From assembly GCF_024700885.2 (NCBI RefSeq), contig NZ_CP117016.1: a stretch of 64,000 nucleotides of DNA; one strand, 5' to 3'. Shown one piece after another: positions 1 to 64,000 of the stretch. A program made the translations under genes and the position numbers. The notes under the pieces were generated by a model. That model did no database searches, was not told the origin of the DNA, and saw nothing but the letters and a program-made list of their open reading frames with translations. The stretch is from Escherichia coli. Lineage in GTDB: Bacteria; Pseudomonadota; Gammaproteobacteria; Enterobacterales; Enterobacteriaceae. Numbering within the stretch: the stretch's first letter is position 1; every line of letters begins with the position of its first letter.

Positions 1-12
1 TGGGAACCGTAA

Positions 13-663
13 TCAGAAAATGCGCTCCTGATGCACCCATACCGCTGCTTCCACGCGAGACTTGAGCTTCATTTTCTTCAGCATGTGCTTGACGTGCACT
101 TTTACTGTGCTTTCGGTGATGTCCAGGCGGCGGGCAATCATCTTGTTCGGCAAACCCTGGGCAATCAGCTTGAGAATATCGCGCTCGCGTGGGGTTAACT
201 GGTTAACATCGCGTTCAGTCGTGGCACGGTTAGCGCGCAAGCTGGCGGCCAGAACCGGCGTTAATGCTTCGCTTAATACCATTTCGCCAGCAGCTGCCTG
301 ATGCAATGCTTTCAGCAGATCTTCCGGCTCCATATCTTTTAACAGATAGCCATCCGCGCCGCGTTTCAGTGCGGTGACCACATCTTCTTCATGGTTAGAG
401 ACGCTGAATACCACAATGCGCCCGGAGAGGGACTTTTCGCGCAGTTTATCCAGCGTTTCCAGACCATTCATGCCGGGCATATTGAGATCTAACAGGATCA
501 GATCGGGATCAAGAGATTCCGCCAGTTCAATACCCTGTTCGCCATTACTCGCTTCGCCAACCACGGTGATATCTGGTGCCATACTGATAAGCTGTTTTAC
601 GCCAGTTCGCAGCATCGGGTGATCGTCGATCAGCAGGATAGTAGCCGGTTCCTGATTACTCAT
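13..663 (-). CDS. narL: nitrate/nitrite response regulator NarL
   Basis: ORF 13..777(-); from the internal Met ([19 protein letters not shown]...) it is a 216-aa receiver + LuxR-type HTH protein recognised as NarL. Confidence 0.93.
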
Positions 664-2452
664 GGGTATCTCCTTGGACGTCTGTGAAAGTTTTTTCGGG
701 AATAAAGGTGACAACCACTTCGGTGCCACCTGATTCACGACGGCGGACGCGGCAATCGCCTCGTAAACTTTGCGCACGGTCGCGCATTATTATCATGCCG
801 TAGTGATTGCTGCGGATGGCATTTTCAGGCACGCCGCAGCCGTTATCCTGGACGGTCAGTTTGACCTGATTATCGTTTTGCGCCACCGTCACCACGACCT
901 CACTCGCTTGCGAATGTTTGAGGGCGTTACTTAATGCCTCACGGGCAATTTGCAACAAGTGGATTGCCTGATGCGAAGGCACCAGACGAGGCGGCAATTG
1001 ATAATCCAGCTTCACCGGGAAGCCAAATTTGGCGCTGTACTCTTCGCAACTCGCCTCCAGCGCTGGACGTAATCCAGGCTCGGTGAGCTGCAAGCGGAAT
1101 GTGGTGAGCAATTCACGCAACTGCGCCCAGGATGCATTCAGTTCGTTACGGATCTGACTTAACAGTTCGCGGCTGCTTTCTGGCAGCGCATCGCCCTGCA
1201 TCTGTAAACAACTCACCTGCATCTTCATGCAAGAGAGAGATTGGGCAATAGAATCATGCAGTTCGCGCGCAATGGTGGCACGCTCTTCCATCACGATCAA
1301 CTGTTGCTGACGTTCCTGATGGCGATCCAACGCCAGCGTGGCGGTGAGTTGTTCAACCAGGGTATCCACCAGTTGTTGTTGATCATGGCTAAGATGACGC
1401 CCCTGCGGCAGGGTCGCCAGCAAAATACCGTACTGCGTATGAGAGTCAGCCAGCCGCCACTTCAGGGTTGTGCCGCGATCGCCAACGGGTAATACGCCGC
1501 GCGGGCAGAGCTGGCAGCCTTTATCATCACAAGTCATATCTGGCTGGCAGGTAAACTCCTGATGATTCTCTTCATCATCAGTGTCATACACCCGCAGTTC
1601 AATATCACGTAGCAGGGTCAAATTCTGTAAGCCGTTGAGTACAGGTGACAGGCGTTCACACAGCGGGGCGCGGGAATGCAATCGGCGGTTGGCCTGCCAT
1701 AAAAAAGAGAGGATCTGATTTTTATGCTCCAGCCCGGCGGTTTTCTCCTGAACCCGCTGCTCAAGTACGGCATAACTTTCGGCCAGTTCTGCAGACATAT
1801 TGTTCAATGCAGTTCCAAGCATCGCCATTTCGTTGCGCCCGCTGATGTTTGCGCGTTGGGTAAAATCGCGATGGCTGACGGCACTCGCCATTGCCAGCAG
1901 TTGCCGCCACGGTTGTAGCAGTCGCGCCCGCAACCAGATAATAGTGAACACCAGTAAAAGTGCCATAAATACCGCCATTACCCGATGGACCAGTACCACT
2001 GTCTCAATGCGCATTTCCGTGGTGCGGTCAAAACCAGATACCAGCTGATCAAGCCCGGCAACAAACTGGCTGACATCCGCTGACACCGTTTCGCGGTTTT
2101 GTGCACGCATCAGCGCAGGGATCAGTTCATTACGCCAGTAATCTTGTAAACCCTGTAATTGCGCCAGTTGTCCGTCTCGTTCCGCTGCTCGAGTCAACTC
2201 GGCGCTAAATGCCGTTTGTTCCATTTCTTTAATTAAGGGCTTGTCTTTCTCGCTTAATGGCACTGCCGCCAACAGACGATAACTTTGCATGCGCAGCGAT
2301 CCCGCTTTGTTGATCGCATGGGCGCTACCCTGAACGCCTTGCACCAGCCAGCCAGAAACTGCCATCCCTGCCAGTCCAATAGCAGTAGAAAGCAACACAA
2401 TAAGCGCAACCTGATTAACCAGGGTGAGCGGAGAGAGACAACGTTTAAGCAT
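656..2452 (-). CDS. narX: nitrate/nitrite sensor histidine kinase NarX
   Basis: 598-aa ORF with TM segments, HAMP and histidine kinase motifs (ELHDSIAQ...); directly upstream of narL with a short overlap. Confidence 0.93.
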
Positions 2453-2548
2453 GTAAACCTCTTCCTTCAGGCTTTAAATGAGCAATAACCTTAATGAATG
2501 TGACGATACATTCTGGAATGGCAGTATTCTCGGCTATTGGCTGAAGTA

Positions 2549-2575
2549 TACCCATACCCGGAAAGAGTTACTCCT
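2549..2575. promoter_or_regulatory. NarL heptamer-like sites (TACCCAT, TACTCCT) upstream of narK
   Basis: Matches to the TACYYMT heptamer consensus at 2549-2555 and 2569-2575 in the narX-narK intergenic region. Confidence 0.35.
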
Positions 2576-2717
2576 TATTTGCCGTGTGGTTAGTCGCTTT
2601 ACATCGGTAAGGGTAGGGATTTTACAGCACCGTGAAAAATCTCATAATTTTTATGAAATCACTGTACTCACTATGGGTAATGATAAATATCAATGATAGA
2701 TAAAGTTATCTTATCGT

Positions 2718-2731
2718 TTGATTTACATCAA
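2718..2731 (+). promoter_or_regulatory. FNR box of the narK promoter
   Basis: TTGAT-N4-ATCAA (ttgatttacatcaa) about 60-70 bp upstream of the narK ATG. Confidence 0.6.
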
Positions 2732-2790
2732 ATTGCCTTTAGCTACAGACACTAAGGTGGCAGACATCGAAACGAGTATCAGAGGTGTCT

Positions 2791-4182
2791 ATGAGTCACT
2801 CATCCGCCCCCGAAAGGGCTACTGGAGCTGTCATTACAGATTGGCGACCGGAAGATCCTGCGTTCTGGCAACAACGCGGTCAACGTATTGCCAGCCGCAA
2901 CCTGTGGATTTCCGTTCCCTGTCTGCTGCTGGCGTTTTGCGTATGGATGTTGTTCAGCGCTGTTGCGGTGAACTTACCGAAAGTCGGTTTTAATTTTACG
3001 ACCGATCAGCTATTTATGTTGACTGCGCTGCCTTCGGTTTCTGGCGCGTTATTACGTGTTCCATACTCCTTTATGGTTCCTATCTTCGGTGGTCGTCGCT
3101 GGACGGCGTTCAGCACCGGTATTCTGATTATTCCTTGCGTCTGGCTGGGTTTTGCCGTGCAGGATACCTCCACGCCTTATAGCGTCTTCATCATCATCTC
3201 TCTGCTGTGCGGCTTTGCTGGCGCGAACTTCGCTTCCAGTATGGCAAACATCAGTTTCTTCTTTCCGAAACAGAAGCAGGGTGGCGCGCTGGGTCTGAAT
3301 GGTGGTCTGGGCAACATGGGCGTCAGCGTCATGCAGTTGGTTGCTCCGCTGGTGGTATCACTGTCGATTTTCGCAGTATTTGGTAGCCAGGGTGTCAAAC
3401 AGCCGGATGGGACTGAGCTGTATCTGGCGAATGCGTCCTGGGTATGGGTGCCGTTCCTTGCCATCTTCACCATTGCGGCGTGGTTTGGCATGAACGATCT
3501 TGCTACCTCGAAAGCCTCCATCAAGGAGCAGTTGCCGGTACTCAAACGGGGTCATCTGTGGATTATGAGCCTGCTGTATCTGGCAACCTTCGGCTCCTTC
3601 ATCGGCTTCTCCGCAGGCTTTGCGATGCTGTCAAAAACGCAGTTCCCGGATGTTCAGATTCTGCAATACGCTTTCTTCGGGCCGTTTATTGGTGCGCTGG
3701 CGCGTTCTGCAGGTGGTGCATTATCTGACCGTCTGGGCGGAACTCGTGTCACACTGGTGAACTTTATCCTGATGGCGATTTTCAGCGGCCTGCTGTTCCT
3801 GACCTTACCGACTGACGGGCAGGGCGGAAGCTTCATGGCGTTCTTCGCAGTATTCCTGGCGCTGTTCCTGACAGCTGGGCTGGGTAGTGGTTCCACTTTC
3901 CAGATGATTTCCGTGATCTTCCGTAAACTGACAATGGATCGCGTGAAAGCAGAAGGGGGTTCTGACGAACGTGCGATGCGTGAAGCGGCAACCGACACGG
4001 CGGCGGCGCTGGGTTTCATCTCTGCGATTGGCGCGATTGGTGGCTTCTTTATCCCGAAAGCGTTCGGTAGCTCGCTGGCATTAACGGGTTCGCCAGTCGG
4101 CGCAATGAAAGTATTTTTGATTTTCTATATCGCCTGCGTAGTGATTACCTGGGCGGTATACGGTCGGCATTCTAAAAAATAA
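2791..4182 (+). CDS. narK: nitrate/nitrite antiporter NarK (MFS)
   Basis: ORF 2785..4182; ATG at 2791 gives a 463-aa polytopic membrane protein (MSHSSAPERATGAVITDWRPEDPAFW...) recognised as NarK. Confidence 0.93.
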   Translation: MSHSSAPERATGAVITDWRPEDPAFWQQRGQRIASRNLWISVPCLLLAFCVWMLFSAVAVNLPKVGFNFTTDQLFMLTALPSVSGALLRVPYSFMVPIFGGRRWTAFSTGILIIPCVWLGFAVQDTSTPYSVFIIISLLCGFAGANFASSMANISFFFPKQKQGGALGLNGGLGNMGVSVMQLVAPLVVSLSIFAVFGSQGVKQPDGTELYLANASWVWVPFLAIFTIAAWFGMNDLATSKASIKEQLPVLKRGHLWIMSLLYLATFGSFIGFSAGFAMLSKTQFPDVQILQYAFFGPFIGALARSAGGALSDRLGGTRVTLVNFILMAIFSGLLFLTLPTDGQGGSFMAFFAVFLALFLTAGLGSGSTFQMISVIFRKLTMDRVKAEGGSDERAMREAATDTAAALGFISAIGAIGGFFIPKAFGSSLALTGSPVGAMKVFLIFYIACVVITWAVYGRHSKK

Positions 4183-4319
4183 ATCTTAATATTTGATTAT
4201 CCTTTGCGCGGCATGATGTCGCGCTTTTTTTATGCATCATTTAGTTACAACATACTAATGTTATATGGCTTATTTCGCCGGATTTCATTAAGAGCCATTA
4301 ATATGTTACCCATGGGGAA

Positions 4320-4432
4320 TACTCCTTAATACCCATCTGCATAAAAATCTTAATAGTTTAAATAACTACAGGTATAAAATGCCTTAATTTACAGTCTTTT
4401 ATGCTGTAACTGTTAATTATCCTAAAGGGGTA
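4320..4432. promoter_or_regulatory. NarL heptamer sites upstream of narG
   Basis: TACTCCT (4320-4326), TACCCAT (4330-4336) and inverted TACCCCT (4426-4432); spacing to the FNR box fits the recalled narG -195/-185/-89 NarL sites. Confidence 0.5.
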
Positions 4433-4469
4433 TCTTAGGAATTTACTTTATTTTTCATCCCCATCACTC

Positions 4470-4483
4470 TTGATCGTTATCAA
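4470..4483 (+). promoter_or_regulatory. FNR box of the narG promoter
   Basis: TTGAT-N4-ATCAA (ttgatcgttatcaa) about 95 bp upstream of the narG ATG. Confidence 0.65.
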
Positions 4484-4574
4484 TTCCCACGCTGTTTCAG
4501 AGCGTTACCTTGCCCTTAAACATTAGCAATGTCGATTTATCAGAGGGCCGACAGGCTCCCACAGGAGAAAACCG

Positions 4575-7500
4575 ATGAGTAAATTCCTGGACCGGTTTCG
4601 CTACTTCAAACAGAAGGGTGAAACCTTTGCCGATGGGCATGGCCAGCTTCTCAATACCAACCGTGACTGGGAGGATGGATATCGCCAGCGTTGGCAGCAT
4701 GACAAAATCGTCCGCTCTACCCACGGGGTAAACTGCACCGGCTCCTGCAGCTGGAAAATCTACGTCAAAAACGGTCTGGTCACCTGGGAAACCCAGCAGA
4801 CTGACTATCCTCGTACCCGCCCGGACCTGCCAAACCATGAACCTCGCGGCTGCCCGCGCGGTGCCAGCTACTCCTGGTATCTTTACAGTGCCAACCGCCT
4901 GAAATACCCGATGATGCGCAAACGCCTGATGAAAATGTGGCGTGAAGCGAAGGCGCTGCATAGCGATCCGGTTGAGGCATGGGCTTCTATCATTGAAGAC
5001 GCCGATAAAGCGAAAAGCTTTAAGCAGGCGCGTGGACGCGGTGGTTTTGTTCGTTCTTCCTGGCAGGAAGTGAACGAACTGATCGCCGCATCTAACGTTT
5101 ACACCATCAAAAACTACGGCCCGGACCGTGTCGCTGGCTTCTCGCCAATTCCGGCAATGTCGATGGTTTCTTACGCGTCGGGTGCGCGTTATCTTTCGCT
5201 GCTTGGCGGTACTTGCTTAAGCTTCTACGACTGGTACTGCGATCTGCCTCCTGCGTCTCCGCAAACCTGGGGCGAGCAAACTGACGTACCGGAATCTGCT
5301 GACTGGTACAACTCCAGCTACATCATCGCCTGGGGGTCAAACGTGCCGCAGACGCGTACTCCGGATGCTCACTTCTTTACTGAAGTGCGTTACAAAGGCA
5401 CCAAAACTGTTGCCGTCACACCGGACTACGCTGAAATCGCCAAACTGTGCGATCTGTGGCTGGCACCGAAACAGGGCACCGACGCAGCAATGGCGCTGGC
5501 GATGGGCCACGTAATGCTGCGTGAATTCCACCTCGACAACCCAAGCCAGTATTTCACCGACTATGTGCGTCGCTACACCGACATGCCGATGCTGGTGATG
5601 CTGGAAGAACGCGACGGTTACTACGCTGCGGGTCGTATGCTGCGCGCTGCTGATCTGGTGGATGCGCTGGGCCAGGAAAACAATCCGGAATGGAAAACTG
5701 TCGCCTTTAATACCAACGGCGAAATGGTTGCGCCGAACGGTTCTATTGGCTTCCGCTGGGGCGAGAAGGGCAAATGGAATCTTGAACAGCGCGACGGCAA
5801 AACTGGCGAAGAAACCGAGCTGCAACTGAGCCTGCTGGGTAGCCAGGATGAGATCGCTGAGGTGGGCTTCCCGTACTTTGGTGGCGACGGCACGGAACAC
5901 TTCAACAAAGTGGAACTGGAAAACGTGCTGCTGCACAAGCTGCCGGTGAAACGCCTGCAACTGGCTGATGGCAGCACCGCCCTGGTGACCACCGTTTATG
6001 ATCTGACGCTGGCAAACTACGGTCTGGAACGTGGCCTGAACGACGTTAACTGTGCAACCAGCTATGACGATGTGAAAGCTTACACCCCTGCCTGGGCCGA
6101 GCAAATCACTGGCGTTTCTCGCAGCCAGATTATCCGTATTGCCCGTGAATTTGCCGACAATGCTGATAAAACGCACGGTCGTTCGATGATTATCGTCGGC
6201 GCGGGGCTGAACCACTGGTATCACCTCGATATGAACTATCGTGGTCTGATCAACATGCTGATTTTCTGCGGCTGTGTAGGTCAGAGCGGTGGTGGCTGGG
6301 CGCACTATGTAGGTCAGGAAAAACTGCGTCCGCAAACCGGCTGGCAGCCGCTGGCGTTTGCCCTTGACTGGCAGCGTCCGGCGCGTCACATGAACAGCAC
6401 CTCTTATTTCTATAATCACTCCAGCCAGTGGCGTTATGAAACCGTGACCGCAGAAGAGTTGTTGTCGCCGATGGCGGATAAATCCCGTTATACCGGACAT
6501 CTGATCGACTTTAACGTCCGTGCAGAACGTATGGGTTGGCTGCCGTCTGCGCCGCAGTTAGGCACTAACCCGCTGACTATCGCTCGCGAAGCGGAAAAAG
6601 CGGGCATGAATCCGGTGGATTACACCGTGAAATCTCTGAAAGAGGGTTCTATCCGTTTTGCGGCAGAACAACCAGAAAACGGTAAAAACCACCCGCGTAA
6701 CCTGTTCATCTGGCGTTCTAACCTGCTCGGTTCTTCCGGTAAAGGTCATGAGTTTATGCTCAAGTACCTGCTGGGGACGGAGCACGGTATCCAGGGTAAA
6801 GATCTGGGGCAGCAGGGCGGCGTGAAGCCGGAAGAAGTGGACTGGCAGGACAATGGTCTGGAAGGCAAGCTGGATCTGGTGGTGACGCTGGACTTCCGTC
6901 TGTCGAGCACCTGTCTCTATTCCGACATCATTTTGCCGACGGCGACCTGGTACGAAAAAGACGACATGAATACTTCGGATATGCATCCGTTTATTCACCC
7001 GCTGTCTGCGGCGGTCGATCCGGCCTGGAAAGCGAAAAGCGACTGGGAAATCTACAAAGCCATCGCGAAGAAATTCTCCGAAGTGTGCGTTGGTCATCTG
7101 GGTAAAGAAACTGACATCGTCACGCTGCCTATCCAGCACGACTCTGCCGCTGAACTGGCGCAGCCGCTGGATGTGAAAGACTGGAAAAAAGGCGAATGCG
7201 ACCTGATCCCAGGTAAAACTGCACCGCACATTATGGTCGTAGAGCGCGATTATCCGGCAACTTACGAACGCTTTACCTCTATCGGCCCGCTGATGGAGAA
7301 AATCGGTAACGGCGGTAAAGGGATTGCCTGGAACACCCAGAGTGAGATGGATCTGCTGCGTAAGCTCAACTACACCAAAGCGGAAGGTCCGGCAAAAGGT
7401 CAGCCGATGCTCAATACCGCAATTGATGCGGCAGAGATGATCCTGACGCTGGCACCGGAAACCAATGGTCAGGTAGCTGTAAAAGCCTGGGCTGCCCTGA

Positions 7501-8318
7501 GCGAGTTTACCGGTCGTGACCATACGCATCTGGCGCTGAATAAAGAAGACGAGAAGATTCGCTTCCGCGATATTCAGGCACAGCCGCGCAAAATCATCTC
7601 CAGCCCGACCTGGTCTGGCCTTGAAGATGAACACGTTTCTTACAACGCCGGTTACACCAACGTTCACGAGCTGATCCCGTGGCGTACGCTCTCTGGCCGT
7701 CAGCAGCTGTATCAGGATCACCAATGGATGCGTGATTTCGGTGAAAGCTTGCTGGTTTATCGTCCGCCGATCGACACCCGTTCGGTGAAAGAAGTGATGG
7801 GCCAGAAATCTAATGGCAACCCGGAAAAAGCGCTCAACTTCCTGACGCCGCACCAGAAGTGGGGTATCCACTCCACTTACAGCGACAACCTGCTGATGCT
7901 GACTTTAGGTCGCGGTGGTCCGGTGGTCTGGTTGAGTGAAGCCGATGCCAAAGAGCTGGGTATCGCCGATAACGACTGGATTGAAGTCTTCAACAGCAAC
8001 GGTGCACTGACTGCCCGTGCGGTTGTCAGCCAGCGTGTTCCGGCAGGGATGACCATGATGTACCACGCGCAGGAACGTATCGTTAACCTGCCTGGTTCAG
8101 AAATCACCAGCCAGCGCGGCGGTATTCATAACTCGGTCACCCGTATCACGCCGAAACCGACGCATATGATCGGTGGCTATGCCCATCTGGCATACGGCTT
8201 TAACTACTACGGCACCGTAGGTTCTAACCGCGATGAGTTTGTTGTGGTGCGTAAGATGAAGAACATTGACTGGTTAGATGGCGAAGGCAATGACCAGGTA
8301 CAGGAGAGCGTAAAATGA
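4575..8318 (+). CDS. narG: respiratory nitrate reductase A alpha subunit
   Basis: 1247-aa ORF with N-terminal Cys cluster (HGVNCTGSCSWKIY) and molybdopterin oxidoreductase hallmarks; operon position. Confidence 0.95.
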   Translation: MSKFLDRFRYFKQKGETFADGHGQLLNTNRDWEDGYRQRWQHDKIVRSTHGVNCTGSCSWKIYVKNGLVTWETQQTDYPRTRPDLPNHEPRGCPRGASYSWYLYSANRLKYPMMRKRLMKMWREAKALHSDPVEAWASIIEDADKAKSFKQARGRGGFVRSSWQEVNELIAASNVYTIKNYGPDRVAGFSPIPAMSMVSYASGARYLSLLGGTCLSFYDWYCDLPPASPQTWGEQTDVPESADWYNSSYIIAWGSNVPQTRTPDAHFFTEVRYKGTKTVAVTPDYAEIAKLCDLWLAPKQGTDAAMALAMGHVMLREFHLDNPSQYFTDYVRRYTDMPMLVMLEERDGYYAAGRMLRAADLVDALGQENNPEWKTVAFNTNGEMVAPNGSIGFRWGEKGKWNLEQRDGKTGEETELQLSLLGSQDEIAEVGFPYFGGDGTEHFNKVELENVLLHKLPVKRLQLADGSTALVTTVYDLTLANYGLERGLNDVNCATSYDDVKAYTPAWAEQITGVSRSQIIRIAREFADNADKTHGRSMIIVGAGLNHWYHLDMNYRGLINMLIFCGCVGQSGGGWAHYVGQEKLRPQTGWQPLAFALDWQRPARHMNSTSYFYNHSSQWRYETVTAEELLSPMADKSRYTGHLIDFNVRAERMGWLPSAPQLGTNPLTIAREAEKAGMNPVDYTVKSLKEGSIRFAAEQPENGKNHPRNLFIWRSNLLGSSGKGHEFMLKYLLGTEHGIQGKDLGQQGGVKPEEVDWQDNGLEGKLDLVVTLDFRLSSTCLYSDIILPTATWYEKDDMNTSDMHPFIHPLSAAVDPAWKAKSDWEIYKAIAKKFSEVCVGHLGKETDIVTLPIQHDSAAELAQPLDVKDWKKGECDLIPGKTAPHIMVVERDYPATYERFTSIGPLMEKIGNGGKGIAWNTQSEMDLLRKLNYTKAEGPAKGQPMLNTAIDAAEMILTLAPETNGQVAVKAWAALSEFTGRDHTHLALNKEDEKIRFRDIQAQPRKIISSPTWSGLEDEHVSYNAGYTNVHELIPWRTLSGRQQLYQDHQWMRDFGESLLVYRPPIDTRSVKEVMGQKSNGNPEKALNFLTPHQKWGIHSTYSDNLLMLTLGRGGPVVWLSEADAKELGIADNDWIEVFNSNGALTARAVVSQRVPAGMTMMYHAQERIVNLPGSEITSQRGGIHNSVTRITPKPTHMIGGYAHLAYGFNYYGTVGSNRDEFVVVRKMKNIDWLDGEGNDQVQESVK

Positions 8319-9853
8319 AAATTCGTTCACAAGTCGGCATGGTGCTGAATCTCGATAAGTGCATCGGCTGCCACACCTGTTCAGTTACCTGTAAAAACGT
8401 CTGGACCAGCCGCGAAGGTGTGGAATACGCGTGGTTCAACAACGTGGAAACCAAGCCGGGCCAGGGCTTCCCGACTGACTGGGAAAACCAGGAAAAATAC
8501 AAAGGCGGCTGGATCCGTAAAATCAACGGCAAACTGCAGCCGCGCATGGGTAACCGCGCCATGCTGCTGGGTAAAATCTTTGCTAACCCGCATCTGCCGG
8601 GTATCGACGATTATTACGAGCCGTTCGATTTTGATTATCAGAACCTGCATACCGCGCCGGAAGGCAGCAAATCGCAGCCGATTGCCCGTCCGCGTTCGCT
8701 GATTACCGGCGAACGGATGGCGAAAATCGAAAAAGGGCCGAACTGGGAAGATGACCTGGGCGGTGAGTTTGACAAGCTGGCGAAAGACAAGAACTTCGAC
8801 AACATCCAGAAGGCGATGTATAGCCAGTTCGAAAACACCTTCATGATGTATTTGCCGCGCCTGTGCGAACACTGCCTGAACCCGGCATGTGTGGCGACCT
8901 GCCCGAGTGGTGCGATTTACAAGCGTGAAGAAGATGGCATCGTCCTGATCGACCAGGATAAATGCCGTGGCTGGCGTATGTGCATCACCGGATGCCCGTA
9001 CAAAAAAATCTACTTCAACTGGAAGAGCGGTAAGTCTGAGAAGTGCATCTTCTGCTATCCGCGTATTGAAGCCGGTCAGCCGACGGTATGCTCTGAAACC
9101 TGTGTCGGTCGTATCCGTTATCTCGGCGTGCTGCTGTACGATGCGGACGCCATTGAACGTGCAGCCAGCACCGAGAACGAGAAAGATCTCTACCAGCGTC
9201 AGCTGGAGGTGTTCCTCGATCCGAACGATCCGAAAGTCATCGAGCAGGCAATTAAAGACGGTATTCCGCTGAGCGTTATTGAAGCCGCACAGCAGTCGCC
9301 GGTTTATAAAATGGCGATGGAATGGAAACTGGCGCTGCCGCTGCATCCGGAATATCGCACACTGCCGATGGTCTGGTACGTGCCGCCTCTGTCTCCGATT
9401 CAGTCTGCAGCAGATGCGGGCGAGCTGGGCAGCAACGGAATTCTGCCAGACGTCGAAAGCTTGCGTATTCCGGTACAGTATCTGGCGAATCTGCTGACCG
9501 CCGGTGATACCAAACCGGTACTGCGCGCGCTGAAACGTATGCTGGCGATGCGTCATTACAAACGTGCTGAAACCGTTGACGGTAAAGTTGATACCCGTGC
9601 GCTGGAAGAGGTCGGTCTGACCGAAGCCCAGGCACAGGAGATGTACCGTTATCTGGCGATTGCTAACTACGAAGATCGCTTTGTGGTGCCGAGTAGTCAT
9701 CGTGAACTGGCACGGGAAGCCTTCCCGGAGAAAAATGGCTGCGGCTTTACCTTTGGTGATGGCTGCCACGGTTCAGATACCAAATTCAATCTGTTCAACA
9801 GCCGTCGTATCGATGCCATCGATGTGACCAGCAAAACGGAGCCGCATCCATGA
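8315..9853 (+). CDS. narH: respiratory nitrate reductase A beta subunit (Fe-S)
   Basis: 512-aa ORF with multiple CxxCxxCxxxC ferredoxin motifs; start overlaps narG stop. Confidence 0.95.
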   Translation: MKIRSQVGMVLNLDKCIGCHTCSVTCKNVWTSREGVEYAWFNNVETKPGQGFPTDWENQEKYKGGWIRKINGKLQPRMGNRAMLLGKIFANPHLPGIDDYYEPFDFDYQNLHTAPEGSKSQPIARPRSLITGERMAKIEKGPNWEDDLGGEFDKLAKDKNFDNIQKAMYSQFENTFMMYLPRLCEHCLNPACVATCPSGAIYKREEDGIVLIDQDKCRGWRMCITGCPYKKIYFNWKSGKSEKCIFCYPRIEAGQPTVCSETCVGRIRYLGVLLYDADAIERAASTENEKDLYQRQLEVFLDPNDPKVIEQAIKDGIPLSVIEAAQQSPVYKMAMEWKLALPLHPEYRTLPMVWYVPPLSPIQSAADAGELGSNGILPDVESLRIPVQYLANLLTAGDTKPVLRALKRMLAMRHYKRAETVDGKVDTRALEEVGLTEAQAQEMYRYLAIANYEDRFVVPSSHRELAREAFPEKNGCGFTFGDGCHGSDTKFNLFNSRRIDAIDVTSKTEPHP

Positions 9854-10560
9854 TCGAACTCGTGATTGTATCGCGTCTCCTTGAATATCCGGATGCTGCC
9901 TTATGGCAGCATCAACAAGAGATGTTTGAGGCGATTGCCGCGTCGAAAAATCTGCCAAAAGAGGATGCCCACGCGCTGGGCATTTTCCTGCGCGATTTAA
10001 CGGCGATGGATCCGCTCGATGCTCAGGCCCAGTACAGCGAACTGTTCGACCGTGGCCGCGCCACGTCGTTGTTGCTGTTTGAACATGTGCACGGCGAATC
10101 CCGCGACCGCGGTCAGGCGATGGTAGACCTGCTGGCGCAGTATGAGCAGCACGGTTTGCAGTTAAACAGCCGCGAATTGCCGGACCATCTGCCGCTGTAT
10201 CTGGAGTACCTGGCGCAGCTGCCGCAAAGCGAAGCCGTGGAGGGTTTGAAAGATATTGCGCCGATTCTGGCATTGCTGAGTGCGCGTCTGCAACAGCGTG
10301 AAAGCCGTTATGCCGTGCTGTTTGATCTGCTGCTGAAACTGGCGAATACCGCAATCGACAGCGACAAAGTGGCGGAAAAAATTGCCGACGAAGCGCGCGA
10401 CGATACGCCGCAGGCGCTGGATGCTGTCTGGGAAGAAGAGCAGGTTAAATTCTTTGCTGACAAAGGCTGCGGTGATTCAGCAATCACTGCCCATCAACGT
10501 CGCTTTGCCGGTGCCGTCGCGCCGCAATATCTGAATATCACCACCGGAGGACAGCACTAA
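9850..10560 (+). CDS. narJ: nitrate reductase assembly chaperone
   Basis: 236-aa ORF translationally coupled between narH and narI. Confidence 0.9.
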
Positions 10561-11237
10561 TGCAATTCCTGAATATGTTCTTCTTTGATATCTACCCGTA
10601 CATAGCCGGGGCGGTCTTCCTGATTGGTAGCTGGCTGCGTTATGACTACGGGCAGTATACCTGGCGCGCGGCGTCCAGCCAGATGCTGGATCGCAAAGGG
10701 ATGAACCTGGCGTCGAACCTGTTCCATATCGGTATTCTGGGGATTTTTGTCGGTCACTTCTTCGGTATGCTGACGCCGCACTGGATGTATGAAGCCTGGC
10801 TGCCGATTGAAGTGAAACAGAAAATGGCGATGTTTGCTGGTGGTGCCAGCGGCGTGCTGTGTCTGATTGGCGGCGTACTGTTGCTGAAACGTCGTCTGTT
10901 CAGCCCACGCGTGCGTGCAACGACTACCGGAGCGGATATCCTGATCCTGTCGCTGCTCGTTATCCAGTGCGCACTCGGCCTGCTGACCATTCCTTTCTCC
11001 GCCCAGCATATGGATGGTAGCGAGATGATGAAACTGGTTGGCTGGGCGCAGTCGGTGGTGACCTTCCACGGTGGTGCTTCTCAACACCTTGATGGCGTGG
11101 CGTTTATCTTCCGTCTGCACCTGGTACTGGGGATGACGTTATTCCTGCTGTTCCCGTTCTCACGTCTGGTGCACATCTGGAGCGTACCGGTGGAGTATCT
11201 GACACGTAAGTATCAGCTGGTGCGCGCTCGTCACTAA
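10560..11237 (+). CDS. narI: respiratory nitrate reductase A gamma subunit (cytochrome b)
   Basis: 225-aa polytopic membrane ORF, last gene of narGHJI. Confidence 0.93.
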
Positions 11238-11257
11238 GCGAATTTTAGTTTGCATAG

Positions 11258-11282
11258 ACCCCGCTTCGGCGGGGTTTTTTTA
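11258..11282 (+). terminator. rho-independent terminator of narGHJI
   Basis: GC stem accccgc/gcggggt with ttcg loop followed by a T-run, 20 bp after the narI stop. Confidence 0.8.
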
Positions 11283-11303
11283 TGGGCACGGTACGGGGTG
11301 AGT

Positions 11304-11357
11304 TGTCGGATGCGCTTCGCTTATCCGACCTACAGGGGAGGATATTGTAGGTCCGGT
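11304..11357. repeat. REP/BIME-like palindromic element
   Basis: gtcggatgcgcttcgcttatccgacctaca resembles the REP consensus (GCCGGATG...TTATCCGGCCTAC), followed by a partial inverted copy. Confidence 0.6.
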
Positions 11358-11417
11358 AAACGCGGTGCCATTGGGCAGAATTAGCTCGGAGTAACAGGTT
11401 TTGAGTATTTACAGGAA

Positions 11418-12132
11418 GTGATGGTGGTGGGGGAAGGATTACTCAGCGCTGCGCGCTTCACCCTTCGGGTCGTTGCCTGCGGCAACGCTTTCTCGCTGGC
11501 GCTCGAGTCGCACCTTGGTCGAAGCTTCTCATCCTTCCCCGCATGGGCAGAATATTTAATTGCGGATTCGTTTGAGAGTTCACGGACTTTTGAAAAGTGA
11601 TGGTGGTGGGGGAAGGATTACTCAGCGCTGCGCGCTTCGCCCTTCGGGTCGTTGCCTGCGGCAACGCTCTCTCGCTGGCGCTCGAGTCGAACCTTGGTCG
11701 AAGCTTCTCATCCTTCCCCGCATGGGCAGAATATTTAATCGCGGATTCGTTTGAGAGTTCACGGACTTTTGAAAGTGATGGTGGTGGGGGAAGGATTACT
11801 CAGCGCTGCGCGCTTCGCCCTTCGGGTCGTTGCCTGCGGCCACGCTCTCTCGTTGGCGCTCGAGTCGAACCTTGGTCGAAGCTTCTCATCCTTCCCCCGC
11901 TTGGGCAGAATATTTAATTACGGATTCGTTTGAGAGTTCAGGGACTTTTGAAAGTGATGGTGGTGGGGGAAGGATTACTCAGCGCTGCGCGCTTCGCCCT
12001 TCGGGTCGTTGCCTGCGGCCACGCTCTCTCGCTGGCGCTCGAGTCGAACCTTGGTCGAAGCTTCTCATCCTTCCCCGCATGGGCAGAATATTTAATCGCG
12101 GATTCGTTTGAGAGTTCACGGACTTTTGAAAG
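11418..12132 (-). repeat. rtT: rtT tandem repeats downstream of tyrV (four ~178-179-bp units, each ending in the tRNA-Tyr 3' segment)
   Basis: Unit starts at 11418, 11597, 11775, 11954 (next unit is tyrV at 12133), plus a degenerate partial unit at ~11340-11417; an Arg-rich small ORF ([24 protein letters not shown], ~11458-11532, -) resembles the recalled protamine-like Tpr. Confidence 0.8.
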
Positions 12133-12135
12133 TGA

Positions 12136-12220
<85 letters not shown>

Positions 12221-12254
12221 AGGGGTAATTCAAATTTTGAGGTAATGCTTGAGA

Positions 12255-12339
<85 letters not shown>

Positions 12340-12384
12340 ACGGGGTAATGCTTTTTACTGGCCTGCTCCCTTATCGGGAAGCGG

Positions 12385-12420
12385 GGCGCATCATATCAAA
12401 TGACGCGCCGCTGTAAAGTG
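12385..12420 (-). promoter_or_regulatory. tyrT promoter (-35 TTTACA, -10 TATGAT, GC-rich discriminator)
   Basis: On the minus strand TTTACA (12412-12417) and TATGAT (12390-12395) with 16-bp spacer and GCGCCCCGC discriminator; matches the recalled classic stringently controlled tyrT promoter. Confidence 0.8.
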
Positions 12421-12498
12421 TTACGTTGAGAAAAATGAACTGGTTGCGTAATTTTCACCCGTAACGGATTAAAGGTAACCAGTTATTTTTGCTGGCGA

Positions 12499-13341
12499 TT
12501 AAAGAATAATCGTCCGATTACCGTAAACAAAGACGCGCTGCGCCAGTACTTTGTAGAGTGCGCGACTTAAGACGTTTTTCTCGACGTCACGACCTGCGCG
12601 CATCATATCTTCAGCTGTGTAGGTATGATCGACATGAATAACGTCCTGCATGATGATTGGACCTTCGTCCAGATTGTCATTCACATAGTGAGCGGTTGCG
12701 CCAATAATCTTCACGCCACGTTCATAGGCCTGGTGATAAGGACGTGCGCCGATAAACGCTGGCAGGAATGAATGGTGAATATTGATGATCTTATTCGGGA
12801 AGCGTGCCACAAATTCTGGCGTTAATACCCGCATATACTTCGCCAGCACCACGTAGTCAGGCTGATAAGCATCAATGGCATCCGCCATCTTTTGATCGTG
12901 CTCGTTGCGGCTTAACCCTTCATGGCTTACCAGCTCAAACGGAATATCAAAACGCTCAACCAGAGAACGTAAAGTATCGTGGTTACCAATAACTGCCGCG
13001 ATTTCGACATCCAGGCCGCCGTAATTGGCTTTCATCAACAAATCGCCGAGGCAATGCGCCTCTTTAGTGACCAGAATCACTATCCGGCGACGACCGGCAG
13101 GATTCAGCTCACGTACGGAGCCTTCTGGCAATGCGCTGTCGAGATCCGCCAGCAGGGTGGAATCATTAAAAATTCCTTCCAGTTCCGTGCGCATAAAAAA
13201 GCGCCCGGTACGGTGATCAACAAATTCATTGTTCTGTACGATATTTAACTCGTGCTTGTAGCAAATATTGGTAATACGTGCGATCAGACCTTTTTGGTCC
13301 GGACAAATAGTACGCAGAACTTTACGTTGGAGTGAATGCAT
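12499..13341 (-). CDS. purU: formyltetrahydrofolate deformylase
   Basis: 280-aa ORF with N-terminal ACT-like domain and formyltransferase core. Confidence 0.93.
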   Translation of the reverse strand: MHSLQRKVLRTICPDQKGLIARITNICYKHELNIVQNNEFVDHRTGRFFMRTELEGIFNDSTLLADLDSALPEGSVRELNPAGRRRIVILVTKEAHCLGDLLMKANYGGLDVEIAAVIGNHDTLRSLVERFDIPFELVSHEGLSRNEHDQKMADAIDAYQPDYVVLAKYMRVLTPEFVARFPNKIINIHHSFLPAFIGARPYHQAYERGVKIIGATAHYVNDNLDEGPIIMQDVIHVDHTYTAEDMMRAGRDVEKNVLSRALYKVLAQRVFVYGNRTIIL

Positions 13342-13390
13342 TGCTGGAAAAACCTTGTTGAGAGTGTTTGCTAAACCGTACCGTCAACCA

Positions 13391-13849
13391 TTATTGGCCG
13401 CAGCACTTTTTAAATTTTTTACCTGAACCACAAGGGCAGGGATCGTTGCGGCCAAACTGCGGACGTGTACCGTCAATATAGTACCATTGACCGTTTTCTT
13501 TCAAAAATCGCGAACGTTCAATTATTGCACCTGTTTTGCCACCTTCGGTAAATCGCGCAACAAAACTGACAAATCCGATATTGTCGCCGTCCTGCCAACA
13601 ATGTTCAAATACGGTCAATCCCAACCATTCAGTATGCGCAAATCCGGCAATCAATTCGGCACGTAACGCCGCCGCTCCACAAGATGGATGCCAGGTCTTT
13701 ATTAAATAATCTGCGTCTTGCATCACAAAAGCGCAGTAACGCGAACGCATGAGATGTTCTGGATCAGGTGCAACCTTTTCACCAGACACATAAGGGTGGC
13801 AACATAGGCTATACTCGACAGCACTACCACAGGGACAAAGCTGAGACAC
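13391..13849 (-). CDS. ychJ: UPF0225 protein YchJ (SEC-C motif)
   Basis: ORF 13391..13870; GTG start gives 152 aa with N- and C-terminal CPCGSG/CxC motifs. Confidence 0.85.
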
Positions 13850-13961
13850 AAATAATCTCCCTGGAAACAATAACGGCGTATTAACCGCCTGAGTAGCACT
13901 ATGTTAACCGAGCAGTAGCGATGTTGCTACGATTGCATTCCAGGGGAATCTTGCGGGAATA

Positions 13962-14867
13962 ATGAGAAAGATAAAAATAGGGCTGGCGCTGGGATCTGGC
14001 GCGGCGAGAGGTTGGTCGCATATTGGCGTTATTAATGCGCTAAAAAAAGTGGGTATTGAAATTGATATCGTTGCAGGATGTTCAATTGGTTCGCTGGTGG
14101 GCGCTGCCTATGCATGCGATCGATTATCTGCGCTGGAAGATTGGGTGACCTCTTTCAGTTATTGGGATGTTTTACGCCTGATGGATCTCTCCTGGCAGCG
14201 CGGTGGGTTACTGCGCGGCGAGCGTGTCTTCAATCAATATCGCGAAATAATGCCGGAAACAGAGATCGAAAATTGTTCCCGTCGCTTCGCGGCTGTTGCC
14301 ACCAATTTAAGTACTGGGCGCGAATTATGGTTTACTGAAGGCGATCTCCATCTTGCTATTCGTGCATCATGCAGTATTCCAGGACTAATGGCACCCGTTG
14401 CGCATAACGGCTACTGGCTGGTTGATGGCGCTGTAGTTAACCCAATTCCTATTTCGCTCACGCGTGCATTGGGTGCTGATATTGTGATAGCGGTCGACCT
14501 GCAGCACGATGCTCATTTGATGCAACAAGATCTGCTCTCCTTTAATGTCAGTGAAGAAAATAGCGAGAATGGTGATTCTCTGCCGTGGCATGCGCGTCTG
14601 AAAGAAAGGTTGGGCAGCATAACGACACGTCGGGCGGTGACAGCGCCAACGGCAACAGAGATTATGACCACTTCTATCCAGGTGCTGGAGAACCGCCTTA
14701 AAAGGAACCGCATGGCAGGTGATCCGCCCGATATTCTGATTCAACCTGTTTGCCCGCAAATATCTACGCTTGATTTCCATCGCGCGCACGCTGCCATTGC
14801 GGCTGGGCAGCTGGCAGTGGAAAAGAAAATGGACGAACTTTTGCCGTTGGTACGCACCAACATTTGA
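13962..14867 (+). CDS. rssA: patatin-like phospholipase RssA
   Basis: 301-aa ORF with GxGxxG (GSGAARGWSHIGV) and GCSIGS nucleophile-elbow motifs. Confidence 0.9.
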   Translation: MRKIKIGLALGSGAARGWSHIGVINALKKVGIEIDIVAGCSIGSLVGAAYACDRLSALEDWVTSFSYWDVLRLMDLSWQRGGLLRGERVFNQYREIMPETEIENCSRRFAAVATNLSTGRELWFTEGDLHLAIRASCSIPGLMAPVAHNGYWLVDGAVVNPIPISLTRALGADIVIAVDLQHDAHLMQQDLLSFNVSEENSENGDSLPWHARLKERLGSITTRRAVTAPTATEIMTTSIQVLENRLKRNRMAGDPPDILIQPVCPQISTLDFHRAHAAIAAGQLAVEKKMDELLPLVRTNI

Positions 14868-14958
14868 CCAGAATTTTTATCTACACTTAAGTTAATTCTG
14901 ACAGGCGCAGGTGGCAATAGCATGCCACTATTGAGTAAAGCCAGTCAGGGGAGAGAAC

Positions 14959-15972
14959 ATGACGCAGCCATTGGTCGGAAAACAGATTCTCATTGTTGAA
15001 GATGAGCAGGTATTTCGCTCGCTTCTGGATTCGTGGTTTTCCTCATTGGGAGCGACAACGGTACTGGCGGCTGATGGGGTGGATGCCCTTGAGTTGCTGG
15101 GAGGTTTCACTCCAGACCTGATGATATGTGATATCGCGATGCCACGAATGAACGGGCTTAAACTGCTGGAACATATACGCAACAGAGGTGACCAGACACC
15201 GGTTCTGGTGATATCTGCCACTGAAAATATGGCAGATATTGCCAAAGCGTTACGTCTGGGCGTTGAAGATGTTTTGCTGAAACCAGTTAAAGATCTGAAT
15301 CGCTTGCGCGAGATGGTTTTTGCCTGTCTCTATCCCAGCATGTTTAATTCCCGCGTTGAGGAAGAGGAAAGGCTTTTTCGCGACTGGGATGCAATGGTTG
15401 ATAACCCTGCCGCAGCGGCGAAATTATTACAGGAACTACAACCGCCGGTTCAGCAGGTGATTTCCCATTGCCGGGTTAATTATCGTCAATTGGTTGCCGC
15501 GGACAAACCCGGCCTGGTGCTTGATATTGCCGCACTTTCGGAAAACGATCTGGCATTTTATTGCCTTGATGTCACCCGAGCTGGACATAATGGCGTACTT
15601 GCTGCCTTGTTATTACGCGCATTGTTTAACGGATTATTACAGGAACAGCTTGCACACCAAAATCAACGGTTGCCAGAGTTGGGCGCGTTATTGAAGCAGG
15701 TAAACCATTTACTCCGTCAGGCCAATCTGCCGGGGCAGTTTCCGCTATTAGTTGGCTATTATCATCGCGAACTGAAAAATCTCATTCTGGTTTCTGCGGG
15801 GCTGAATGCGACGTTAAATACCGGCGAACACCAGGTGCAAATCAGTAATGGTGTTCCGTTAGGCACTTTAGGTAACGCTTATTTGAATCAATTGAGCCAG
15901 CGATGCGATGCCTGGCAATGCCAAATATGGGGAACCGGTGGTCGGCTGCGCTTGATGTTGTCTGCAGAATGA
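14959..15972 (+). CDS. rssB: RpoS proteolysis adaptor/response regulator RssB (SprE)
   Basis: 337-aa ORF with N-terminal receiver domain (ILIVEDEQVFRSLL...ICDIAMPRMNG). Confidence 0.92.
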   Translation: MTQPLVGKQILIVEDEQVFRSLLDSWFSSLGATTVLAADGVDALELLGGFTPDLMICDIAMPRMNGLKLLEHIRNRGDQTPVLVISATENMADIAKALRLGVEDVLLKPVKDLNRLREMVFACLYPSMFNSRVEEEERLFRDWDAMVDNPAAAAKLLQELQPPVQQVISHCRVNYRQLVAADKPGLVLDIAALSENDLAFYCLDVTRAGHNGVLAALLLRALFNGLLQEQLAHQNQRLPELGALLKQVNHLLRQANLPGQFPLLVGYYHRELKNLILVSAGLNATLNTGEHQVQISNGVPLGTLGNAYLNQLSQRCDAWQCQIWGTGGRLRLMLSAE

Positions 15973-16173
15973 GCAAACGATAACGCGGGCTAAATTTGCA
16001 TTACCAGCTAATGTCGGCTGGTGGTACTATCGTCGCCATTCGTATAAGTAATTGTCTTAATTATGCTAACTCGCATCCTTTTCAGAACTTAGCCCCTTCG
16101 GGGTGCTGATATACTGGGATGCGATCCAGAAATATGAACACGTTCAAAACACGAACAGTCCAGGAGAATTTAA

Positions 16174-17082
16174 ATGGCTGCCATTAATACGAAAGTCAAA
16201 AAAGCCGTTATCCCCGTTGCGGGATTAGGAACCAGGATGTTGCCGGCGACGAAAGCCATCCCGAAAGAGATGCTGCCACTTGTCGATAAGCCATTAATTC
16301 AATACGTCGTGAATGAATGTATTGCGGCTGGCATTACTGAAATTGTGCTGGTTACTCACTCATCTAAAAACTCTATTGAAAACCACTTTGATACCAGTTT
16401 TGAACTGGAAGCAATGCTGGAAAAACGTGTAAAACGTCAACTGCTTGATGAAGTGCAGTCTATTTGTCCGCCGCACGTGACTATTATGCAAGTTCGTCAG
16501 GGGCTGGCGAAAGGCCTGGGACACGCGGTATTGTGTGCTCACCCGGTAGTGGGTGATGAACCTGTGGCTGTTATTTTGCCTGACGTTATTCTGGATGAAT
16601 ATGAATCCGATTTGTCACAGGATAACCTGGCAGAGATGATCCGCCGCTTTGATGAAACGGGTCATAGCCAGATCATGGTTGAACCGGTTGCTGATGTGAC
16701 CGCATATGGCGTTGTGGATTGCAAAGGCGTTGAATTAGCGCCGGGTGAAAGCGTACCGATGGTTGGCGTGGTTGAAAAACCAAAAGCGGATGTTGCGCCG
16801 TCTAATCTCGCTATTGTGGGTCGTTACGTTCTTAGCGCGGATATTTGGCCGTTGCTGGCGAAAACACCTCCGGGTGCTGGTGATGAAATTCAGCTCACCG
16901 ACGCAATTGATATGCTGATCGAAAAAGAAACGGTGGAAGCCTATCATATGAAAGGGAAGAGCCATGACTGCGGTAATAAATTAGGTTACATGCAGGCCTT
17001 CGTTGAATACGGAATTCGTCATAACACCCTTGGCACGGAATTTAAAGCCTGGCTTGAAGAAGAGATGGGCATTAAGAAGTAA
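16174..17082 (+). CDS. galU: UTP--glucose-1-phosphate uridylyltransferase
   Basis: 302-aa ORF, nucleotidyltransferase signature [24 protein letters not shown]. Confidence 0.95.
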
Positions 17083-17105
17083 CTTCTGTATCGGTGTTAT
17101 CCACG

Positions 17106-17138
17106 AAACGGCGTTGAGCAATCGACGCCGTTTTTTTA
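17106..17138 (+). terminator. galU rho-independent terminator
   Basis: Stem acggcgt/gacgccgt followed by TTTTTTT. Confidence 0.7.
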
Positions 17139-17175
17139 TAGCTTATTCTTATTAAATTGTCTTAAACCGGACAAT

Positions 17176-17202
17176 AAAAAATCCCGCCGATGGCGGGATT
17201 TT
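17176..17202 (-). terminator. hns rho-independent terminator
   Basis: On the minus strand, stem atcccgcc/ggcgggat followed by a T-run, just downstream of the hns stop. Confidence 0.75.
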
Positions 17203-17225
17203 AAGCAAGTGTAATCTACAAAAGA

Positions 17226-17639
17226 TTATTGCTTGATCAGGAAATCGTCGAGGGATTTACCTTGCTCATCCATTGCTTTTTTGATTACAGCTGGAGTACG
17301 GCCCTGGCCAGTCCAGGTTTTAGTTTCGCCGTTTTCGTCAACGTAGCTATATTTTGCCGGACGCTGAGCACGTTTAGCTTTGGTGCCAGATTTAACGGCA
17401 GCAAGGCTATTCAGCAGTTCGTTCGGGTCAATACCGTCAGCGATCAGCATTTCGCGATATTGCTGCAGTTTACGAGTGCGCTCTTCAACTTCAGCAGCAG
17501 CCGCGCTTTCTTCTTCGCGACGTTCGTTAACAACAACTTCTAATTTTTCCAGCATTTCTTCCAGCGTTTCAAGTGTACATTCTCTTGCCTGCGCACGAAG
17601 AGTACGGATGTTGTTCAGAATTTTAAGTGCTTCGCTCAT
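17226..17639 (-). CDS. hns: nucleoid-associated protein H-NS
   Basis: 137-aa [44 protein letters not shown]...TWTGQGRTP. Confidence 0.97.
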
Positions 17640-18242
17640 TGTAGTAATCTCAAACTTATATTGGGGTGGTTTGTTGAGGTAATAATAGAGCCTTAAATTC
17701 AGTTGTGCAATAGCCAGGAATGTAAGGAATTCAAAATTGTTCTTTATTTTGTGCCGCCAATAAATATCTTTTCATAAAATTAGCCAGAAAAGACGCGGCA
17801 TATAGCCCTATTTGCGCCGATGATTTCGCAGCACGTGAGGTTAAAACTTCCTGATTCATGTCACATTTTATGGGGAGATTATCGTAGGCTGACGACCTTT
17901 CAGTCTTCTGTATTAGTCGTGTTTACGAGAATTCCCTATTAAGCGAATGATGAAAAGTAGAACAGTCGCAATAAGAGCAGGGACTTAGTATTGCACTATC
18001 TCCAGGAGGTCAACAGAGGGCTATTACTTGCACAACAGGTTAAAGATTGTGAATAGTTACCAGCAGTCATTTACCCGCTTATAACAAGCGAGGCAGTTGT
18101 AATGATAGCTCAGAAGGATTATGCAAGGCTTCGTAAGGGAGAACGCATATACTACTTCTATGCATACTGTTGAGCTGAAAAACTGACGAATTATGATAAA
18201 CTCCAGCCAACTTTAATTCATATCATTGAGGGCCTGTGGCTG

Positions 18243-18860
18243 ATGGCACAGCTATATTTCTACTATTCCGCAATGAATGCGGGTAAGTCTACAGCATTGT
18301 TGCAATCTTCATACAATTACCAGGAACGCGGCATGCGCACTGTCGTATATACGGCAGAAATTGACGATCGCTTTGGTGCCGGGAAAGTCAGTTCGCGTAT
18401 AGGTTTGTCATCGCCTGCAAAATTATTTAACCAAAATTCATCATTATTTGATGAGATTCGTGCGGAACATGAACAGCAGGCAATTCATTGCGTACTGGTT
18501 GATGAATGCCAGTTTTTAACCAGACAACAAGTATATGAATTATCGGAGGTTGTCGATCAACTCGATATACCCGTACTTTGTTATGGTTTACGTACCGATT
18601 TTCGAGGTGAGTTATTTATTGGCAGCCAATACTTACTGGCATGGTCCGACAAACTGGTTGAATTAAAAACCATCTGTTTTTGTGGCCGCAAAGCAAGCAT
18701 GGTGCTGCGTCTTGATCAAGCAGGCAGACCTTATAACGAAGGTGAGCAGGTGGTTATTGGTGGTAATGAACGCTACGTTTCTGTATGCCGTAAACACTAT
18801 AAAGAGGCGTTAGAAGTCGGCTCATTAACGGCTATTCAGGAAAGGCATCGCCACGATTAA
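18243..18860 (+). CDS. tdk: thymidine kinase
   Basis: 205-aa ORF with P-loop (MNAGKST) and C-terminal zinc-ribbon cysteines. Confidence 0.95.
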
Positions 18861-19102
18861 TAAGAATTTCTTTACTGACAGGGTGAGCAGGGCGCTTTTA
18901 TCCTGTCAGTTCGTTTTACTCACTTCATCCGGTGTATATACCCTTCTCGACAGTTCTTTAACGCTACTATACCCCTCACAGAGCGCTTTACAGTGACGTT
19001 GACTTGTGACCTGTAAAGTACAATATCGCTGTGTGTAGGCGTTATACATCGCCGTAAATATGATGAAGGCAAATGCTGTCGGTTTATGGGAAAGTTGCTT
19101 TG

Positions 19103-19140
19103 GGTAAAACAAAAAAACGGCCCCAGAAGGGACCGTTTAT
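19103..19140 (-). terminator. adhE rho-independent terminator
   Basis: On the minus strand, stem aaacggtccc/ggggccgttt followed by a T-run, ~20 bp after the adhE stop. Confidence 0.7.
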
Positions 19141-19161
19141 GTTGCCAGACAGCGCTACTGA

Positions 19162-21837
19162 TTAAGCGGATTTCTTCGCTTTTTTCTCAGCTTTAGCCGG
19201 AGCGGCTTCTTTTTTCGCTGCAGTTTCACCTTCTACATAATCACGACCGTAGTAGGTATCCAGCAGAATCTGTTTCAGCTCGGAGATCAGTGGGTAACGC
19301 GGGTTAGCACCGGTGCACTGGTCATCGAATGCATCTTCAGACAGTTTATCCACATTCGCCAGGAAGTCTGCTTCCTGAACGCCAGCTTCACGGATAGATT
19401 TCGGAATACCCAGTTCAGCTTTCAGCGTTTCCAGCCATGCCAGCAGTTTCTCGATCTTAGCAGCAGTACGGTCGCCCGGTGCGCTCAGACCCAGGTGGTC
19501 AGCAATTTCAGCATAACGACGGCGAGCCTGCGGACGGTCATACTGGCTGAATGCAGTCTGCTTGGTCGGGTTGTCATTCGCGTTGTAGCGAATAACGTTA
19601 CAAATCAGCAGGGCGTTTGCCAGACCGTGCGGAATATGGAACTGGGAACCCAGTTTGTGCGCCATTGAGTGACATACACCCAGGAAGGCGTTCGCAAACG
19701 CGATACCCGCGATAGTTGCTGCACTGTGAACACGTTCACGCGCTACCGGATTTTTAGATCCTTCGTGGTAGGACGCTGGCAGATATTCTTTCAGCAGTTT
19801 CAGCGCCTGCAGAGCCTGACCATCAGAGAACTCAGATGCCAGTACAGAAACATAAGCTTCCATGGCGTGAGTTACTGCGTCCAGACCACCGAAAGCACAC
19901 AGGGACTTCGGCATGTCCATAACCAGGTTGGCATCGACAATCGCCATATCCGGGGTCAGCGCATAGTCTGCCAGCGGATATTTCTGACCAGTAGCGTCGT
20001 CAGTTACAACCGCAAACGGAGTGACTTCAGAACCTGTACCAGAAGTGGTGGTGACAGCGATCATTTTCGCTTTCACGCCCATTTTCGGGAACTTGTAGAT
20101 ACGTTTACGGATATCCATAAAGCGCAGCGCCAGTTCTTCGAAGTGAGTTTCCGGATGTTCGTACATGACCCACATGATCTTCGCGGCGTCCATCGGGGAA
20201 CCACCACCCAGCGCGATAATCACGTCTGGTTTGAAGGAGTTTGCCAGTTCTGCACCTTTACGAACGATGCTCAGGGTCGGGTCAGCTTCTACTTCGAAGA
20301 AGACTTCAGTTTCAACGCCTGCTGCTTTCAGTACGGAAGTGATCTGATCAGCATAACCATTGTTGAACAGGAAGCGGTCAGTCACGATGAGCGCACGTTT
20401 GTGGCCATCAGTAATCACTTCATCCAGCGCGATTGGCAGAGAGCCACGGCGGAAGTAGATAGATTTCGGAAGTTTGTGCCACAACATGTTTTCAGCTCGC
20501 TTAGCAACGGTTTTCTTGTTGATCAGGTGTTTCGGACCAACGTTTTCAGAGATGGAGTTACCACCCCAGGAACCACAACCCAGAGTCAGGGAAGGTGCGA
20601 GTTTGAAGTTATACAGGTCACCGATACCACCCTGAGAAGCCGGGGTGTTAATCAGGATACGAGCCGTTTTCATTTTCTGACCGAAGTAAGAAACGCGAGC
20701 CGGTTGGTTATCCTGGTCAGTGTACAGGCAAGAGGTATGACCGATACCGCCCATAGCTACCAGTTTCTCTGCTTTTTCTACCGCGTCTTCGAAATCTTTA
20801 GCGCGGTACATTGCCAGAGTTGGGGACAGTTTTTCATGTGCGAACGGTTCGCTTTCATCAACAACGGTCACTTCACCGATCAGAATCTTGGTGTTTTCTG
20901 GTACAGAGAAGCCTGCCAGTTCAGCAATTTTATAGGCTGGCTGACCAACGATAGCCGCGTTCAGCGCACCGTTTTTCAGGATAACATCCTGAACAGCTTT
21001 CAGCTCTTTACCCTGCAACAGATAGCCGCCGTGGGTTGCGAAACGTTCACGTACTGCGTCATAAACAGAGTCAACAACAACAACAGACTGTTCAGACGCA
21101 CATATTACGCCGTTGTCGAAGGTTTTGGACATCAGCACAGATGCAACTGCACGTTTGATATCAGCAGTTTCATCGATAACAACTGGCGTGTTACCCGCGC
21201 CTACACCGATAGCTGGTTTACCGGAGCTGTATGCGGCTTTAACCATGCCCGGACCACCAGTCGCGAGGATCAGGTTGATGTCTGGGTGGTGCATCAGTGC
21301 GTTAGACAGTTCAACAGAAGGTTGATCGATCCAGCCGATCAGATCTTTCGGAGCACCGGCAGCGATAGCAGCCTGCAGAACGATATCAGCCGCTTTGTTG
21401 GTTGCATCTTTTGCACGCGGGTGCGGGGAGAAGATAATGGCGTTACGGGTCTTCAGGCTGATCAGCGATTTGAAGATAGCAGTTGAAGTCGGGTTAGTGG
21501 TCGGAACGATACCGCAAATAATACCGATTGGTTCAGCGATAGTGATGGTACCAAAAGTGTCGTCTTCAGACAGAACACCACAGGTTTTTTCATCTTTATA
21601 GGCGTTATAGATATATTCAGAAGCAAAGTGGTTTTTGATCACTTTATCTTCGACGATACCCATGCCGGATTCGGCAACGGCCATTTTCGCGAGTGGGATT
21701 CGAGCATCTGCAGCAGCCAGAGCGGCGGCGCGGAAGATTTTGTCTACTTGCTCTTGAGTGAAACTGGCATATTCACGCTGGGCTTTTTTTACACGCTCTA
21801 CGAGTGCGTTAAGTTCAGCGACATTAGTAACAGCCAT
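19162..21837 (-). CDS. adhE: bifunctional acetaldehyde-CoA/alcohol dehydrogenase
   Basis: 891-aa ORF with N-terminal aldehyde dehydrogenase and C-terminal iron-ADH domains ([20 protein letters not shown]...). Confidence 0.97.
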
Positions 21838-22313
21838 AATGCTCTCCTGATAATGTTAAACTTTTTTAGTAAATCATCTGCTCGAATACGAGAGTATAGT
21901 CAGTGCGGTGATGATTTGCTTAACCGATGAAAATCAAAAGCTTACTCGCGCTCACACTCACTGTGATTTACTAAAAGAGTTTAAACATTAGAGTTATTAT
22001 CTCTAATGCGTCACTTCCAGGTGGCGTAAGCAAGATTACTCACTTCTGGGTACTGATTACGTGATCCAAATCAAATTTTTGCAAAGCTGACACCTTTCAG
22101 CATCGCTTTTCGCCATTATAGCTAACAGTTAATAAATTGTAGTATGATTTGTTGGCTACATTATCATGTTTTGCACAACTAGATAACAATAACGAATGAT
22201 AGCAATTTTAAGTAGTTAGGAGGTGAAAAATGCTGTCAAAAGGCGTATTGTCAGCGCGTCTTTTTAACCTTATTTATGGCTAACATTATCCGGCTTTTGC
22301 TTCGGAGCTAACC

Positions 22314-22961
22314 GTGATTCAGACCCTTTTTGATTTTCCCGTTTACTTCAAATTTTTCATCGGGTTATTTGCGCTGGTCAACCCGGTAGGGATTATTCCC
22401 GTCTTTATCAGCATGACCAGTTATCAGACAGCGGCAGCGCGAAACAAAACGAACCTTACAGCCAACCTGTCTGTGGCTATTATCTTGTGGATCTCGCTTT
22501 TTCTCGGCGACACGATTCTGCAACTTTTTGGTATATCAATTGATTCGTTCCGTATCGCCGGGGGCATCCTGGTGGTGACGATAGCGATGTCGATGATCAG
22601 CGGCAAGCTTGGCGAGGATAAACAGAACAAGCAAGAAAAATCAGAAACCGCGGTACGTGAAAGCATTGGTGTGGTGCCACTGGCGTTGCCGTTGATGGCG
22701 GGGCCAGGGGCGATCAGTTCTACCATCGTCTGGGGTACGCGTTATCACAGCATTAGCTATCTGTTTGGTTTCTTTGTGGCTATTGCATTGTTCGCTTTAT
22801 GTTGCTGGGGATTGTTCCGCATGGCACCGTGGCTGGTACGGGTTTTACGCCAAACCGGCATCAACGTGATCACGCGTATTATGGGGCTATTGCTGATGGC
22901 ATTGGGGATTGAATTTATCGTTACTGGTATTAAGGGGATTTTCCCCGGCCTGCTTAATTAA
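22314..22961 (+). CDS. ychE: MarC-family inner membrane protein YchE
   Basis: 215-aa polytopic membrane ORF at the expected position between adhE and oppA. Confidence 0.85.
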   Translation: MIQTLFDFPVYFKFFIGLFALVNPVGIIPVFISMTSYQTAAARNKTNLTANLSVAIILWISLFLGDTILQLFGISIDSFRIAGGILVVTIAMSMISGKLGEDKQNKQEKSETAVRESIGVVPLALPLMAGPGAISSTIVWGTRYHSISYLFGFFVAIALFALCCWGLFRMAPWLVRVLRQTGINVITRIMGLLLMALGIEFIVTGIKGIFPGLLN

Positions 22962-23698
22962 TTCCTTTCAAATGAAACGGAGCTGCCATGCTCCGTTTAC
23001 TTCGTCATTATTTTTACTTTGTACCCGCGCAGTTATCAAAAGCAAAAGGAATAGGTAAAAATATTCTTCTCAAATTACAGTTAGTTATAAGGATTTCCTT
23101 AACTGCTTCTCCTCACCATCATGTTATTTTCGCCACATCATAATCCTGGGCTTGCTGAAGAATAATTGAAATGATATTAGTAATTCCACTGCCTTTGGTA
23201 GAGGAAAGTGCTAAATAATAATCAATTGTTAAATTATTGTGCATTTCACTACTGGAACTGTAATCAGAAAAGAGAGACATGCTTAACCAATCTCTATTTG
23301 ATTGAATTAAAAGATGTTTGTTAAGACATGGATGCAAGCTATAGATTCTGATACGGTCAATAAAAGAGAATTGCTTAACAATTTTGCAAAATGTATTGGC
23401 GAGTAAGAAGCGCATTTGGTACTTTCCGGGCAACCGCCAGACGATTCTTTATTGGTAATGAGAATAATTAACAATTAAAGAGCGTCGCGAAAGAATAATG
23501 TGTCTCGACAGGGGAGACACAGTACGAATCGACATAAGGTGATCGTCTGAATCACCAGAATAAATAAAGTCGGTGATAGTAATACGTAACGATAAAGTAA
23601 CCTGACAGCAGAAAGTCTCCGAGCCTGTGCAGGGTCCCAATCCGGGATTACACATGCTGGTTAATACCAGTAATTATAATGAGGGAGTCCAAAAAACA

Positions 23699-25330
23699 AT
23701 GACCAACATCACCAAGAGAAGTTTAGTAGCAGCTGGCGTTTTGGCTGCGCTTATGGCAGGGAATGTCGCGCTGGCAGCTGATGTACCCGCAGGCGTCACA
23801 CTGGCGGAAAAACAAACGCTGGTACGTAACAATGGTTCAGAAGTTCAGTCATTAGATCCGCACAAAATTGAAGGTGTTCCGGAGTCTAATATCAGCCGAG
23901 ACCTGTTTGAAGGCTTACTGGTTAGCGATCTTGACGGCCATCCGGAACCTGGCGTCGCTGAATCCTGGGATAATAAAGACGCGAAAGTCTGGACCTTCCA
24001 TTTGCGTAAAGATGCGAAATGGTCTGATGGCACGCCAGTCACAGCACAAGACTTTGTGTATAGCTGGCAACGTTCTGTTGATCCGAACACTGCTTCTCCG
24101 TATGCCAGTTATCTGCAATATGGGCATATCGCCGGTATTGATGAAATTCTTGAAGGGAAAAAACCGATTACCGATCTCGGCGTGAAAGCTATTGATGATC
24201 ACACACTAGAAGTTACCTTAAGTGAACCCGTTCCGTACTTCTATAAATTACTTGTTCACCCATCAACTTCACCGGTGCCAAAAGCCGCTATCGAGAAATT
24301 CGGCGAAAAATGGACCCAGCCTGGTAATATCGTCACCAACGGTGCCTATACCTTAAAAGATTGGGTCGTAAACGAACGAATCGTTCTTGAACGCAGCCCG
24401 ACCTACTGGAACAACACGAAAACCGTTATTAACCAGGTAACCTATTTGCCTATTGCTTCTGAAGTTACCGATGTCAATCGCTACCGTAGTGGTGAAATCG
24501 ACATGACTTATAACAACATGCCGATCGAATTGTTCCAGAAGCTGAAAAAAGAGATCCCGGACGAAGTTCACGTTGATCCATACCTGTGCACTTATTATTA
24601 CGAAATTAACAACCAGAAACCGCCATTTAACGATGTACGTGTGCGTACCGCACTGAAACTGGGTATGGACCGCGATATCATTGTTAATAAAGTGAAAGCG
24701 CAGGGCGACATGCCCGCCTATGGTTACACTCCACCGTATACTGATGGCGCAAAATTGACTCAGCCGGAATGGTTTGGCTGGAGCCAGGAAAAACGTAACG
24801 AAGAAGCGAAAAAACTGCTGGCTGAAGCGGGTTATACCGCAGACAAACCGTTAACCATCAACCTGTTGTATAACACCTCCGATCTGCATAAAAAGCTGGC
24901 GATTGCTGCCTCTTCATTGTGGAAGAAAAACATTGGTGTAAACGTCAAACTGGTTAACCAGGAGTGGAAAACATTTCTCGACACCCGTCACCAGGGCACT
25001 TTTGATGTGGCCCGTGCAGGCTGGTGTGCAGACTACAACGAACCAACTTCCTTCCTGAACACCATGCTGTCGAACAGCTCGATGAATACCGCGCATTATA
25101 AGAGCCCGGCCTTTGACAGCATTATGGCGGAAACGCTGAAAGCGACTGACGAGGCGCAGCGCACAGCTCTGTACACTAAAGCAGAACAACAGCTGGATAA
25201 GGATTCGGCCATTGTTCCTGTTTATTACTACGTGAATGCGCGTCTGGTGAAACCGTGGGTTGGTGGCTATACCGGCAAAGATCCGCTGGATAATACCTAC
25301 ACCCGGAATATGTACATTGTGAAGCACTAA
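23699..25330 (+). CDS. oppA: periplasmic oligopeptide-binding protein OppA
   Basis: ORF 23627..25330; ATG at 23699 gives 543 aa with signal peptide MTNITKRSLVAAGVLAALMAGNVALA. Confidence 0.95.
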   Translation: MTNITKRSLVAAGVLAALMAGNVALAADVPAGVTLAEKQTLVRNNGSEVQSLDPHKIEGVPESNISRDLFEGLLVSDLDGHPEPGVAESWDNKDAKVWTFHLRKDAKWSDGTPVTAQDFVYSWQRSVDPNTASPYASYLQYGHIAGIDEILEGKKPITDLGVKAIDDHTLEVTLSEPVPYFYKLLVHPSTSPVPKAAIEKFGEKWTQPGNIVTNGAYTLKDWVVNERIVLERSPTYWNNTKTVINQVTYLPIASEVTDVNRYRSGEIDMTYNNMPIELFQKLKKEIPDEVHVDPYLCTYYYEINNQKPPFNDVRVRTALKLGMDRDIIVNKVKAQGDMPAYGYTPPYTDGAKLTQPEWFGWSQEKRNEEAKKLLAEAGYTADKPLTINLLYNTSDLHKKLAIAASSLWKKNIGVNVKLVNQEWKTFLDTRHQGTFDVARAGWCADYNEPTSFLNTMLSNSSMNTAHYKSPAFDSIMAETLKATDEAQRTALYTKAEQQLDKDSAIVPVYYYVNARLVKPWVGGYTGKDPLDNTYTRNMYIVKH

Positions 25331-25415
25331 TGGCAATACGTGGGGCAGGCGTGTCCTGCTCCACGGTGTCTGATTTTTATCGCATTACAGAAGGCACAGG
25401 CCAGAAGGTAGGGCA

Positions 25416-26336
25416 ATGTTAAAATTTATTCTACGTCGCTGTCTGGAAGCGATTCCGACGCTATTTATTCTTATTACTATTTCGTTCTTTATGATGCGCC
25501 TCGCGCCGGGAAGCCCTTTTACCGGCGAACGTACTTTACCGCCGGAAGTGATGGCCAATATCGAAGCGAAATATCATCTTAATGATCCGATCATGACACA
25601 GTATTTCAGCTACCTGAAACAACTGGCGCATGGCGATTTCGGTCCATCGTTTAAATATAAAGATTATTCGGTCAACGACCTGGTTGCATCCAGTTTTCCC
25701 GTTTCTGCCAAACTGGGAGCCGCAGCATTTTTCCTTGCGGTAATACTGGGTGTTAGTGCTGGCGTTATTGCCGCATTAAAACAAAACACCAAATGGGACT
25801 ATACCGTGATGGGGCTGGCAATGACCGGGGTTGTTATCCCCAGTTTTGTGGTTGCGCCATTATTAGTCATGATATTTGCGATCATTTTGCATTGGCTGCC
25901 GGGCGGTGGCTGGAATGGTGGGGCGCTTAAATTCATGATATTGCCGATGGTGGCGTTGTCACTCGCCTATATCGCCAGTATTGCGCGTATTACCCGTGGC
26001 TCTATGATTGAGGTTTTACACTCCAACTTTATTCGTACTGCCCGGGCGAAAGGGTTACCTATGCGGCGGATCATTTTACGCCACGCATTAAAACCTGCTC
26101 TGTTACCCGTGCTCTCCTATATGGGCCCCGCATTTGTCGGCATTATTACCGGTTCTATGGTTATCGAAACCATTTATGGTTTGCCGGGGATTGGGCAACT
26201 GTTCGTTAATGGCGCATTGAACCGTGACTATTCCTTAGTGTTAAGCCTGACTATCCTGGTTGGTGCGTTAACCATTTTGTTTAATGCCATTGTCGATGTG
26301 CTATATGCGGTTATCGACCCGAAAATCCGTTACTGA
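25416..26336 (+). CDS. oppB: oligopeptide ABC transporter permease OppB
   Basis: 306-aa polytopic permease ORF. Confidence 0.93.
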   Translation: MLKFILRRCLEAIPTLFILITISFFMMRLAPGSPFTGERTLPPEVMANIEAKYHLNDPIMTQYFSYLKQLAHGDFGPSFKYKDYSVNDLVASSFPVSAKLGAAAFFLAVILGVSAGVIAALKQNTKWDYTVMGLAMTGVVIPSFVVAPLLVMIFAIILHWLPGGGWNGGALKFMILPMVALSLAYIASIARITRGSMIEVLHSNFIRTARAKGLPMRRIILRHALKPALLPVLSYMGPAFVGIITGSMVIETIYGLPGIGQLFVNGALNRDYSLVLSLTILVGALTILFNAIVDVLYAVIDPKIRY

Positions 26337-26350
26337 TACTGGAGCTCGCG

Positions 26351-27259
26351 ATGATGTTAAGTAAGAAAAACAGCGAGACGCTGGAAAATTTCAGTGAAAA
26401 GCTGGAGGTCGAAGGGCGCAGCTTGTGGCAGGACGCACGTCGACGTTTTATGCATAACCGTGCGGCGGTTGTCAGTCTGATAGTGCTGGTGCTGATCGCG
26501 TTATTTGTAATCCTGGCACCGATGCTTTCGCAGTTTGCCTATGACGATACTGACTGGGCGATGATGTCCAGTGCCCCGGATATGGAGTCCGGTCACTACT
26601 TTGGTACTGACTCATCCGGTCGCGACCTGCTTGTGCGTGTTGCGATTGGCGGGCGTATCTCACTCATGGTCGGTGTTGCTGCGGCACTGGTGGCTGTGGT
26701 CGTCGGGACACTTTATGGTTCGCTTTCCGGTTATCTGGGCGGTAAAGTGGATTCGGTAATGATGCGTCTGCTGGAAATCCTCAACTCCTTCCCATTCATG
26801 TTCTTCGTCATTTTGCTGGTGACCTTTTTCGGTCAAAACATCCTGCTGATTTTCGTGGCGATTGGCATGGTTTCCTGGCTGGATATGGCTCGTATTGTGC
26901 GTGGGCAAACCCTGAGTCTGAAGCGTAAAGAGTTTATTGAGGCGGCACAAGTTGGCGGTGTATCGACGTCGGGCATTGTTATTCGCCACATTGTGCCGAA
27001 TGTACTCGGTGTGGTGGTGGTCTACGCATCACTTCTGGTGCCCAGCATGATCCTCTTTGAATCTTTCCTTAGCTTCCTGGGGTTGGGTACGCAAGAGCCG
27101 TTAAGCAGCTGGGGTGCATTGCTGAGTGATGGCGCGAACTCGATGGAAGTCTCTCCATGGTTATTGTTGTTCCCAGCGGGATTCCTCGTGGTGACACTGT
27201 TTTGTTTCAACTTTATCGGCGATGGCTTGCGTGATGCCCTCGACCCGAAAGATCGTTAA
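26351..27259 (+). CDS. oppC: oligopeptide ABC transporter permease OppC
   Basis: 302-aa polytopic permease ORF. Confidence 0.93.
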   Translation: MMLSKKNSETLENFSEKLEVEGRSLWQDARRRFMHNRAAVVSLIVLVLIALFVILAPMLSQFAYDDTDWAMMSSAPDMESGHYFGTDSSGRDLLVRVAIGGRISLMVGVAAALVAVVVGTLYGSLSGYLGGKVDSVMMRLLEILNSFPFMFFVILLVTFFGQNILLIFVAIGMVSWLDMARIVRGQTLSLKRKEFIEAAQVGGVSTSGIVIRHIVPNVLGVVVVYASLLVPSMILFESFLSFLGLGTQEPLSSWGALLSDGANSMEVSPWLLLFPAGFLVVTLFCFNFIGDGLRDALDPKDR

Positions 27260-27270
27260 GGAGTGCAGCC

Positions 27271-28284
27271 ATGAGCGTAATTGAAACTGCAACTGTGCCG
27301 CTCGCACAACAACAGGCTGACGCACTTCTGAACGTGAAAGATTTGCGTGTCACCTTTAGTACCCCGGACGGCGACGTCACGGCGGTCAATGATTTGAATT
27401 TTTCCCTACGTGCCGGAGAAACGCTGGGCATTGTAGGTGAGTCTGGTTCGGGTAAATCGCAAACTGCATTTGCGTTGATGGGCCTGTTGGCTGCCAACGG
27501 ACGTATTGGCGGATCGGCAACCTTCAATGGGCGTGAAATCCTCAATTTGCCAGAGCGTGAACTCAATAAACTGCGCGCTGAACAAATCTCAATGATTTTT
27601 CAGGACCCAATGACTTCGTTGAATCCCTATATGCGCGTCGGTGAGCAGTTGATGGAAGTGCTGATGCTGCATAAGAACATGAGCAAAGCTGAGGCGTTTG
27701 AAGAGTCGGTGCGGATGCTCGATGCGGTAAAAATGCCGGAAGCGCGTAAACGCATGAAAATGTACCCGCACGAATTTTCTGGCGGCATGCGTCAGCGAGT
27801 TATGATTGCGATGGCATTGCTATGTCGACCTAAGCTGCTGATTGCGGATGAACCCACTACTGCGCTGGACGTCACCGTACAGGCGCAGATCATGACGCTA
27901 TTGAATGAACTGAAGCGGGAATTTAATACCGCCATCATTATGATCACCCACGATCTTGGCGTGGTTGCGGGGATCTGCGACAAAGTGCTGGTAATGTACG
28001 CCGGGCGCACGATGGAATATGGCAACGCGCGCGATGTCTTTTATCAACCCGTTCATCCTTATTCTATCGGTTTACTCAACGCGGTGCCGCGTCTCGATGC
28101 GGAAGGTGAAACAATGTTGACCATCCCGGGTAATCCGCCAAACCTGTTGCGATTACCGAAAGGTTGCCCGTTCCAGCCACGTTGTCCGCATGCGATGGAA
28201 ATTTGTAGTAGCGCACCGCCGCTGGAAGAGTTTACGCCTGGCCGTCTGCGTGCTTGCTTTAAACCGGTGGAGGAACTGTTATGA
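27271..28284 (+). CDS. oppD: oligopeptide ABC transporter ATPase OppD
   Basis: 337-aa ORF with Walker A (GESGSGKS), ABC signature (FSGGMRQR) and Walker B (LLIADE). Confidence 0.95.
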   Translation: MSVIETATVPLAQQQADALLNVKDLRVTFSTPDGDVTAVNDLNFSLRAGETLGIVGESGSGKSQTAFALMGLLAANGRIGGSATFNGREILNLPERELNKLRAEQISMIFQDPMTSLNPYMRVGEQLMEVLMLHKNMSKAEAFEESVRMLDAVKMPEARKRMKMYPHEFSGGMRQRVMIAMALLCRPKLLIADEPTTALDVTVQAQIMTLLNELKREFNTAIIMITHDLGVVAGICDKVLVMYAGRTMEYGNARDVFYQPVHPYSIGLLNAVPRLDAEGETMLTIPGNPPNLLRLPKGCPFQPRCPHAMEICSSAPPLEEFTPGRLRACFKPVEELL

Positions 28285-29285
28285 ATGCTGTAACCGAAGG
28301 AAGAAAAGTCCTCCTCGAAATCGCCGATCTGAAAGTGCACTTTGAAATCAAAGATGGCAAACAGTGGTTCTGGCAACCGCCGAAAACGCTCAAAGCCGTC
28401 GATGGTGTCACTCTTCGCCTGTATGAAGGGGAAACATTAGGTGTGGTAGGGGAATCGGGATGCGGTAAGTCCACCTTTGCTCGCGCCATCATTGGTTTGG
28501 TCAAGGCGACCGACGGTCATGTTGCCTGGTTAGGTAAAGAGTTGCTGGGCATGAAGCCCGATGAATGGCGTGCCGTTCGCAGTGATATTCAGATGATTTT
28601 CCAGGATCCATTGGCATCGCTTAACCCGCGTATGACCATCGGCGAGATTATCGCTGAACCGCTGCGTACCTATCATCCGAAAATGTCACGCCAGGAAGTT
28701 CGCGAGCGCGTGAAGGCGATGATGCTGAAAGTCGGGTTATTGCCTAACCTGATTAACCGCTATCCGCATGAGTTCTCTGGTGGGCAGTGCCAGCGTATCG
28801 GGATTGCTCGTGCTCTTATTCTTGAACCGAAGCTGATTATCTGTGATGAGCCGGTGTCGGCGCTGGACGTGTCAATTCAGGCGCAGGTGGTCAACCTGCT
28901 CCAGCAGCTGCAACGCGAGATGGGATTGTCATTAATTTTTATCGCTCACGACCTGGCCGTGGTAAAACACATTTCCGATCGTGTGCTGGTGATGTATCTC
29001 GGCCATGCGGTAGAACTGGGGACCTATGATGAGGTCTATCACAATCCGCTACATCCTTACACCAGGGCATTGATGTCGGCAGTCCCCATACCTGATCCGG
29101 ATCTGGAGAAGAACAAAACCATCCAGTTACTGGAAGGGGAATTACCGTCGCCGATCAACCCGCCTTCCGGTTGTGTTTTCCGTACCCGTTGCCCGATTGC
29201 CGGTCCGGAGTGTGCCAAAACACGTCCTGTGCTGGAGGGGAGTTTCAGACACGCTGTTTCTTGCCTGAAAGTCGATCCGCTTTAA
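28281..29285 (+). CDS. oppF: oligopeptide ABC transporter ATPase OppF
   Basis: 334-aa ORF with Walker A (GESGCGKST), signature (FSGGQCQR) and Walker B (LIICDE). Confidence 0.95.
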   Translation: MNAVTEGRKVLLEIADLKVHFEIKDGKQWFWQPPKTLKAVDGVTLRLYEGETLGVVGESGCGKSTFARAIIGLVKATDGHVAWLGKELLGMKPDEWRAVRSDIQMIFQDPLASLNPRMTIGEIIAEPLRTYHPKMSRQEVRERVKAMMLKVGLLPNLINRYPHEFSGGQCQRIGIARALILEPKLIICDEPVSALDVSIQAQVVNLLQQLQREMGLSLIFIAHDLAVVKHISDRVLVMYLGHAVELGTYDEVYHNPLHPYTRALMSAVPIPDPDLEKNKTIQLLEGELPSPINPPSGCVFRTRCPIAGPECAKTRPVLEGSFRHAVSCLKVDPL

Positions 29286-29294
29286 ACACAATAA

Positions 29295-29320
29295 GGGCTG
29301 ACAGTTGTCAGCCCTTTTTC
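29295..29320. terminator. opp operon terminator hairpin (possibly bidirectional with yciU)
   Basis: Stem gggctgaca/tgtcagccc followed by TTTTT. Confidence 0.75.
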
Positions 29321-29337
29321 ACGCCAAAAGCGATTAT

Positions 29338-31162
<1,825 letters not shown>

Positions 31163-31532
31163 AGATTAGAAATCCTTTTGAAAGCGCATTGTTATGAGTT
31201 TACGCATATGGATTCATCTGGCAAATAAAAACGCGGGAAAAGCACTGGTCAGCGTCGGGGGTGGGGGTATAATGACCATTCTGTTATTGCATAGAGTAGT
31301 TAACATGAAGCGGAGTAGAACGGAAGTGGGGCGCTGGCGCATGCAGCGTCAGGCTAGCCGACGTAAATCGCGTTGGCTTGAGGGGCAGTCGCGCCGAAAT
31401 ATGCGTATCCACAGCATCAGGAAGTGCATTCTAAACAAACAGCGTAACTCGTTATTGTTTGCGATCTACAATATCTAAATGTACTGGGCACCATTGCGGT
31501 GCCCAATAAGTTTACTCTTCCGTCTTTAAAGT

Positions 31533-32786
31533 CTATTTTTGCGCCGATTCTTTATTGTCAGCTTTCGTTTCTTGTTCATCGTTATCGCTGAAAATACCAT
31601 GACCGGAGTTCAACAACATTGAAACGAGCATATCATTATTAATCTCTTCACCATTTAAAACTCGCGCCAGAATTTCGCTGCCAAACAGTTGCGGTGAGAG
31701 AATGATATCCGGATGTACCATCTTAATCTTATTCAGGTTTTTGCTATCACTGACGGCGAGAACTGTTTTGACATCACTGCTCATATCTTTTGCCGAGAGT
31801 ACAACAAACGCGTTATCTGCATCGTTATCACTCAGCGCCAGAATGGCCCGGCATCGATCGATTCCCGCTTTCTTTAATACTGAACTGTCATTACTGTCAC
31901 CGGGGATAACATCAGCGTTATCGCCTAAGCGTTGCTCAAGTTGCTTGATATCATCTTCAGGCAAGTTGCTGATAACCGTTACGTTTTGTCCGCGTTGATT
32001 CAGTTGCAGGATCGTATTGATGGCGAGAATCGAATGTCCGCAAACAATAAAATGATCTTTACGATGCATTGTATGATTGTTTCCTTTTACAAGTTTGTTG
32101 AATCCCCCGCGGATAAGCGGACCAAAAATTGAGGTCATAGAGGTGGCAAAAACGGTAATGCCGGAAATAATGACCGAAATAGTGAACAATCGTGCTGATT
32201 CAGAAACAGGGACAATATCGCCATAGCCGACGGTTGACATGGTTTCTATCGAAAAATAGAACGCGGTCATCAAACTTTCTATTCGCGGATTAAAACCTTC
32301 GCTTAAATAAAGCGCACCGTAGGTGGAGTAAAACAGTAACGTCGTGAAACTAATAAATGCGAAAATTGTCCCGGCTGCGGCGCTACTGTGGGAGAAGTCT
32401 TTGCGCAGTATCAGCAAAAACACCAGCGTAAAAATGCAAAATCCAATACTAAATTTCAGCCAGGGATAAAAATGCAGGGTGTAAATTAGCGCTATCAACA
32501 ACAAAATGATACTGATTGCCCATGCGAGCTTTGCCCGGAACAGTAAGCCAATGGAGTTCAGGACAAGAAAGACGCCGAGCATAAATAGTGGGGCGTTTGC
32601 CAGCAAGGAGAGATCCAACTCTGAAAATGCTTTGATATGGAAAATATCAAGCAAATTGACCGACATACCATAGATTGTTTTAAAAATAAGCAATCCATTT
32701 AAAAAGACGGCCAGCGCGAGAATGTCGTGCCGTAGGGTCACCCATAAATTTGTTGCTGTTTGTTTGAATGTAGCCCAGTGACTCAC
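31533..32786 (-). CDS. kch: voltage-gated potassium channel Kch
   Basis: ORF 31533..32804; GTG at 32786 gives 417 aa; K+ selectivity filter TVGYGD and C-terminal RCK/TrkA domain. Confidence 0.9.
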   Translation of the reverse strand: MSHWATFKQTATNLWVTLRHDILALAVFLNGLLIFKTIYGMSVNLLDIFHIKAFSELDLSLLANAPLFMLGVFLVLNSIGLLFRAKLAWAISIILLLIALIYTLHFYPWLKFSIGFCIFTLVFLLILRKDFSHSSAAAGTIFAFISFTTLLFYSTYGALYLSEGFNPRIESLMTAFYFSIETMSTVGYGDIVPVSESARLFTISVIISGITVFATSMTSIFGPLIRGGFNKLVKGNNHTMHRKDHFIVCGHSILAINTILQLNQRGQNVTVISNLPEDDIKQLEQRLGDNADVIPGDSNDSSVLKKAGIDRCRAILALSDNDADNAFVVLSAKDMSSDVKTVLAVSDSKNLNKIKMVHPDIILSPQLFGSEILARVLNGEEINNDMLVSMLLNSGHGIFSDNDEQETKADNKESAQK

Positions 32787-33086
32787 TGATACCTCTGTAA
32801 CCACAATTTTGTTTAATTATCTCAACGTGCACATTTTCTGAACATACATGCGGCACGTGAATGTGTTAAACAATAGTAGATGACTTTATCCGCAGTAATC
32901 AAAGGTTTTGAGTGAGCAACTCTGCGTCAGGAAAGGGCATTTTTCCTGAATATGCTCACATCATATAAAGAAATACAGATAAAGTTATTATCTGCTTGTG
33001 GGGGTGAATGCACTGACCGACCTATAAGGAAAGGCCAAACAAGAACACGGTTGCAAAAACCGTGCCCTTAAATATTGAATCTCTAT

Positions 33087-33383
33087 TCAGAACACTTTCT
33101 TAAATGGTTTCACTGAAACGTGTTCATAGACTCCTGCCGCTACGTACGGGTCAGCATCGGCCCAGGCCTGAGCTGCTTCCAGCGATTCAAATTCAGCAAT
33201 AACGGTTGAGCCAGTAAATCCCGCAGCCCCTGGATCGTTACTGTCTACCGCTGGCATTGGACCAGCTGTCAACAAACGACCTTCATCATGCAGTAACTGT
33301 AAACGTGCTAAATGTGCCGGACGAACGGAAAGGCGTTTTTCGAGGCTATCAGCTTTGTCTTGAGCGTAAATAACATACAACAC
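33087..33383 (-). CDS. yciI: YciI-like protein
   Basis: ORF 33087..33479; GTG start gives 98 aa ([17 protein letters not shown]...). Confidence 0.85.
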
Positions 33384-33529
33384 GGGCACAACTCCTTGTT
33401 CGGGAAAGTTGTAAAGTACGTTATTTGAAAGGGCGAAGATCTGCAACGGAAAGATGATGTCTTTGTTAAGACCATGCATAAAGTAAGGTCAATTACGCCA
33501 AAAATGACATTTTCACTGATCCTGATCGT

Positions 33530-33575
33530 CTTGCCTTATTGAATATGATTGCTATTTGCATTTAAAATCGAGACC
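33530..33575 (+). promoter_or_regulatory. tonB promoter with Fur box
   Basis: ttgaatatgattgctatttgcatt resembles the Fur consensus (GATAATGATAATCATTATC) immediately upstream of tonB. Confidence 0.5.
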
Positions 33576-33606
33576 TGGTTTTTCTACTGAAATGATTATG
33601 ACTTCA

Positions 33607-34326
33607 ATGACCCTTGATTTACCTCGCCGCTTCCCCTGGCCGACGTTACTTTCGGTCTGCATTCATGGTGCTGTTGTGGCGGGTCTGCTCTATACCTCGG
33701 TACATCAGGTTATTGAACTACCTGCGCCTGCGCAGCCAATTTCTGTCACGATGGTTGCGCCTGCGGATCTCGAACCGCCACAAGCCGTTCAGCCGCCACC
33801 GGAGCCGGTGGTAGAGCCAGAACCGGAACCTGAGCCGATCCCCGAACCGCCAAAAGAAGCACCGGTGGTCATTGAAAAGCCGAAGCCGAAACCTAAGCCA
33901 AAACCGAAGCCGGTGAAAAAGGTACAGGAGCAGCCAAAACGCGATGTCAAACCCGTAGAGTCGCGTCCGGCATCACCGTTTGAAAATACGGCACCGGCAC
34001 GCCCGACATCAAGTACAGCAACGGCTGCAACCAGCAAGCCGGTTACCAGTGTGGCTTCAGGACCACGCGCATTAAGCCGTAATCAGCCGCAGTATCCGGC
34101 ACGAGCACAGGCATTGCGCATTGAAGGGCAGGTTAAAGTTAAATTTGACGTCACGCCGGATGGTCGCGTGGATAACGTACAAATCCTCTCAGCCAAGCCT
34201 GCGAATATGTTTGAGCGTGAGGTGAAAAATGCGATGCGCAGATGGCGTTATGAGCCGGGTAAGCCAGGCAGTGGGATTGTGGTGAATATCCTGTTTAAAA
34301 TTAACGGCACCACCGAAATTCAGTAA
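33607..34326 (+). CDS. tonB: energy transducer TonB
   Basis: ORF 33556..34326; ATG at 33607 gives 239 aa; EP/KP proline-rich repeats ([24 protein letters not shown]) and C-terminal domain. Confidence 0.97.
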
Positions 34327-34331
34327 GCATA

Positions 34332-34364
34332 AAGTCAAAAGCCTCCGACCGGAGGCTTTTGACT
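34332..34364. terminator. bidirectional terminator between tonB and yciA
   Basis: Hairpin aagtcaaaagcctccg/cggaggcttttgactt flanked by A/T runs on both sides. Confidence 0.8.
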
Positions 34365-34365
34365 A

Positions 34366-34764
34366 TTACTCAACAGGTAAGGCGCGAGGTTTTCCTTCAG
34401 GATCAACCGCGACATACTTAAATAATGCTTCTGTCGCTTTATAGCGTTGCCCGATGGGTTCAGACGCGACTTTTTTCACCCACACTTCAATATTAATGCT
34501 GACCGATGTCGTCCCTTTCTGGACACAGCGTGCATAGCAGCACACCACATCGCCGACCGCAACCGGCCGTAAGAAAGTCATTCCTTCAACCCGCACGGTC
34601 ACTACGCGACCGTGGGCAATTTCTTTCGCCAGAATAGCGCCGCCAATATCCATTTGTGACATTAACCAACCACCAAAGATGTCACCATTGGCATTGGTAT
34701 CGGCGGGCATGGCTAAAGTACGTAAAACAAGATCGCCCTGAGGGACGTTATGTGTTGTAGACAT
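34366..34764 (-). CDS. yciA: acyl-CoA thioesterase YciA
   Basis: 132-aa hotdog-fold ORF. Confidence 0.9.
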   Translation of the reverse strand: MSTTHNVPQGDLVLRTLAMPADTNANGDIFGGWLMSQMDIGGAILAKEIAHGRVVTVRVEGMTFLRPVAVGDVVCCYARCVQKGTTSVSINIEVWVKKVASEPIGQRYKATEALFKYVAVDPEGKPRALPVE

Positions 34765-34868
34765 GGTAAAACCGACTTAAAAGGAAAATCACAGGCGCGA
34801 TGCTACTATGATTTTCCTGAGGAGAACAGAGGAGATACAGCGCCAGCCCCGAAGGACTGGCAGTCTGG

Positions 34869-35408
34869 TTAGGATTTATCTTCCTGCGGCATGTGGCGGT
34901 AGATATAGATACCGCTTAACAATGTGAAGATTAAGGTAAGGGCGGTCAGGCCAAAGACTTTAAAGTTGACCCAAATATTTTGCGGCAGCCAGAATGCGAT
35001 GTAGATGTTTGCCAGACCGCAAAGGATAAAGAAAACAGCCCAGGCCAGATTCAGCTTCGACCATACCGGTTGCGGCAGCGTGAGTTCTTTACCCAGCATC
35101 CGCTGAATTAGCGGCTTTTTCATCACCCATTGGCTGACTAACAGGGCTCCCGCAAACAGAGCATAAATGACTGTAACCTTCCATTTAATAAACTCATCAT
35201 TGTGGAAGAACAGCGTCAAGCCACCGAAGACGACCACCAGAACAAAAGTGATCAGGGCCATCTTCTCAACCTTACGAAAGCGAACCCAGCTATATATAAG
35301 CACAATCGCCGTGGCGACGATCAGCGCCGCAGTAGCCGCATAGATGTCATAAATCTTGTAAAACGCGAAAAAGACAACCAGCGGTAAAAAATCAAGAAAC
35401 TGCTTCAT
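34869..35408 (-). CDS. yciB: inner membrane protein YciB (intracellular septation protein A family)
   Basis: 179-aa polytopic membrane ORF. Confidence 0.9.
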
Positions 35409-35437
35409 TTTACGATTCCGTAATCAAATGCTTAAGG

Positions 35438-36181
35438 TTATTGGCGAATCAACATATACAGGCGGAACAGATAGATGAGCAGTACGGCTGAAATCAGGTT
35501 GCTCAAGGTGTTCGCCAGTACGGCACCAATTTCCGGGGTTAATGCGGCAAAAGAAGAGGCAAAAAGCAGCAACAGTGTCTTTGCCAGCAACCAGCTCAGT
35601 ACTGCGGGTGCCACCAGACGCATATTCGCCCAAGTCAGCCGCATACTGCTACGCATCGAGGCAAAAACGCCCATTTTGTCCTGTACCAACATCACCGGTG
35701 CCAGAGCCAGTAAAATGGCCATGATAATTCCCGGAACGACCACCAGCATGATGCCAATCTGTACTAAAAGGGTAGTCAGAAAAATCAGAATAAATAACTT
35801 TGGCAATATCGGCGCACTGGCACCAATAGCTCGAAGCGCACTGACTCTCTGACCCGCAGACACCAGCTGGATAATTAATATTACGCCTCCGGCGAGAATG
35901 GCGTTACCGATTAATCCTGAAAAAGTGGACGCCGCTGAAGCCTGCAGCAAAATTTGTTGCTGTTCCGGTGACATATTCTGAACCAGGTCGAACAACCCAC
36001 TACTGCCGCTAACGGGCACGCCGTCATTGAGCTGCGCAAGCTGTGCATCACTGGGTGAGAAAACATGCCCTAACACCACTGTGATAAACGCACATAGCAA
36101 CGATACCAACAGAATGGTCATAAATTGATTACGGAAGAAATTTCCGGTGTCACGGTATACGGACTGCGCCGTGATAGACAT
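35438..36181 (-). CDS. yciC: UPF0259 membrane protein YciC
   Basis: 247-aa polytopic membrane ORF. Confidence 0.9.
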
Positions 36182-36375
36182 GCACTCTCCTTGAGTTTTA
36201 TGCAGGTGTTAATTAGCGGGCAATTGTACCCTGGTTAAGCCTCGGGTGGCAGCATCAGGTCTTGTATGGAAAAGCATATCTTTGTAAAGCGGAGGTAATT
36301 GCTGGCCTTCAGGCGTGGGCAAACCGCTGCAAGTGGCGAGCGAGTTAATATTTGCGTAGCGAAAATATGTAAAAA

Positions 36376-36389
36376 TTGATTTAAATCAC
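36376..36389 (+). promoter_or_regulatory. FNR-like box upstream of ompW
   Basis: TTGAT-N4-ATCAC (ttgatttaaatcac) ~150 bp upstream of the ompW ATG; ompW is recalled to be FNR-activated. Confidence 0.5.
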
Positions 36390-36537
36390 ATTAACCAGGA
36401 TTTTCAATGCAACTTCTAAATTAATCCAGATCAATAAAGGGTGAATTATCATATGTAATGTGATCTATGTAGGATCATTTGTTACTCCAATGTAGGTATA
36501 TTCGTCACGTTTTTATAACCATAACGACGGAGCGGAT

Positions 36538-37176
36538 ATGAAAAAGTTAACAGTGGCGGCTTTGGCAGTAACAACTCTTCTCTCTGGCAGTGCCTTTGCG
36601 CATGAAGCAGGCGAATTTTTTATGCGTGCAGGTTCTGCAACCGTACGTCCAACAGAAGGTGCTGGTGGTACGTTAGGAAGTCTGGGTGGATTCAGCGTGA
36701 CCAATAACACTCAACTGGGCCTGACGTTTACTTATATGGCGACCGACAACATTGGTGTGGAATTACTGGCAGCGACGCCGTTCCGCCATAAAATCGGCAC
36801 CAGGGCGACCGGCGATATTGCAACCGTTCATCATCTGCCGCCAACACTGATGGCGCAGTGGTATTTTGGTGATGCCAGCAGCAAATTCCGTCCTTATGTT
36901 GGGGCAGGCATCAACTACACCACCTTCTTTGATAATGGATTTAACGATCATGGCAAAGAGGCGGGGCTTTCCGATCTCAGTCTGAAAGATTCCTGGGGAG
37001 CTGCCGGGCAGGTGGGGGTTGATTATCTGATTAACCGTGACTGGTTGGTTAACATGTCAGTGTGGTACATGGATATCGATACCACGGCTAAGTACAAATC
37101 TGGTGTTACTACCGTAAAAGACTCGGTACGACTGGATCCGTGGGTGTTTATGTTCTCCGCAGGATATCGTTTTTAA
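36538..37176 (+). CDS. ompW: outer membrane protein W
   Basis: 212-aa ORF with signal peptide MKKLTVAALAVTTLLSGSAFA and beta-barrel ending in F. Confidence 0.95.
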   Translation: MKKLTVAALAVTTLLSGSAFAHEAGEFFMRAGSATVRPTEGAGGTLGSLGGFSVTNNTQLGLTFTYMATDNIGVELLAATPFRHKIGTRATGDIATVHHLPPTLMAQWYFGDASSKFRPYVGAGINYTTFFDNGFNDHGKEAGLSDLSLKDSWGAAGQVGVDYLINRDWLVNMSVWYMDIDTTAKYKSGVTTVKDSVRLDPWVFMFSAGYRF

Positions 37177-37180
37177 TTTT

Positions 37181-37239
37181 CTCTGCAAAACCTCTGCAAA
37201 ACCCCTCTGCAAAACTGGTCATCAAATGACCAGTTTTTT
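37181..37239. other. putative attL region: 3 x CTCTGCAAAAC tandem repeat plus ompW terminator hairpin overlapping the int stop codon
   Basis: Repeats at 37181-37191, 37192-37202, 37205-37215; hairpin ctggtcat/atgaccag (37215-37233) followed by TTTTTT; int stop codon lies inside the hairpin. Confidence 0.5.
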
Positions 37240-38352
37240 CCATTCCTTACCGCGTGCATCGTTATAAATATCGGTCATTTTTTGATTCGAATGGCCTAGC
37301 AAAATTTTGGTATCAACCCCCTGCTCTCTGAACAATCGCTCTGATAAAGATCTCTGCTCATGGAAAGAGGGTGGGGTGCCATTAGCACGCCAGTTGTAAT
37401 CCACAGAATCCCGGGCTTTTTTAAATGCAACGGTTAATGTTGCTGGCTTAACCATCCCGCCGCGCTTAGCTGTCCCTTTCGCGTGATGGTGGTGCAATAG
37501 CCACGGACTAAGAACGCAATCGCGGCAGGATGACACTACATCATCCAGGGTGAGATTTAATTTATCGCAACGCAGAGCCAGAGGGATGGCAATCCGGGTT
37601 CCTGTTTTTTGCTGTTCGACATGAAGATAACCATCCCGGATATCCGAAAATTGCATTTTGCAAATATCTGAAAGGCGCTGGCCTGTCATCAGTGCCAGCA
37701 GCATACCGCGCTGTAAAAAGTAACCATCCTTTTCCGCTGCGTTATAAATCATCATCCACTCATCAAAAGTCAGTCGCTGTCTTGATATCCGCACCTGCGG
37801 TTTTTTTGCCGATTCTGCAGGGTTAAAGCCTGGCGGGACATCGCCCGTTTGCTGAGCTTCCCGGAAAACATCGATCAGTACTTTCCTGAAAATTTGTCCC
37901 ATTCTGTTATGTCCTCTGGCCTTGTACTCTTCCAGTACTGATACCACATCTTTTACGGTTATGGCATCTAACGGTCTGGTGCCAAAACGTTCATCAAATA
38001 CCCTGAGAGGGGCCGCTTTCTGTTTCAGCGTGTTGAGTTTGATCTCGCCGTTTTCATATCTTTCCTGTTGAATTTTTCTGTAATTATTCAGAAAAATGGT
38101 AACGGTTGATGAACCGCCGGTATCACTAATAATTTTCTCCTGCAGACTGAGCATTTGTTCCATTTGCTGCCGGGCAAGACGGCTGTTCGCTTCTGCTGCA
38201 ATAGTTTCTGCCAGTTTCTGGTCAATACTGCCGAGACCGTGATTTTTGCCTGTTATGGGATGCCTGTAACGCCAGTAAACTTTGTTATTTCTTTTGTCAA
38301 AATACGGAGATAATCCCGGAACATCGGTTTTATATTTTCGCGGGCGCGCCAT
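37222..38352 (-). CDS. int: tyrosine-type site-specific integrase
   Basis: 376-aa ORF; the C-terminal HxxR...Y catalytic region typical of phage integrases is inferred, not aligned. Confidence 0.9.
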   Translation of the reverse strand: MARPRKYKTDVPGLSPYFDKRNNKVYWRYRHPITGKNHGLGSIDQKLAETIAAEANSRLARQQMEQMLSLQEKIISDTGGSSTVTIFLNNYRKIQQERYENGEIKLNTLKQKAAPLRVFDERFGTRPLDAITVKDVVSVLEEYKARGHNRMGQIFRKVLIDVFREAQQTGDVPPGFNPAESAKKPQVRISRQRLTFDEWMMIYNAAEKDGYFLQRGMLLALMTGQRLSDICKMQFSDIRDGYLHVEQQKTGTRIAIPLALRCDKLNLTLDDVVSSCRDCVLSPWLLHHHHAKGTAKRGGMVKPATLTVAFKKARDSVDYNWRANGTPPSFHEQRSLSERLFREQGVDTKILLGHSNQKMTDIYNDARGKEWKKLVI

Positions 38353-38578
38353 CTTCCAGTATCCTCTTCAAAGCAGGGTGATCTGTGGCGATCACCTCCG
38401 GCTTGTTTACCATTCCGACAAAGCGAGCTTGCGGATCCACTCGCCAGCGTCTTCCAACTTTTTTGGGGAGAGGAAATATCATTCCGGCTTTAGCGTATTT
38501 ACTTAACGTACTCGGAGTAGGGACCGGTTCACTGAATTCCTCTTTTGCCCACTCAGTGAGCAGAATAAGTCTTGCCAT
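38330..38578 (-). CDS. xis: excisionase
   Basis: 82-aa ORF overlapping the int start; winged-helix Xis-like sequence (MIFPLPKKVGRRWRV). Confidence 0.8.
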   Translation of the reverse strand: MARLILLTEWAKEEFSEPVPTPSTLSKYAKAGMIFPLPKKVGRRWRVDPQARFVGMVNKPEVIATDHPALKRILEDGAPAKI

Positions 38579-38642
38579 GAGCGTCGTTCGCTAATCATGG
38601 TCGCCGCCACTATAGCTGGTGGGCAACGACCGGGGTTGAACA

Positions 38643-41087
38643 TTAAAAATCAGCCTGATTCGGGATCAGTTTTTGCCAGATAACTGAAACGTATTTTGCC
38701 TGGTAACGGGCGTCATCAAGTGCATTATGGCGCTCACCTTCGAATGGAATAGCCGTTCTGGCATCGAAGTCTATGGCTTTCCCCAGCTCAACGATTGTGC
38801 GTACATCTCGATCGTTGTAGTAACGCCACGGGCAGGGGATCCCCTGCCGTTCGTATGAACGGCGCAAAATCGTGTTGTCGAAGTTGGCTCCATTTCCCCA
38901 GACCTGAACAAAAAATTCACCGGAGTTTTCGTCGATAAATTCCCGCAATTGTAACAGTGCATCATCTAACGGGATTTCATCGGTCATAATGGCAGATTGC
39001 GCTTCGCGTGATTGCTTAAGCCACCATTTAATGGTGTCCCGATCAATGACCCCGCCAGCAGTTTCCAGATCGATAGTCTTACTAAATTCCGGTCCCATAT
39101 CTCCGGTTTGCGGATCGAAAAATATTGCACCTATTGAGATGATCGGGGCATCAGGATTTTTTCCCATGGTTTCAAGGTCGATCATTAGATGGTCACACGT
39201 CCTGCTGGTGGATGTGATAATGTAATGATCGTTCACCGTAATTAAGGGATCTGCCGTCTCGCCAGTTTCACTATCGCTGGCGTGATCCTGAGCGCTGCCA
39301 GCATTCTCCTTGTGTGGATGTTCAGCGCCTTCCATTTCCTTCGGATCATTTTCCTGAACTTCAACCTGATTCTCTTCATCGAATGTTTCCTGGTATGTTG
39401 CGTCGCCCATCACCGCGCCACAATCAGGGCAGTTACCGCCGCCGGTCTGACCGCAGGCGGTGCAGACTTTTTCCACTTCCTGTTGCGCCACTGGTTCAGG
39501 CTGTTTCGTTTCTGGCTCGTTTTGTTGCGTATTTGGGCTGTTTTGTTCCGCTTTCTGGTCGTTCTGTTCCGATTCTTGCTGGTTCTGGTTTACAGAATCG
39601 CGGGTTTCAATCCCCTTTACCCATTTCGGATCATTCGGGTCGCTAATCCCTGCAACAAATTCTCCGCGAGAGGCAGCCAGTAATTTGTCTGCATCGACAG
39701 GATTTTTGGGCGGAATGTTTTTCCGGGCTTCATAGAGTTCTGCCCGCAGTTTCTGATATTTCGCATCAACAGAATTTACCTGTGACTGAGCATCCAGCGG
39801 CTGCGTGTCCTGATGATGTTCAGTTGCATCCGGTTCCACTGTTTCAGCCGTTGCCTGTTCATCTGCCATTGCGCAAGATGGTTGCAGTTTTTCTTCATCA
39901 TCCTGTTTTTCTTCTTCTGTTACACGCTGCGGCATCGGGGCAGAGGAACGACCGCAGGCAATATCCACGATTTCTGGATCAGGGTTGGCATGATCAGTTT
40001 CAGTCAGTACTTTGTTAAGATATTCAGTGACGTGTGCGGGGATAACCTCGATCCCAATTGGTGCTTCTTTTACGGACGCAACCACGATGGCGCGGGAATA
40101 ATCCAGCCCGCCAGGCATGGTGATGAATTTGTCGCGGAAAACAGAAAAGGGCGGTTTATTTTCAGCGATAATTTCCTCGACACGTTTAGCGTGTGCCGGA
40201 TGAAGGTTATAAATGTCCACGTCCATTGAACGAGCCAGTACGCCAGTGGCTACGTCGCGCGCCAGTGACGTCAGATCGTGAACGAAACCTTCGCCGCGAT
40301 CGGTGAGGTTCCCGCCGCCAGCATTAGCGCCGGAAGCCGTGCGCGTGATGCGTGAAACACGATTTCCTTTCATCCACTCTTTTGTCAGCAGACCGCGATC
40401 GGTGTAGTCTGCGTCCAGGTATGCTTCGAAAAAAGCAGTCATCAGCCCCAGGCTTGAATTGCCTGGATTAGGGAAAACTCTGTCAGTATCACGCACCAGT
40501 TTGTGGAGATCGCGAATTTCCAGCGGGTCGAGCAGGCTGGTTTTGTGGGAAACAGCCAGGGCAGTAACAGCTGGTAGTTCTTCAGCTCGTGCAATGTGTA
40601 ATGCCTGTAGTTCGTTGCGTGAAACGTGCGTTACCGGTTTTTCGCTGCCGTGTTGAGCAAGCCAGCGAATGGGCAGCTCCTGACCGGAAATCGGGAGTAG
40701 CATATTCTCCTCAATCTCCGTCATGTCTTCGCCATTAACATTGGTATTGTCAGTGCTGGCTGGCTTGTCCTGCGCAGAGGATGAGGGCGCGATAAATACC
40801 ATTGTGATGCCATCTTCCCCGCCTTTTTCGTAACGGTTGCAGAATTCCGTATCAAATACGCCTTCTGGTGGAAGGTCATCAACAACGGGCAAATTGACGC
40901 GAACAGGTTTTTTAAAGTCATCTTCATCGTAGCCAGCATCGTCAATCGCAACAGCACCACGATAGATGGCAATGGATAATTTTTTCGCTTCAGCCCAGTA
41001 GAAACCGCCTTTAATACCGAGACGTTTTCTTACTTTGTCATTTTTTGCTTCGTAATACAGTGGGTAAACTTGTTTATCGGTGCTCAT
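38643..41087 (-). CDS. large phage exonuclease with C-terminal DEDD-type 3'-5' exonuclease domain
   Basis: 814-aa ORF; C-terminus has DnaQ-like motifs (MIDLETMG...WGNGANFD...HNALDDA); central CxxC...CxxC zinc ribbon; position after xis matches 'exonuclease VIII-like' genes of lambdoid prophages. Confidence 0.6.
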
Positions 41088-41186
41088 TGCTTTTTAACCT
41101 CAACTCAGATTAAAATTAATGCGAGTGATGAATAAATGTCCCAGGTTCTTCACTCAGGCCTGCACAGTGTGCAGGCTTTCTTTTTT

Positions 41187-41462
41187 TCAGATTTCACCTT
41201 TTAATTTCATTGCAATCAGAGTTGCCAGAAATTCGGCTTTTTTTTCTGCGGGCAGATTCTTTCCTATGTGCACCAGACACATTTTTTTAACACCATCGTT
41301 AAGTGTTTTAACGTTGCCTGTTGAACTGTCGATATCAACCACAGTGAATGGGGTTTCTTTATTTTCTGTTTTAATCACGTAGCCAATACGTTTTCCCTCC
41401 AGGATAACTTCGAGCACAATGCCATCAGTAGTAACAATGGTGGCTTCATAACTGTTAATCAT
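41187..41462 (-). CDS. hypothetical phage protein
   Basis: ORF 41187..41510; Met at 41462 (MINSYEATIV...) has a strong AAGGAG Shine-Dalgarno. Confidence 0.55.
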   Translation of the reverse strand: MINSYEATIVTTDGIVLEVILEGKRIGYVIKTENKETPFTVVDIDSSTGNVKTLNDGVKKMCLVHIGKNLPAEKKAEFLATLIAMKLKGEI

Positions 41463-41536
41463 GTTTTTCTCCTTAATTAAGGTTGAGCGAATCTCTGCCA
41501 TTGCTGGCATAAATTCAGTTTTGAATAGTCAGTTAA

Positions 41537-41824
41537 TTAAAGTTCGTGTGCCATCTGGTATTTTTCGGCGCATTGCTTACAGCAGTATTTATGCTCCTTA
41601 CGTGCAATAAGGGAACCGTGCATATAAATAATTTCAGCGGTAAAGGCTTTTTCAGGTTCAATTTGTTTATTACAGAGCGTATATGCACAGGGAATTAAAT
41701 CCGGGTCACCCTTTTGCTGGAGGATTTTTCTGATTCTCCACAGCCATTTTTTAATTCCGGTGTGACTGATGGTCTGCCTGGAGGCAGGCGTAAAACAATA
41801 ATCAAGCATGGGGTTCATATCCAT
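41537..41824 (-). CDS. hypothetical protein with C-terminal CxxC...CxxC zinc-ribbon-like motif
   Basis: 95-aa ORF; cysteine pairs CAYTLC and CCKQC. Confidence 0.5.
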   Translation of the reverse strand: MDMNPMLDYCFTPASRQTISHTGIKKWLWRIRKILQQKGDPDLIPCAYTLCNKQIEPEKAFTAEIIYMHGSLIARKEHKYCCKQCAEKYQMAHEL

Positions 41825-41834
41825 AGCTCCATTT

Positions 41835-42389
41835 TTATTTTAAGGAAAGCAACTGCTCTACGGTCATATTTTTAATTGCGCTCCGGTTTACAAGAGTCCA
41901 GCCTTGTTGCTCCAGATAAAACAGGAAGGTATCCAGGGTGCAGACCATTGCGCCGTCAGGAACGGTTTCAGTGAATTTGATATTGCCGTGTTCGTCGAGA
42001 CGGATAACCAGGGTGCGTCCGTCCCCGTGAATCATTTTGTCGGGAGACGGGGCGTTATTCTGGCGCAGTTCAGCTTCCATGCGGTCGAACTCAGCAATGT
42101 ATGCCTCTTTAAATGCAGCGGCTTTTTTGCCAGTGAAGCCCATCACCAGGAAAACGAAGCCGTTTTTGGTGATTTGGTACATTGGGAGTTTGCGCCCGGT
42201 TGAGTCGGTGTATTCGCTCGACACAAAATTGTGCTCAGTGAATTTTGCTGAACAGTCCAGATTGCGAATTTTATCCAACACTCGTTCGTGGCGTTTGCCA
42301 AAGAACTCGGCGATCGCAACAGACGTAGTGACAGCGCGACCATTTTCGATGGTTACGTCAGGGTGAGAAAGGGTAAGGATAGTAGCCAT
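41835..42389 (-). CDS. Rha-family phage regulatory protein
   Basis: ORF 41835..42686; the segment from the Met at 42389 (MATILTLSHPDVTIENGRAVTTSVAIAEFFGKRHERVLDKIRNL...) resembles the Rha family; the N-terminal extension in the ORF track is probably not translated. Confidence 0.65.
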   Translation of the reverse strand: MATILTLSHPDVTIENGRAVTTSVAIAEFFGKRHERVLDKIRNLDCSAKFTEHNFVSSEYTDSTGRKLPMYQITKNGFVFLVMGFTGKKAAAFKEAYIAEFDRMEAELRQNNAPSPDKMIHGDGRTLVIRLDEHGNIKFTETVPDGAMVCTLDTFLFYLEQQGWTLVNRSAIKNMTVEQLLSLK

Positions 42390-43253
42390 GATGGCAGCCT
42401 CCGCGATGAATTTGATTAACTCACCACCGAGGTTTTCCACGACCATAAGGGTGGTGAGACGTACAGGGGTGGAAATACCGGTCATCACGGAACCCGGCCA
42501 GCCTTGCGGCTGCCCTGCACGCCCCACCATAATGCGAATGTGGCTGTGCTTAACGCATAAAAAAACCGCCTGAGCGCGGTTATGCGCCGTGAATGATTTC
42601 GGGTTTCCACGCCCGGCACCCGTTTTATGAGGTGCAGGTGCACTATAATTCCACCCGTTCTGGTTTTCAATAGCTACATTCAACATTTTCTCTACCTTTC
42701 ATCACCGAAGTGAACTTTGTTGATGCGGTGCCTGGTGCCTCCAGGTGATGTTAACCAGTTAACAATTAACGCCGGATACAGAGAATCCACCCATAACACT
42801 GTTTTTGGTTTTAACTGTTCCGCGTGCGCTGAGCCGCATTCACCGCATCACAAAATTCACTTTAAAAAGGGCGGCAGAGCAGTCACGGAGTAAAACTGAT
42901 ACCGCCAAAAGTCACCAGAAAATTGATAACAGAGGGCGTTGCAGCGGAGTTGTCACTTAAGCGTATGGTCAACCTGACAACCCGGTGTCCTCAACGGGGG
43001 AAGGAATAACCCCGCCATACTTACCGCCGCGCCATTTCGCGGAGTGCCACAACCGGAAGCGCACGGTCGAACTAAATTTAACGACACCGTACAGAGAGAC
43101 CAATTTCGCCGTGCGCTTTCGCGTTATGCCCTGACTTTTCAGGGACATATCCTTTCAGTAAACTGTCAGTGCCGGATGTTCACCCGTGTCCGGCGCACGC
43201 ACTCCACCTGACCCGTGGAGAACTCCTTAATTACCAACCCTCAGGAGGGTGAA

Positions 43254-43532
43254 ATGGATAAAAAGCAAATTGAGGCCCTGCAATCTATTATTGAAAAACA
43301 AGATGAAGCTATCAGGATTCTTTCATATCGCACTGATATGATACTAAATATGCTTTCTGCATTAACGGCTGCGCTTGGTGGTACAAAAACAAACGTATAC
43401 CGCGAAGTTGTTATTCAACAGATAGATAAATTTGAAAAAACCATACCAGGTATTAATGCTCATCTTGCAGAACAAGAGAAAGACCATGCTCTTATGGCAA
43501 TTTCTTCAGTAGCTCTCCCGAAAGTTGAGTAG
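43254..43532 (+). CDS. hypothetical protein, oriented against the early-left operon
   Basis: ORF 43215..43532; ATG at 43254 preceded by AGGAGG; 93 aa, predicted helical. Confidence 0.5.
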   Translation: MDKKQIEALQSIIEKQDEAIRILSYRTDMILNMLSALTAALGGTKTNVYREVVIQQIDKFEKTIPGINAHLAEQEKDHALMAISSVALPKVE

Positions 43533-43905
43533 TTTTAATTGTTGTTTTGAAATAATCACTGCTTTCACATTTGAGTGATTTCATGGCAATCCAAATGCGG
43601 GCCTCTGTGCCTGCATTTGGTTCCAGTTGCTGTAGACGTTTTGCGTCTTCCAAAAGTAAGGCGATAATGTGTTTCAGCTTCTCATCATTTGCTTGATTCT
43701 TGTTTTCAGGCGAATTCTGTCCGCCGAATAGGCGCTTCTCTTCATACAGACCTATAAAGGCACGACGCACGTTACCGGATATAGTATCGATGGTTTCCTT
43801 TTCTACAGTACTCAGGTCAAGAGTCGCCAGTTGAGAGCGAACCACATTCGATGCCATTTCCTGGAATGGTACTGGTAAATCTTTAAATTCCATCGTCAAC
43901 CTCAT
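43492..43905 (-). CDS. hypothetical early-left protein
   Basis: 137-aa ORF, start overlaps the stop of the upstream gene (ATGA coupling); 3' end overlaps the convergent 43254..43532 gene by ~40 bp. Confidence 0.5.
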   Translation of the reverse strand: MRLTMEFKDLPVPFQEMASNVVRSQLATLDLSTVEKETIDTISGNVRRAFIGLYEEKRLFGGQNSPENKNQANDEKLKHIIALLLEDAKRLQQLEPNAGTEARIWIAMKSLKCESSDYFKTTIKTTQLSGELLKKLP

Positions 43906-44138
43906 CAGTCAGTGTTTCTGGTTAACCAGCGACGTGCGCCAGCTTCAGTTTTAAACGTTTTGCTTCTGGTATATGTCATCGCGGTAAACGTGCCGTCCTG
44001 GTTGGGAAACACGCCGCATACCAGAGATTCGTTGTTGCCAAGCTCGATAGTATCCATGCTGACCTCATTTCCCCTTAACGCCGGGGTAGCGGAACAAAAA
44101 CCTGCTGCATAGTTATTAAAGTTGAACCCTGCCGTCAT
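43905..44138 (-). CDS. hypothetical early-left protein (first gene downstream of the putative PL)
   Basis: 77-aa ORF directly downstream of the operator-containing promoter region. Confidence 0.5.
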   Translation of the reverse strand: MTAGFNFNNYAAGFCSATPALRGNEVSMDTIELGNNESLVCGVFPNQDGTFTAMTYTRSKTFKTEAGARRWLTRNTD

Positions 44139-44239
44139 GTTCTTACGCCTCGGGCTGGCTACTTACCCCCTGACCACTGCTTGGTAACTCGAAGTATTGC
44201 CCGGCGTTCTGTGGGGCGGGGTGGGTTGGTATGTTGTTA

Positions 44240-44270
44240 AGGTAACAAGAGTTACCTTTCGAGTCAATAC
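44240..44270 (-). promoter_or_regulatory. putative PL/OL: -35 TTGACT with operator palindrome GGTAAC-N4-GTTACC
   Basis: On the minus strand TTGACT (44262-44267) followed by palindrome ggtaacaagagttacc (44241-44256); same half-site as the operators at the cI-cro junction. Confidence 0.45.
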
Positions 44271-44297
44271 AATGTTGCAAAAGGTACATTTGAGGGC

Positions 44298-44325
44298 ATA
44301 AAAAACCCGCAATGAATGCGGGTTC
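44298..44325 (-). terminator. terminator immediately downstream of the repressor gene
   Basis: On the minus strand, stem aacccgcattcattgcgggtt followed by TTTTTTAT. Confidence 0.65.
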
Positions 44326-44329
44326 TGAC

Positions 44330-45004
44330 TCAGTCTAAGTATTGATGTATTTGTGAAACTTTACCTTTAATGGTGTAACCACCATTCAGTTCGATGGGTT
44401 TGTAAAGCGGATTCAGTGACAACAGATAGATGTTTGGTCCGTCAATCGCAACTTTTTTTAGTGTTACGTTTGGCGTTCCTTCCAATTGGATTAAGATTAT
44501 TTTTCCCACCAGTTCTCTAATGTTACTTGAGCATGGTGTGATCAGCACGGTAGATCCGTCGGGGATGGTTGGGAGGCCGTTAGAGTTTGTCATCGCATCT
44601 CCCTCAACATGCAATAAAAAAGAGTTTTCAGCGGTTTTTGTCATGACATCAACCCAGTTCTTAATACCAGGAATCTTGGTTACTGGACAACTCATATCCC
44701 AATAACCAGCCTGTTCCCACGTTAAAACGGGCAACCGGGCGATGTTGTCACTAATGTAAGGGTACTGATTCAGACGCAGATCATCGGTTTTATCGTGACC
44801 GTCCTTTCCATAAAGAATCCATTCAGGAGATTTGGAAAGCAATTTTGACAGTAGATACAAATTCTCACCGTCAGGTTTTGAAGAGCCATTTTCCCATTTT
44901 GTTACGGATACACGAGATATGCCGATTGCTTTCGCAACCTGCTGTTGGGTTAATCCAACGTCTTTTCGACGATTCCGAATACGTTCGCTGATAGTGTTTT
45001 TCAT
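44330..45004 (-). CDS. cI: CI-like prophage repressor (HTH-XRE + S24 LexA-like peptidase domain)
   Basis: ORF 44330..45103; HTH (VGLTQQQVAKAIGISRVSVTKWENG) and C-terminal autocleavage domain; start placed at the Met at 45004 so operators stay intergenic (alternative Met at 45046). Confidence 0.75.
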   Translation of the reverse strand: MKNTISERIRNRRKDVGLTQQQVAKAIGISRVSVTKWENGSSKPDGENLYLLSKLLSKSPEWILYGKDGHDKTDDLRLNQYPYISDNIARLPVLTWEQAGYWDMSCPVTKIPGIKNWVDVMTKTAENSFLLHVEGDAMTNSNGLPTIPDGSTVLITPCSSNIRELVGKIILIQLEGTPNVTLKKVAIDGPNIYLLSLNPLYKPIELNGGYTIKGKVSQIHQYLD

Positions 45005-45068
45005 GTAACCAATGTTACTACCAAGTGATGTTGCTATGGTTGACATTGTTATGTAACTATTGTTACCC
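45005..45068. promoter_or_regulatory. putative OR/PR/PRM region with GTAAC-N4-GTTAC operators
   Basis: Palindromes gtaaccaatgttac (45005-45018) and gtaactattgttac (45053-45066); perfect -35 TTGACA at 45040-45045 facing the cro-like gene. Confidence 0.5.
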
Positions 45069-45095
45069 TTCTGCTCGAAATAACAGGAGAGTTTT

Positions 45096-45311
45096 ATGTT
45101 CAAAGATGATGTTCTGCGCTATTTCAAAAAAAAGCGACTAGTAGCTGAGGCTCTTGGAATTTCACATGTGGCTGTTGTGCGGTGGAAAGCAGTTATTCCC
45201 AAACTTCGCGCAATGGAACTGGATGAAATTACTAACGGTGAATTGAAATACAACCCAGAACTTTACAAGAAGCAGGATAGCACCTCGAACGAAGGAAAGA
45301 ATGATTCATGA
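45096..45311 (+). CDS. Cro-like HTH regulator
   Basis: 71-aa ORF with AGGAGA Shine-Dalgarno; HTH (KKRLVAEALGISHVAVVRWK); divergent from the repressor. Confidence 0.65.
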   Translation: MFKDDVLRYFKKKRLVAEALGISHVAVVRWKAVIPKLRAMELDEITNGELKYNPELYKKQDSTSNEGKNDS

Positions 45312-45733
45312 AAATCAAGCATGAACACATCCGCATGGCGATGAATGCCTGGGCGCATCCGGACGGCGAAAAAGTACCGGCTGCGAAAATTACCAAAGCG
45401 TATTTCGAGCTGGGAATGACGTTCCCGGAACTGTATGACGACAGCCATCCGGAAGCCCTGGCCCGTAATACCCAGAAAATTTTCCGTTGGCTGGATAAAG
45501 ACACCCCTGATGCTGTTGAAAAAATGCAGGCTCTGTTACCGGCGATCGAAAAGGCGATGCCGCCTTTGCTGGTGGCCCGTATGCGCAGCCACAGTTCTGA
45601 ATATTACCGTGAGATCGTCGAACGGAGGGATCGGCTGGTGAAGGATGTCGATGATTTTGTTGCGTCAGCGGTTGTTTTGTATGACCAGATGAATCGCGGC
45701 GGCCCGGCAGGGAATGCTGTGGTGATGCACTAA
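45308..45733 (+). CDS. hypothetical early protein at the cII position (possibly YdaT-like)
   Basis: 141-aa ORF translationally coupled to the cro-like gene; family assignment is from memory only. Confidence 0.4.
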   Translation: MKIKHEHIRMAMNAWAHPDGEKVPAAKITKAYFELGMTFPELYDDSHPEALARNTQKIFRWLDKDTPDAVEKMQALLPAIEKAMPPLLVARMRSHSSEYYREIVERRDRLVKDVDDFVASAVVLYDQMNRGGPAGNAVVMH

Positions 45734-45755
45734 AAGCACGGTGTTCGGGGGTTTT

Positions 45756-46718
45756 ATGAGCAGCAAGCTTCATGGTCTTGTCTGGGAAGGGTGCGCCTTC
45801 ACCGGCATGATCTTATCCAGGGTGGCGGTTATGGCCCGTCTTGCAGACTACAGCAATGACGAGGGCGTGTCATGGCCTGCCATTGAAACTATCCGGCGTC
45901 AGATCGGTGCAAGAAGTGAATCCACAGTGAAATCGGCTATTGCAGAACTGGCGAAAGAGGGCTGGCTGACGAAGGAAGAGCGTAAGGTCGGTGGGCGTAA
46001 TGTAAGCAATATCTATCGGCTTAATGTGGAAAAACTCGAAGCAGCTGCGGCGGCGGCGCGTGAGTCATATAAACCGAAAAGAAAAATTAGCCCGGCAAAA
46101 AATGACCCGTTAACAGTTGACCCGTCAAATATTGACCCCTCAACGGTTGACCCGTCAAATTTTGATGGATCAACTGTTGATAAAAAACTGCCGATTAGGG
46201 GGCCGATGATTGACCCCGATCCGTCAGTATTAAAACCTGATCCGTCAGATAAAAGATCTTCTTGTCCGGACGCTTCGCAACCGGACCCGCAGACGGCTGA
46301 ACAGGATTTTTTAACCCGACACCCTGACGCGGTTGTGTTCAGTGCGAAAAAACGCCAGTGGGGAAGTCAGGAAGATTTGGTGTGCGCACAGTGGATCTGG
46401 GGACGAATCGTGAGTCTTTACGAGCAGGCGGCCAGCTATGATGGCGAGATCACTAGACCGAAAGAACCCAACTGGACAGCATGGGCCAATGACGTTCGCA
46501 CAATGCGGATGCTGGATGGCAGAACTCACAGACAAATTTGTGAAATGTTTGGGCGTCTCCAGCGGGATTCGTTCTGGGTAAAAAACATCATGAGTCCGGC
46601 AAAACTCCGGGAAAAATGGGATGAACTGGTTATCCGCCTGGGGCGTTCGCCTGCGCAGCGTTGCGTGAATCACATTTCTGAACCGGACACTGAAATACCG
46701 CCGGGATTCAGGGGGTGA
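45756..46718 (+). CDS. replication initiator (phage O-like, N-terminal HTH)
   Basis: ORF 45741..46718; ATG at 45756; N-terminal HTH; contains internal iterons (next feature). Confidence 0.7.
   Translation: MSSKLHGLVWEGCAFTGMILSRVAVMARLADYSNDEGVSWPAIETIRRQIGARSESTVKSAIAELAKEGWLTKEERKVGGRNVSNIYRLNVEKLEAAAAAARESYKPKRKISPAKNDPLTVDPSNIDPSTVDPSNFDGSTVDKKLPIRGPMIDPDPSVLKPDPSDKRSSCPDASQPDPQTAEQDFLTRHPDAVVFSAKKRQWGSQEDLVCAQWIWGRIVSLYEQAASYDGEITRPKEPNWTAWANDVRTMRMLDGRTHRQICEMFGRLQRDSFWVKNIMSPAKLREKWDELVIRLGRSPAQRCVNHISEPDTEIPPGFRG
46100..46180 (+). repeat. candidate origin iterons inside the O-like gene
   Basis: Four ~18-bp direct repeats (ccgttaacagttgac / ccgtcaaatattgac / ccctcaacggttgac / ccgtcaaattttgat) followed by an A/T-rich stretch; encode the peptide repeat DPLTVDPSNIDPSTVDPSNFD. 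Confidence 0.65.
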
Positions 46719-46724
46719 CGTGTC

Positions 46725-47471
46725 ATGAAAAACATTGCGGCAGTTGGGGTTCTTGAACGTATTCGCAGACTTGCACCACAGGGGTCGGTTCCACCGTACC
46801 GGACGGTGGAGGAGTGGCGGGAATGGCAACTTGCTGAAGGACGAAAACGCAGCGAGGAGATTAACCGCCAGAATCGCCAGTTGCGGGTGGAAAAAATCCT
46901 GAATCGTTCGGGCATCCAGCCTCTGCACAGCAAATGCTCGTTTGCAAATTATCAGGTGCAGAACGACGGGCAAAAATACGCGCTGAGCCAGGCCAAATCC
47001 ATAGCTGACGAACTGATGACCGGGTGCACGAATTTTGTGTTCAGCGGTAAAACCGGCACCGGGAAAAATCACCTTGCAGCGGCGATGGGCAACCGGCTGA
47101 TGGTGAAGGGGCGCAGCGTGATTATCGTCACCGTGTCTGACGTCATGAGCGTGTTGCATGACAGCTACGACAACGGCAAATCCGGGGAAAAATTTTTACA
47201 GGAGCTTTGCGGGGTTGATTTGCTGGTCCTGGATGAAATAGGCGTTCAGCGGGAGACGAAAAACGAGCAGGTGGTATTGCACCAGATAATTGATCGCCGG
47301 ACAGCATCACTGTGCAGTGTCGGGATGTTAACAAACCTGAATCATGCCGCAATGAGTACGCTTCTTGGTGAGAGGATTATGGACCGCATGACCATGAACG
47401 GTGGTCGATGGGTGACGTTTAACTGGGATAGCTGGCGTCCAAATGTCAGCAATATGAGGGTTGTGAAGTAA
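46725..47471 (+). CDS. DnaC/IstB-like AAA+ helicase loader
   Basis: 248-aa ORF with Walker A (GKTGTGKNHLAAA) and Walker B (LLVLDEIG). Confidence 0.8.
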   Translation: MKNIAAVGVLERIRRLAPQGSVPPYRTVEEWREWQLAEGRKRSEEINRQNRQLRVEKILNRSGIQPLHSKCSFANYQVQNDGQKYALSQAKSIADELMTGCTNFVFSGKTGTGKNHLAAAMGNRLMVKGRSVIIVTVSDVMSVLHDSYDNGKSGEKFLQELCGVDLLVLDEIGVQRETKNEQVVLHQIIDRRTASLCSVGMLTNLNHAAMSTLLGERIMDRMTMNGGRWVTFNWDSWRPNVSNMRVVK

Positions 47472-47492
47472 TTTTGTCCGGAGGAAATTTTA

Positions 47493-48263
47493 ATGGAAAC
47501 CGTATCTGACGCACTGAAAGCACTGAAAAAAGCCTCTTCACATGTGGTGGCAGCTCGCCTTGGAATCAGTCGTGAAGAGGCTGTCAACGAGCTGTGGGAA
47601 CTCAAAAGAAATGGCGTCGTTGATAAAACTGGTCACACCTGGTTTCTGGCTGGCGAAGGTGAATCCCGGGTAACCGAAGAGCGGCCAGTAAAATCTGAAG
47701 CACAGGATATGCTGACCGGGGAGGTCGAACAAAAAGTTACCGCAGACATGATGATTGAGTTTATCGGTCAGGATGGGGCTAAAACGTGTGAGGAACTGGC
47801 GGGTAAGTTCGGTGTCAGTACTCGCAAGGTTGCTTCCACGCTGGCGGTGGTAACCGCAACGGGGCGGCTGGCACGCGTTAATCAGAACGGTAAATTTCGT
47901 TACTGCATGCCGGGCGATAATTTACCAGCAGAGCCGAAAGCCGCGCTGGTAACGGAAAGTGATGGTAAGGCCTTTCCTCAGCCAGCAGGTGCTGCGTTAC
48001 CAGTCCGGGAAGCCGCAACACAGGAAGAAATTAAAACAGAAACTGTGGCGGACATTGTGCAGCCGTTGCCATCGTTTACCGAAACGCAAGCAGATGAGCT
48101 GATTTTTCCGTCCCTTCGCAGGGCAAACCTGGCGCTGCGCAGGGCGAAAAGTGATGTTCAGAAGTGGGAGCGAGTCTGCGCCGCGCTGCGGGAGCTGAAC
48201 AAGCACCGGGATATTGTTCGACAGATTACTGATTCTTCCCGCCGTGTTGTATCGGAAAAGTGA
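47493..48263 (+). CDS. hypothetical phage protein
   Basis: 256-aa ORF with N-terminal winged-helix-like segment; nin-region position. Confidence 0.5.
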   Translation: METVSDALKALKKASSHVVAARLGISREEAVNELWELKRNGVVDKTGHTWFLAGEGESRVTEERPVKSEAQDMLTGEVEQKVTADMMIEFIGQDGAKTCEELAGKFGVSTRKVASTLAVVTATGRLARVNQNGKFRYCMPGDNLPAEPKAALVTESDGKAFPQPAGAALPVREAATQEEIKTETVADIVQPLPSFTETQADELIFPSLRRANLALRRAKSDVQKWERVCAALRELNKHRDIVRQITDSSRRVVSEK

Positions 48264-48278
48264 TTGCCGGAGGCGCTT

Positions 48279-48701
48279 ATGGCAAAAGTATTTACACAAG
48301 AAGAGCGGGAAAAAATTAAAGGGCAGGTTGTTGAACTTGTACGTCTGAGCGGTCGCGAGACGTTGCGGCAACTGGAAGCCAAGACAGGTGCGACAAGATA
48401 TCTGATGAGTGTTCTCGCCAGAGAGCTGGTTGCCAGTGGCGATGTATACAACTCTGTTTACGGGTTATTCCCGTCTGAACAGGCGCGTAAGGACTGGCAA
48501 AACGCCCGCAAAAAACTCTCAAGGGCAAATCTGAAGAAACCATCTGTGGTTGATCCTGACCTTATCTGGACATTACCCGACGGAGAAATACGCCGCTACG
48601 ACAGGCGTATGAACATAATCTGTCGCGAGTGCCGGAAGAGTGAAGTTATGCAGCGCATATTGTCGTTTTATCAGGGTGATGTTCGGTATTTATTGAAGTG
48701 A
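48279..48701 (+). CDS. hypothetical phage protein
   Basis: ORF 48264..48701; ATG at 48279 preceded by GGAGG; C-terminal CxxC (ICRECRK). Confidence 0.5.
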   Translation: MAKVFTQEEREKIKGQVVELVRLSGRETLRQLEAKTGATRYLMSVLARELVASGDVYNSVYGLFPSEQARKDWQNARKKLSRANLKKPSVVDPDLIWTLPDGEIRRYDRRMNIICRECRKSEVMQRILSFYQGDVRYLLK

Positions 48702-48868
48702 CGAGATTAAAGTGCATTAGTTCAGATGCAAATTGACATTTTGTGGCACAGGGTAGAGCTAGCGTGGTTGTCCGCTTTGTGCCAGAAGCGGACATAGCAG
48801 GTGCCAGATGCATTTGTTATTCTTCATTGAATTGAGCAGTATCCTTAACAGGAACTCTGAATACATAA

Positions 48869-49507
48869 ATGAAGATGAAAAACATGTCTGAAGTGTTGAC
48901 CCAAGAAAAGCTTATTTTTGTTGCCCAGAGACTAAATGCCCTCGCGCAGTCAGGCCTGACCTATTCAAAAGACGTCTTTGACAAGGAACGCTATGAAGCC
49001 TTGCGTGAAATTGCCGCTGGACTGCTGAGTTCGCAGTTTGATATTAGCCGCAATGATTTGTTTCATGTATCGGAAACGGGTTACGCGACGCCCAAAACAG
49101 ATGTGCGTGCGTTTATCCTGCGTAATAATCGTATTCTGATGGTGAAAGAGGCTGCAGATGGATTATGGAGTCTTCCTGGCGGATGGGCAGATGTTGGAGA
49201 TACACCTTCTGAAGCTGTGCGTCGAGAGGTCGAAGAAGAAACCGGATTAAAAGTCAGAGTGACTAAACTATTGGGAGTTTGGGATCGTAATCTTCACGGC
49301 CATCCGCCTTTACCCTGGCATGTTTACAAGCTGATTTTTCTCTGTGAAGAAGTAGGTGGCAGCCTGTCAATCAGCCATGAGTCACTCGATGCTGATTTTT
49401 TTGATGTCAACGACCTGCCTGAATTGTCGCTTTCAAGAATTGTGCCTGAGCAGATTGCTGTCAGCCTGAGAGTAGCGAAAGGTGATGAAAAAACATGGTT
49501 TGATTAA
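48869..49507 (+). CDS. NUDIX hydrolase with N-terminal extension
   Basis: 212-aa ORF with canonical Nudix box GGWADVGDTPSEAVRREVEEETGL (GX5EX7REUXEEXGU). Confidence 0.8.
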   Translation: MKMKNMSEVLTQEKLIFVAQRLNALAQSGLTYSKDVFDKERYEALREIAAGLLSSQFDISRNDLFHVSETGYATPKTDVRAFILRNNRILMVKEAADGLWSLPGGWADVGDTPSEAVRREVEEETGLKVRVTKLLGVWDRNLHGHPPLPWHVYKLIFLCEEVGGSLSISHESLDADFFDVNDLPELSLSRIVPEQIAVSLRVAKGDEKTWFD

Positions 49508-49530
49508 CTTTCTTCTGCAACCATTAAGGA

Positions 49531-50175
49531 ATGGCAATGATATTCAACGCTAAGGGTTTTTTATTCGATATGGACGGTACGCTGGTTGATTCAACAGCCG
49601 TAGTGGAAAGCGTCTGGAGAGATTTTTGTGCAGAATACGGTCTTGATACTCAGGCTGTGATTGCTTACGCACACGGGCGGCAAACGATTGATACACTGAC
49701 GCATTTTATTGGTGCAGGTGAGAAAACCAATAAAATCGCGGCCTCACTCGAAGAGGTTGAAATCAACACGACAGAAGGCGTTACTGAAGTAAAAGGGGCC
49801 GCTGCACTCTTATCAAAACTGCCACCGGATAGCTGGGCACTTGTTACTTCTGCAGGCAGAATGCTTGCCGAAAACAGGATGAAAGCGGCTAATCTCCCCT
49901 TACCCATAGTAATGGTGTGTGCAGAAGATGTAATGACGGGAAAACCAAGTCCCGAGGGTTACATCAAAGCAGCTTTGGCTTTGGGCCTTGAGCCTGGTGA
50001 ATGCGTGGTATTTGAGGATGCATCTGCGGGTATAAAAGCAGGGCTGGCAAGTGGAGCTTCGGTAATAGCTGTTCAGCCTGACGCTCTGGGATCATCTGAA
50101 GCCCATGCCGTCAGCGAGCTGTCTGACATTATGGTCAAGATTTCCGGAGAACGTTTCAATATCATCTGTGGTTAA
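49531..50175 (+). CDS. HAD-superfamily phosphatase
   Basis: 214-aa ORF with motif I FDMDGTLVDS and downstream HAD motifs; AAGGA Shine-Dalgarno. Confidence 0.8.
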   Translation: MAMIFNAKGFLFDMDGTLVDSTAVVESVWRDFCAEYGLDTQAVIAYAHGRQTIDTLTHFIGAGEKTNKIAASLEEVEINTTEGVTEVKGAAALLSKLPPDSWALVTSAGRMLAENRMKAANLPLPIVMVCAEDVMTGKPSPEGYIKAALALGLEPGECVVFEDASAGIKAGLASGASVIAVQPDALGSSEAHAVSELSDIMVKISGERFNIICG

Positions 50176-50438
50176 TCACGTTACACAATACGCATCAATG
50201 GACGCTGAGTAGTTCGCGAGTTTTAAACTTCCAACGTCCGCTTTTCGCTCAAAGCGGACTAGAAGGTTAGCTTGCGTCGGACTTGGCGTATTTAAAGAAG
50301 TGCTGGTGGTGACTGGTTGTTGTGTTCCATTTCTACAGAACAAAATCACAGAAACTATACCCAATAGTTGTATTGAATCACTGACGAGACAGCCTCATAT
50401 TTATCAGGACTGGTGTACGTCCAATACAGGAGGTTGTG

Positions 50439-50528
50439 GTGCTGGTTCTCAAATGTGCGCTGGCTATTGCTGCTGTAATGGCAATTTATTGCCTTGCTGT
50501 TGTTCTTATGGATCGCCTTTCTGATTGA
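50439..50528 (+). CDS. candidate small hydrophobic peptide (29 aa)
   Basis: AGGAGG (50428-50433) followed by GTG at 50439; MLVLKCALAIAAVMAIYCLAVVLMDRLSD; one predicted TM helix; not in the ORF track (below length cutoff). Confidence 0.25.
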   Translation: MLVLKCALAIAAVMAIYCLAVVLMDRLSD

Positions 50529-50739
50529 TTTCATATTGGCGAGGTGACGGGAGTTAAGTAGAATGGCTGCGGGTGCTTGAGGCTATCTGTCTCAGGCATG
50601 AACACCAAAGGCAGATAGAGAAAAGCCCCAGTTAACATTACGCGTCCTGCAAGACGCTTAACATTAATCTGAGGCCATATCTATGCTCTACACACGTAGG
50701 TTAGCCTCTTACGTGCCGAAAGGCAAGGAGAAGCAGGCT

Positions 50740-50895
50740 ATGAAGCAGCAAAAGGCGATGCTAATCGCCCTGATCGTCATCTGTTTAACCGTCATGGTGA
50801 CGGCACTGGTAACGAGGAAAGACCTCTGCGAGGTACGAATCCGAACCGGCCAGACGGAGGTCGCTGTCTTCACAGCTTACGAACCTGAGGAGTAA
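50740..50895 (+). CDS. hok: Hok/Gef-family type I toxin
   Basis: MKQQKAMLIALIVICLTVMVTALVTRKDLCEVRIRTGQTEVAVFTAYEPEE (51 aa) with AAGGAG Shine-Dalgarno; the in-frame upstream extension from 50683 may be a mok-like leader frame. Confidence 0.85.
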   Translation: MKQQKAMLIALIVICLTVMVTALVTRKDLCEVRIRTGQTEVAVFTAYEPEE

Positions 50896-50965
50896 GAGAC
50901 CCGGCGGGGGAGAAATCCCTCGCCACCGCTGATGTGTCAGGCATCCTCAACGCACCCGCACTTAA

Positions 50966-50990
50966 CCCGCTTCGGCGGGTTTTGTTTTTT
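50966..50990 (+). terminator. terminator downstream of hok
   Basis: Stem cccgc/gcggg with ttcg loop followed by a T-rich run. Confidence 0.65.
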
Positions 50991-51062
50991 CTGGTCGTTC
51001 TGGTTTACAATCCATCCGTCAGCCTGAACAACTGGCACCTGCTGCGCCAGCAGAGAAAACAG

Positions 51063-51341
51063 ATGGCGCACGATACCAAATTTTACAATTCGGATAACTC
51101 TGCCGCCCCTGCCAGCAGGCACGGGCGGCGTTCTCATGCATTCAAATCTGACTGGTATCAGCACGACCCCTGCACCGAAGAACAGGCTGAATGGCTCATT
51201 CAGTGTTACCGCAGGCGCGGATGCGAGGTTAAAAAAGCCCTTAGCCTCGACTACCGTCACTGGATAATCTCCGTCAGGCTCCCTTACTCAGAACGGCCAG
51301 CGCGTCCGTCCCGCACATTCCAGCAACGGATCTGGAGGTAA
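51063..51341 (+). CDS. hypothetical phage protein
   Basis: ORF 50934..51341; the Met at 51063 lies after the terminator; 92 aa. Confidence 0.4.
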   Translation: MAHDTKFYNSDNSAAPASRHGRRSHAFKSDWYQHDPCTEEQAEWLIQCYRRRGCEVKKALSLDYRHWIISVRLPYSERPARPSRTFQQRIWR

Positions 51342-51342
51342 T

Positions 51343-52401
51343 GTGCGGGTATTACTTCGACCTGTTCTGGTACCGGAACTCGGTCTGGTTATCGTTAAGC
51401 CAGGCCGTGAATCAATGTCAGCATTCCATAACGGCAGAATACTGGTGGAGCCGGAACCAAAAAGCATGCGTAATCTGCCGTCCGGGGTCGTTCCTGCCGC
51501 TCGCCAGCCGCTGGTGGAAGACAAAACATTGCTGCCGTTTTTCAGTAACGCACGGGTGATTCGTGCTGCTGGTGGTGCTGGTGCATTGTCTGACTGGCTG
51601 TTGCGCCATATTAAATCCTGCCAGTGGCCACACGGCGATTATCATCACAGCGAAACCGTCATTCACCGTTATGGTACCGGCGCAATGGTGTTGTGCTGGC
51701 ACTGCGACAACCAGCTGCGTGACCAGACATCCGAATCACTCGGGCAACTTGCTCATCAAAACCTGTCAGCATGGATGATTGACGTCATCGGTCACGCAAT
51801 AAGCGGTACGCAGGAGCGTGAATTATCTCTGGCTGAATTATCCTGGTGGGCGGTCCGCAATCAGGTGGCGGACGCGCTACCGGAAGCGGTATTACGTCGT
51901 TCGCTGGGGTTGCGTGCGGAAAAAATTCGCTCTGTGTACAGTGAAAGCGACATCATACCGGGAGAGCAGACCGCCACCAGCATACTGAAGCAGCGCACAA
52001 AAAATATTGCGTTACTGCCTCACGTCCACCAGCAACAGAACCCACCACAGGAAAAGACGGTGGTCAGCATTGCCGTTGATCCGGAGTCACCGGCTCAGTA
52101 TCTCCAGCGCCAGAAATCACAACGGGAAGAGATGCCTGTATACACGCGCTGGGTAAAAACGCAGAAATGCATGACGTGTGGCAATCAGGCAGATGATCCG
52201 CATCACATCATTGGTCATGGACTGGGAGGGATGGGAACAAAGGCTGATGATTTGTTTGTTATTCCGTTATGCCGTAAATGCCGTAACGAACTACATGCCG
52301 GAGTAAAAGATTTTGAAGAGAAACACGGCAGTCAGCTGTTGTTGCTGATTCGTTTTTTAATGCACGCGAGAAATTCGGGTGTTCTGAAGTGGAAAGCATA
52401 A
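51343..52401 (+). CDS. DUF968-family protein (YdfU-like) with C-terminal HNH-like Cys/His motif
   Basis: 352-aa ORF, GTG start with GGAGG; C-terminus KCMTCGNQADDPHHIIGHG...CRKCRNELH. Confidence 0.6.
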   Translation: MRVLLRPVLVPELGLVIVKPGRESMSAFHNGRILVEPEPKSMRNLPSGVVPAARQPLVEDKTLLPFFSNARVIRAAGGAGALSDWLLRHIKSCQWPHGDYHHSETVIHRYGTGAMVLCWHCDNQLRDQTSESLGQLAHQNLSAWMIDVIGHAISGTQERELSLAELSWWAVRNQVADALPEAVLRRSLGLRAEKIRSVYSESDIIPGEQTATSILKQRTKNIALLPHVHQQQNPPQEKTVVSIAVDPESPAQYLQRQKSQREEMPVYTRWVKTQKCMTCGNQADDPHHIIGHGLGGMGTKADDLFVIPLCRKCRNELHAGVKDFEEKHGSQLLLLIRFLMHARNSGVLKWKA

Positions 52402-52782
52402 ATGACCGAGCGCATAGAATTTGTTTTACCTTACCCGCCGACGGTGAACACTTACTGGCGACGCCGTGGCAGCACATATTTTATCTCGGAGGAGGGAAAG
52501 CGTTATCGCCGGGCTGTGGCGCTTATTGTTCGCCAGCAGCGGCTGAAATTAAGCCTGTCCGGAAGGCTGGCGATAAAGGTGATTGCAGAGCCACCGGATA
52601 AGCGTCGTCGCGACCTGGACAATATCCTGAAAGCACCGCTGGATGCGCTGACGCATGCGGGAGTGTTAATGGACGATGAGCAGTTTGATGAAATCAATAT
52701 CGTTCGTGGTCAGCCAGTATCTGGTGGACGTCTGGGGGTGAAGATTTACCCCATAATGCATGAAGAGCAGGTCAAAAAATGA
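52402..52782 (+). CDS. rusA: Holliday junction resolvase RusA
   Basis: 126-aa ORF with the RusA-like pattern (LPYPPTVNTYWRRRG...RRRDLDN...). Confidence 0.8.
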   Translation: MTERIEFVLPYPPTVNTYWRRRGSTYFISEEGKRYRRAVALIVRQQRLKLSLSGRLAIKVIAEPPDKRRRDLDNILKAPLDALTHAGVLMDDEQFDEINIVRGQPVSGGRLGVKIYPIMHEEQVKK

Positions 52783-53600
52783 AACTGGAAGATTTACCGA
52801 AATACTACTCCCCAAAATCCCCTGGCCTGACCGATGCATCGGCCTCAACGTCAAAAGATGCGCTGAGTATCACTGATGTGATGGCCGCGCAGGGCATGAC
52901 ACAGAATCGGGCTGAGATGGGGTTTTCTGCGTTCCTGGGGAAAATGGGCATCAGTATGAATGACAGGGCGCGGGCAACAGAATTACTGGCAGATTATGCA
53001 CTCAGTCGGTGCGATCGTGTGGCGGCGTTGAGAAAACTTCCGGCAGAAATAAAACCGGTAGTGATGCGCATTATGGCTTCGTACGCTTTTGAGGATTATG
53101 CCCGCAGCGCAGCGAGTAAAAAGCAGTGCCCCTGTTGCCGAGGGGAAAAATTTATTGAAGGCGAAGTTTTTACAAACAAGGTTCAGTATCCGGATGGCAA
53201 GCCGCCAGTATGGGCAAAGTGTACGAAAGGTGTGTATCCGTCTTACTGGGAAGAATGGAAAAAAATTCGGGAGGTGGTGAAAGTTTCTTGTCCTGAATGT
53301 AAAGGGAAGGGGGAGATTTCCACTGCCTGTAAAGACTGCCGTGGGCGTGGTGTTGCCATTCATCGTGAAGAGTCGGTAAAACGTGGTATGCCTGTTATCA
53401 GAGACTGCCAGCGTTGTGGTGGTCGTGGCTGTGAAAGACTACCATCAACGGAGGCATTTAATGCCATACGCAAAGTGACGAGTGCTATCACGCTTGATAC
53501 GTGGAAAAAATCAGTGAAACGCTTTTACGATACGTTGGTGGTTCGGTTTGACATTGAAGAGGCATGGGCGGAGCGGCAGTTAAAGAGGGTAACGCGATAG
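52779..53600 (+). CDS. putative late-gene antiterminator Q (large, multi-CxxC type)
   Basis: 273-aa ORF with several CxxC pairs, immediately upstream of a PR'/tR'-like promoter-terminator pair. Confidence 0.55.
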   Translation: MKLEDLPKYYSPKSPGLTDASASTSKDALSITDVMAAQGMTQNRAEMGFSAFLGKMGISMNDRARATELLADYALSRCDRVAALRKLPAEIKPVVMRIMASYAFEDYARSAASKKQCPCCRGEKFIEGEVFTNKVQYPDGKPPVWAKCTKGVYPSYWEEWKKIREVVKVSCPECKGKGEISTACKDCRGRGVAIHREESVKRGMPVIRDCQRCGGRGCERLPSTEAFNAIRKVTSAITLDTWKKSVKRFYDTLVVRFDIEEAWAERQLKRVTR

Positions 53601-53605
53601 TGTTG

Positions 53606-53634
53606 TTGATTTTTCCCGAATCTGTGGTAAATTT
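53606..53634 (+). promoter_or_regulatory. putative late promoter PR'
   Basis: TTGATT (53606-53611), 16-bp spacer, TAAATT; located between Q and the tR'-like terminator. Confidence 0.45.
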
Positions 53635-53681
53635 GCTCTAACGATGGGCGTTTTATGCCTGACGTTAGAAGATTTTTTACA

Positions 53682-53705
53682 CCCCGCCGCCTGGCGGGTT
53701 TTTTA
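53682..53705 (+). terminator. tR'-like terminator downstream of PR'
   Basis: Stem ccccgcc/ggcggg followed by TTTTTTAT. Confidence 0.7.
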
Positions 53706-53826
53706 TGACTGAAATCGCGTCAGTACAGTAAACGCGCTGGTGGCGGTGAATACCTGTCTTTCAGCTTGCTGGCTTTTTCGACAAGAGTTATTGGTGTGTC
53801 ACGTTAACCGGAAAAGGGAAAAAGAC

Positions 53827-54024
53827 ATGCTAAAACAGCAGGATATGACAGAAACCGCCAGAGTGGTGTTTAATGAATTAAGCGTTACCGAACCGGCGAC
53901 AGTCGGGGAGATAGCGCAGAATACTTACCTTTCACGCGAACGCTGCCAGTTAATACTGACCCAGCTGGTTATGGCGGGTCTGGCAGACTATCAGTTCGGT
54001 TGTTACAGACGCCTTCAGTCCTGA
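53827..54024 (+). CDS. small winged-helix protein (possibly FaeA/PapI-like)
   Basis: ORF 53740..54024; Met at 53827 gives 65 aa with an HTH-like segment (ATVGEIAQNTYLSRERCQLILTQL). Confidence 0.4.
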   Translation: MLKQQDMTETARVVFNELSVTEPATVGEIAQNTYLSRERCQLILTQLVMAGLADYQFGCYRRLQS

Positions 54025-54035
54025 AGGCTTTTTTA
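54011..54035 (+). terminator. rho-independent terminator
   Basis: Stem gccttca/tgaaggc with gtcc loop followed by TTTTTT. Confidence 0.65.
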
Positions 54036-54174
54036 TTTGTGGTAAATGGGCGGCTGGTGGGTGTTAGGGGCACCCACCAGCCATCTGCTCATGCGTTGGG
54101 TTCACAAGCAAACCTCAGGCCCACTGCTTTGCGCAAAAGCAGAATGAGCCTATCAGAGACAGGCTTAATGATCC

Positions 54175-55224
54175 ATGCTTAATACTGTAAAAATATCCAG
54201 TTGTGAGTTAATCAACGCCGACTGCCTGGAATTTATCCGGTCGTTACCCGAAAATTCTGTTGACCTGATAGTCACGGACCCGCCGTACTTTAAAGTGAAG
54301 CCTGAGGGCTGGGATAACCAGTGGAAGGGCGACGATGATTACCTGAAGTGGCTGGACCAGTGTCTGGCGCAGTTCTGGCGGGTGCTGAAACCTGCCGGAA
54401 GTCTTTACCTGTTCTGTGGTCATCGCCTGGCATCTGATATCGAAATCATGATGCGTGAACGCTTCAGTGTGCTGAACCATATTATCTGGGCGAAGCCGTC
54501 CGGACGCTGGAACGGATGCAACAAGGAAAGCCTGCGGGCGTATTTCCCCGCCACAGAGCGCATTCTGTTCGCGGAACATTATCAGGGGCCGTATCGTCCG
54601 AAAGATGCCGGGTATGCGGCGAAGGGCAGTGCACTGAAACAGCATGTGATGGCCCCGCTGATTTCTTACTTTCGTGATGCGCGCGCGGCCCTGGGGATAA
54701 CGGCAAAACAGATTGCAGATGCCACAGGAAAGAAAAACATGGTGTCGCACTGGTTCAGTGCCAGTCAGTGGCAGCTACCGAATGAAAGCGATTATCTGAA
54801 ATTACAGGCGCTGTTTGCCCGGGTGGCAGAAGAGAAGCATCGGCGTGGTGAACTGGAAAAGCTCCACCACCAGCTGGTGGATACGTATACCTCACTGAAC
54901 CGGCAGTATGCGGAGCTGCTGAGTGAATATAAACATCTGCGGCGGTATTTTGGCGTGACGGTGCAGGTGCCGTATACCGATGTGTGGACGCATAAACCGG
55001 TGCAGTTCTATCCCGGGAAACATCTGTGCGAAAAACCGGCAGAAATGCTGCAGCAGATAATCAGCGCAAGCAGTCGTCCGGGTGACCTGGTTGCAGATTT
55101 TTTCATGGGGTCGGGTTCAACGGTAAAAGCGGCGATGGCACTGGGGCGTCGTGCGATTGGCGTTGAACTGGAGACCGGACGTTTTGAGCAGACAGTCAGG
55201 GAAGTTCAGGATTTAATCGTTTGA
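54175..55224 (+). CDS. orphan DNA N6-adenine/N4-cytosine methyltransferase (DPPY motif)
   Basis: 349-aa ORF with catalytic IVTDPPYF near the N-terminus and AdoMet-binding FFMGSGST near the C-terminus; no adjacent restriction endonuclease ORF. Confidence 0.8.
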   Translation: MLNTVKISSCELINADCLEFIRSLPENSVDLIVTDPPYFKVKPEGWDNQWKGDDDYLKWLDQCLAQFWRVLKPAGSLYLFCGHRLASDIEIMMRERFSVLNHIIWAKPSGRWNGCNKESLRAYFPATERILFAEHYQGPYRPKDAGYAAKGSALKQHVMAPLISYFRDARAALGITAKQIADATGKKNMVSHWFSASQWQLPNESDYLKLQALFARVAEEKHRRGELEKLHHQLVDTYTSLNRQYAELLSEYKHLRRYFGVTVQVPYTDVWTHKPVQFYPGKHLCEKPAEMLQQIISASSRPGDLVADFFMGSGSTVKAAMALGRRAIGVELETGRFEQTVREVQDLIV

Positions 55225-55273
55225 AACGGATGAGATTGCAGAATTAATTACGCACCATTATTATTCTGCTTCC

Positions 55274-55349
55274 GGCCCTTTAGCTCAGTGGTGAGAGCGA
55301 GCGACTCATAATCGCCAGGTCGCTGGTTCAAATCCAGCAAGGGCCACCA
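55274..55349 (+). tRNA. tRNA-Ile (anticodon CAU, ileZ-like) or tRNA-Met
   Basis: 76 nt; perfect 7-bp acceptor stem (GGCCCTT/AAGGGCC), D and T arms, anticodon loop CTCATAA, 3' CCA. Confidence 0.85.
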
Positions 55350-55449
55350 TCACAAACCGCCATTAGCTTATCAGGAAGAGCAGACGACACGATAACAGGG
55401 TTGTTGGTGCGGGGGCGGGTCCCCGATGGCGGTCCATTATCGGTATTCA

Positions 55450-55526
55450 GCGTTGTTAGCTCAGCCGGACAGAGCAATTGCCTTCTAAGCAATCGGTCAC
55501 TGGTTCGAATCCAGTACAGCGCGCCA
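55450..55526 (+). tRNA. tRNA-Arg (anticodon UCU, argN/argO-like)
   Basis: 77 nt; acceptor stem GCGTTGT/ACAGCGC, anticodon loop CTTCTAA, T loop TTCGAAT, 3' CCA. Confidence 0.85.
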
Positions 55527-55633
55527 TATTCATTCTTCCAGATTCCTTTCGGCAGAGCCTTATACTGAAATATACCTGGCTCAGGATATTGTTGAAAATA
55601 TTATATGTTTGTCAAAAATAAAAGTTCTGTTAA

Positions 55634-55990
55634 GTGTTGATTGAGTGTTTGTTATACGGTCTAATGGTTTTTTCAGCATTAAATATTTATCATTCATATG
55701 GTGTGGGTAGAGTGAATATTGATGAGGCGTCGGGGTGTTTCATCCTTAGGCAGCGTATTGATATAGTCAATGCAGAACGAGCAAAGGCCTTCAGCCGTTT
55801 GACAGTTTTGTTCTGTACTCCTGATCGTCTTTCGGGAAGAGACGTTATTATTCTGAATAGTGATGCTATACAGAGGGTTTGCGATGAGTTCATGGTGGCT
55901 AATTCAGAATTATTTGCTCTTGTTCAGGAGTACAACAGAATAGCCAGGACCTGTGGTATGGATGAACTTCGGATTACTCATCTGGGGTAG
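55634..55990 (+). CDS. hypothetical cargo protein in the AT-rich slot downstream of the phage tRNAs
   Basis: 118-aa ORF (GTG start; internal ATG alternatives); no recognisable motif. Confidence 0.4.
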   Translation: MLIECLLYGLMVFSALNIYHSYGVGRVNIDEASGCFILRQRIDIVNAERAKAFSRLTVLFCTPDRLSGRDVIILNSDAIQRVCDEFMVANSELFALVQEYNRIARTCGMDELRITHLG

Positions 55991-56437
55991 ATACATATCT
56001 GGATTATCACCGGTTACGGTAAAAAGTGATTGCTTACTGTTTTTGTGAATGGCATTGCAGCAGCCGGATAATGTCAGTGCTGGCTGACGGTGTGCTGGTG
56101 GCGGGTGTGGTGGTTGCTGCTTTCCCGTTGCTGAAAAAGAAAACGCCAGACTGTTAGCCGGGTATCAGTTAGCGGGAGAAATTTTTAAATACTTCACAAT
56201 TCAGGCGGTTGACTGTTGTCTGGTTTGCGGGGAGTTTGTTAAAAGAAACTGGCATGGTGAATCCCCCTGTGCGGAGGGGCAATCAGCGAGTAGGTATATG
56301 GGATAATCGCGGATTCAGGTGCTGGTACTGAATTCACCGGGAGGCACCCGGCACCATGCAATGGCACATAGCGCCACTCTCCAGCCCCTCTCCGGAGGGG
56401 CTGTTTATATTGATTTTGTCAGATGTGAGTAAACTCC

Positions 56438-56773
56438 TTATGGACTTTGTTGTTTTAGCCCATAAGGACATATTTGCAGAGTGCAACGGTTATTAAAGCA
56501 TTCATTCAATACGTTATCTGTATTTGTAGGGCATTCCTGGCTGTTTTTGATTAAATTCCAGAATGTTTTATTGAATGGTACTACGTTGTAAATGGTTACA
56601 GGCAGCACTTTGTTATTGAGCATGATGCCTGTGTGAGTCAGTGTAAATATACTTTCAGGAGGTAAGAAAGCATCCGATTGATACCAGATTATTAATTTTA
56701 TTTTACTCCATATGACTGAAAAAGATATTCCGCATGATGGCTGGATAACTGTATCAATCACAATCCACTTCAT
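56438..56773 (-). CDS. hypothetical cargo protein (Cys-containing C-terminus)
   Basis: 111-aa ORF on the minus strand with AGGAAA Shine-Dalgarno; AT-rich context. Confidence 0.4.
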
Positions 56774-57033
56774 TTAGTTTCCTTGTTTATGCCTTGCTGG
56801 TGATGTTCTGAAAAGTATAAATGATATTTTTGATTGTAAACCATAGAGCAGAATTATTTTTCTGATGTTGTTTATTGTTTATTTAAATGCAGGGTGGTTT
56901 ATATCTCGTCTTGTAGTTTATCCATGCATATCTGCTTGATGATGAGGTTTTTAATTAAGGTATGGTTTTGTGTTTTTTCTGTATTACATGTCAGGTATTT
57001 TAAAGAATCATTTTTCAGATGGTGGAAAGAACC

Positions 57034-58890
57034 ATGGCATTTAAACACTATGATGTTGTCAGGGCGGCGTCGCCGTCAGATCTTGCGGAAAAGCTGACAC
57101 ATAAAATGAAAGAGGGCTGGCAGCCGTTTGGTAGTCCGGTGGCCATAACCCCTTATACCCTGATGCAGGCGATTGCAGCAGAAGGTGATGTGGTCGTCAG
57201 TGGTGCAACTGAGCCGGAGTGGTACTACGTCATCGTACTGGCCGGGCAATCCAATGCCATGGCTTACGGTGAAGGGCTTCCGCTTCCGGATTCTTACGAT
57301 GCGCCCCACCCACGCATTAAGCAACTGGCCCGTCGCAACACAGTGACTCCCGGTGGTAAAGCATGCGCATTTAACGACATCATTCCGGCAGACCACTGCC
57401 TGCATGATGTTCAGGATATGAGCGCACTGAATCATCCGAAGGCAGACCTGAGCAAAGGGCAGTACGGCTGTGTCGGCCAGGGCTTACATATTGCCAAAAA
57501 ACTGCTTCCGTATATCCCGAATAACGCGGGGATCCTGCTGGTACCATGCTGTCGTGGTGGTTCGGCATTCACCCAGGGCGCGGAGGGGACATTCAGTGCG
57601 GACACGGGGGCCAGCCAGGATTCGGCACGCTGGGGTGTGGGTAAACCGTTATATCAGGACCTGATCGCACGCACCAAAGCGGCATTACAGAAGAACCCGA
57701 AAAATGTGTTGCTGGCGGTGTGCTGGATGCAGGGCGAATTTGACATGAGCGCTGCCACCTACGCACAGCAACCGGACCTGTTCACGGCCATGCTGAAGCA
57801 GTTCCGTACTGACCTTTCCGGATTTAACGCGCAGTGCCATGGCGGCAGTGCTGCAGTTGTACCGTGGATTTGTGGCGACACGACGTATTACTGGAAAAAC
57901 ACATACGGCACACAGTATGACTCCGTCTACGGCGCGTACAAAAACAGGGAGAGCGACAACGTTTTCTTTGTGCCGTTCATGACCGACGGTAACGGCAACA
58001 ACACGCCCACCAACTTACCGGCAGAAGACCCGGATATTGCTGATGCAGGTTATTACGGCGCGCAATCCCGTAGTAATGGTAATTGGGTATCGTCAAATCG
58101 TCCGACACATTTCAGTTCATGGGCGCGCAGGGGCATTATTTCGGATCGCCTGGCAACCGCTATTCTGAACGCAGTTGGTCGAACCAGCGCCTTCATCAGC
58201 GGTACCGCACCGGAGATTAAACCCTCGCCCGGCGGCGACACGCCATCGGGGCCGTCTGATGGTGACACATCCGTTCGTACAGTCTCCCTGCTGCCGACAG
58301 CCGGAGAGGCTGCTGCGCAGGGCTGGACCATCACCGGCGGCAGTGTTGCGCTGGAAGATGGTGTGTTTAAGGTTACCAAGCAGAGCAATAAAACCTGGTC
58401 CCTGATGCATCCGGTGGATGACGCGGTCTCCCTGCTGACACGGGGTGGCAGACTGAGCTGTAAGTTTCGACTGTCAGGCGCACTGACCAACAACCAGTTC
58501 GGTCTGGGAATTTATCTGTATACCGATGTAGCGTTACCTGACGTCGTGGCGATGACCGGGACTGGTAACCCGTTCCTGATGTCGTTCTTCACCCAGACCA
58601 CAGACGGCAAACTGAATCTGATGCATCACAAGAAAGCCGGAAACACAAAGTTGGGCGAGTTCGGGAATTACAGTAACGACTGGCAGACGCTGGAGCTGGT
58701 GTTCACCGCCGGCAGTGCCACGGTTACTCCGAAACTGAATGGAGTGGCTGGCCCGGCATTCCAGGTCATAAAAGACAGTCTGACACTGGGGCTGAATGCG
58801 CTGACGCTGACGGATATTACCAAAAATGCAGCGTATGGCGTTGAGATAGAAAGTCTGGTGCTGGAGATAAATGCACCGGCATCATCATAA
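57034..58890 (+). CDS. NanS-p-like esterase (N-terminal DUF1737-like + SGNH/sialate O-acetylesterase-like domain)
   Basis: ORF 57019..58890; ATG at 57034 with GGTGGA Shine-Dalgarno; N-terminus MAFKHYDVVRAASPSDLAEKLTHKMKEGWQPFGSPVA; same position as the large esterase downstream of stx in Stx phages. Confidence 0.6.
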   Translation: MAFKHYDVVRAASPSDLAEKLTHKMKEGWQPFGSPVAITPYTLMQAIAAEGDVVVSGATEPEWYYVIVLAGQSNAMAYGEGLPLPDSYDAPHPRIKQLARRNTVTPGGKACAFNDIIPADHCLHDVQDMSALNHPKADLSKGQYGCVGQGLHIAKKLLPYIPNNAGILLVPCCRGGSAFTQGAEGTFSADTGASQDSARWGVGKPLYQDLIARTKAALQKNPKNVLLAVCWMQGEFDMSAATYAQQPDLFTAMLKQFRTDLSGFNAQCHGGSAAVVPWICGDTTYYWKNTYGTQYDSVYGAYKNRESDNVFFVPFMTDGNGNNTPTNLPAEDPDIADAGYYGAQSRSNGNWVSSNRPTHFSSWARRGIISDRLATAILNAVGRTSAFISGTAPEIKPSPGGDTPSGPSDGDTSVRTVSLLPTAGEAAAQGWTITGGSVALEDGVFKVTKQSNKTWSLMHPVDDAVSLLTRGGRLSCKFRLSGALTNNQFGLGIYLYTDVALPDVVAMTGTGNPFLMSFFTQTTDGKLNLMHHKKAGNTKLGEFGNYSNDWQTLELVFTAGSATVTPKLNGVAGPAFQVIKDSLTLGLNALTLTDITKNAAYGVEIESLVLEINAPASS

Positions 58891-59040
58891 AAAGTGAGCC
58901 AGTCAAATGGAAGGTATCGTTAAACTCACCGGTAGTGTCAGTGGGTCGTCTGAGATGCCTGCATGAGTTATCAGAGCCATCAGTACTTAACTGGTGGCTT
59001 TTTTTATTGTTGTCAGCTTCCGGATAACGGGAGACGGGGT

Positions 59041-59256
59041 ATGTACCAGATGGAAAAAATCACAACAGGTGTGTCATACACCACGTCAGCGGTGGGAACG
59101 GGCTACTGGTTCCTGCAGTTGCTGGACAGGGTTTCCCCGTCTCAGTGGGCGGCAATAGGCGTGCTGGGGAGTCTGCTGTTTGGGCTGCTGACATATCTGA
59201 CTAACCTGTATTTCAAAATCAGAGAGGACCGTCGTAAGGCTGCACGGGGAGAGTAA
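59041..59256 (+). CDS. phage-21-type pinholin (class II holin, dual-start motif)
   Basis: ORF 58963..59256; [71 protein letters not shown] (71 aa), two Met starts three codons apart. Confidence 0.8.
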
Positions 59257-59302
59257 TTCAATGACTCAAAACTATGAACTGATTGTGGGTAATGACTCCA
59301 AC

Positions 59303-59806
59303 TTATTGATAGTGTTTTATGTTCAGATAATGCCCGATGACTTTGTCATGCAGCTCCACCGATTTTGAGAACGACAGCGACTTCCGTCCCAGCCGTGCCA
59401 GGTGCTGCCTCAGATTCAGGTTATGCCGCTCAATTCGCTGCGTATATCGCTTGCTGATTACGTGCAGCTTTCCCTTCAGGCGGGATTCATACAGCGGCCA
59501 GCCATCCGTCATCCATATCACCACGTCAAAGGGTGACAGCAGGCTCATAAGACGCCCCAGCGTCGCCATAGTGCGTTCACCGAATACGTGCGCAACAACC
59601 GTCTTCCGGAGCCTGTCATACGCGTAAAACAGCCAGCGCTGGCGCGATTTAGCCCCGACGTATCCCCACTGTTCGTCCATTTCCGCGCAGACGATGACGT
59701 CACTGCCCGGCTGTATGCGCGAGGTTACCGACTGCGGCCTGAGTTTTTTAAATGGCGGAAAATCGTGTTGAGGCCAACGCCCATAATGCGGGCGGTTGCC
59801 CGGCAT
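59303..59806 (-). CDS. insB: IS1 transposase InsB
   Basis: 167-aa [53 protein letters not shown]... Confidence 0.95.
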
Positions 59807-60000
59807 CCAACGCCATTCATGGCCATATCAATGATTTTCTGGTGCGTACCGGGTTGAGAAGCGGTGTAAGTGAACTGCAGTTGCCATGTTTTACGGCAGT
59901 GAGAGCAGAGATAGCGCTGATGTCCGGCGGTGCTTTTGCCGTTACGCACCACCCCGTCAGTAGCTGAACAGGAGGGACAGCTGATAGAAACAGAAGCCAC
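59725..60000 (-). CDS. insA: IS1 protein InsA
   Basis: 91-aa [46 protein letters not shown]... Confidence 0.95.
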
Positions 60001-60451
60001 TGGAGCACCTCAAAAACACCATCATACACTAAATCAGTAAGTTGGCAGCATCACCCTGATTGTGAAAGGGATCCGCAATTTTGAGAATAAAGTTACGGTA
60101 ACTTTAGCGTTACGGGACAAAAAACGCTTTGACGGTGAAATTTTTGACCTGGACATCTCGCTGGACCGTGTTGAAGGTGCCACGCTGGAGTTTTATGAGG
60201 CAGCAGCCAGAAGGAGCATCAGACAGGTCTTCCTGGATGTTGCTGCCGGGTTATGTGAAGGGGATGAGCAGTCGCCGGAAAAGCGCCCCGTAATTTTAGA
60301 GGCGCAGAATGTATGGATAACCTACAAAGGAAAGCTACCGGGAATAATTACTGGTTCTCTGAAGACTCCTCCGGAATCACAACCTTAAGTCACTGACCGG
60401 AACAGATAAACCTGTCCGTGGGCAGAAACCGATAAATCCTGATAAATATCC

Positions 60452-60985
60452 ATGAACACCAAAATCAAATACGGCCTGTCGGCTGCCGTTCTGGCGCTGA
60501 TTGCCGCTGGTGCGCCTGCGCCTGACATTCTCGACCAGTTTCTGGATGAAAAGGAAGGTAACCACACCACGGCATACCGTGATGGCGCGGGTATCTGGAC
60601 CATCTGCCGCGGTGCCATCCTGGTGGATGGCAAACCTGTCGTTCCTGGCATGAAGTTGTCGAAGGAAAAATGCGACCGGGTTAACGCCATTGAGCGTGAT
60701 AAGGCGCTGGCATGGGTGGAGAAAAACATCAGAGTGCCATTGAGTGAACCCCAGAAAGCGGGGATCGCGTCATTCTGTCCGTACAACATTGGCCCCGGTA
60801 AGTGTTTTCCGTCGACGTTTTATAAACGAATTAATGCAGGTGATCGCAGGGGAGCGTGTGAGGCGATTCGCTGGTGGATTAAGGACGGTGGCAGGGACTG
60901 CCGTATTCGCTCAAATAACTGTTACGGTCAGGTATCCCGTCGTGACCAGGAGAGCGCGCTGGCGTGCTGGGGAATCGACAGATAA
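60452..60985 (+). CDS. SAR (signal-anchor-release) endolysin, phage-21 R-type lysozyme
   Basis: 177-aa ORF with N-terminal hydrophobic SAR segment (GLSAAVLALIAAGAPAP) and lysozyme catalytic region (E...D...T). Confidence 0.85.
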   Translation: MNTKIKYGLSAAVLALIAAGAPAPDILDQFLDEKEGNHTTAYRDGAGIWTICRGAILVDGKPVVPGMKLSKEKCDRVNAIERDKALAWVEKNIRVPLSEPQKAGIASFCPYNIGPGKCFPSTFYKRINAGDRRGACEAIRWWIKDGGRDCRIRSNNCYGQVSRRDQESALACWGIDR

Positions 60986-61076
60986 GCAGAATATTTTGCT
61001 AATAAATGACGTTGGCCAAGGCGGATGGATAACACGAAATCCTGCGAACTGGCAAAATGTAAGTGAATAAAAGTAA

Positions 61077-61115
61077 AAACCCCGTTTGTTGGCAGCAAGC
61101 GGGGTTTTGTTTTTA
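61077..61115 (+). terminator. terminator-like hairpin downstream of the endolysin
   Basis: Stem aaccccg/cggggtt with 15-nt loop followed by TTGTTTTT. Confidence 0.5.
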
Positions 61116-61179
61116 TGGCAGTAAGCTATGGGAGGCTGCCTTGATTGATTTTAGCAAACTGATTAGGGAGTTGCGACTC

Positions 61180-61275
61180 ATGATTAGTCAATTACCAAAC
61201 TGGAAATTTTTGCTGGTCTGGAGCATCCCTTTTTTATGGGTAGTATCCCAGTTAATTGTGGCAATTAAGGGGTAG
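61180..61275 (+). CDS. candidate small membrane peptide (31 aa)
   Basis: AGGGAG then ATG; MISQLPNWKFLLVWSIPFLWVVSQLIVAIKG. Confidence 0.3.
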   Translation: MISQLPNWKFLLVWSIPFLWVVSQLIVAIKG

Positions 61276-61277
61276 CT

Positions 61278-61409
61278 ATGTCAGACAAACTCATAACGCC
61301 GGCAAAGGTCCTGTGTGTGATTGTCGGTATTTCATTTTCACTAATGCTGGTTGCTCTTTTTCTGTCCTTCGCCTGGGTGATGTTGTCTTCGTCGGGGCTG
61401 CTGGGGTGA
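61278..61409 (+). CDS. candidate small membrane peptide (43 aa)
   Basis: AAGGGG then ATG; MSDKLITPAKVLCVIVGISFSLMLVALFLSFAWVMLSSSGLLG. Confidence 0.3.
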   Translation: MSDKLITPAKVLCVIVGISFSLMLVALFLSFAWVMLSSSGLLG

Positions 61410-61528
61410 CAGTGACTGATGACATCAGCAGAGCGCTGGCTTTTGCTATTAAGTGGGTGGCTGTTGGTATTGCTGTGTCTCCGATGCTGTATGGGCTGGC
61501 AAAACTGGTCATTGCGCTGAAATCGTGA
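61406..61528 (+). CDS. candidate small membrane peptide (40 aa)
   Basis: GTG start overlapping the previous stop (GTGA); VTVTDDISRALAFAIKWVAVGIAVSPMLYGLAKLVIALKS; similar to the next peptide. Confidence 0.3.
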   Translation: MTVTDDISRALAFAIKWVAVGIAVSPMLYGLAKLVIALKS

Positions 61529-61539
61529 ACTTTAAAAAG

Positions 61540-61626
61540 ATGAGTGCTGAACTTATTCGGGCAATGGCATTTGCCATTCGTATTGTGGCCATTGCTGTTC
61601 TGGTCTGGGCAATCCGTTGGTGGTGA
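61540..61626 (+). CDS. candidate small membrane peptide (28 aa)
   Basis: [28 protein letters not shown]; stop 1 nt before the Rz start. Confidence 0.3.
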
Positions 61627-61627
61627 T

Positions 61628-62122
61628 ATGAACCGTGTTCTGTGTGTGGTGATTATTGTCCTGCTGGTAGCCTGTGGTGTGCTTAGTCTGGGGCTGAATC
61701 ATTACCGCGATAACGCCATCACCTACAAAGCGCAGCGCGATAAAAAAGTCAGTGAGCTGAAACTGGCGAATGCCACTATTACTGACATGCAGCAGCGCCA
61801 GCGAGATGTCGCTGCGCTTGATGCCAGATACACGAAGGAATTAGCCGATGCGAGAGCTGAAAATGAAACTCTGCGCGCTGATGTTGCCGCTGGTCGTAAG
61901 CGCCTGCGGGTCAACGCCACCTGCCCCGGTACCGTGCGTGAAGCCACCGGCACCTCCAGCGTGGATAATGCAACCGGCCCCCGACTGGCAGACACCGCTG
62001 AACGGGATTATTTCATCCTCAGAGAACGGTTGATGACAATGCAGAAGCAGCTGGAAGGGGCGCAGGAATATATCCGCACTCAGTGCACTAAGCTGGCTTT
62101 TTATTATCCGGAGGATACATGA
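61628..62122 (+). CDS. i-spanin Rz
   Basis: ORF 61544..62122; Met at 61628 gives 164 aa with N-terminal TM helix and coiled-coil periplasmic domain; embedded Rz1 frame. Confidence 0.8.
61863..62033 (+). CDS. o-spanin Rz1 (lipoprotein embedded in Rz in the +1 frame)
   Basis: [15 protein letters not shown] lipobox followed by a proline-rich mature peptide, entirely inside Rz. Confidence 0.8.
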
Positions 62123-62343
62123 AGAAATTACGGGTAACCGTAGAACCTTTTCAGGGAACAATTCCGTTCCGTATTTTGCAGCGTGGTCGTGTTCTTGTTG
62201 AAGGTTCGTTCAGTGGTAAATGTACGCAATTACACTCCCGGACCTTTCAGGTGAATGCCACGAATGAAGAGCTAACCGTGGAGTGTACGATGAATGCCGC
62301 TAAATGCCGCATGGTATCCGCTGCATTACAGCCAGTGTGTTGA
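62119..62343 (+). CDS. hypothetical protein translationally coupled to Rz
   Basis: 74-aa ORF, ATG overlaps the Rz stop (ATGA), GGAGGA Shine-Dalgarno. Confidence 0.45.
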
Positions 62344-62541
62344 GCGACCTTATTATCCATGCGCGGTATTGTCGCCGTATTCCTGCATTAACAGAGACCG
62401 CAGCCCGACAGGGAGACTCCTCTGCGCGAGTGTGCGGGGATAATCAAAAACGATACACACCGGGGTTTACCGCGTTAACGGAGCGCGGCGTTGTCCCCTC
62501 ATAGTCGCCTGTCCGGTGCGATGGTGGAAGAAACCGAACGT

Positions 62542-62742
62542 TCATTTCTCGTTATTTGTCATGCTGGCCGGGCGCAGATGCGTTGCATCTGTTGCCAGCC
62601 TTCTCCTGCAGGCTTCAATAACCCACGCTGAAAAGTTACCGGACCCTTTATGCTCAAGGGCGATGTTGATCTGTTCAATTATGTGATTGGGGAAACGGAT
62701 ATTGCGGGTTGTGGTTCTGCGGGTACGGTTTTTCGATGACAT
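62542..62742 (-). CDS. small ribbon-helix-helix-like DNA-binding protein (YlcI-like)
   Basis: ORF 62542..62802; Met at 62742 with AAGGAAA Shine-Dalgarno; MSSKNRTRRTTTRNIRFPNHIIEQINIALEHKGSGNFSAWVIEACRRRL. Confidence 0.5.
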   Translation of the reverse strand: MSSKNRTRRTTTRNIRFPNHIIEQINIALEHKGSGNFSAWVIEACRRRLATDATHLRPASMTNNEK

Positions 62743-62783
62743 ATTTATTTCCTTTACTGATTGCCATATGACGGGGATTTTAC

Positions 62784-63149
62784 ATGGCTGAGCTTCGTAC
62801 ACTCCAGAGCAGAATCAAAACACTGAATACCCGACGGGTGAATATTCTGAAGGGTGAACAGCGTCGTGTCAGTGGCAGTGCACGTGTTTCCCTCAAGCGT
62901 CATATCTGGCTCAGGGACGCCGGGCAGTGCCGTCTCTGTGGTCGTGTGGTTGACCTCTGTGACAGTGAACTCGATCACCGAATTGCACTTCAGTTCGGTG
63001 GTGGTAATGAGGAGACGAATCTCTGGACGCTCTGTACCGAATGCCATCGACAAAAGTCTGCTCGTGAAGCGGCGAGTGGTATGCCGGACCCGACGCTGCC
63101 GGAGGTGTCCGGAGGTAGTGGCAGAGAGGACGACATCATCGGACTGTAA
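62784..63149 (+). CDS. HNH endonuclease (terminase-associated)
   Basis: 121-aa ORF with HNH zinc-binding motif (CRLCGRVV...DHRIALQFGG...NLWTLCTECHRQK) directly upstream of the terminase. Confidence 0.8.
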   Translation: MAELRTLQSRIKTLNTRRVNILKGEQRRVSGSARVSLKRHIWLRDAGQCRLCGRVVDLCDSELDHRIALQFGGGNEETNLWTLCTECHRQKSAREAASGMPDPTLPEVSGGSGREDDIIGL

Positions 63150-63242
63150 CCCAACCCGGGGGGGGGTATCATCCGGCGTAAAAAACGATCGCTTTGGACA
63201 CCGCGCCCCCTCTCACGCAGAGAAAAAATTCCCGTTTCAGGG

Positions 63243-63366
63243 CAGTTAACATGTTAACTGGCTGCCCGGGCATTTTTGCGGTTTTTATCTTTATTATTCA
63301 GTTTGTTGTGCGGAAAAAATGTTAACAGGCTTTTTCAGCAAATGTTAACCAGGCAGCAGTTAACAT
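63243..63366. repeat. GTTAACAT repeat cluster (18-bp perfect palindrome plus three more copies), candidate cos/terminase-binding region
   Basis: cagttaacatgttaactg (63243-63260), atgttaac at 63319-63326 and 63342-63349, inverted gttaacat at 63359-63366, with an A/T-rich spacer. Confidence 0.5.
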
Positions 63367-63440
63367 TTGCGGCATGAGACGCCGGGAAAAATGGGCTGAA
63401 CCATACCCGGCTGAGTGCGTTCTGGACCCGGGAGGAGGCT

Positions 63441-64000
63441 GTGCTGACAACGCAAAAACGAAAATTTGCGCTGGCGCTCATGTCCGGGAAAAACAAAACA
63501 GCGTCAGCCATTGCCGCCGGTTATTCGGCGAAGACCGCCAGGGTTAAAGGCTCGCAGCTGGCAAAAGATCCGGAGGTGCTTGCGTTTATAGCCCGTAAAC
63601 AATGCGAGACGGTGGAGGTGGATGAGGTTCCTGTTTACCGGCAGAAAAAATCAGAGCAGGAGGATAAACCCCGTCGCCGTGAGGCGGCTGCAATACCACA
63701 GCCGGACGAAAACAATCCGGAGATGCCACCGTCCGCGGTGATGTCTCCTGGTATTGAATATATGGAGGATGGTCTTCCCGATCCGGTGAAAGCCATGGGG
63801 CGGATCCTGGTGGAAAACCTCTGCATTGATCCGAAACTGGCACTGGATGCGGCCTGGCGTCTGGCGCAGTTCACGCACCATAAAAAAGGGGATACCGGGA
63901 AAAAATCGGCAAAAGGTGATGCCGCGAAAAAAGCGGCTAACCGTTTTGCGGTGCCACCGCCACCCCGACTGGTGGTGAATAACGATAATGAGGGCAACGG
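63441..64000 (+). CDS. terminase small subunit (5' partial; runs off the window end)
   Basis: GTG at 63441 preceded by GGAGGAGG; the frame is open to position 64000 (VLTTQKRKFALALMSGKNKTASAIAAGYSAKTARVKGSQLAKDPEV...); not in the ORF track because no stop lies within the window. Confidence 0.7.
   Translation, partial: MLTTQKRKFALALMSGKNKTASAIAAGYSAKTARVKGSQLAKDPEVLAFIARKQCETVEVDEVPVYRQKKSEQEDKPRRREAAAIPQPDENNPEMPPSAVMSPGIEYMEDGLPDPVKAMGRILVENLCIDPKLALDAAWRLAQFTHHKKGDTGKKSAKGDAAKKAANRFAVPPPPRLVVNNDNEGN

Follow-up and report, generated by a model that had tools for sequence, protein, structure and literature searches.

DicF and DicB inhibit cell division, alter metabolism, and protect against phage. 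In the Qin prophage of Escherichia coli K-12, which is cryptic and governed by the repressor DicA, dicA is followed by ydfA-ydfB-ydfC-dicF-dicB-ydfD (PMC5069750, PMC10448788). A repressor-controlled promoter lies directly 5' of ydfA, and a leader of ~330 nt holding an RNase III helix precedes DicF and its terminator; the cut by RNase III yields a DicF of 190 nt (PMC10448788). The early-left region of Rac consists of racR followed by ydaG-ydaF, a convergent sieB, KilS, and kilR, with no annotated N.

Lambda carries N as well as nutL and nutR, and its first pL gene lies tail-to-tail with an oppositely oriented one (sieB ends at 35036 and N at 35037). HK022, the textbook lambdoid phage devoid of N, has put RNAs. 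Genes antisense to lytic operons are typical accessory loci expressed in the lysogen (PMC7067206), and the classic convergent transcript that covers an early gene's 3' end and lowers its expression is the lambda OOP RNA, which overlaps the 3' end of cII (PMC7067206).

The prophage at ompW and its probable early-left operon

The window (the whole stretch of 64,000 nucleotides of E. coli DNA that was analysed) holds a lambdoid prophage next to ompW, with 100% identity to that of E. coli MLI114. The gene order in MLI114 is ompW-int-xis-exonuclease-YdaE-Rha-(dicB remnant)-ORF3/ORF2-DUF1391-LexA-family repressor-Cro-YdaT-replication genes, beyond which a Q-like antiterminator, lysis genes, and head and tail genes are found. 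Unlike the cryptic Qin, this prophage looks complete. From the repressor gene to DicF, the region holds the following features:

44330–45046, minus strand: cI-like repressor of the LexA family, with an HTH and a peptidase S24-type C-terminus (PGAP "LexA family protein" in MLI114; ORF list)
44296–44326, minus strand: intrinsic terminator of the repressor transcript, with a 10-bp G+C-rich stem and a U run (RNA fold)
44239–44267, minus strand: pL, with a -35 TTGACT (44262–44267), a 17-nt spacer, and an extended -10 TGtTACCTT (44239–44247) (PWM score 12.6)
44241–44256, no strand assigned: operator oL, GGTAAC-N4-GTTACC, over the spacer and -10 of pL (core match)
43905–44057, minus strand: ORF1, a ydfA homologue (DUF1391) of 50 aa (PGAP "DUF1391 family protein"; phrog_751, 1.4e-44; ~86% identity to K-12 YdfA)
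43492–43893, minus strand: ORF2, 133 aa, starting at ATG 43893 with MEFKDLP (phrog_1363 and module-specific PHROGs)
42921–43253, minus strand: conserved untranslated dicF leader with a long-range helix, arms 43105–43126 and 43050–43071 (alignments to relatives, covariation)
42869–42920, minus strand: small RNA DicF with its terminator hairpin (Rfam RF00039, 75.8 bits against a gathering score of 48, E 4e-16)

Judging from gene content and order, this region is probably the promoter-proximal part of a Qin/Rac-type dicBF early-left operon, in a lineage lacking an N-nut system; that degree of confidence applies to the explanation as a whole, including the steps on transcription and on ORF3 proposed below. 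On the minus strand, pL is followed by ydfA, ORF2, an untranslated stretch of ~570 nt (the antisense of ORF3 plus the dicF leader), and DicF, which thus lies on the same strand as ydfA, downstream of it, and behind the conserved leader. As in Qin, a repressor-controlled promoter sits directly 5' of ydfA, and a leader of similar length with the RNase III-type helix leads into DicF and its terminator. As in Rac, a DUF1391 protein (YdaF in the latter) is encoded near the promoter, and a related leader and small RNA follow, which in Rac are succeeded by the division inhibitor.

The operon nevertheless departs from the canonical dicBF arrangement of Qin. Neither ydfB nor ydfC is found in the window (both are present in DLI.5a, O157, and SE11), and the annotation lists dicB as a truncated pseudogene, its place being taken by a C4/isrK-Rha module. 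In addition, an insert of 640 bp with ORF2 and ORF3 precedes the dicF leader, and the repressor is of the cleavable cI/LexA type, unlike DicA. Most of the region is therefore ordinary, being a known type of operon with a rare two-gene insert whose second gene faces the operon head-on.

The control elements proposed in a preliminary description of this DNA were all recovered. A terminator directly after the repressor gene had been claimed, and the hairpin at this place folds with -15.1 kcal/mol (z -3.86; none of 200 shuffles folded as well); a simple terminator scanner missed it, probably since its stem runs into the T run. The claimed -35 TTGACT is likewise present, followed by 17 nt and an extended -10, the same architecture as that of pR at 45040–45069 (TTGACA-18-TGtTACCCT, PWM score 13.3). 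The GGTAAC-N4-GTTACC operator is also confirmed, and a single copy covers pL. Its exact core, GTAAC-N4-GTTAC, occurs three times in the 64 kb, namely at 44242 (oL) and at 45005 and 45053 (both in oR). When one mismatch is allowed, the total rises to six, a number reached in none of 100 shuffles.

The two ORFs that follow pL had been described as translationally coupled, with 77 and 137 aa. Both exist, but they are likely to encode 50 and 133 aa and to lie 11 nt apart, with no ATGA overlap. ORF1 most likely starts at ATG 44057, the start assigned by PGAP and used by K-12 YdfA and YdaF. The longer form of ORF1, reaching up to 44138, was dropped, the upstream extension of 27 codons not being conserved as protein: it carries a frameshift in DLI.5a, and in K-12 it lacks an ATG. 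As regards ORF2, ATG 43893 has its own GAGG Shine-Dalgarno sequence and is common to all homologues; the 137-aa form with ATGA coupling was rejected, as these homologues all begin with MEFKDLP and DLI.5a lacks the upstream ATG.

Downstream of ORF2, the 20 pairs of the leader helix are paired in 95% of cells, compared to 25–40% when the arms are slid, with compensatory changes at five pairs. By analogy with K-12, where the RNase III cut falls at the matching position, this helix is likely to be an RNase III site. The search for intrinsic terminators on the minus strand between pL and DicF came out empty, so that transcripts from pL would need no antitermination to get as far as DicF once the repressor is inactivated. 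The DicF terminator and an isrK-type terminator would then restrict read-through. Rho-dependent termination could also act in the 570 nt ahead of DicF, which are not translated on the pL strand.

N, nut sites, and possible substitutes

The preliminary description held that the early-left region has no recognisable N, a claim that withstood BLASTP, PHROG, boxA, and put model searches alike. Since YdfA and ORF2 hold the position of N in lambda, directly after pL, one of them might act as a non-canonical processive antiterminator replacing N. Such a factor would have terminators to overcome on the way to rha-int on the left and to Q (52779–53600) on the right (DicF, isrK at 42564–42581, and 50964–50981). 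However, the Arg-rich motif of N proteins is absent, as had been noted before: the first 25 residues of ORF1 (from either start) and of ORF2 contain one Arg at most, and BLASTP of both against lambda N gave no alignment at E <= 100. The sites are missing as well. The only boxA (YGCTCTTWA) in the 64 kb is at 23476, outside the prophage, which led to the rejection of nut sites within it, and a 4-bp overlap of cro with the cII-like ydaT leaves no spacer for nutR and tR1. Furthermore, neither protein is lineage-wide: ORF2 is absent from K-12 Qin, ydfA and module A of ORF2 (see below) are absent from the Rac-like prophages of Salmonella, and Rac has ydaG and ydaF. The variable C-termini found behind modules A and B also resemble cargo rather than a core regulator. 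Altogether, replacement of N by YdfA or ORF2 is highly improbable.

RNA elements were considered too. The immunity region resembles that of HK022 in being lambdoid and lacking an N antiterminator, but it differs in that no Nun-like gene was found and the early regions hold no match to a covariance model of putL and putR. This model is a weak test, being built on two sequences only, and recovers putL and putR at 92–93 bits, while its best hits in the window reach 9–12.6 bits and all fall outside the prophage. The pL leader is no more structured than its shuffles (z +0.6), and a put-like RNA in place of N was accordingly set aside. The same applies to the conserved dicF leader as an RNA stand-in for N, which is also found in P2-like prophages and coincides with a known RNase III site, so that RNA processing is the simpler explanation.

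The view that these genes are present instead of N was not upheld, since they belong to a known dicBF-type operon from a Qin/Rac-like lineage without annotated N. In this lineage, the lack of N, nutL, and nutR, which sets the locus apart from lambda, would be normal rather than an anomaly, and the region would represent a variant of a studied operon.

The ORF2/ORF3 insert

What goes beyond the known operon is the insert and the small-protein families that it carries. ORF2 and ORF3 form an AT-rich segment that is absent from K-12 Qin and was found in 123 of 5426 complete E. coli genomes; besides MLI114, its carriers include AR_0069 and DLI.5a. Its alignment with K-12 Qin places it precisely after the stop of ydfC and before the dicF leader, with junctions that coincide with the two start codons, and the GC content of ORF3 and the insert is 36–40%, compared to 50–55% in the flanks. 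The same slot holds ydfABC and variable cargo in O157, SE11, and DLI.5a. The insert and its modules thus mark an early-left cargo slot in very common E. coli and Salmonella prophages, and such slots have repeatedly given rise to exclusion and host-takeover functions. The features of ORF3 and its surroundings are the following:

43254–43532, plus strand: ORF3, 92 aa, convergent with ORF2 (phrog_18692, 5.9e-63, unknown function)
43492–43532, both strands: 41 bp coding for the C-termini of both ORF2 and ORF3 (ORF coordinates)
43136–43164, plus strand: best candidate promoter for ORF3, TTTTCA-17-TAAACT, weak (PWM score 10.1)
43591–43620, plus strand: 12-bp hairpin inside ORF2, 60 nt past the ORF3 stop (-20.1 kcal/mol, z -4.6; weaker on the minus strand)

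Profile and structure searches of the three proteins, as suggested in the preliminary description, gave no match to the N family or to any known function. All three fall into PHROG families of unknown function only, with no useful Pfam or NCBIfam match. ORF1 belongs to DUF1391, and ORF2 and ORF3 to no known family or fold: both lack Pfam and PDB matches (PDB sequence and profile searches were empty), and their Foldseek hits in the PDB all have E > 1. The description of ORF1 as being of unknown function therefore needs to be amended in that it is a member of the DUF1391/YdfA family, while that family is itself without known function. ORF1 shows the DUF1391 core of ~50 aa, M-x-x-I-[DE]-L-G-N-N-E-S-L-V...F-P-N-Q-D-G-T-F-T, as does YdaF. 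Its annotation in some phage records as "head decoration protein D" appears to be erroneous, as the gpD/SHP match has an E of only 0.19.

ORF2, according to its homologues, joins two unrelated modules, each a helical hairpin, designated A (residues 1–60) and B (residues ~69–110, with an EPNAGTEARIW motif). These homologues cover either residues 1–60 or residues 69–110, and the AF2 model, of moderate confidence (pLDDT 68), has four helices. A tandem duplication of one helical hairpin was discarded: MAFFT kept pairing A onto B, and hhalign gave a probability of 0.3% for the comparison of the two. Modules A and B represent two small-protein families with a common start and many different ends, and B is widespread, standing at the start of dozens of further small proteins.

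ORF3 is a real gene under purifying selection, with a dN/dS of 0.25 against the Salmonella copy and changes biased to third codon positions. The preliminary description had rightly noted a gene on the opposite strand led by a strong Shine-Dalgarno sequence (AGGAGG, 5 nt 5' of the ATG), although its length is 92 and not 93 aa. Its homologues amount to ~26 clusters among 5.8 billion proteins, and the predicted structure is all-helical and soluble-looking (AF2 pLDDT 69, moderate confidence). ORF3 occupies the sieB slot, i.e., it lies on the opposite strand and converges on the promoter-proximal pL genes, as in lambda and Rac. It was rejected as a SieB protein, as BLASTP against Rac SieB (162 aa) and lambda SieB gave no alignment at E <= 100. 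The claim that this is a location of exclusion or host-takeover functions proved well founded, with DicF just downstream and ORF3 where sieB sits in lambda and Rac. Our best guess is that YdfA, ORF2, and ORF3 are small helical proteins that bind proteins of the host or phage, acting in takeover (ORF2) and in exclusion or regulation (ORF3).

Both genes move as one AT-rich insert, ORF3 is always accompanied in E. coli and Salmonella by the module-B end of its partner, and exclusion genes are known from the early-left region of prophages; all this would suit a two-component toxin-antitoxin or anti-phage defence pair on a mobile insert. ORF3 also gives a weak match to a RelB-like antitoxin (NF048017, E 0.011), yet its 15.9 bits are far from the NCBIfam cut-off of 50, and this identification was rejected. 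PADLOC 2.0 produced no meaningful match, its sole hit being a HerA fragment to ORF2 (E 0.022) and none to ORF1 or ORF3, and a convergent overlapping layout is atypical of type II toxin-antitoxin systems. Moreover, the modules do not depend on ORF3, with B starting dozens of other proteins and a module-A protein from O157 (the single case examined) having no adjoining ORF3. In P2-like prophages, the ORF3 homologues are paired with unrelated proteins devoid of module B, implying that the conserved partner is the overlap and not a protein domain. A toxin-antitoxin or defence pair is thus very unlikely.

The convergent overlap and its possible regulatory role

The overlap of ~40 bp claimed between ORF3 and the 3' end of ORF2 measures 41 bp. 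Rac shows a similar arrangement, its plus-strand gene running towards the promoter-proximal genes and into their 3' end, although sieB and ydaF share only 4 bp. An early gene next to the immunity switch is approached head-on and overlapped by the ORF3 homologue in Rac-like prophages of Salmonella, in those of the P2-like type, and in 47 of 50 IMG/VR loci. The overlap of 41 bp is kept in those 47 loci and in Salmonella, and it is of 21 or 41 bp in the P2-like prophages. In prophages of both the lambdoid and the P2-like type, ORF3 and the early gene overlap at their 3' ends wherever the latter is intact.

The overlap could be a passive by-product of the recombination of the insert. ORF3 would then be a small accessory gene with no regulatory link to the operon, an explanation that fits the insert junctions at exactly the two start codons, the partner C-termini (..GELLKK..), which are a mere antisense reading of the ORF3 C-terminus, and SE11, where ORF3 is intact and the partner gene has decayed. 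On the other hand, an overlap of 21–41 bp has been kept over protein identities of 42–100% and in two phage types, and dS is 0.34 within the overlap compared to 0.87 in the rest of ORF3, a reduction expected because of the dual constraint there. Head-on placement in a strong early operon must also bring about some interference. A passive scar is consequently considered rather unlikely.

Under the preferred explanation, the dicBF-type operon with an added insert, ORF3 would be an accessory ("moron") gene in the sieB slot, expressed from the repressed prophage by its own weak promoter. Given that ORF3 points towards pL and has 41 bp in common with ORF2, the two may interfere with each other: strong transcription from pL would switch ORF3 off by collision or by formation of an RNA duplex, and transcription of ORF3 would hold down leaky transcripts from pL. 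The conserved geometry is compatible with antisense interference. The comparison with OOP has its limits in that ORF3 codes for protein whereas OOP is non-coding, and an RNase III-dependent effect of ORF3 would be hypothetical.

A bolder reading sees ORF3 as a new small-protein family expressed from repressed prophages and always placed head-on in the first early operon, next to the immunity switch, of lambdoid and P2/186-like prophages, with the overlap acting as a second, RNA-level switch. In that case, the lysogen would express ORF3 for exclusion, or for damping toxic early genes such as DicF, and induction would silence it through pL. This reading is regarded as quite unlikely. The conserved head-on overlap makes antisense control directly testable.

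A clear sigma-70 promoter for ORF3 was discarded, only the weak candidate at 43136–43164 being found. Its score lies just under the 90th percentile (10.4) of the best scores in 560-nt chunks of the window, and its sequence is also present in K-12, which has no ORF3. Near the same place, -10-like hexamers occur in Salmonella (TGaTAAGCT) and in a P2-like locus (TGtTATTAT). Past the ORF3 stop, the hairpin at 43591–43620 is not followed by a U tract. In the Salmonella copy, its pairing is kept through G-U pairs on the plus strand only, and it may mark the 3' end of the ORF3 transcript or stabilise that RNA.

A dicBF-type operon in the early-left arm

The 1.2 kb around the three ORFs matches the E. 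coli MLI114 chromosome at 100% identity; the gene order annotated there, in the orientation of the window, is the following:

ompW, integrase, excisionase, an 814-aa exonuclease, YdaE-family, Rha-family and a truncated dicB pseudogene
the three ORFs
LexA-family (cI-like) repressor, Cro, a YdaT-family (cII-like) protein and replication genes
further on, a Q-like antitermination protein, lysis genes, terminase, and head and tail genes

The element is a lambdoid prophage, complete in appearance and integrated beside ompW, and the region is part of its early-left arm, transcribed on the - strand; this identity is near certain. Of 5426 complete E. coli genomes, 4364 contain parts of the 1.2-kb region, and 84 have 80% or more of it at a single place.

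The preliminary description had placed unknown genes "instead" of the antiterminator N. The region is a variant of the known dicBF operon type rather than an unexplained N substitute, as indicated by ORF1, by the small RNA DicF and by a three-way alignment of the window with K-12 and E. coli DLI.5a. ORF1, formerly taken to be of unknown function, belongs to the DUF1391 family (PGAP) and shares ~86% identity with the YdfA of Qin, the K-12 prophage in which the order is dicA / ydfA-ydfB-ydfC-dicF-dicB-ydfD. Beyond ORF2 lie two further elements of this operon:

42869-42920, - strand: DicF, ~570 nt beyond ORF2 (Rfam, 75.8 bits)
42921-43253, - strand: dicF leader, ~330 nt, with a long-range helix (arms 43105-43126 and 43050-43071)

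The alignment shows the ~330 nt upstream of DicF conserved in all three sequences, and ydfB and ydfC missing from the window. Compared with K-12, the window has 640 bp inserted between the ydfC stop and the dicF leader, comprising ORF2 and ORF3 and reaching exactly from the start codon of one to that of the other. This insert is AT-rich (GC 36-40% vs 50-55% in the flanks) and is found in 123 of the 5426 genomes. O157:H7 holds a different protein in this slot, sharing the first ~60 residues. According to published K-12 work, ydfA, ydfB and ydfC have no known function. The overall significance is modest; the remaining novelty is the rare insert, with two uncharacterised small proteins and their conserved convergent overlap.

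The dicB position downstream of DicF is taken by a P1 immI-like module (42447-42670, - strand), comprising a promoter (TTGAAA-17-TATAGT), an isrK/c4-a1b1-like RNA (67.7 bits), a C4 antisense RNA (81.9 bits) and a Rha-family (antirepressor-like) gene. The C4/isrK pair is also present in a P2-like locus (L014). The 283-aa Rha CDS called by PGAP crosses these RNAs and a strong terminator, so that translation probably begins at ATG 42389 instead.

The early-left promoter and the absence of N

The repressor terminator, -35 box and operator described previously were all recovered by hairpin folding and by promoter and core-motif scans:

44296-44326: hairpin after the repressor gene, 10 bp, G+C-rich, with a U run (-15.1 kcal/mol, z -3.9)
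44262-44267: -35 TTGACT of the early-left promoter pL, then 17 nt and an extended -10, TGtTACCTT
44241-44256: operator oL, GGTAAC-N4-GTTACC, overlapping the pL spacer and -10

The counterpart across the repressor gene, pR, is built in the same way (TTGACA-18-TGtTACCCT). The exact core GTAAC-N4-GTTAC occurs at three sites in the 64 kb, one in oL and two in oR, and this restriction makes the palindrome a well-supported operator. On folding, the pL leader shows no excess of structure over shuffled sequence. The transcript begins with ~45 nt (44190-44236, - strand; ACCAACCCACCCCGCCCCACAG) that are unstructured, very C-rich and G-poor, a composition like that of a Rho-utilisation site.

The absence of N, which had been noted together with that of an Arg-rich N-terminus, is real and normal for this lineage; the Qin and Rac prophages of K-12 likewise have no annotated N. 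None of the three proteins resembles N in PHROG and profile searches or in BLASTP against lambda N, and none has an Arg-rich N-terminus. The prophage contains no boxA, the sole boxA-like sequence of the window lying outside it, and the overlap of cro and ydaT leaves no space in which nutR and tR1 could lie. No put-like RNA turned up in the early regions with a covariance model built on the HK022 put RNAs, which recovers putL and putR at 92-93 bits. From pL to DicF, scans of the - strand detected no intrinsic terminator, so DicF would be reachable without antitermination. The DicF and isrK-type terminators stand on the way to rha-int, and on the way to Q stands a strong one:

50964-50981, + strand: intrinsic terminator, AACCCGCTTCGGCGGGTT then a T run, between hokD and the Q-like gene (52779-53600)

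It separates the pR replication operon from the Q-like antiterminator gene.

The dicF leader, ydfA and ORF2

Conservation of the leader extends over Qin-type and Rac-type prophages and even to P2-like ones. Across 30 diverse prophage loci, 95% of the cells of its 20-pair helix are paired, vs 25-40% with the partner slid; five pairs show compensatory changes, and the U-G pairs are compatible only with the pL-sense strand. The helix coincides with the site at which RNase III cuts in K-12 to give the 190-nt DicF precursor (PMC10448788), and no Rfam match was reported in the search covering it. DicF-like terminator hairpins (e.g. GGCGGTACCAG...CTGGTATCCGCCC then T5) stand at the DicF position in a Salmonella locus (L003 5700-5780) and in L014 (~4590-4650); they fall below the Rfam DicF threshold and may be diverged sRNA variants ending the same leader. 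In K-12 Rac, the equivalent position holds the annotated sRNA KilS.

The preliminary description was largely right in its sequence details, in the lack of N and in the kind of location; it missed that the operon is of dicBF type and that its first gene has a name. The three ORFs, the strong Shine-Dalgarno (SD) sequence of ORF3 and the overlap stand, whereas the lengths of 77, 137 and 93 aa and the ATGA coupling do not, the starts having been over-read. From the sequence comparison, ORF1 probably has 50 aa and starts at ATG 44057, which is the PGAP call and the residue that starts K-12 YdfA and YdaF; the 27-codon extension giving 77 aa is frame-shifted in DLI.5a and lacks an ATG in K-12. ORF2 starts at ATG 43893 (MEFKDLP), with its own GAGG SD, as in every homologue; the ATG of the 137-aa version is missing in DLI.5a. 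With this start, ORF1 and ORF2 are separated by 11 nt and there is no ATGA junction.

The 40 nt upstream of ATG 44057, GAGG SD included, are invariant. This stretch (44058-44100, - strand; GTTCCGCTACCCCRGCGTTAAGGGGAAATGAGGTCAGC) is unchanged between prophages with unrelated repressors and promoters, holds a small CCCC...GGGG hairpin directly before the SD and may be a translational control element. Three phage records matching the region (H16, H17 and H20) carry "head-DNA stabilization protein D" features under the match, which may be YdfA homologues. A PDB sequence search with YdfA gave only E 0.19 against gpD/SHP, and any such label on YdfA homologues is therefore probably an annotation error.

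ORF2 homologues form two groups, one matching residues 1-60 (module A, MEFKDLP...) and the other ~69-110 (module B, ELKHVIALLLEDAKRLQQxEPNAGTEARIW). Each module is found at the N-terminal end of many small proteins whose C-termini are unrelated, and a relationship between the two modules was rejected (hhalign probability 0.3%). The AlphaFold model predicts two helical hairpins with moderate confidence (pLDDT 68); Pfam, NCBIfam, PADLOC, PDB sequence searches and Foldseek gave nothing useful. The first gene after the repressor in Salmonella Rac-like prophages encodes module B by itself, as a 71-aa protein.

ORF3 and its convergent overlap

ORF3 (43254-43532, + strand) encodes 92 aa. As described previously, it has a strong SD (AGGAGG, 5 nt before the ATG), and its 3' end overlaps that of ORF2, the shared stretch being 41 bp. 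Comparison with a 71%-identical Salmonella homologue marks it as a real gene, with a dN/dS of 0.25 at dS 0.74 and changes concentrated at third codon positions. The family is small, with ~26 clusters in a search space of 5.8 billion proteins; its members come from E. coli and Salmonella, apart from a few distant ones. The protein is predicted to be all-helical (pLDDT 69), with no family or fold match in Pfam, PDB or Foldseek and no similarity to SieB by BLASTP.

Placement is its most consistent feature. The Salmonella homologue converges on the module-B gene, likewise overlapping it by 41 bp, and 47 of 50 IMG/VR loci show the 41-bp convergent overlap with an A+B gene. In P2-like prophages (int, C repressor / cox, gene X), homologues 42-47% identical converge on gene X, which is without module B, overlapping it by 21 or 41 bp. 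The partner proteins all end in ..[GE][EA]LL[KSI].. because the C-terminal end of ORF3, read in antisense, encodes this tail. The slot is that of sieB, tail-to-tail with N in lambda and overlapping ydaF by 4 bp in Rac, so that the site had been rightly recognised as one for exclusion or host-takeover functions. Genes that lie antisense to lytic operons are typically accessory loci expressed in the lysogen, and a convergent transcript across a 3' end, such as lambda OOP, can reduce expression (PMC7067206).

With the repressor bound at oL, pL would be off and ORF3 probably the sole left-arm gene transcribed. Upon induction, pL would transcribe ydfA and ORF2 and continue antisense through ORF3 up to the leader. 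There RNase III and RNase E would release DicF, a step demonstrated in K-12 and suggested here by the conserved helix, and DicF would act on host mRNAs, ftsZ among them. ORF3 would at this point be switched off by head-on transcription and by the 41 bp that it shares with ORF2, a plausible inference from the gene arrangement.

Two features may be placed beside this arrangement:

43136-43164: best ORF3 promoter candidate, weak, TTTTCA-17-TAAACT
43591-43620: near-perfect 12-bp inverted repeat, encoding PNAGTEARIW, the most conserved motif of module B

The promoter-candidate sequence is also present in K-12, which is without ORF3, and the Salmonella and P2-like loci have -10-like hexamers at roughly this position. 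The hairpin of the repeat, 60 nt past the ORF3 stop, has no U tract and folds at -20.1 kcal/mol in the ORF3 sense vs -17.2 kcal/mol on the other strand; its Salmonella copy keeps the pairing through G-U pairs, only on the ORF3-sense strand.

Follow-up and report, generated by a model that had tools for sequence, protein, structure and literature searches.

A Probable Lambdoid Immunity Switch of the P22 c2/Cro Type with Putative GTAAC-N4-GTTAC Operators in Escherichia coli Prophages

Introduction

A cI-like repressor gene and a divergent cro gene lie close together in the window (the whole 64-kb stretch of E. coli DNA that was analyzed), and one palindrome is repeated around them. The locus raises two questions: whether these palindromes are the operators of an immunity switch, and which of several in-frame codons starts the repressor. 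The genes that the argument needs first are:

44330-45004, minus strand: repressor gene, 224 aa, with an HTH_3 N-terminal domain and a Peptidase_S24 C-terminal domain
45096-45311, plus strand: cro, 71 aa, P22_Cro family (PF14549, E = 2.9e-16)
45308-45733, plus strand: YdaT-family gene in the cII position (PF06254; RefSeq "toxin YdaT family protein")

The locus has the marks of a lambdoid switch, namely an HTH plus S24 repressor, a divergent cro followed by a cII-equivalent, and repeated operators at PR/PRM and PL. Judged from sequence comparison, it is very probably such a switch, of the P22 c2/Cro type, with a DNA specificity of its own and a 224-aa repressor translated from 45004. The architecture is known from P22/21 and lambda; the operator specificity and the cassette were not found described in the literature searched.

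Occurrence of the Palindrome

Three exact copies of GTAAC-N4-GTTAC are present in the 64-kb window (44242-44255, 45005-45018, and 45053-45066), and all of them fall in 830 bp around the repressor gene. The mean expected number is 0.06, and none of 100 dinucleotide-preserving shuffles of the window reached three. A previous sequence-only reading had reported one palindrome at three places in the immunity region, which these exact matches bear out; its title spoke of a half-site, but each 14-mer is a complete operator of two half-sites. With one mismatch allowed, the window gains just three more sites, scattered at 19294, 40621, and 47890. These were rejected as operators, since about 1.2 are expected by chance, their matrix scores are low, and their positions are non-regulatory. 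A LexA box was also dropped as the identity of the palindrome because the motifs differ.

The compared loci comprised repressor homologues at 89, 88, 70, 66, 52, 52, and 46% identity and five sequenced phages at 36-43%. Eleven loci, the window and ten relatives whose repressors are 42-89% identical, have the helix 3 sequence (S/T)RV(S/T)(V/I)TKW. With at most one mismatch, the motif recurs in these 11 loci between the -35 and -10 elements of PR and at the repressor ATG (GTTAC-ATG). A weight matrix was built from 32 sites, all from relatives and none from the window, and scored over 63,981 window positions. The exact copies took ranks one to three (44242, 24.9 bits; 45053, 24.3 bits; 45005, 20.1 bits), and rank four went to 44274-44287 (11.7 bits; the best background position scored 5.6). 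Two-fold symmetry is kept across the 32 sites. The 98.3%-identical E. coli variant (L002) has 20 differences, none of them in the operator cores, a number too small to be informative. A search of genome contigs with the repressor gave no close relative; it turned up just an HTH fragment of 41% identity in a Ruminococcus MAG. Six exact operator strings returned no paper in a full-text literature search, and a literature search with a looser motif returned nothing relevant.

Right Operators and Promoters

The features to the right of the repressor gene are:

45053-45066: OR1, GTAAC-TATT-GTTAC, exact match (24.3 bits), between PR -35 and -10
45005-45018: OR3-equivalent, GTAAC-CAAT-GTTAC, exact match (20.1 bits), adjoining the repressor ATG
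45030-45043, minus strand: possible weak OR2, TCAAC-CATA-GCAAC, overlapping PR -35, 6/10 core matches
45040-45069, plus strand: PR candidate, -35 TTGACA (45040-45045), 18-nt spacer, -10 TACCCT (45064-45069)
45301-45318: probable YdaT (CII-equivalent) site, ATGATT-N6-AATCAA, at the junction of the cro stop and the ydaT start

As had been proposed, OR1 lies downstream of a plus-strand TTGACA that faces cro. Positions T45040, T45041, C45044, T45064, A45065, C45066, and T45069 of the PR candidate are invariant in the 11 loci. PR and PL are candidate promoters read from conserved hexamers. A strict sigma-70 scan of 44000-45400 returned zero promoters; PR and PL fail it because each -10 matches the consensus at only 3/6 positions. 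Translation of cro would use the Shine-Dalgarno sequence AGGAG at 45085-45089.

In the proposed mechanism, a dimer of the 224-aa repressor would bind the 14-bp GTAAC-N4-GTTAC operators, and Cro would bind the same sites. Occupation of OR1 would block rightward cro-ydaT transcription. The 45005-45018 site would serve negative autoregulation and would be the target through which Cro shuts off repressor synthesis, because it adjoins the ATG and holds the likely PRM -10 (TAACAT, 45017 to 45012). The motif counts, the conserved positions, the covariation with the recognition helices, and the comparison of start codons are observed; that the proteins bind, which sites fill first, where the promoters start, and that the mRNA is leaderless (discussed below) are inferred from them.

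The distance from OR1 to the ATG-proximal site is 48 bp in every relative locus. The distances of the OR2 candidate to OR1 and to the OR3-equivalent, 23 and 25 bp, give a lambda-like spacing, but the candidate is absent from the 25 best matrix scores in the window. Its "AC" at 45031-45030 is invariant in the 11 loci, which suggests a residual middle half-site, and the equivalent half-site is GTTAC, GTAAC, or GGTAC in phages 733R5 and AH07 and in L004 and L006. The 45030-45043 site may thus be a weak OR2 on account of the invariant AC and the matching halves in these four relatives. Another OR2 candidate, at 45021-45034, scored -11.7 with the matrix (rank 827) and was rejected.

The ATG-proximal operator adjoins the ATG in 10 of the 11 loci, and in L009 one nucleotide separates them. 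Each of the 11 loci has an invariant TAAnnT within this operator, even L008 (Hamiltonella), whose half-site is degenerate. The TAAnnT lies 7 nt upstream of the ATG, which all 11 loci use as start codon. The T at spacer position 2 is likewise invariant at this operator, whereas it varies in OL1. The PRM candidate has no recognizable -35, and none of the candidate repressor starts has a Shine-Dalgarno sequence. We lean toward a PRM transcript that is leaderless or nearly so, as in lambda cI, which would fit this pattern. Such leaderless repressor genes are documented for lambda cI and for CP-933P paaR2 (PMC8630535). Relative to a presumed PRM start at 45004, the operator centers lie at about -7.5, -32.5, and -55.5. 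These positions differ from lambda's, so autoactivation of PRM cannot be inferred.

The best-surviving alternative accepts the operators but derives the repressor from a longer transcript, begun, for example, at a YdaT-activated PRE-type promoter in or beyond cro or at a promoter near OR1, and treats the ATG-proximal site as a roadblock or a translational feature. We regard it as a serious possibility, though clearly the less probable one. In lambda, a long PRE transcript is a further source of cI, and the proposed PRM has no recognizable -35. In addition, ATGATTCATGAAAATCAA (45301-45318) is the only match in the window with at most one mismatch to TTGATT-N6-AATCAA; it probably marks a PRE-equivalent control point at the junction of cro and ydaT, which is also where PRE lies in CP-933P. 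In CP-933P, the YdaT site (OM) was footprinted at the equivalent location, the end of cro (PMC9986795). Against it stand a TAAnnT that persists even where the half-site has degenerated, a spacer T that is fixed at this operator and free at OL1, and an ATG present in every locus with the operator adjoining it in nearly all. Leaderless lambdoid repressor genes have precedents, and the longer-transcript and leaderless PRM routes can coexist.

Repressor Start Codon

RefSeq/PGAP annotates a 238-aa product from 45046 in all RefSeq genomes examined. The sequence-only reading had instead favored the Met at 45004 over the longer open reading frame, and the starts of homologues, three informative relatives, and the pattern of conservation all support that choice. 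Homologues of 219-221 aa start at a Met aligned to 45004. In the alignment with P22 c2, residue 5 of the 224-aa repressor falls opposite c2 residue 6, and the solved chain of the P22 c2 N-terminal domain begins at the position equivalent to the 45004 start. Upstream of the aligned ATG, L008 and phage 733R5 have a stop codon and lack any in-frame start. In L009 a single additional base ahead of the ATG (a +1 shift) leaves the DNA motif intact but puts the conserved upstream DNA in another frame.

A start at ATG 45046 (238 aa) or TTG 45103, which would make 45005-45018 intragenic or merely a stretch coding for Ser-Asn-Ile-Gly-Tyr, is improbable. It has the uniform PGAP call behind it, several relatives likewise keep the upstream frame open, and products of 238-240 aa are called for the 66-89% identical homologues; the general lack of a Shine-Dalgarno sequence does not discriminate between the starts. 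However, conservation of the 14-codon extension is confined to the stretches that encode the PR -35 (MST = TGTCAA) and the operator (NIGYM = AACATTGGTTACATG). Across the seven codons separating these stretches, the window agrees with the Salmonella protein of 70% identity at one, and 14 open codons arise by chance about half the time. A repressor start at 45004, with the RefSeq start 14 codons too early, is therefore well supported by comparative evidence.

Over-long 5' ends recur in this clade. The cI gene of phage ZF40 (L013, 599-1342) is annotated at 247 aa and overlaps cro, and the E. coli proteins WP_000103687.1 and WP_001394126.1 are annotated at 238 aa. In these genes, the operator and the PR -35 upstream of the true ATG by chance leave the frame open.

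Left Operators, PL and Terminator

The following features lie beyond the 3' end of the repressor gene:

44242-44255: OL1, GTAAC-AAGA-GTTAC, exact match, highest-scoring window position with the matrix (24.9 bits)
44274-44287: OL2, a weaker site, GTTGC-AAAA-GGTAC (minus strand GTACC-TTTT-GCAAC), matrix rank 4
44239-44267, minus strand: PL candidate, -35 TTGACT (44267 to 44262), 17-nt spacer, -10 TACCTT (44244 to 44239)
44300-44325, minus strand: intrinsic terminator 3' of the repressor gene, 9-bp stem with A-U/G-U as its last three pairs

The left palindrome had been placed at 44241-44256. It is present there as the 6-N4-6 sequence GGTAAC-AAGA-GTTACC, but the perfect palindrome is longer, and OL1 sits in the 8-N4-8 sequence AAGGTAAC-AAGA-GTTACCTT at 44239-44258. 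It had also been said to overlap a TTGACT on the minus strand. That hexamer exists, but the palindrome starts 6 nt downstream of it and overlaps the PL spacer and -10 instead, with OL1 covering the spacer and the first bases of the -10. The same placement relative to a TTGAC(A/T) -35, 6 nt upstream of the operator, is found in seven loci (the window and six relatives), where the left motif lies 73-89 bp past the repressor stop. The layout of -35, 6 nt, operator, and TAC(C/A)TT is conserved in these seven, the -10 overlapping the half-site. The PL candidate points leftward to ydfA/DUF1391 and the DicF/Rha arm. Repressor at OL1, aided by the weaker OL2, would block PL with the same geometry as at PR.

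OL2 is a fourth site that had been overlooked, and we consider it a putative weak operator. Its center is 32 bp from that of OL1, and 6 nt separate it from the PL -35 downstream. The equivalent is a perfect site in L006 and L007, others retain one GTAAC half, and in several relatives OL1 is preceded by another OL site at 32-35 bp upstream. Phages 733R5, ZF40, and AH07 also have copies of the motif beyond the repressor gene. In L004 and L005 (Salmonella, 70%-identical repressor), both OR sites are kept and a different gene, of 204 aa, follows the repressor. No GTAAC-N4-GTTAC was found there within 260 bp past the repressor stop, and the left operator of these two loci is either farther off or missing.

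The terminator was identified from conservation and folding. The last three pairs of its stem use the start of a 6-base U run, its fold is -16.7 kcal/mol (z = -2.9), and a GC hairpin with a T run occurs at the equivalent place in all relatives. A pattern-based terminator scan did not call the 44300-44325 hairpin.

Leftward of the switch lie a DUF1391/ydfA-like gene and then a DicF-containing arm, which includes:

42869-42920, minus strand: DicF (Rfam, 75.8 bits)
42559-42635, minus strand: isrK (Rfam, 67.7 bits)
42447-42534, minus strand: C4 antisense RNA (Rfam, 81.9 bits)
41835-42386, minus strand: Phage_pRha (Rha/antirepressor-like) open reading frame, with C4, isrK, and DicF immediately upstream

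The C4/isrK/DicF-Rha arrangement resembles a second immunity layer of the P1 immI or Gifsy isrK type. The PL leader (44140-44233) is GC-rich, with CCACCCCGCCCCACAGAACGCCGGGCAATACTTCGAGTTACC on the minus strand. It is 88% identical to the Rac prophage leader, and it is also conserved in L010 and L011 despite different adjacent immunity cassettes.

Immunity Cassette

Judged from where homology breaks off, the palindromes lie within an exchangeable immunity cassette. On the left, similarity to the K-12 Rac prophage stops at about 44233, only 5-6 bp short of OL1; on the right, similarity to other prophages starts again near 45252, within the 3' end of cro. The 1.18-kb region is present at 80% coverage or more in 701 of 5426 complete E. 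coli genomes, and roughly 1500 further E. coli genomes match the flanks only. The phage collection contained no record with this cassette; DNA matches were on the flanks only, and the best repressor identity was 43%.

Operator Specificity and Recognition Helices

Phage mEp390 (repressor 41% identical) has the same layout with GTA(G/A)G-N4-C(C/T)TAC, including GTAGGATTGCCTAC-ATG, and imm21 (phage DE3) has it with TTAAG-N4-CTTAA, which is the P22/21 operator type. The helix-3 residue before the conserved Trp is K in the repressor and R or K in Cro in the GTAAC group, G in both proteins in mEp390, and Q in both in imm21. This covariation is the strongest support, although indirect, for the view that both proteins read the palindromes. 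The proposal that the palindromes are the probable repressor operators gains from it, from their conserved positions in 11 loci, and from their place inside the swapped cassette.

It is very unlikely that some other protein, be it YdaT or a host factor, binds the palindromes, or that they are merely common promoter sequence with no specific binder, for although PR and PL share TTGAC-N6/7-GTAACTnTTGTTACCnT, so that the repeat could partly be duplicated promoter sequence, the ATG site is no PR/PL-type promoter copy and yet keeps both half-sites, the symmetry is conserved in the relatives, and the sites travel with the cassette and covary with the recognition helices of repressor and Cro. YdaT was dropped as the binder, since the site footprinted for its family differs from the palindrome and is found elsewhere, at 45301-45318.

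Repressor Protein

The 224-aa repressor has both expected domains (PF01381, E = 3.5e-17; PF00717, E = 9.7e-17). The closest solved proteins are lambda cI 3BDN (E = 3e-14, full-length) and the P22 c2 N-terminal domain 1ADR/2R1J (E about 1e-12), and the closest to Cro is the P22 Cro structure 1RZS (E = 9e-12). RecA-inducible, self-cleaving repressors of the S24 family have a Ser-Lys catalytic dyad and an Ala-Gly cleavage site. The repressor retains the Ala-Gly cleavage site (residues 99-100) and the Lys-Lys pair (183-184). The nucleophilic Ser is gone: Ala137 (GDAMT; codon GCG, 44596 to 44594) aligns with S149 of lambda cI in G-N-S-M-T. Ala is also found at this position in L001, L002, P0001 (a 499-member cluster), P0002, P0004, and P0005; in the 70%-identical Salmonella homologue its codon is GCA. 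The catalytic Ser is kept in the ten other loci checked.

In LexA and lambda cI, replacement of this Ser by Ala abolishes self-cleavage. Because its catalytic Ser is Ala, the repressor should not self-cleave or respond to RecA. Induction of the prophage is predicted to be independent of RecA, and it may depend on antirepressors. A literature search on natural Ser-less prophage repressors found nothing useful.

Comparison with Known Systems

The switch is most like those of P22 and phage 21. Its repressor N-terminal domain resembles P22 c2, its Cro resembles P22 Cro, the operators share the 5-N4-5 geometry, and the S24 domain keeps the Ala-Gly site and the Lys. In the imm21 region of DE3, TTAAG-ATGT-CTTAA is separated from the c2 ATG by 2 nt, and PL has a site like it. 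However, the half-site here is GTAAC rather than TTAAG, and the repressor is only 36% identical to imm21 C2. Helix 3 reads SRVSVTKW instead of SNVAISQW in the repressor and SHVAVVRW instead of SDAAVSQW in Cro. A YdaT gene takes the place of cII/c1, and the catalytic Ser is Ala. Two strong OR sites are visible, and OL consists of one strong and one weak site.

Lambda shares the divergent PR/PRM with overlapping operators, PL operators beyond the repressor gene and terminator, full-length cI similarity including the QAG cleavage site, and the leaderless repressor mRNA proposed here. Unlike lambda's 17-bp operators, those described here have a 14-bp 5-N4-5 core. They are shifted by about 12 bp from the presumed PRM start, and OR2-style activation should not be assumed. 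No N gene is evident, and the OL-OR distance is only about 0.8 kb.

The cryptic prophages CP-933P (PaaR2/YdaS/YdaT) and Rac (RacR/YdaS/YdaT) share a YdaT-family gene in the cII position and a TTGATT-N6-AATCAA-like site at the end of cro, and the leader left of PL resembles that of Rac (88% identity). The repressor here is of the cI/c2 type (HTH plus S24) and not PaaR2/RacR, and Cro is of the P22_Cro type. Among studied switches with a YdaT gene CP-933P is the nearest, and its operators have the consensus GTTTAGTAA (PMC8630535), which differs from GTAAC-N4-GTTAC.

In phages vB_EcoS-733R5, Pectobacterium ZF40, and Pantoea AH07, GTAAC-N4-G(T/G)TAC recurs at matching positions, among them GTAACATTGGTTAC-ATG. 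Helix 3 is SRVSVTKW in 733R5 and AH07 and SRVTITKW in ZF40, near-identical to the repressor here. In contrast, their repressors are 42-43% identical and keep the catalytic Ser, the middle OR half-site is clearer, and there are two OL sites. No description of their operators was found in the literature searched.

Biological Significance

The analysis defines the putative operators, promoters, and repressor start of an immunity type that occurs in about one-eighth of complete E. coli genomes and is without a representative sequenced phage in the collection searched. It also corrects a start codon that RefSeq has propagated (WP_000103687.1 and relatives). The importance is modest, and no new principle is involved. 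Two predictions follow, cross-immunity with phages of the 733R5/ZF40 type and SOS-independent induction resulting from the Ser to Ala change.

A more speculative proposal, which we offer tentatively and would not count on, is that GTAAC-N4-G(T/G)TAC specificity is clade-wide, reaching down to 42% identity, and forms a cross-reacting "super-immunity" group that includes a cleavage-dead Ser137Ala branch in E. coli. If true, the group would span phages of E. coli, Salmonella, Pectobacterium, Pantoea, and Hamiltonella, and a prophage in 13% of complete E. coli genomes would be blind to RecA. Its induction, if any, would then come through antirepressors, either from its own C4/isrK-controlled Rha module or from those of co-resident prophages.

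Follow-up and report, generated by a model that had tools for sequence, protein, structure and literature searches.

The replication initiator gene of a lambdoid prophage in Escherichia coli strain MLI114 contains a tandem array of short dyad-symmetric repeats, which is probably (with a probability of about 0.7) the part of the prophage's replication origin to which the initiator binds. The window, i.e., the whole 64,000-nt stretch of DNA that was analysed, is identical to this prophage, which is integrated beside ompW; the coordinates of the relevant features are given in Table 1. Four or five dyad sites are located inside the initiator gene, in the stretch that separates its DNA-binding from its C-terminal domain. 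The earlier note on this DNA had proposed a lambda-like layout, in which the initiator gene carries its own origin, and this proposal is supported by the homology of the initiator to phi80 gp15, the position of the array in a predicted disordered linker, a constraint at the DNA level, the co-inheritance of array and DNA-binding domain and the neighbouring DnaC-like loader. The origin reading further rests on the non-random nature of the array and on the precedent of phages lambda, P22 and L. Probably, the array belongs to an intragenic iteron origin of the lambda/phi80/P22 kind, in an initiator family without a described origin in the searchable literature.

Table 1. Features of the initiator gene and its surroundings (positions in the window)
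Feature	Position	Strand	Remarks
cI/LexA-type repressor	44330-45103	-	immunity region
P22-Cro-like gene	45096-45311	+	early-right region
YdaT/CII-like gene	45308-45733	+	directly 5' of initiator gene
Initiator gene, 320 aa	45756..46718	+	ORF; RefSeq WP_000095675.1, same start
N-terminal winged-helix domain, aa 1-105	45756..46070	+	presumed iteron reader; AlphaFold, HTH_36
Left A-rich block, A-tracts	46066..46104	.	67% A+T, 39 nt; possible bending/unwinding flank
Degenerate units	46086-46100 and 46176-46190		flank the array
Candidate iteron array	46101..46175	.	five 15-nt units in initiator gene
Array unit starts	46086 (degenerate), 46101, 46116, 46131, 46146, 46161, 46176 (half unit)
Core positions	46102-46113, 46117-46128, 46132-46143, 46147-46158, 46162-46173
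Short A+T-rich stretch AACTGTTGATAAAAAACTG, A6 run	46172..46190	.	74% A+T, 19 nt, right of array; weak candidate unwinding element
Conserved block TTGACCCC-GATCCGTCAG ... CTGATCCGTCAGATAAAAGATCT	46209..46262	.	two GATCCGTCA motifs 21 nt apart
Folded helical C-terminal domain, aa 181-296	46296..46643	+	pLDDT 77-96; homologous to phi80 gp15
C-terminal tail RCVNHISEPDTEIPPGFRG, 19 aa	46659..46715	+	closely resembles the ends of DnaT (host) and YdaU (Rac)
DnaC-like helicase loader, 248 aa	46725..47471	+	Pfam IstB_IS21; phrog_50; NCBIfam PRK12377, 506 bits

Repeat units and the constraint on their sequence

Four direct repeats of about 18 bp had been noted at 46100-46180. Repeats do occupy this segment, but their period is 15 nt, as determined by Tandem Repeats Finder (5 copies), which assigns a higher score to a period of 30. 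When degenerate units are included, the array extends over 46101-46190 and comprises four full units and one or two degenerate ones. The core of the units is the 12-bp dyad TTGACCCGTCAA (TTGAC-CC-GTCAA), or TTGA-N4-TCAA in its relaxed form. TTGACCCGTCAA occurs exactly at 46117 and 46147, with one mismatch at 46132 and with two mismatches at 46102, while the unit at 46162 reads TTGATGGATCAA (TTGAT-GG-ATCAA), with both arms altered together, the dyad kept and the central 4 bp inverted. The array as a whole forms a 67-nt imperfect palindrome with 33-nt arms that are 79% complementary. Folded as single-stranded DNA it reaches a z-score of -5.0, compared with -4.6 for the phi80 iteron array, and the arrays of homologues behave alike. 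A search for structured RNA at this site yielded sub-threshold chance matches only, and a 'mir-250' match among them reflects the palindrome.

The array is contained in the ORF 45756-46718, in agreement with the earlier placement of the repeats within coding sequence. Its in-frame units are AAT GAC CCG TTA ACA, GTT GAC CCG TCA AAT, ATT GAC CCC TCA ACG, GTT GAC CCG TCA AAT, TTT GAT GGA TCA ACT and GTT GAT AAA AAA CTG, and the encoded peptide, NDPLT-VDPSN-IDPST-VDPSN-FDGST-VD, repeats with a period of five residues, which corresponds to the DPSxVDPSN peptide repeat that had been recognised before.

The repeats are real and non-random, and they constitute the only such cluster in the window. TTGA-N4-TCAA is present in four copies in the whole 64 kb, all of them in the array and at an exact 15-nt spacing. 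In 200 Markov simulations, none of the 80-bp windows contained more than two TGA-N4-TCA sites, compared with four observed sites. When the 30 residues of the peptide are re-coded according to the codon preferences of neighbouring genes, 0.23 cores arise on average, as against the four observed, and four cores are attained in only one of 20,000 trials (P ~5e-5).

Comparable arrays are found in eight phage homologues, i.e., SfIV, phiP27 L17, Klebsiella phage Kp4866-6, vB_EcoS-733R5, phiNP, LLS, YeP1 and Stx2_KH16-043, which contain four to seven tandem 15-nt units each at the same position and show an N-terminal domain identity of 54-71%. IMG/VR contributed 582 confirmed relatives, 80 loci of which were compared for their units. 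Every relative examined, i.e., the phage homologues and the 80 IMG/VR loci, contains three to seven units at the corresponding position, among which TGA-N4-TCA is invariant, and copy number varies from three to six among close relatives, always by 15-nt steps.

Units were defined in nine homologues solely through the peptide motif x-[DE]-x-S-x. Among the 40 units obtained in this way, 37 use TCA for serine, compared with 60 of 241 serine codons elsewhere in the same genes, and 37 have T in front of GA, at the third position of a first codon that stands for eight different amino acids. The pattern is clear, although these counts lack phylogenetic independence, and their P-values overstate the case because the homologues share ancestry, with recent unit duplication inflating the statistics further. 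The DNA that is invariant across the units of the homologues is T-GA-N4-TCA-A. In the IMG/VR lineages L078 and L079, TTGACCCCCCAA units share a register with TTGAGGGGTCAA units, the latter corresponding to the TTGACCCCTCAA core read on the opposite strand, and the units are translated into DPP/DPS or EGS, depending on their orientation. This mixed orientation fits a DNA dyad and is hard to explain by peptide selection. Broken units, of which TTGCCCCCTCAA and TTAACCCGTCAA are examples, occur in some natural variants, which indicates that individual sites are not strictly conserved; many prophages of this kind may be in decay. The re-coding result, the preference for TCA and for T, the units in either orientation and the copy-number steps of 15 nt jointly argue that the constraint on the repeats is at the DNA level and exceeds what the encoded peptide needs.

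The initiator protein and the flanks of the array

RefSeq lists the initiator only as 'helix-turn-helix domain-containing protein'. Its designation as O-like in the earlier note is supported by a match to phrog_391 'replication initiation O-like' (E 4e-115), by the winged-helix N-terminal domain and by the C-terminal domain that is homologous to phi80 gp15. An AlphaFold model built on 43 homologues, together with the sequence comparisons, indicates the order winged helix, disordered repeat linker, phi80-gp15-like C-terminal domain and DnaT-like tail, which is floppy in the model. The predicted N-terminal domain consists of the helices H3-16, H20-31, H43-50 and H55-67, a wing (E71-78/E81-89) and the helix H91-104, with pLDDT values of 71-86. 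Pfam HTH_36 matches residues 25-71 with 27.9 bits, besides a weak match to DnaD_N, and many positions of this domain are invariant across nine homologues. Foldseek relates the modelled domain to winged-helix dimers of the MarR/ArsR/PadR type, proteins that typically bind dyad sites as dimers, so that its fold would suit binding to the repeats, and a sequence search against solved structures gave weak MarR-type HTH matches only. Residues 109-176, encoded by the repeats and the D-P-S motifs that follow them, have a pLDDT below 50 and are predicted to be disordered, which places the repeat-encoded linker between two folded domains in the model. The C-terminal domain aligns with phi80 gp15 at 36% identity (BLASTP, E 4e-26, residues 183-304 versus 174-285).

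The N-terminal domain of the initiator has no match to Pfam Phage_rep_O (PF04492), and the hhalign comparison of its N-terminus with that of phi80 gp15 is not significant (probability 3.6%). Membership in the lambda O family was rejected on the basis of the missing Phage_rep_O match and of an IstB/DnaC-like partner instead of PF06992. An iteron plasmid replicon of the Rep_3 (RepA-pi-RepE) type was also dismissed: Rep_3-type replicons encode a Rep protein with tandem winged helices, and their iterons (about 17-22 bp) lie outside rep, whereas the initiator has no Rep_3 match and a single winged helix, and its repeats lie within the gene at a period of 15 nt. According to PMC5509034, lambda O can be linked to HTH_36 at the HHpred level, and an O-like protein contains a DnaT_C motif.

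The tail RCVNHISEPDTEIPPGFRG is a close match to the last residues of both Rac YdaU and host DnaT (RDVNTVSEPDSQIPPGFRG), and its pattern, …VN..S.PD..IPPGFRG, is identical to that of the DnaT end. The initiator gene, dnaT and ydaU are each located directly upstream of a DnaC-type gene. This suggests that the tail serves as a portable docking peptide for DnaC or for the DnaB-DnaC complex. A simple rule that ties the GFRG tail to a neighbouring DnaC-like gene was rejected, as 39 loci with the tail have such a neighbour and 39 do not.

An A/T-rich stretch had been noted to follow the repeats. It is indeed present 3' of the array as AACTGTTGATAAAAAACTG, but with 19 nt and a z-score of ~2 it is weak. 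The least stable 30-mer of the initiator gene (46157-46187) likewise deviates from its neighbourhood by a z-score of ~2, and both A+T flanks fall about 2 sd below the local mean in stability. A long or convincing DNA-unwinding block is not found around the array; the A+T block of lambda, of about 40 bp, is much stronger than either flank here. An AAAAAA/AAAAAT run is present directly 3' of the array in most homologues, and the left A-rich block is lineage-specific and absent from SfIV-type homologues. A DnaA-box-like site with one mismatch at 46175 on the minus strand overlaps the right A+T stretch; as the only such match, and in line with the background density of 0.84 per kb, it was discarded as a DnaA box. 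The TTGAC-containing repeats were also considered as promoters, and a sigma-70 scan of 44900-47600 gave no site.

Four GATC (Dam) sites are clustered at 46168-46255, a density of at least four that is reached in only 0.3% of 100-bp windows. Three of these four are located inside the conserved block at 46209-46262, and each GATCCGTCA motif, which occurs in two copies only in the whole 64 kb, contains a Dam site. The codons of the GATCCGTCA block are identical in diverged homologues, and the block has the lowest nucleotide diversity in the initiator gene and coincides with a mosaic junction. The GATCCGTCA pair possibly provides extra sites for the initiator or for a host factor, a Dam/SeqA target or a mere recombination linker.

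In population data, nucleotide diversity jumps at about 46266, and homology to other phages starts at 46218 or 46251, which indicates that the array and the GATCCGTCA block travel together with the DNA-binding domain. C-terminal domains are exchanged between relatives of the initiator. These comparisons argue that the array is co-inherited with its cognate DNA-binding domain, while the C-terminal module is exchangeable.

Known origins, a possible mechanism and competing explanations

Phage phi80 offers the closest parallel in position, since its GenBank record annotates four gp15-binding sites inside gene 15 at a position equivalent to that of the array. In both cases, dyad-symmetric repeats are placed between the DNA-binding domain and a homologous C-terminal domain, the array has an overall dyad symmetry and the gene belongs to the early-right operon, after cro and cII-like genes. 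The two systems differ in that the N-terminal domain of gp15 is Phage_rep_O (PF04492) and that of the initiator HTH_36, in that the phi80 iterons (TTCCCGAAAACGGGAA, 21-nt period) are unrelated to TTGACCCGTCAA with its 15-nt period, and in that gp15 cooperates with the lambda-P-like gp14 (PF06992) instead of a DnaC-like AAA+ loader. The shared architecture and C-terminal domain, combined with a swapped DNA-binding domain and swapped repeats, correspond to the classical modular origin specificity of lambdoid phages.

In lambda, P22 and L, iterons are located inside the initiator coding region (PMC8022706). The lambda origin in gene O contains about four dyad iterons, six in Stx phages, which are bound by O dimers (PMC7466680, PMC8022706), and synonymous iteron mutations kill a lambda-type replicon (PMC7466680). 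As in lambda, the initiator gene described here holds its own candidate origin repeats, but it lacks a Phage_rep_O match and a P protein, its repeats are shorter and more tightly spaced and its A+T element is much weaker. In gene 18 of Salmonella phage L, six imprecise 11-bp repeats were proposed as an origin from sequence alone (PMC8022706). P22 and L resemble the present case in having distant or non-homologous initiators, each with its own intragenic repeat family, and differ from it by their unrelated repeats and by a DnaB-type helicase, gp12, as partner instead of a DnaC-type loader.

The ydaU-ydaV module of the Rac prophage (the oriJ replicon) shares with the window the gene order repressor, cro-like, YdaT-like, initiator, loader and DUF977, a loader that is 80% identical to YdaV, and the last 19 residues of the initiator. 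An equivalence to oriJ was nevertheless rejected: YdaU carries DUF1376 as its N-terminal domain, its alignment with the initiator is limited to the last 19 aa, and it has no comparable tandem repeat array. The 'P27' lambdoid plasmids of the Wegrzyn laboratory were likewise discounted as proof, because that P27 has a lambda-type O with lambda-type iterons and is distinct from the phiP27 L17 homologue considered here. Among the literature that could be searched, no description of an origin in SfIV, SfII, phiP27 or HTH_36 initiators was found, nor experimental evidence for one.

If the array acts as an origin, loss of the repressor would start rightward early transcription, which, by analogy to lambda and phi80, would both produce the initiator and pass through the origin. 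The winged-helix initiator, for which the dyad symmetry of every TTGA-N4-TCAA core makes a dimeric form probable, would then fill four or five sites 15 bp apart, and it may also occupy the downstream GATCCGTCA sites. The resulting nucleoprotein complex would distort the DNA and open one of the modestly A+T-rich flanks, and the C-terminal domain and the DnaT-like tail would bring in host DnaB via the phage DnaC-like loader. We infer initiator binding, unwinding and helicase recruitment in the same way as origin activity itself.

Some observations weigh against an origin. The A+T flanks are short, the 15-bp spacing would turn adjacent sites towards different sides of the helix, compared with a spacing of ~21 bp in phi80, and the N-terminus of the initiator matches neither Phage_rep_O nor, significantly, the gp15 profile. 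The weak A+T element and the spacing would also suit an array that is bound by the initiator for autoregulation, titration, handcuffing or incompatibility, while initiation takes place elsewhere in the prophage, and such control roles are established for plasmid iterons. This explanation is unlikely, however, since the intragenic iterons of all characterised lambdoid examples constitute the origin, a second motif cluster is not found anywhere in the 64 kb, and an array within the coding region, past the start and free of promoter-like sites, would be poorly placed for autoregulation.

It is still less probable that the repeat matters for the protein only, as a disordered D-P-S linker that has grown by replication slippage and of which the DNA repeat is a mere shadow. 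The predicted disorder of the peptide, the changes in copy number by whole units and the degenerate units in some natural variants would be expected in this case, but the rarity of the motif on re-coding, the T before GA across eight amino acids, the TCA codons, the dyad symmetry of each unit and of the whole array, and reverse-complement units that encode DPS versus EGS peptides in the same register all speak for selection on DNA. Another protein, such as the YdaT/CII-like regulator or host DnaA or SeqA/Dam, is very improbable as the ligand of the array. A CII-like gene just upstream, the GATC cluster and the adjoining DnaA-box-like site could be cited in its favour; against it, the array is always accompanied by the HTH_36 domain despite differing upstream genes in SfIV, 733R5, phiNP (Rha) and phiP27, the DnaA-like match does not exceed background frequency, and most GATC sites are outside the array cores. 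An origin bound by its own initiator remains the preferred explanation, and the odd D-P-S peptide repeat would then be a by-product of the DNA sites in a lambda-style origin within an HTH_36 gene.

Prophage setting, distribution and significance

According to the gene order, rightward early transcription (44330..45733 region) runs into the initiator gene. The DnaC-like loader downstream shares 48% identity with E. coli DnaC and is followed by DUF1627 and DUF977 genes. Of 5426 complete E. coli genomes, 3264 contain some match to the initiator gene, and an identity of at least 99% is reached by 1084 records. Relatives are also present in Shigella, Klebsiella, Citrobacter, Yersinia and Stx-converting phages.

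In the Stx-phage regions Eru8 and Eru11, YdaT-family and HTH_36 genes adjoin cI (PMC8951638), an arrangement like that of the window as far as the description in that paper allows the comparison. The same 2022 survey of Stx phages reported no origin and declared the replication of the HTH_36 'Eru' types unknown (PMC8951638). A lambda-style origin in an HTH_36 gene would provide the Eru group with a concrete origin and with the consensus TTGA-N4-TCAA or CTGA-N4-TCAAAA. It would extend a 45-year-old paradigm to another initiator family and leave the view of phage replication unchanged, being useful for the annotation of a very common prophage module and conceptually expected.

A bolder and rather doubtful proposal is that of a widespread enterobacterial replicon, possibly of the Eru type, which combines a winged-helix initiator, 15-bp iterons in either orientation and direct docking to DnaC or DnaB-DnaC without a lambda-P adaptor. 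If this were true, the tail would be a portable loader-recruitment peptide common to DnaT, Rac YdaU and HTH_36 initiators, the host dnaT-dnaC pair would resemble a domesticated phage module, and the GATCCGTCA pair with its Dam sites could be an extra control element.

Plasmid records with the initiator gene were not accepted as a sign of autonomous replication, as most of them represent mislabelled chromosomes or prophages within megaplasmids. One uncertain case is a circular 'plasmid' record of 15,977 bp, which corresponds to the cI-to-lysis part of such a prophage and is possibly an assembly artefact. Elsewhere in the window, a 179-nt tandem repeat with 4.1 copies (11416-12154) abuts two tRNA-Tyr genes.

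C-terminal tail of the initiator and its possible part in helicase loading

The final 19 residues of the 320-aa predicted replication initiator closely resemble, by sequence comparison, the ends of two other proteins, DnaT of E. coli and YdaU of the Rac prophage, both likewise at the C-terminus. Since a DnaC-type gene lies immediately downstream of the initiator gene, dnaT and ydaU alike, this similarity suggests that the three tails may serve as a common loader-docking peptide. The tail is also found in initiator homologues that have no adjoining phage DnaC-like gene. Many phages of the initiator family (SfIV, 733R5, phiNP, LLS and YeP1) encode neither a helicase loader nor a P-like protein beside the initiator; next after it comes either a DNA methylase gene or just a small ORF. 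These loader-less phages would presumably depend on host DnaC.

Features in and around the initiator gene
Feature	Window position	Strand	Description
Imperfect palindrome	46112-46178		67 nt, spanning the whole iteron array; 33-nt arms, 79% complementary, 1 nt apart
DnaA-box-like site TTATCAACA	46175-46183	-	1 mismatch to TTATNCACA; right edge of iteron array
Two GATCCGTCA motifs	46209-46262		21 nt apart; only two copies in 64 kb
Initiator tail RCVNHISEPDTEIPPGFRG	46659-46715	+	Final 19 aa; close match to DnaT and YdaU C-termini
NUDIX hydrolase and HAD hydrolase genes	48869-50175		Inserted after DUF977 gene

Palindrome and repeated motifs at the candidate origin

The iteron array, a set of 15-nt dyad repeats inside the initiator gene, yields a z-score of -5.0 when folded as single-stranded DNA. 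The iteron array of phi80 and those of the initiator homologues show similar behaviour. A sub-threshold match of the array to the Rfam family mir-250 is spurious and is produced by the array-wide palindrome. The DnaA-box-like site at the array edge is unremarkable, because such sites number 0.84 per kb across the window.

Beyond the array, each GATCCGTCA motif contains one GATC, and both of these belong to a four-site GATC cluster. Identical codons for the motifs are retained among diverged homologues, and genes of the Klebsiella type carry three 12-nt copies in tandem. Homology to other phages starts exactly at the GATCCGTCA block.

Variable neighbours and a circular record

Other carriers of the replication module have QueH at the spot occupied here by the two hydrolase genes, and in further carriers the matched region includes iteS/iteA, which are anti-phage genes, at some point along its length. 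The stretch after the DUF977 gene looks like a variable cargo slot.

The complete record NZ_CP148542.1, a 15,977-bp circle labelled as an E. coli plasmid, consists solely of the repressor-to-lysis segment of a prophage whose initiator N-terminus is 93% identical. The circle may represent a replicating fragment that was amplified or excised, or it may be an assembly artefact.

Elsewhere in the window, two minus-strand tRNA-Tyr(GTA) genes (12136-12339) are abutted by a 179-nt tandem repeat (11416-12154; 4.1 copies, 96% matches), which appears to be the known repeat region beside the tyrT-tyrV locus.

Follow-up and report, generated by a model that had tools for sequence, protein, structure and literature searches.

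The segment at 48770–50259 of the window, that is, of the whole 64,000-nt stretch of Escherichia coli DNA analysed here (contig NZ_CP117016.1), is best explained as a single exchangeable module of ~1.49 kb made up of a two-gene operon and its boundary repeats, and this explanation of the whole is considered probable, with appreciable room for doubt. The operon encodes a predicted Nudix hydrolase and a predicted HAD phosphatase. The module has moved intact between unrelated backbones, with the exchange points lying inside the left (L) and right (R) repeats, and the slot is refilled by replacement and is not emptied.

A Nudix-HAD gene pair between two repeats

The pair is carried by a lambdoid prophage integrated beside ompW, with replication-region genes (DUF1627, DUF977) on one side and hokD/sok on the other, which agrees with the earlier placement of the pair between the replication genes and hok. 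The features of the region are as follows.

48264–48701, + strand: DUF977 gene, conserved left backbone flank of the lambdoid slot, outside the cassette
48757–48802: left arm of a longer imperfect inverted repeat (46 nt, 74% complementary), containing L
48770–48793: L repeat, 24-nt palindrome and left module boundary, GTCCGCTTTGTGCCAGAAGCGGAC, loop TGTGCCAG, arms of 8–9 bp
48794–48868, + strand: cargo leader between L and the Nudix start, within a segment kept at 90% nucleotide identity in another locus (L220)
48869–49507, + strand: predicted Nudix_N plus NUDIX hydrolase of the CDP-Chase/UDP-Xase subfamily (ORF list, profile and motif matches)
49531–50175, + strand: predicted HAD-IA phosphatase, YfbT-like, sugar/polyol-phosphate (ORF list, profile and motif matches, RefSeq start)
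50227–50272: right arm of the longer imperfect inverted repeat, containing R
50236–50259: R repeat, 24-nt palindrome and right module boundary, GTCCGCTTTTCGCTCAAAGCGGAC, loop TTCGCTCA
50571–50895, + strand: sok RNA and hokD, conserved right backbone flank of the slot, outside the cassette

As listed, the Nudix and HAD reading frames encode 212 and 214 amino acids, respectively. The ATG at 48884 is probably the true Nudix start, giving 207 amino acids, because the homologues have that length; the subfamily range is 200–210. The RefSeq annotation of the 100%-identical strain MLI114 contains the same pair, with the HAD start at window position 49537 (212 amino acids), which is preceded by an AAGGA ribosome-binding site. 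The ATG at 48869 lies 75 nt from the end of L, and the HAD stop codon lies 60 nt from the start of R. A scan at consensus stringency found no consensus sigma-70 promoter within the cassette, the leader at 48794–48868 included, and no Rfam family spans L or R, the sole real match nearby being sok.

The catalytic motifs that the first-pass annotation had quoted for two adjacent same-strand genes were found, and the Pfam domains are significant: Nudix_N (E = 1.6e-17) and NUDIX (PF00293; E = 1.1e-18) in the first protein, and HAD_2 (PF13419; E = 6e-22) in the second. Among solved structures, the Nudix protein matches Bacillus cereus CDP-Chase (PDB 3Q1P; E = 9e-50, 44.6% identity) and PDB 4HFQ (E = 2e-37). 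Its Nudix box reads G-WADVG-D-TPSEAVR-REVEEETGL, in which the first E is replaced by D and the strict pattern GX5EX7REUXEEXGU fails, but the catalytic glutamates of REVEEE are intact, which together with the Pfam match places the protein in the Nudix superfamily. The CDP-Chase/UDP-Xase subfamily is defined by HLH, YXTP, LPXLS, and Nudix signature motifs, and its members are asymmetric homodimers with NDP-X pyrophosphatase and 3′-5′ RNA exonuclease activities (PMC3655063). In the window protein, the HLH motif GUXXarX2DXXarDX[E/D]RXar is present as GLTYSKDVFDKERY at residues 29–42, the hinge as YATP at 72–75, and the C-terminal motif as LPELS at 183–187, while the signature GXarXsm[E/D]UX2[S/T]X2EX3KEUXEEXGU fits GWADVGDTPSEAVRREVEEETGL only when R is allowed in place of the subfamily K. 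Domain architecture, length, and the HLH, YXTP, and LPXLS motifs are shared with B. cereus CDP-Chase (3Q1P/6NCI) and the Streptococcus pneumoniae UDP-X diphosphatase, the signature motif being present with the K-to-R change. The Nudix protein is assigned by sequence to this subfamily.

The HAD protein has intact HAD-IA motifs I–IV (DMDGT, ALVTS, GKPSP, and FEDASAG), and it shares these motifs and the HAD-IA fold with the E. coli YfbT-type sugar phosphatases and yeast glycerol-3-phosphatase (Gpp1), the latter being its closest solved structure (2QLT; E = 2e-22). Its best family is NCBIfam NF008610, "sugar phosphatase" (E = 6e-56), and by profile score it is classed as a YfbT-like paralogue, not a YfbT equivalog, because its 189.3 bits fall under the equivalog cut-off of 282 bits. 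Relatives of more than 80% identity were found only beside a Nudix gene, on short metagenomic contigs. A housekeeping origin of the HAD gene was rejected after a scan of 100,044 species-representative genomes with exact 8-residue peptide patterns, which is not exhaustive, gave nothing above 52% identity; none of these distant homologues (≤52%) has a Nudix gene beside it.

A functional link between the Nudix and HAD genes is supported in part. The spacing of 26–29 nt is kept in copies that have diverged to 80%/71% protein identity, and the pairing persists, with unchanged spacing, at HAD identities of 90%, 84%, and 71%. The HAD step is not obligatory, since the Nudix gene also occurs without the HAD gene, in an L/R-bounded cassette of its own (L134) and singly on the chromosomes of Cedecea, Leclercia, and Pantoea. 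A housekeeping-like operon found outside prophages with identical flanks, which the first-pass annotation had named as evidence against its reading, is seen in one respect, in that diverged pairs, and the Nudix gene alone, occur outside recognisable prophages amid metabolic genes, but not in the other, in that the flanks of these copies differ.

Family membership suggests how the two enzymes may act together. The Nudix enzyme would split an NDP-linked alcohol or sugar into NMP and X-phosphate, and the HAD enzyme would then strip the phosphate, rendering the breakdown irreversible. A stepwise degradation of this kind is plausible, and the substrates are most likely pyrimidine-nucleotide-linked envelope precursors or ADP-ribose-type compounds, a prediction drawn from two families, Nudix and HAD-IA, in which sequence predicts substrate specificity poorly. 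Should an envelope precursor or an immune nucleotide prove to be the substrate, the two genes would form a small module, selected on phages, that destroys a metabolite in two steps.

Exchange of the module at the L and R repeats

The similar GTCCGC...GCGGAC hairpins previously described as bracketing the pair are present at L and R and are enriched over shuffled sequence, with three occurrences of GTCCGC-N4-20-GCGGAC in the window against 0.04 expected (0 of 100 shuffles reached three). Of the 24 positions of R, 21 agree with the reverse complement of L, and the folding energies for single-stranded DNA are −9.5 kcal/mol (L; z = −4.9) and −8.9 kcal/mol (R; z = −3.7). They were rejected as rho-independent terminators: the sequence after L is ATAGCAGG and that after R is TAGAAGGT, neither of which contains a T tract, and a terminator scan called neither hairpin. 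The possibility raised earlier that the hairpins are ordinary terminators is therefore not borne out, and they are instead module boundaries.

The description of the pair as a discrete inserted cassette ending at the hairpins holds, as the L-to-R segment recurs, 99.3–100% identical, within at least five sets of flanks unrelated to one another. Window positions 48770–50260 (query positions 171–1661) match the P2-like phages P24C9 and 10W at 99.3% identity, and in these phages the copy sits between the tail-fibre assembly gene G and the sheath gene FI, at the Z/fun hotspot. Among 5426 complete E. coli genomes, 21 carry the cassette, in lambdoid, cryptic-prophage, and island contexts, with every copy at ≥99.4% identity and every junction falling on the outer edge of L or R. 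These near-identical copies in P2-like phages, lambdoid phages, and islands make the module a clean tracer that pins the exchange to two 24-nt repeats.

Three lambdoid prophages with identical flanks contain different cargos, and their sequences part precisely where the inner edges of L and R lie. In several cargos on two backbones, the 5′ arm of L goes with the backbone and its 3′ arm with the cargo; in R, the 5′ arm and loop belong with the cargo and the 3′ arm belongs with the backbone. The crossovers map to the edge of the central 8 nt, at the same place in L and in R. The exchange would be a double crossover, one at L and one at R, brought about either by short-homology recombination or by a putative site-specific recombinase acting on arm-centre-arm sites. 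So far, no recombinase is linked to L/R.

A hairpin-to-hairpin deletion in related prophages lacking the pair, proposed as a check in the first-pass annotation, was not found. No empty lambdoid slot was found among the 3261 genomes with a flank match; the flanks lie less than 750 nt apart in one genome only (strain A20), where the near-empty slot holds a decayed cargo remnant. The Yersinia phage P37 is a P2-like phage in which the repeat region is absent altogether.

The hairpins are not private to this cassette, as the same L/R pair flanks many cargos. In this they come near the counter-evidence named in the first-pass annotation, hairpins present regardless of the cassette, though as module boundaries and not as terminators. 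At least 20 other cargos lie between L and R, including the retron RT_III-A, NsnA/PD-T4-2, PDC-M38A, PDC-S49, PDC-S39, and a ThsA-like SIR2 gene with a deaminase, and L/R separate metabolic operons in ~2,300 enterobacterial plasmids. Three slot types are delimited in this way: the lambdoid DUF977-hok slot, the P2-like Z/fun slot, and plasmid inter-operon junctions. The cargos also occur as tandem arrays with imperfect palindromes of ~66 nt between them. The median is one L/R place per E. coli genome that has any.

The hairpins may instead be irrelevant to mobility, serving as REP/BIME-like transcription or mRNA-stability elements, with breakpoints falling there because homologous recombination has no other conserved sequence to use, and this alternative is given a chance somewhat short of even. 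It is consistent with the widespread intergenic occurrence of L/R in plasmids (up to 17 places per Pantoea megaplasmid), with the REPIN-like folding of R-spacer-L doublets into a single long hairpin (−21.6 kcal/mol, z = −6.8), and with the lack so far of an associated recombinase; in addition, an identity of 24 nt is about the minimum for Red/RecET-type recombination. However, neither hairpin has a T tract or a terminator call, the crossovers in L and R fall at one shared position bordering the central 8 nt, and the loops are as conserved as the stems, with few compensatory changes, which suits sequence recognition better than pure structure. Stem covariation was discarded as proof of a structural role, the compensatory changes being too few and the locus set biased by the scan pattern, which accepted a locus only if one or both of its hairpins had perfect arms and also biases the hairpin statistics.

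Possible roles of the gene pair

The reading ranked first, held tentatively, is that the pair is an accessory house-cleaning or metabolite-hydrolysing system that benefits the lysogen. No paper on this Nudix-HAD pair was found in the literature.

Defence or lysogenic conversion is ranked second and is on the unlikely side. The pair would then act against phages in the lysogen, for example by running down the supply of an NDP-sugar or NDP-alcohol required by invading phages or by their receptors, or by degrading a phage-made nucleotide. The company it keeps argues for this: it shares its slots with known or candidate defence systems, and Fun(Z), the occupant of the Z/fun slot in P2, is annotated in the P2 record as blocking T5. 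P2 hotspots are documented reservoirs of defence systems (PMC9122126; bioRxiv 10.1101/2024.10.15.618418), and near-identical copies of the pair are spread over at least five mobile-element backbones. Location is nevertheless weaker guilt-by-association evidence than it might seem, because L/R also bracket plain metabolic operons in plasmids. Moreover, neither protein has a significant full-length match in PADLOC-DB v2, in which the Nudix protein matches only PDC-S07 (36.6 bits, through the Nudix domain alone) and the HAD protein nothing. The pair also has no sensor or effector architecture and no detected promoter of its own, and in both phage backbones it runs in the direction of lytic transcription.

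A joint reading, which is doubtful, would treat L and R as heterospecific inverted recombination sites with arms of 8–9 bp and an asymmetric 8-bp centre, used in cassette exchange directed by a putative recombinase or by the hairpins themselves, and the Nudix-HAD pair as a selected, immunity-related cargo and not a metabolic passenger. If it is true, L/R would be a shared docking standard for defence, counter-defence, and metabolic cargo across Enterobacterales, spanning P2-like phages, lambdoid prophages, genomic islands, and plasmids, and would offer a concrete mechanism for rapid swapping without pseudogenisation at P2/P4 hotspots. Such swapping has been reported, with its mechanism described as awaiting elucidation (bioRxiv 10.64898/2026.02.27.708500). 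Rousset 2022 and two preprints (iLund4u 2024 and de Sousa 2026) make no mention of hairpins, inverted repeats, or Nudix at these hotspots. As real recombination sites, L/R would also account for the movement of defence systems between unrelated mobile elements and would supply a sequence tag for cargo slots and for new defence and anti-defence genes in Enterobacterales phages and plasmids.

Counter-defence during lytic growth is ranked third and is improbable. Under this reading the enzymes would act one after the other to break down immune signals derived from ADP-ribose or NAD, or the precursors of those signals. The pair is oriented as early-right transcription in the lambdoid prophage and lies between gene G and the downstream terminator in P24C9, and read-through expression in lytic growth is therefore plausible; ADP-ribose is a secondary substrate hydrolysed by B. 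cereus CDP-Chase (PMC6384729). Against this, the closest characterised relatives of the Nudix protein prefer CDP-choline and UDP-MurNAc derivatives (PMC3655063), the diverged pairs and lone Nudix genes lie amid metabolic genes outside recognisable phages, and neither protein resembles a known anti-defence protein. A role against NAD/ADP-ribose immune signals is putative and has no specific support.

Comparison with known repeat-bounded systems

Integron cassettes resemble the L/R cargos in being promoter-poor tandem cargo with single-hairpin palindromes of ~66 nt and defence systems among them. L/R were nevertheless rejected as integron attC sites, having no GTTRRRY/RYYYAAC cores, with both flanks exchanging and slots that are never empty. 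In integrons there is one site per cassette, whereas here exchange takes place at both flanking repeats and single cassettes carry half-doublets. No intI gene lies beside the loci inspected, and the annotation of the 26-kb prophage region lists no integron integrase.

L/R are like REP/REPIN elements in being short intergenic palindromes whose inverted doublets form a long hairpin and which are multi-copy in some replicons, but they are found on plasmids and phages and are not scattered over chromosomes. The pdif modules of Acinetobacter plasmids and engineered RMCE with heterospecific inverted sites have inverted arm-centre-arm flanks with differing centres, and such modules swap between replicons without a mobility gene of their own; the likeness to L/R is one of analogy only. 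In contrast with pdif, L/R show, to our knowledge, no resemblance to XerC/XerD binding sites.

The Z/fun region of P2-like phages is a further comparison, with "left/right inverted repeat" features annotated around different ORFs in 2004 (GenBank AJ512676-AJ512685). In P2-EC58 (AJ512683), the "left inverted repeat" ends exactly at L and the "right inverted repeat" starts exactly at R. P2 itself has decayed L and R around fun(Z). As in a Z/fun-type module, the cargo in the window lies directly between L and R, and homology to other carriers breaks there; it differs in not lying between G and FI and in having other, lambdoid outer flanks (DUF977-hokD). A 2004 study by Nilsson, Karlsson, and Haggard-Ljungquist (Mol Biol Evol 21:1) reportedly, to judge from its title, dealt with links to other enterobacterial genomes and proposed site-specific recombination. 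Tandem arrays and plasmid copies of the repeats were found here as well, and the Nudix-HAD pair is a new cargo in a known type of repeat-flanked phage hotspot.

The Nudix–HAD pair and its prophage setting

The prophage in the window is a lambdoid E. coli prophage, and the segment 48600-50400 is 100% identical to strain MLI114, whose prophage adjoins ompW and has the gene order cI/cro-type switch, replication genes, DUF1627, DUF977, NUDIX hydrolase, HAD hydrolase, hokD, DUF968, RusA, and Q. The first-pass annotation had described here a Nudix–HAD pair bracketed by similar hairpins, which was confirmed, the ORFs and both palindromes being real. The features are as follows:

48770-48793, left palindrome L, GTCCGCTTTGTGCCAGAAGCGGAC
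48869-49507, plus strand, Nudix ORF
49531-50175, plus strand, HAD ORF (RefSeq start at 49537)
50236-50259, right palindrome R, GTCCGCTTTTCGCTCAAAGCGGAC
50300-50524, 74-aa cysteine-rich ORF (..CGAGSQMCAGYCCCNGNLLPCCCSYGSPF) in the conserved right flank, between R and sok
50571-50895, hok/sok type I toxin-antitoxin locus, immediately right of the cargo slot
51853-51873, third GTCCGC...GCGGAC palindrome, GTCCGCAATCAGGTGGCGGAC, within the DUF968 ORF

The Nudix protein has homologues of 207 aa, a length that points to ATG 48884 as the probable start of its gene. L and R each consist of two 8-9 bp arms with an asymmetric center between them, and fold as DNA at -9.5 kcal/mol (L) and -8.9 kcal/mol (R). 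Reverse-complemented, R agrees with L at 21 of 24 positions, so that the cargo lies between inverted repeats. The motif GTCCGC...GCGGAC occurs three times in the window (0.04 expected); the third palindrome is conserved in the related prophages L002-L004, has a loop unlike those of L and R, and probably has nothing to do with the cassette boundaries. A reading of L and R as terminators was rejected, as neither has a T tract downstream and the terminator scan called neither, and an Rfam search returned no family for them. Compensatory changes in the stems are few and the loops are equally conserved in a hairpin set biased by the scan pattern, for which sequence recognition would be a better fit than pure structure. 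To the right of the slot, the sok RNA (50571-50745; RF01794, 114.7 bits) is the sole genuine RNA family nearby in Rfam, and hokD is annotated in the RefSeq genome identical to the window; the 74-aa ORF lacks RefSeq annotation in that genome and may be spurious.

The cassette is exchanged through crossovers within L and R

Megablast of 48600-50400 against phage genomes showed that the P2-like phages P24C9 and 10W match only query positions 171-1661 (window 48770-50260) at 99.3% identity, a stretch that opens with the first base of L and closes with the last of R. P24C9 carries it between the tail-fiber assembly gene G and the sheath gene FI, which is the Z/fun position of P2. The cassette interior was present in 21 of 5426 complete E. 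coli genomes, each at 99.4% identity or more, and at least five flank contexts were found:

Table. Flank contexts of the cassette
Lambdoid DUF977-hokD slot: 18 genomes
Z/fun slot: P2-like phages
Cryptic prophage remnant adjoining paoD: L127
Integrase-bearing island, HAD gene truncated: L128 (B4103-1)
Further viral contig (one case): L091

In all contexts, the surrounding sequence switches precisely at the outer borders of L and R, which bears out the earlier proposal of a discrete cassette. Lambdoid prophages with the same flanks and other cargos, such as a minus-strand 269-aa ORF in strain K_EC180 or a regulator and acetyltransferase in phage Evi, diverge exactly at the inner edges. The two-gene operon thus moves as one piece, with L and R as its limits. 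The proposed hairpin bracket holds in that the palindromes are the module ends, but they are not private to this cassette, since L/R pairs surround at least 20 other cargos.

The crossovers were mapped by following one cargo across backbones and different cargos within one backbone. L positions 1-9 go with the backbone and 16-24 with the cargo, while R positions 1-15 go with the cargo and 16-24 with the backbone. In the Nudix cassette, for instance, R invariably starts with GTCCGCTTTTCGCTC, and its end varies with the backbone: AAAGCGGAC (lambdoid), CAAGCAGAC (P2), ATAACAGAC (L127), ATAGCAGAC (L128), and ACAGCGGAG (L091). CAAAGCGGAC is retained by all lambdoid backbones with any cargo. This segregation of the arms places the crossovers within the 24-mers, bordering the central 8 nt, and the cassette is therefore exchanged between replicons through crossovers within the repeats.

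The slot, which the first-pass annotation suggested checking for a hairpin-to-hairpin deletion in related prophages, is almost never empty: the flanks lie less than 750 nt apart in only 1 of 3261 genomes with a flank match. This is strain A20 (L227 351-620), where L is left together with half of R and a non-coding remnant of 225 nt. The near-absence of empty slots fits double-crossover replacement rather than insertion and excision. The P2-like Yersinia phage P37 (L132 470-610) lacks the Z/fun region, L, and R altogether, the terminator and the FI promoter coming straight after the stop codon of gene G, so that in P2-like phages the inverted-repeat structure as a whole is itself an insertion. 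Separately, S1-CAM-02-A (L129) lost the Nudix gene through an IS3 insertion, and the phage 11W record (L005) holds a degenerate cassette copy with ambiguous bases.

Enzyme families, ancestry, and possible role

The Nudix protein matches Nudix_N and NUDIX in Pfam, its best solved relatives are 3Q1P/6NCI (E 9e-50, 44.6% identity), 3O8S, and 4HFQ, and it carries the motifs of the CDP-Chase/UDP-Xase subfamily, the Nudix signature matching only if R may stand for K (PMC3655063). The S. pneumoniae UDP-Xase, a relative of CDP-Chase, hydrolyzes UDP-MurNAc precursors (PMC3655063). The HAD protein matches HAD_2 with motifs I-IV intact; its best NCBIfam match is the YfbT-type "sugar phosphatase" NF008610 (189 bits, under the 282-bit cut-off), and its best solved structure is yeast glycerol-3-phosphatase. 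PADLOC gave a generic Nudix-domain match for the Nudix protein and none for the HAD protein, and PHROGs has a family without known role for each. From family knowledge, the Nudix enzyme would cleave NDP-X into NMP and X-phosphate, which the HAD enzyme would dephosphorylate.

In Cedecea, Leclercia, Pantoea, and relatives, Nudix orthologues at ∼70% identity stand by themselves on the chromosome. The pair is found with the window spacing in L220 (HAD 90% identity), L221 (HAD 84%, preceded by a GGACT gene), and L136 (HAD 71%, Nudix 80%, adjoining integrases), and below ∼70% identity the HAD gene occurs alone. The conserved pairing supports coupling of the two enzymes, but Nudix also occurs alone. 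L220 is 90% identical in nucleotides to 48770-50259, hairpin to hairpin; in L134, an L/R pair encloses Nudix without HAD, and a second cassette comes next; and L221 has the order L, GGACT, Nudix, HAD, R, L. The association of this cargo and L/R is therefore old. These diverged carriers resemble plasmids or islands with metabolic neighbors, not phages, and a pattern-limited scan of species-representative genomes found no close HAD relative. The GGACT (gamma-glutamylcyclotransferase-like) gene lies directly 5' of Nudix in two diverged carriers, namely within one L/R-bounded cassette in L221 (3875-5756) and on the Pantoea sp. At-9b plasmid (L133 3340-4607), which hints at a three-gene GGACT-Nudix-HAD ancestral unit.

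A promoter scan at consensus stringency found no promoter of the cassette's own, and the pair is oriented with lytic transcription in both phage backbones. Defence cargo abounds in the phage slots, speaking for an immunity-related function, and metabolic cargo abounds in the plasmid arrays, speaking for a general accessory pool. A house-cleaning function or metabolic moron is the leading, still tentative, reading. Defence or lysogenic conversion is somewhat less probable, and counter-defence is improbable. Nothing specific stands behind the earlier idea of NAD- or ADP-ribose-derived signals except the secondary ADP-ribose activity of CDP-Chase. The Nudix–HAD pair is a new cargo in an inverted-repeat-flanked phage hotspot of a type already known.

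The L/R repeat family in phages and plasmids

In P2, decayed L and R lie around fun(Z). The 2004 work of Nilsson and colleagues reportedly, judging by its title, put forward site-specific recombination and connections with other enterobacteria. The "Z-region" sequences of P2-EC30 to P2-EC67 (GenBank AJ512676-AJ512685), which belong with that work, carry an annotated "left inverted repeat" that stops precisely at L and a "right inverted repeat" that begins precisely at R. The repeats are partly known already, and that study counts as prior art to some extent (Nilsson et al., 2004). The recent phage-hotspot papers by Rousset (2022) and de Sousa (2026 preprint) and the iLund4u preprint (2024) do not mention L/R repeats, and one of them describes the swap mechanism at P2/P4 hotspots as still to be elucidated (bioRxiv 10.64898/2026.02.27.708500).

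The pairs around other cargos were surveyed by a viral-contig scan followed by scripts. According to PADLOC, they include a type III-A retron, NsnA/PD-T4-2, PDC-M38A (AbiL/PARIS-like), PDC-S49, PDC-S39, and a ThsA-like SIR2 with an adenosine-deaminase-like protein. L070 (1793-5305) and L092, in the same lambdoid slot as in the window, carry a four-gene cargo of an adenosine-deaminase-like protein (CARF_ADA model match), a 184-aa HAM1/ITPase-like protein, a ThsA-like SIR2, and a TetR-like regulator. PADLOC recognizes no complete known system in it, and this cargo is a candidate for a defence that targets nucleotides.

Tandem arrays, in which L-cargo-R units are joined by a 16-18 nt spacer (consensus CTTYAGCTCAGTTACCT), occur in viral contigs and a Pantoea ananatis plasmid (L020 2245-5310, L073 3775-8168, L114 1361-4433, and L226 6962-13410). 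The R-spacer-L doublet matched 2341 plasmids (Klebsiella 1233, Enterobacter 415, Escherichia 176, Pantoea 151, and others). Of the 2341, 1515 are predicted conjugative, and one Pantoea megaplasmid has as many as 17 places. The doublet was also present in 1594 of 5426 E. coli genomes at a median of one place; the L/R family is not phage-specific. On plasmids, the doublets lie between operons for metabolism or detoxification, and a VOC+GNAT cassette is duplicated in the Pantoea plasmid array. IS110 relatives target palindromic repeats, and an IS110-family transposase gene (L226 5937-6962) ending 51 nt upstream of the first L of that array may be no coincidence.

The breadth of the family and the mapped crossovers are the most interesting by-product of this analysis, opening the cargo-swapping mechanism to experiment. 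The doublet at L226 11996-12071 (Pantoea plasmid NZ_CP020945.2) folds into one extended, imperfect hairpin (-21.6 kcal/mol, z -6.8), in which it resembles a REPIN or an attC site.

Follow-up and report, generated by a model that had tools for sequence, protein, structure and literature searches.

The DNA analyzed here, referred to as the window, is a stretch of 64,000 nucleotides of Escherichia coli (RefSeq assembly GCF_024700885.2, contig NZ_CP117016.1). Positions 44176 to 57000 of the window matched the E. coli MLI114 chromosome with 100% identity. The PGAP gene order in that genome starts with a LexA-family repressor, Cro/CI and YdaT, leads through the replication genes, DUF1627 and DUF977 to a pair of cargo genes for NUDIX and HAD hydrolases (window positions 48869-50175), and then runs from hokD through a hypothetical protein, a DUF968 (ydfU-like) protein and RusA to the antiterminator Q. 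Judged by this sequence, the surrounding DNA is the early-right arm of a lambdoid E. coli prophage. The gap between the HAD gene and hokD measures 564 bases, and the PGAP annotation of MLI114 places no feature in it. We consider it likely that two neighboring and separable modules lie between the replication genes and Q, one a hok/mok/sok locus and the other a gene for a 29-aa membrane protein. The features of the first module are as follows.

50536..50564, plus strand: promoter of the hok mRNA, TTGGCG (50536-50541), 17 nt, TAGAAT (50559-50564), 9/12 in the promoter scan
50571..50990, plus strand: full-length hok mRNA, from a presumed +1 at about 50571 to the terminator
50571-50745, plus strand: hok leader, matched by Rfam RF01794
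50571..50582, plus strand: tac element GGGTGCTTGAGG at the mRNA 5' end, pairing with 50945-50957 in the predicted MFE and centroid folds
50671-50674, plus strand: Shine-Dalgarno (SD) sequence of mok, GAGG, 8 nt upstream of the ATG at 50683
50683..50895, plus strand: mok-like frame of 70 codons, in frame with hok and ending at the same stop
50725-50730, plus strand: SD sequence of hok, AAGGAG
50740..50895, plus strand: hok toxin gene, ATG to stop, 51 aa
50945..50957, plus strand: fbi element CCTCAACGCACCC, complementary to tac with one bulged base, just upstream of the terminator
50964..50991, plus strand: intrinsic terminator of the hok mRNA, AACCCGC-TTCG-GCGGGTT (50964-50981) followed by a T-run
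50726->50698, minus strand: sok-like promoter, -35 TTGCCT (50726->50721), 17 nt, -10 TAACCT (50703->50698)
50691->50617 (about), minus strand: predicted Sok-like RNA of about 70-75 nt, with inferred ends

The sequence supports the assignment of positions 50571-50990 as a complete and intact hok/mok/sok type I toxin-antitoxin locus of the HokD/HokW lineage. A hok/sok-like module had been proposed at this place in an initial annotation made from the sequence alone, and the toxin domain, the leader covariance model, the mok frame, the tac/fbi pair, the terminator and a conserved putative antisense promoter with its hairpin all agreed with that proposal. The Hok peptide matched the Pfam model HOK_GEF (PF01848) over model positions 1-42 of 42 with an E value of 4.3e-23. 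The coordinates of the toxin gene and its strong SD sequence had been read correctly. It also matched PHROG 251, "MokW-like host killing" (1.8e-32), and an NCBIfam Hok-family subfamily model (4.6e-13), the latter at 48.8 bits, which is below the curated cutoff of 73. In the identical MLI114 genome, PGAP names the gene hokD and its product HokD. Compared with the commonest HokD peptide among the loci, 50 of the 51 residues were identical, the sole difference being I19M.

The mok-like frame, likewise foreseen in the initial annotation, was confirmed as an in-frame upstream extension of hok by 19 codons which stays open to the hok stop and is preceded by its own SD sequence. The mok ATG and the open 19-codon extension were retained in roughly 85% of 107 hok copies, and the first five residues differed among copies, reading MLYTR, MLDTC or MNGKS. 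A variable N terminus on a frame that is kept open fits a frame whose translation outweighs its product.

Between the promoter assigned to the hok mRNA and the start of the Rfam match to the leader lie 6 nt, and this promoter is also kept in the O157 locus and in the other loci. The leader itself was recognized by RF01794 over model positions 1-157 of 157 with a score of 114.7 bits (gathering score 59, E = 6e-27); this model is oriented in the hok-mRNA sense and finishes at the hok AUG. For the mRNA from 50571 to 50990, the predicted fold had a free energy of -170.8 kcal/mol (z = -6.6 versus shuffles) and brought the 5' end into pairing with the 3' end. In both the MFE and the centroid folds, the tac RNA GGGUGCUUGAGG (50571-82) was paired with the fbi sequence CCUCAA(C)GCACCC (50945-57). 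Of 100 hok loci examined, 94 had an identical tac element and 6 did not match the search motif, and in fbi only the bulged base varied (C or T); because the two elements are otherwise without variation, their pairing draws no support from covariation. The terminator noted downstream of hok in the initial annotation was confirmed as a hairpin at 50964-50981 plus a T-run. A match to the IsrK sRNA (RF01394) at 50904-50985 was rejected, as it scored 27.2 bits against a gathering score of 50 and consisted mostly of two hairpins of the hok 3' untranslated region.

The antisense RNA had been expected on the minus strand around 50640-50740, with a promoter that the first reading could not pinpoint. 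The strand and the region of that expectation stood; the range itself had to be refined, as it comprises the promoter plus only part of the RNA, which is now predicted to extend from about 50691 to 50617. The promoter was placed at 50726->50698, inside the mok frame and overlapping the hok SD sequence, where a sok promoter is expected. It was assigned by its position relative to mok and hok, since it matches the consensus at 8/12 positions, has a weak -10 hexamer (TAACCT) and was not listed by the promoter scan. Across loci the two hexamers were well conserved, with TTGCCT found in 91/100 and TAACCT in 89/100. The predicted RNA would begin with an unpaired 5' tail that covers the mok start and SD sequence, continue into a long hairpin and end in the U-run UUUUCUCU. 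The stretch 50695->50620 gave a predicted fold of -30.2 kcal/mol (z = -4.4), and by its position the RNA is complementary to the mok SD sequence and ATG. On this reading a Sok-like RNA would be transcribed and this copy of hok would be active.

The archetype of such loci, hok/sok of plasmid R1 (RF01794, PF01848), has the architecture that is predicted here, with a weak hok promoter, 5' tac locked to 3' fbi, hok translation coupled to mok, a short Sok RNA antisense to the ribosome-binding site of mok, and a membrane toxin of the Hok/Gef type. It differs in that mok here is an in-frame N-terminal extension of hok, and in its plasmid setting as opposed to the prophage found here; the prophage setting makes classical post-segregational plasmid stabilization an unlikely role. 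The hok genes are reported to be enriched in prophages (10.1101/2025.08.07.668861). Closer to the present case is hokW-sokW of the Stx2 phage Sp5 of O157:H7 Sakai, which was shown experimentally to be a toxin and RNA antitoxin pair, the antitoxin RNA requiring RNase III and Hfq (PMC8621323). HokW is 44% identical to the R1 Hok and was made after mitomycin C treatment in a RecA-dependent manner, and the locus promotes Sp5 release (PMC8621323). The toxin described here belongs to the same 51-aa lineage as hokW-sokW and the lambdoid HokD proteins, as its match to the "MokW-like" PHROG 251 also indicates. A homologous prophage locus of O157:H7, which may be that of Sp5 itself, was near-identical in the leader, tac, the mok frame and the sok promoter region and had the same neighbors as in the window (hypothetical protein/DUF968/RusA/Q). 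It differed in its upstream cargo, an alpha/beta hydrolase gene in place of the NUDIX and HAD pair, and in the small open reading frame (ORF), which is complete in the window and of which the O157:H7 locus has no more than the final 30 nt or so. Since hokD is annotated in the identical RefSeq genome and a hokW-sokW homolog has been characterized, the hok/sok part is ordinary, already known and not a discovery, and it matters solely as a correct annotation, that of an intact HokD/HokW-type module.

By analogy with these systems, the locus may be expected to work as follows. A stable hok mRNA would begin at about 50571 and stop at the 50964-81 terminator, and pairing of the 5' tac with the 3' fbi would hold the full-length mRNA translationally silent. 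Trimming of the 3' end would then make hok translatable, solely through coupling to the overlapping mok frame. The Sok-like RNA (about 50691->50617) would mask the mok SD sequence and start, thereby blocking translation of mok and hence of hok, and the duplex of Sok with the hok mRNA would be cleaved. Upon decay of Sok, the 51-aa Hok would enter the inner membrane and depolarize the cell. In the prophage, Hok probably helps to lyse the cell and to release phage once induction has occurred, which is what has been reported of hokW-sokW of Sp5, and the module described here would by that analogy be expected to contribute to lysis.

The second module lies in the unannotated gap upstream of hok, where the following features were assigned.

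50373..50401, plus strand: putative sigma-70 promoter of the small ORF, -35 TTGAAT (50373-50378), 17-nt spacer, -10 CATATT (50396-50401)
50428..50433, plus strand: SD sequence of the small ORF, AGGAGG, with a 5-nt spacer to the GTG
50439..50528, plus strand: small ORF with a GTG start and the stop TGA (50526-50528), 29 aa, (f)M-LVLKCALAIAAVMAIYCLAVVLMDRLSD
50300-50524: mechanical ORF for a 74-aa Cys-rich frame over the same DNA

A hydrophobic ORF of 29 aa with a single transmembrane segment, led by AGGAGG, had been reported at this place in the initial annotation. Its coordinates and SD sequence proved right, and the substitution pattern over 130 loci identified it as a real frame. The mechanical ORF listing starts it at the adjacent GTG 50436 (30 aa), and only GTG 50439 was conserved. 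With an in-frame stop 23 codons upstream, the ORF cannot be longer in this window; its own stop codon lies 7 nt before the -35 hexamer of hok. The presence of such a frame says little by itself, the listed 2.3 kb (49500-51800) being overlapped by 39 ORFs of 20 aa or more; the pattern of conservation is the nonrandom part. The peptide has a mean Kyte-Doolittle hydrophobicity of 1.8, rising to 2.7 in its best 19-residue window, CALAIAAVMAIYCLAVVLM. A single transmembrane helix is predicted; Lys5 precedes it and a short charged tail, DRLSD, follows it. The predicted topology is N-in/C-out, which would place Lys5 inside and the acidic DRLSD tail outside.

The conservation of the small ORF was followed in eight aligned E. 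coli and phage loci and 120 further loci from IMG/VR. It was intact in 128 of 130 related loci, in a set drawn by a DNA pattern inside the ORF which fixes codons 12-25 and biases the sample toward intact copies. The GTG start was found in 130/131 loci and the AGGAGG in 104/131, most of the others having GGGAGG, AGGGGG or AGGAGA. Compared with strain A21, the most divergent lineage, there were 9 synonymous and 4 conservative nonsynonymous changes, corresponding to a pS of 0.40, a pN of 0.065 and a pN/pS of 0.16; over four comparisons with A21 the ratio ranged from 0.12 to 0.20. Outside the part fixed by the pattern, 12 of the 21 variable columns were third codon positions. When the same DNA was read in the alternative frames, there were 10-12 amino acid changes or, in the third frame, stops. 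All relatives were at least 82% identical, and so shallow a family provides few independent substitutions. The pattern indicates purifying selection on the 29-aa frame, and the ORF is very probably a real gene whose product is presumably translated.

The region preceding the ORF exhibited a corresponding pattern. Between two lineages the leader differed at about 30% of its positions, and the 17-nt promoter spacer was variable. Within this diverged sequence there were three conserved islands, GTATTGAA (-35), CATATTTATCAG (-10 onward) and ACAGGAG (SD), and such islands are the footprint that a promoter together with a ribosome-binding site would be expected to leave. The putative promoter matches the consensus at 8/12 positions, which is under the threshold of the scan. 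Its -10 hexamer, CATATT, was found in 125/131 loci and its -35 hexamer, as TTGAAT or TTGAAG, in 104/131; the other 27/131 loci had other sequence at the -35 position, suggesting that the ORF may be able to do without a promoter of its own. The ORF occurred without hok in 14 loci, where a minus-strand terminator and a DUF1971 gene were found downstream instead. The small ORF is an independent module that lies outside the hok regulatory circuit.

The distribution of the small ORF was narrow by every search. No family match was obtained against NCBIfam, PHROGs, PADLOC or Pfam, and none against Rfam. In an exhaustive phmmer comparison with 1.84 billion representatives, the 29-aa peptide matched only 9 clusters, none of them less than 86% identical to it, and thus no distant relatives among these representatives that might hint at a function. 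A tblastn search of 50,697 phage records found the ORF in four E. coli lambdoid phages only, the isolated temperate phages Evi, Tritos, mEp460_ev081 and HannyBb, none of which carries a plus-strand annotation there. With a degenerate pattern, 100,044 GTDB species representatives gave matches in E. albertii and in two MAG contigs only, two of these three matches having hok downstream; the two MAG contigs are probably mis-binned coliphage DNA. As far as these sequence collections reach, the small ORF is confined to Escherichia prophages. Within E. coli itself the sequence is common, at least 80% of the region 50200-50575 being present in 1,638 of 5,426 complete genomes (roughly 30%). The ORF was not called by PGAP in any genome examined, GenBank entries hold only occasional calls as a "hypothetical" or "membrane protein," and the peptide string had no match in the papers searched. 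It is the only new element of the region; about 30% of complete E. coli genomes and isolated temperate coliphages have it, and PGAP leaves it unannotated. For work on small proteins it offers a well-defined object that can be studied cheaply, and it exemplifies the phage-borne micro-genes which annotation pipelines systematically miss.

The 29-aa product is probably a small prophage-encoded protein that would span the inner membrane once. Its gene may be expressed in lysogens from its own weak sigma-70 promoter and, after induction, additionally by read-through of the early-right transcript. There is no terminator between the small ORF and hok, and its transcript therefore probably reads into the hok locus. 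It is conceivable, though doubtful, that the ORF founds a new family of small membrane proteins of Escherichia prophages with an active role, either as an orphan toxin or as a modulator of Hok or of a host membrane protein in lysogeny or induction. Under that reading, read-through from the small ORF may yield a 5'-extended hok mRNA with altered tac/fbi control, and a functional gene would be missing from the RefSeq annotation in roughly 30% of complete E. coli genomes.

Next to hok, a short and very hydrophobic peptide with a charged tail could also be a second type I toxin in the style of Ibs, Ldr, Fst or TisB, accompanied by an unrecognized antisense or divergent small RNA, in which case the region would hold two tandem type I toxin-antitoxin systems. 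The 29-aa product resembles Ibs, Ldr, TisB and ShoB, small inner-membrane proteins and type I toxins, in its length of less than 50 aa, its one hydrophobic helix and its short polar tail, and it forms a mobile module with its own promoter that adjoins another type I toxin. It differs from them in that no family-level sequence relationship, antisense partner or structured leader was detected, and the PADLOC, Pfam and NCBIfam toxin models gave no match. The promoter scan found no minus-strand promoter-like site between 50100 and 51100, which is a weak negative since the same consensus scan misses the accepted sok promoter. The predicted mRNA from 50405 to 50570 showed no excess of structure over shuffles (z = -0.2, with 77/200 shuffles folding at least as well), and the SD sequence was not sequestered in the predicted fold. 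No direct repeat was found that would give a divergent trans-antitoxin its complementarity, and upstream of 50366 the sequence was unrelated in the A21 and HCM25C lineages, so that no divergent partner travels with the small ORF. Synonymous sites were free to vary (pS 0.40), which speaks against the presence of a structured RNA over the same DNA. As all these signs against a partner RNA come from in silico analysis, they carry little weight. We regard a second toxin as unlikely and, because no antisense RNA or structured leader was detected, prefer to read the 29-aa product as a plain small membrane protein.

Further candidates were considered and rejected. Two minus-strand promoters found by hand, TTAACT-16-TATGAA (~50530-50557) and TTGAGA-18-TGTATT (~50424-50453), had poor hexamers and were unconserved in the A21 lineage. 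A likeness of the 29-aa peptide to the N-terminal helix of Hok, which by eye amounted to about 5 identities in 25 residues, was judged a generic transmembrane likeness and not homology. The Pas sRNAs have been reported with "Sok" in their flanks, PasA and PasC being near holin and lysozyme genes; as an explanation of 50176-50570 they were set aside, being merely within 10 kb of sok as judged from the published description of synteny.

Alternatively, the ORF might be untranslated and its DNA kept because it regulates the hok promoter from upstream or belongs to a longer noncoding leader or small RNA, which we hold to be quite unlikely. In favor of this reading, the ORF has never been called by PGAP and ends 7 nt before the hok -35 hexamer, and in O157:H7 loci roughly the final 30 nt are all that is left of it, joined to the hok promoter. 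The substitutions are nevertheless codon periodic (pN/pS about 0.16), and the frame, the GTG start and the strong SD sequence are kept in nearly all copies. Also against this reading are the 14 loci in which the module has no hok downstream and the lack of an Rfam match or of excess structure in the searches described above.

For the hok locus itself, the alternative is a decayed and inactive copy like hokD (relF) of the K-12 Qin prophage, whose gene name PGAP assigns to the toxin here. We take K-12 hokD to adjoin rem and ydfU, and rem/ydfU neighbors were present among the related loci fetched. The K-12 gene presumably has no leader, mok or sok of its own, since relBE sits upstream, and the locus described here differs from that truncated copy in its complete regulatory apparatus. 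The substitution I19M relative to the commonest peptide might be read as a sign of decay, and a bioRxiv survey (10.1101/2025.08.07.668861) cites earlier work in which chromosomal hok loci could not bring about post-segregational killing. Against this, the hok ORF is intact; the promoter, tac, mok with its SD sequence, the predicted sok promoter and hairpin, fbi and the terminator are all present and conserved; and the near-identical hokW-sokW is functional (PMC8621323). Decay of this copy is therefore very improbable, and the intact module is retained.

That the real gene over 50300-50524 should be the 74-aa Cys-rich frame, the longest ORF on that DNA and the one which the ORF track reports there, has next to no chance of being correct and is refuted by comparison. 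This frame exists mechanically and is not conserved: the PapRG, S1-IND and mEp460 lineages have lost 14 nt at one place and 1 nt at another, so that the stretch between the two deletions is out of frame, and in the A21 and HCM25C lineages unrelated sequence stands in place of the 5' two-thirds. In the part shared by the lineages there were 12 amino acid changes in 30 residues, versus 5 in 31 for the 29-aa frame, which the substitutions across the 130 loci mark as the real one.

The insertion junction for alternative cargo upstream of the small ORF, a 29-aa reading frame predicted to encode a single-TM protein, was marked by the following element.

Window 50239-50262: perfect 9-bp hairpin, GTCCGCTTT-TCGCTC-AAAGCGGAC.

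The cargo at this position comprised the NUDIX and HAD hydrolase genes, DUF4145, or a hypothetical gene. An alignment of eight loci showed that the approximately 100 bp past the hairpin (50263-50365) were kept in six of the eight lineages, with a 14-bp indel. No T-run was observed beside the hairpin on either strand. The element may mark the edge of a moron or act as a Rho-dependent terminator. The 61-base stretch past the stop codon of the HAD hydrolase (50200-50260) takes in the first part of the hairpin and exhibited 96.7% identity to a site shared by the P2-like phages Peduovirus P24C9, 10W and 11W. This match suggests that the NUDIX and HAD cargo, or its boundary, was swapped between P2-like and lambdoid prophages.

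At the E. coli O157:H7 locus, which carries hok and a remnant of the small ORF, PGAP annotated one further feature.

O157:H7 locus (L130) 2405-2488: truncated pseudogene fragment, ITNNQIPVITTGILAQLHGAEVNSIKQN...

This fragment adjoins, on the upstream side, the small ORF remnant and the hok promoter, a position which shows the way in which this junction was rearranged in O157 prophages. By eye only, the fragment resembles an antirepressor N-terminus.

In loci without hok, namely the E. coli A21 locus (1661-1720) and 13 IMG/VR loci similar to it, an A-run and hairpin were found no more than 15 nt past the small ORF stop. On the minus strand, the two elements make up an intrinsic terminator of a convergent DUF1971 gene. 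The mosaic joint of the hok-less loci lies inside the hexamer that serves as the hok -35 element in the window.

For hok itself, two features were considered.

Window 50878-50884: GCTTACGAAC, containing hok codon 47 (TAC).
Window 50904-50985: hok 3' UTR, with a GC hairpin, fbi and terminator.

The encoded Hok has Cys at residue 30 and Tyr at residue 47. The TTACGAA context around the Tyr47 codon resembles the anticodon loop edited by TadA. Given Tyr47, Cys30 and this context, editing at codon 47 may be needed for full toxicity of this Hok copy.

The Rfam isrK model matched the 3' UTR over its full length at a sub-threshold score (27.2 bits versus 50, E = 0.002). IsrK is a Gifsy-1-borne Salmonella sRNA. 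The resemblance could be due to chance, or it could hint that the 3' end of an mRNA of the hok type gave rise to IsrK.

A mechanical ORF listing placed a 135-aa GTG ORF at 50934-51341. It begins within the hok 3' UTR and terminator. Because PGAP calls just 51063-51341 (92 aa, hypothetical), the 135-aa version is probably an artefact of that listing.
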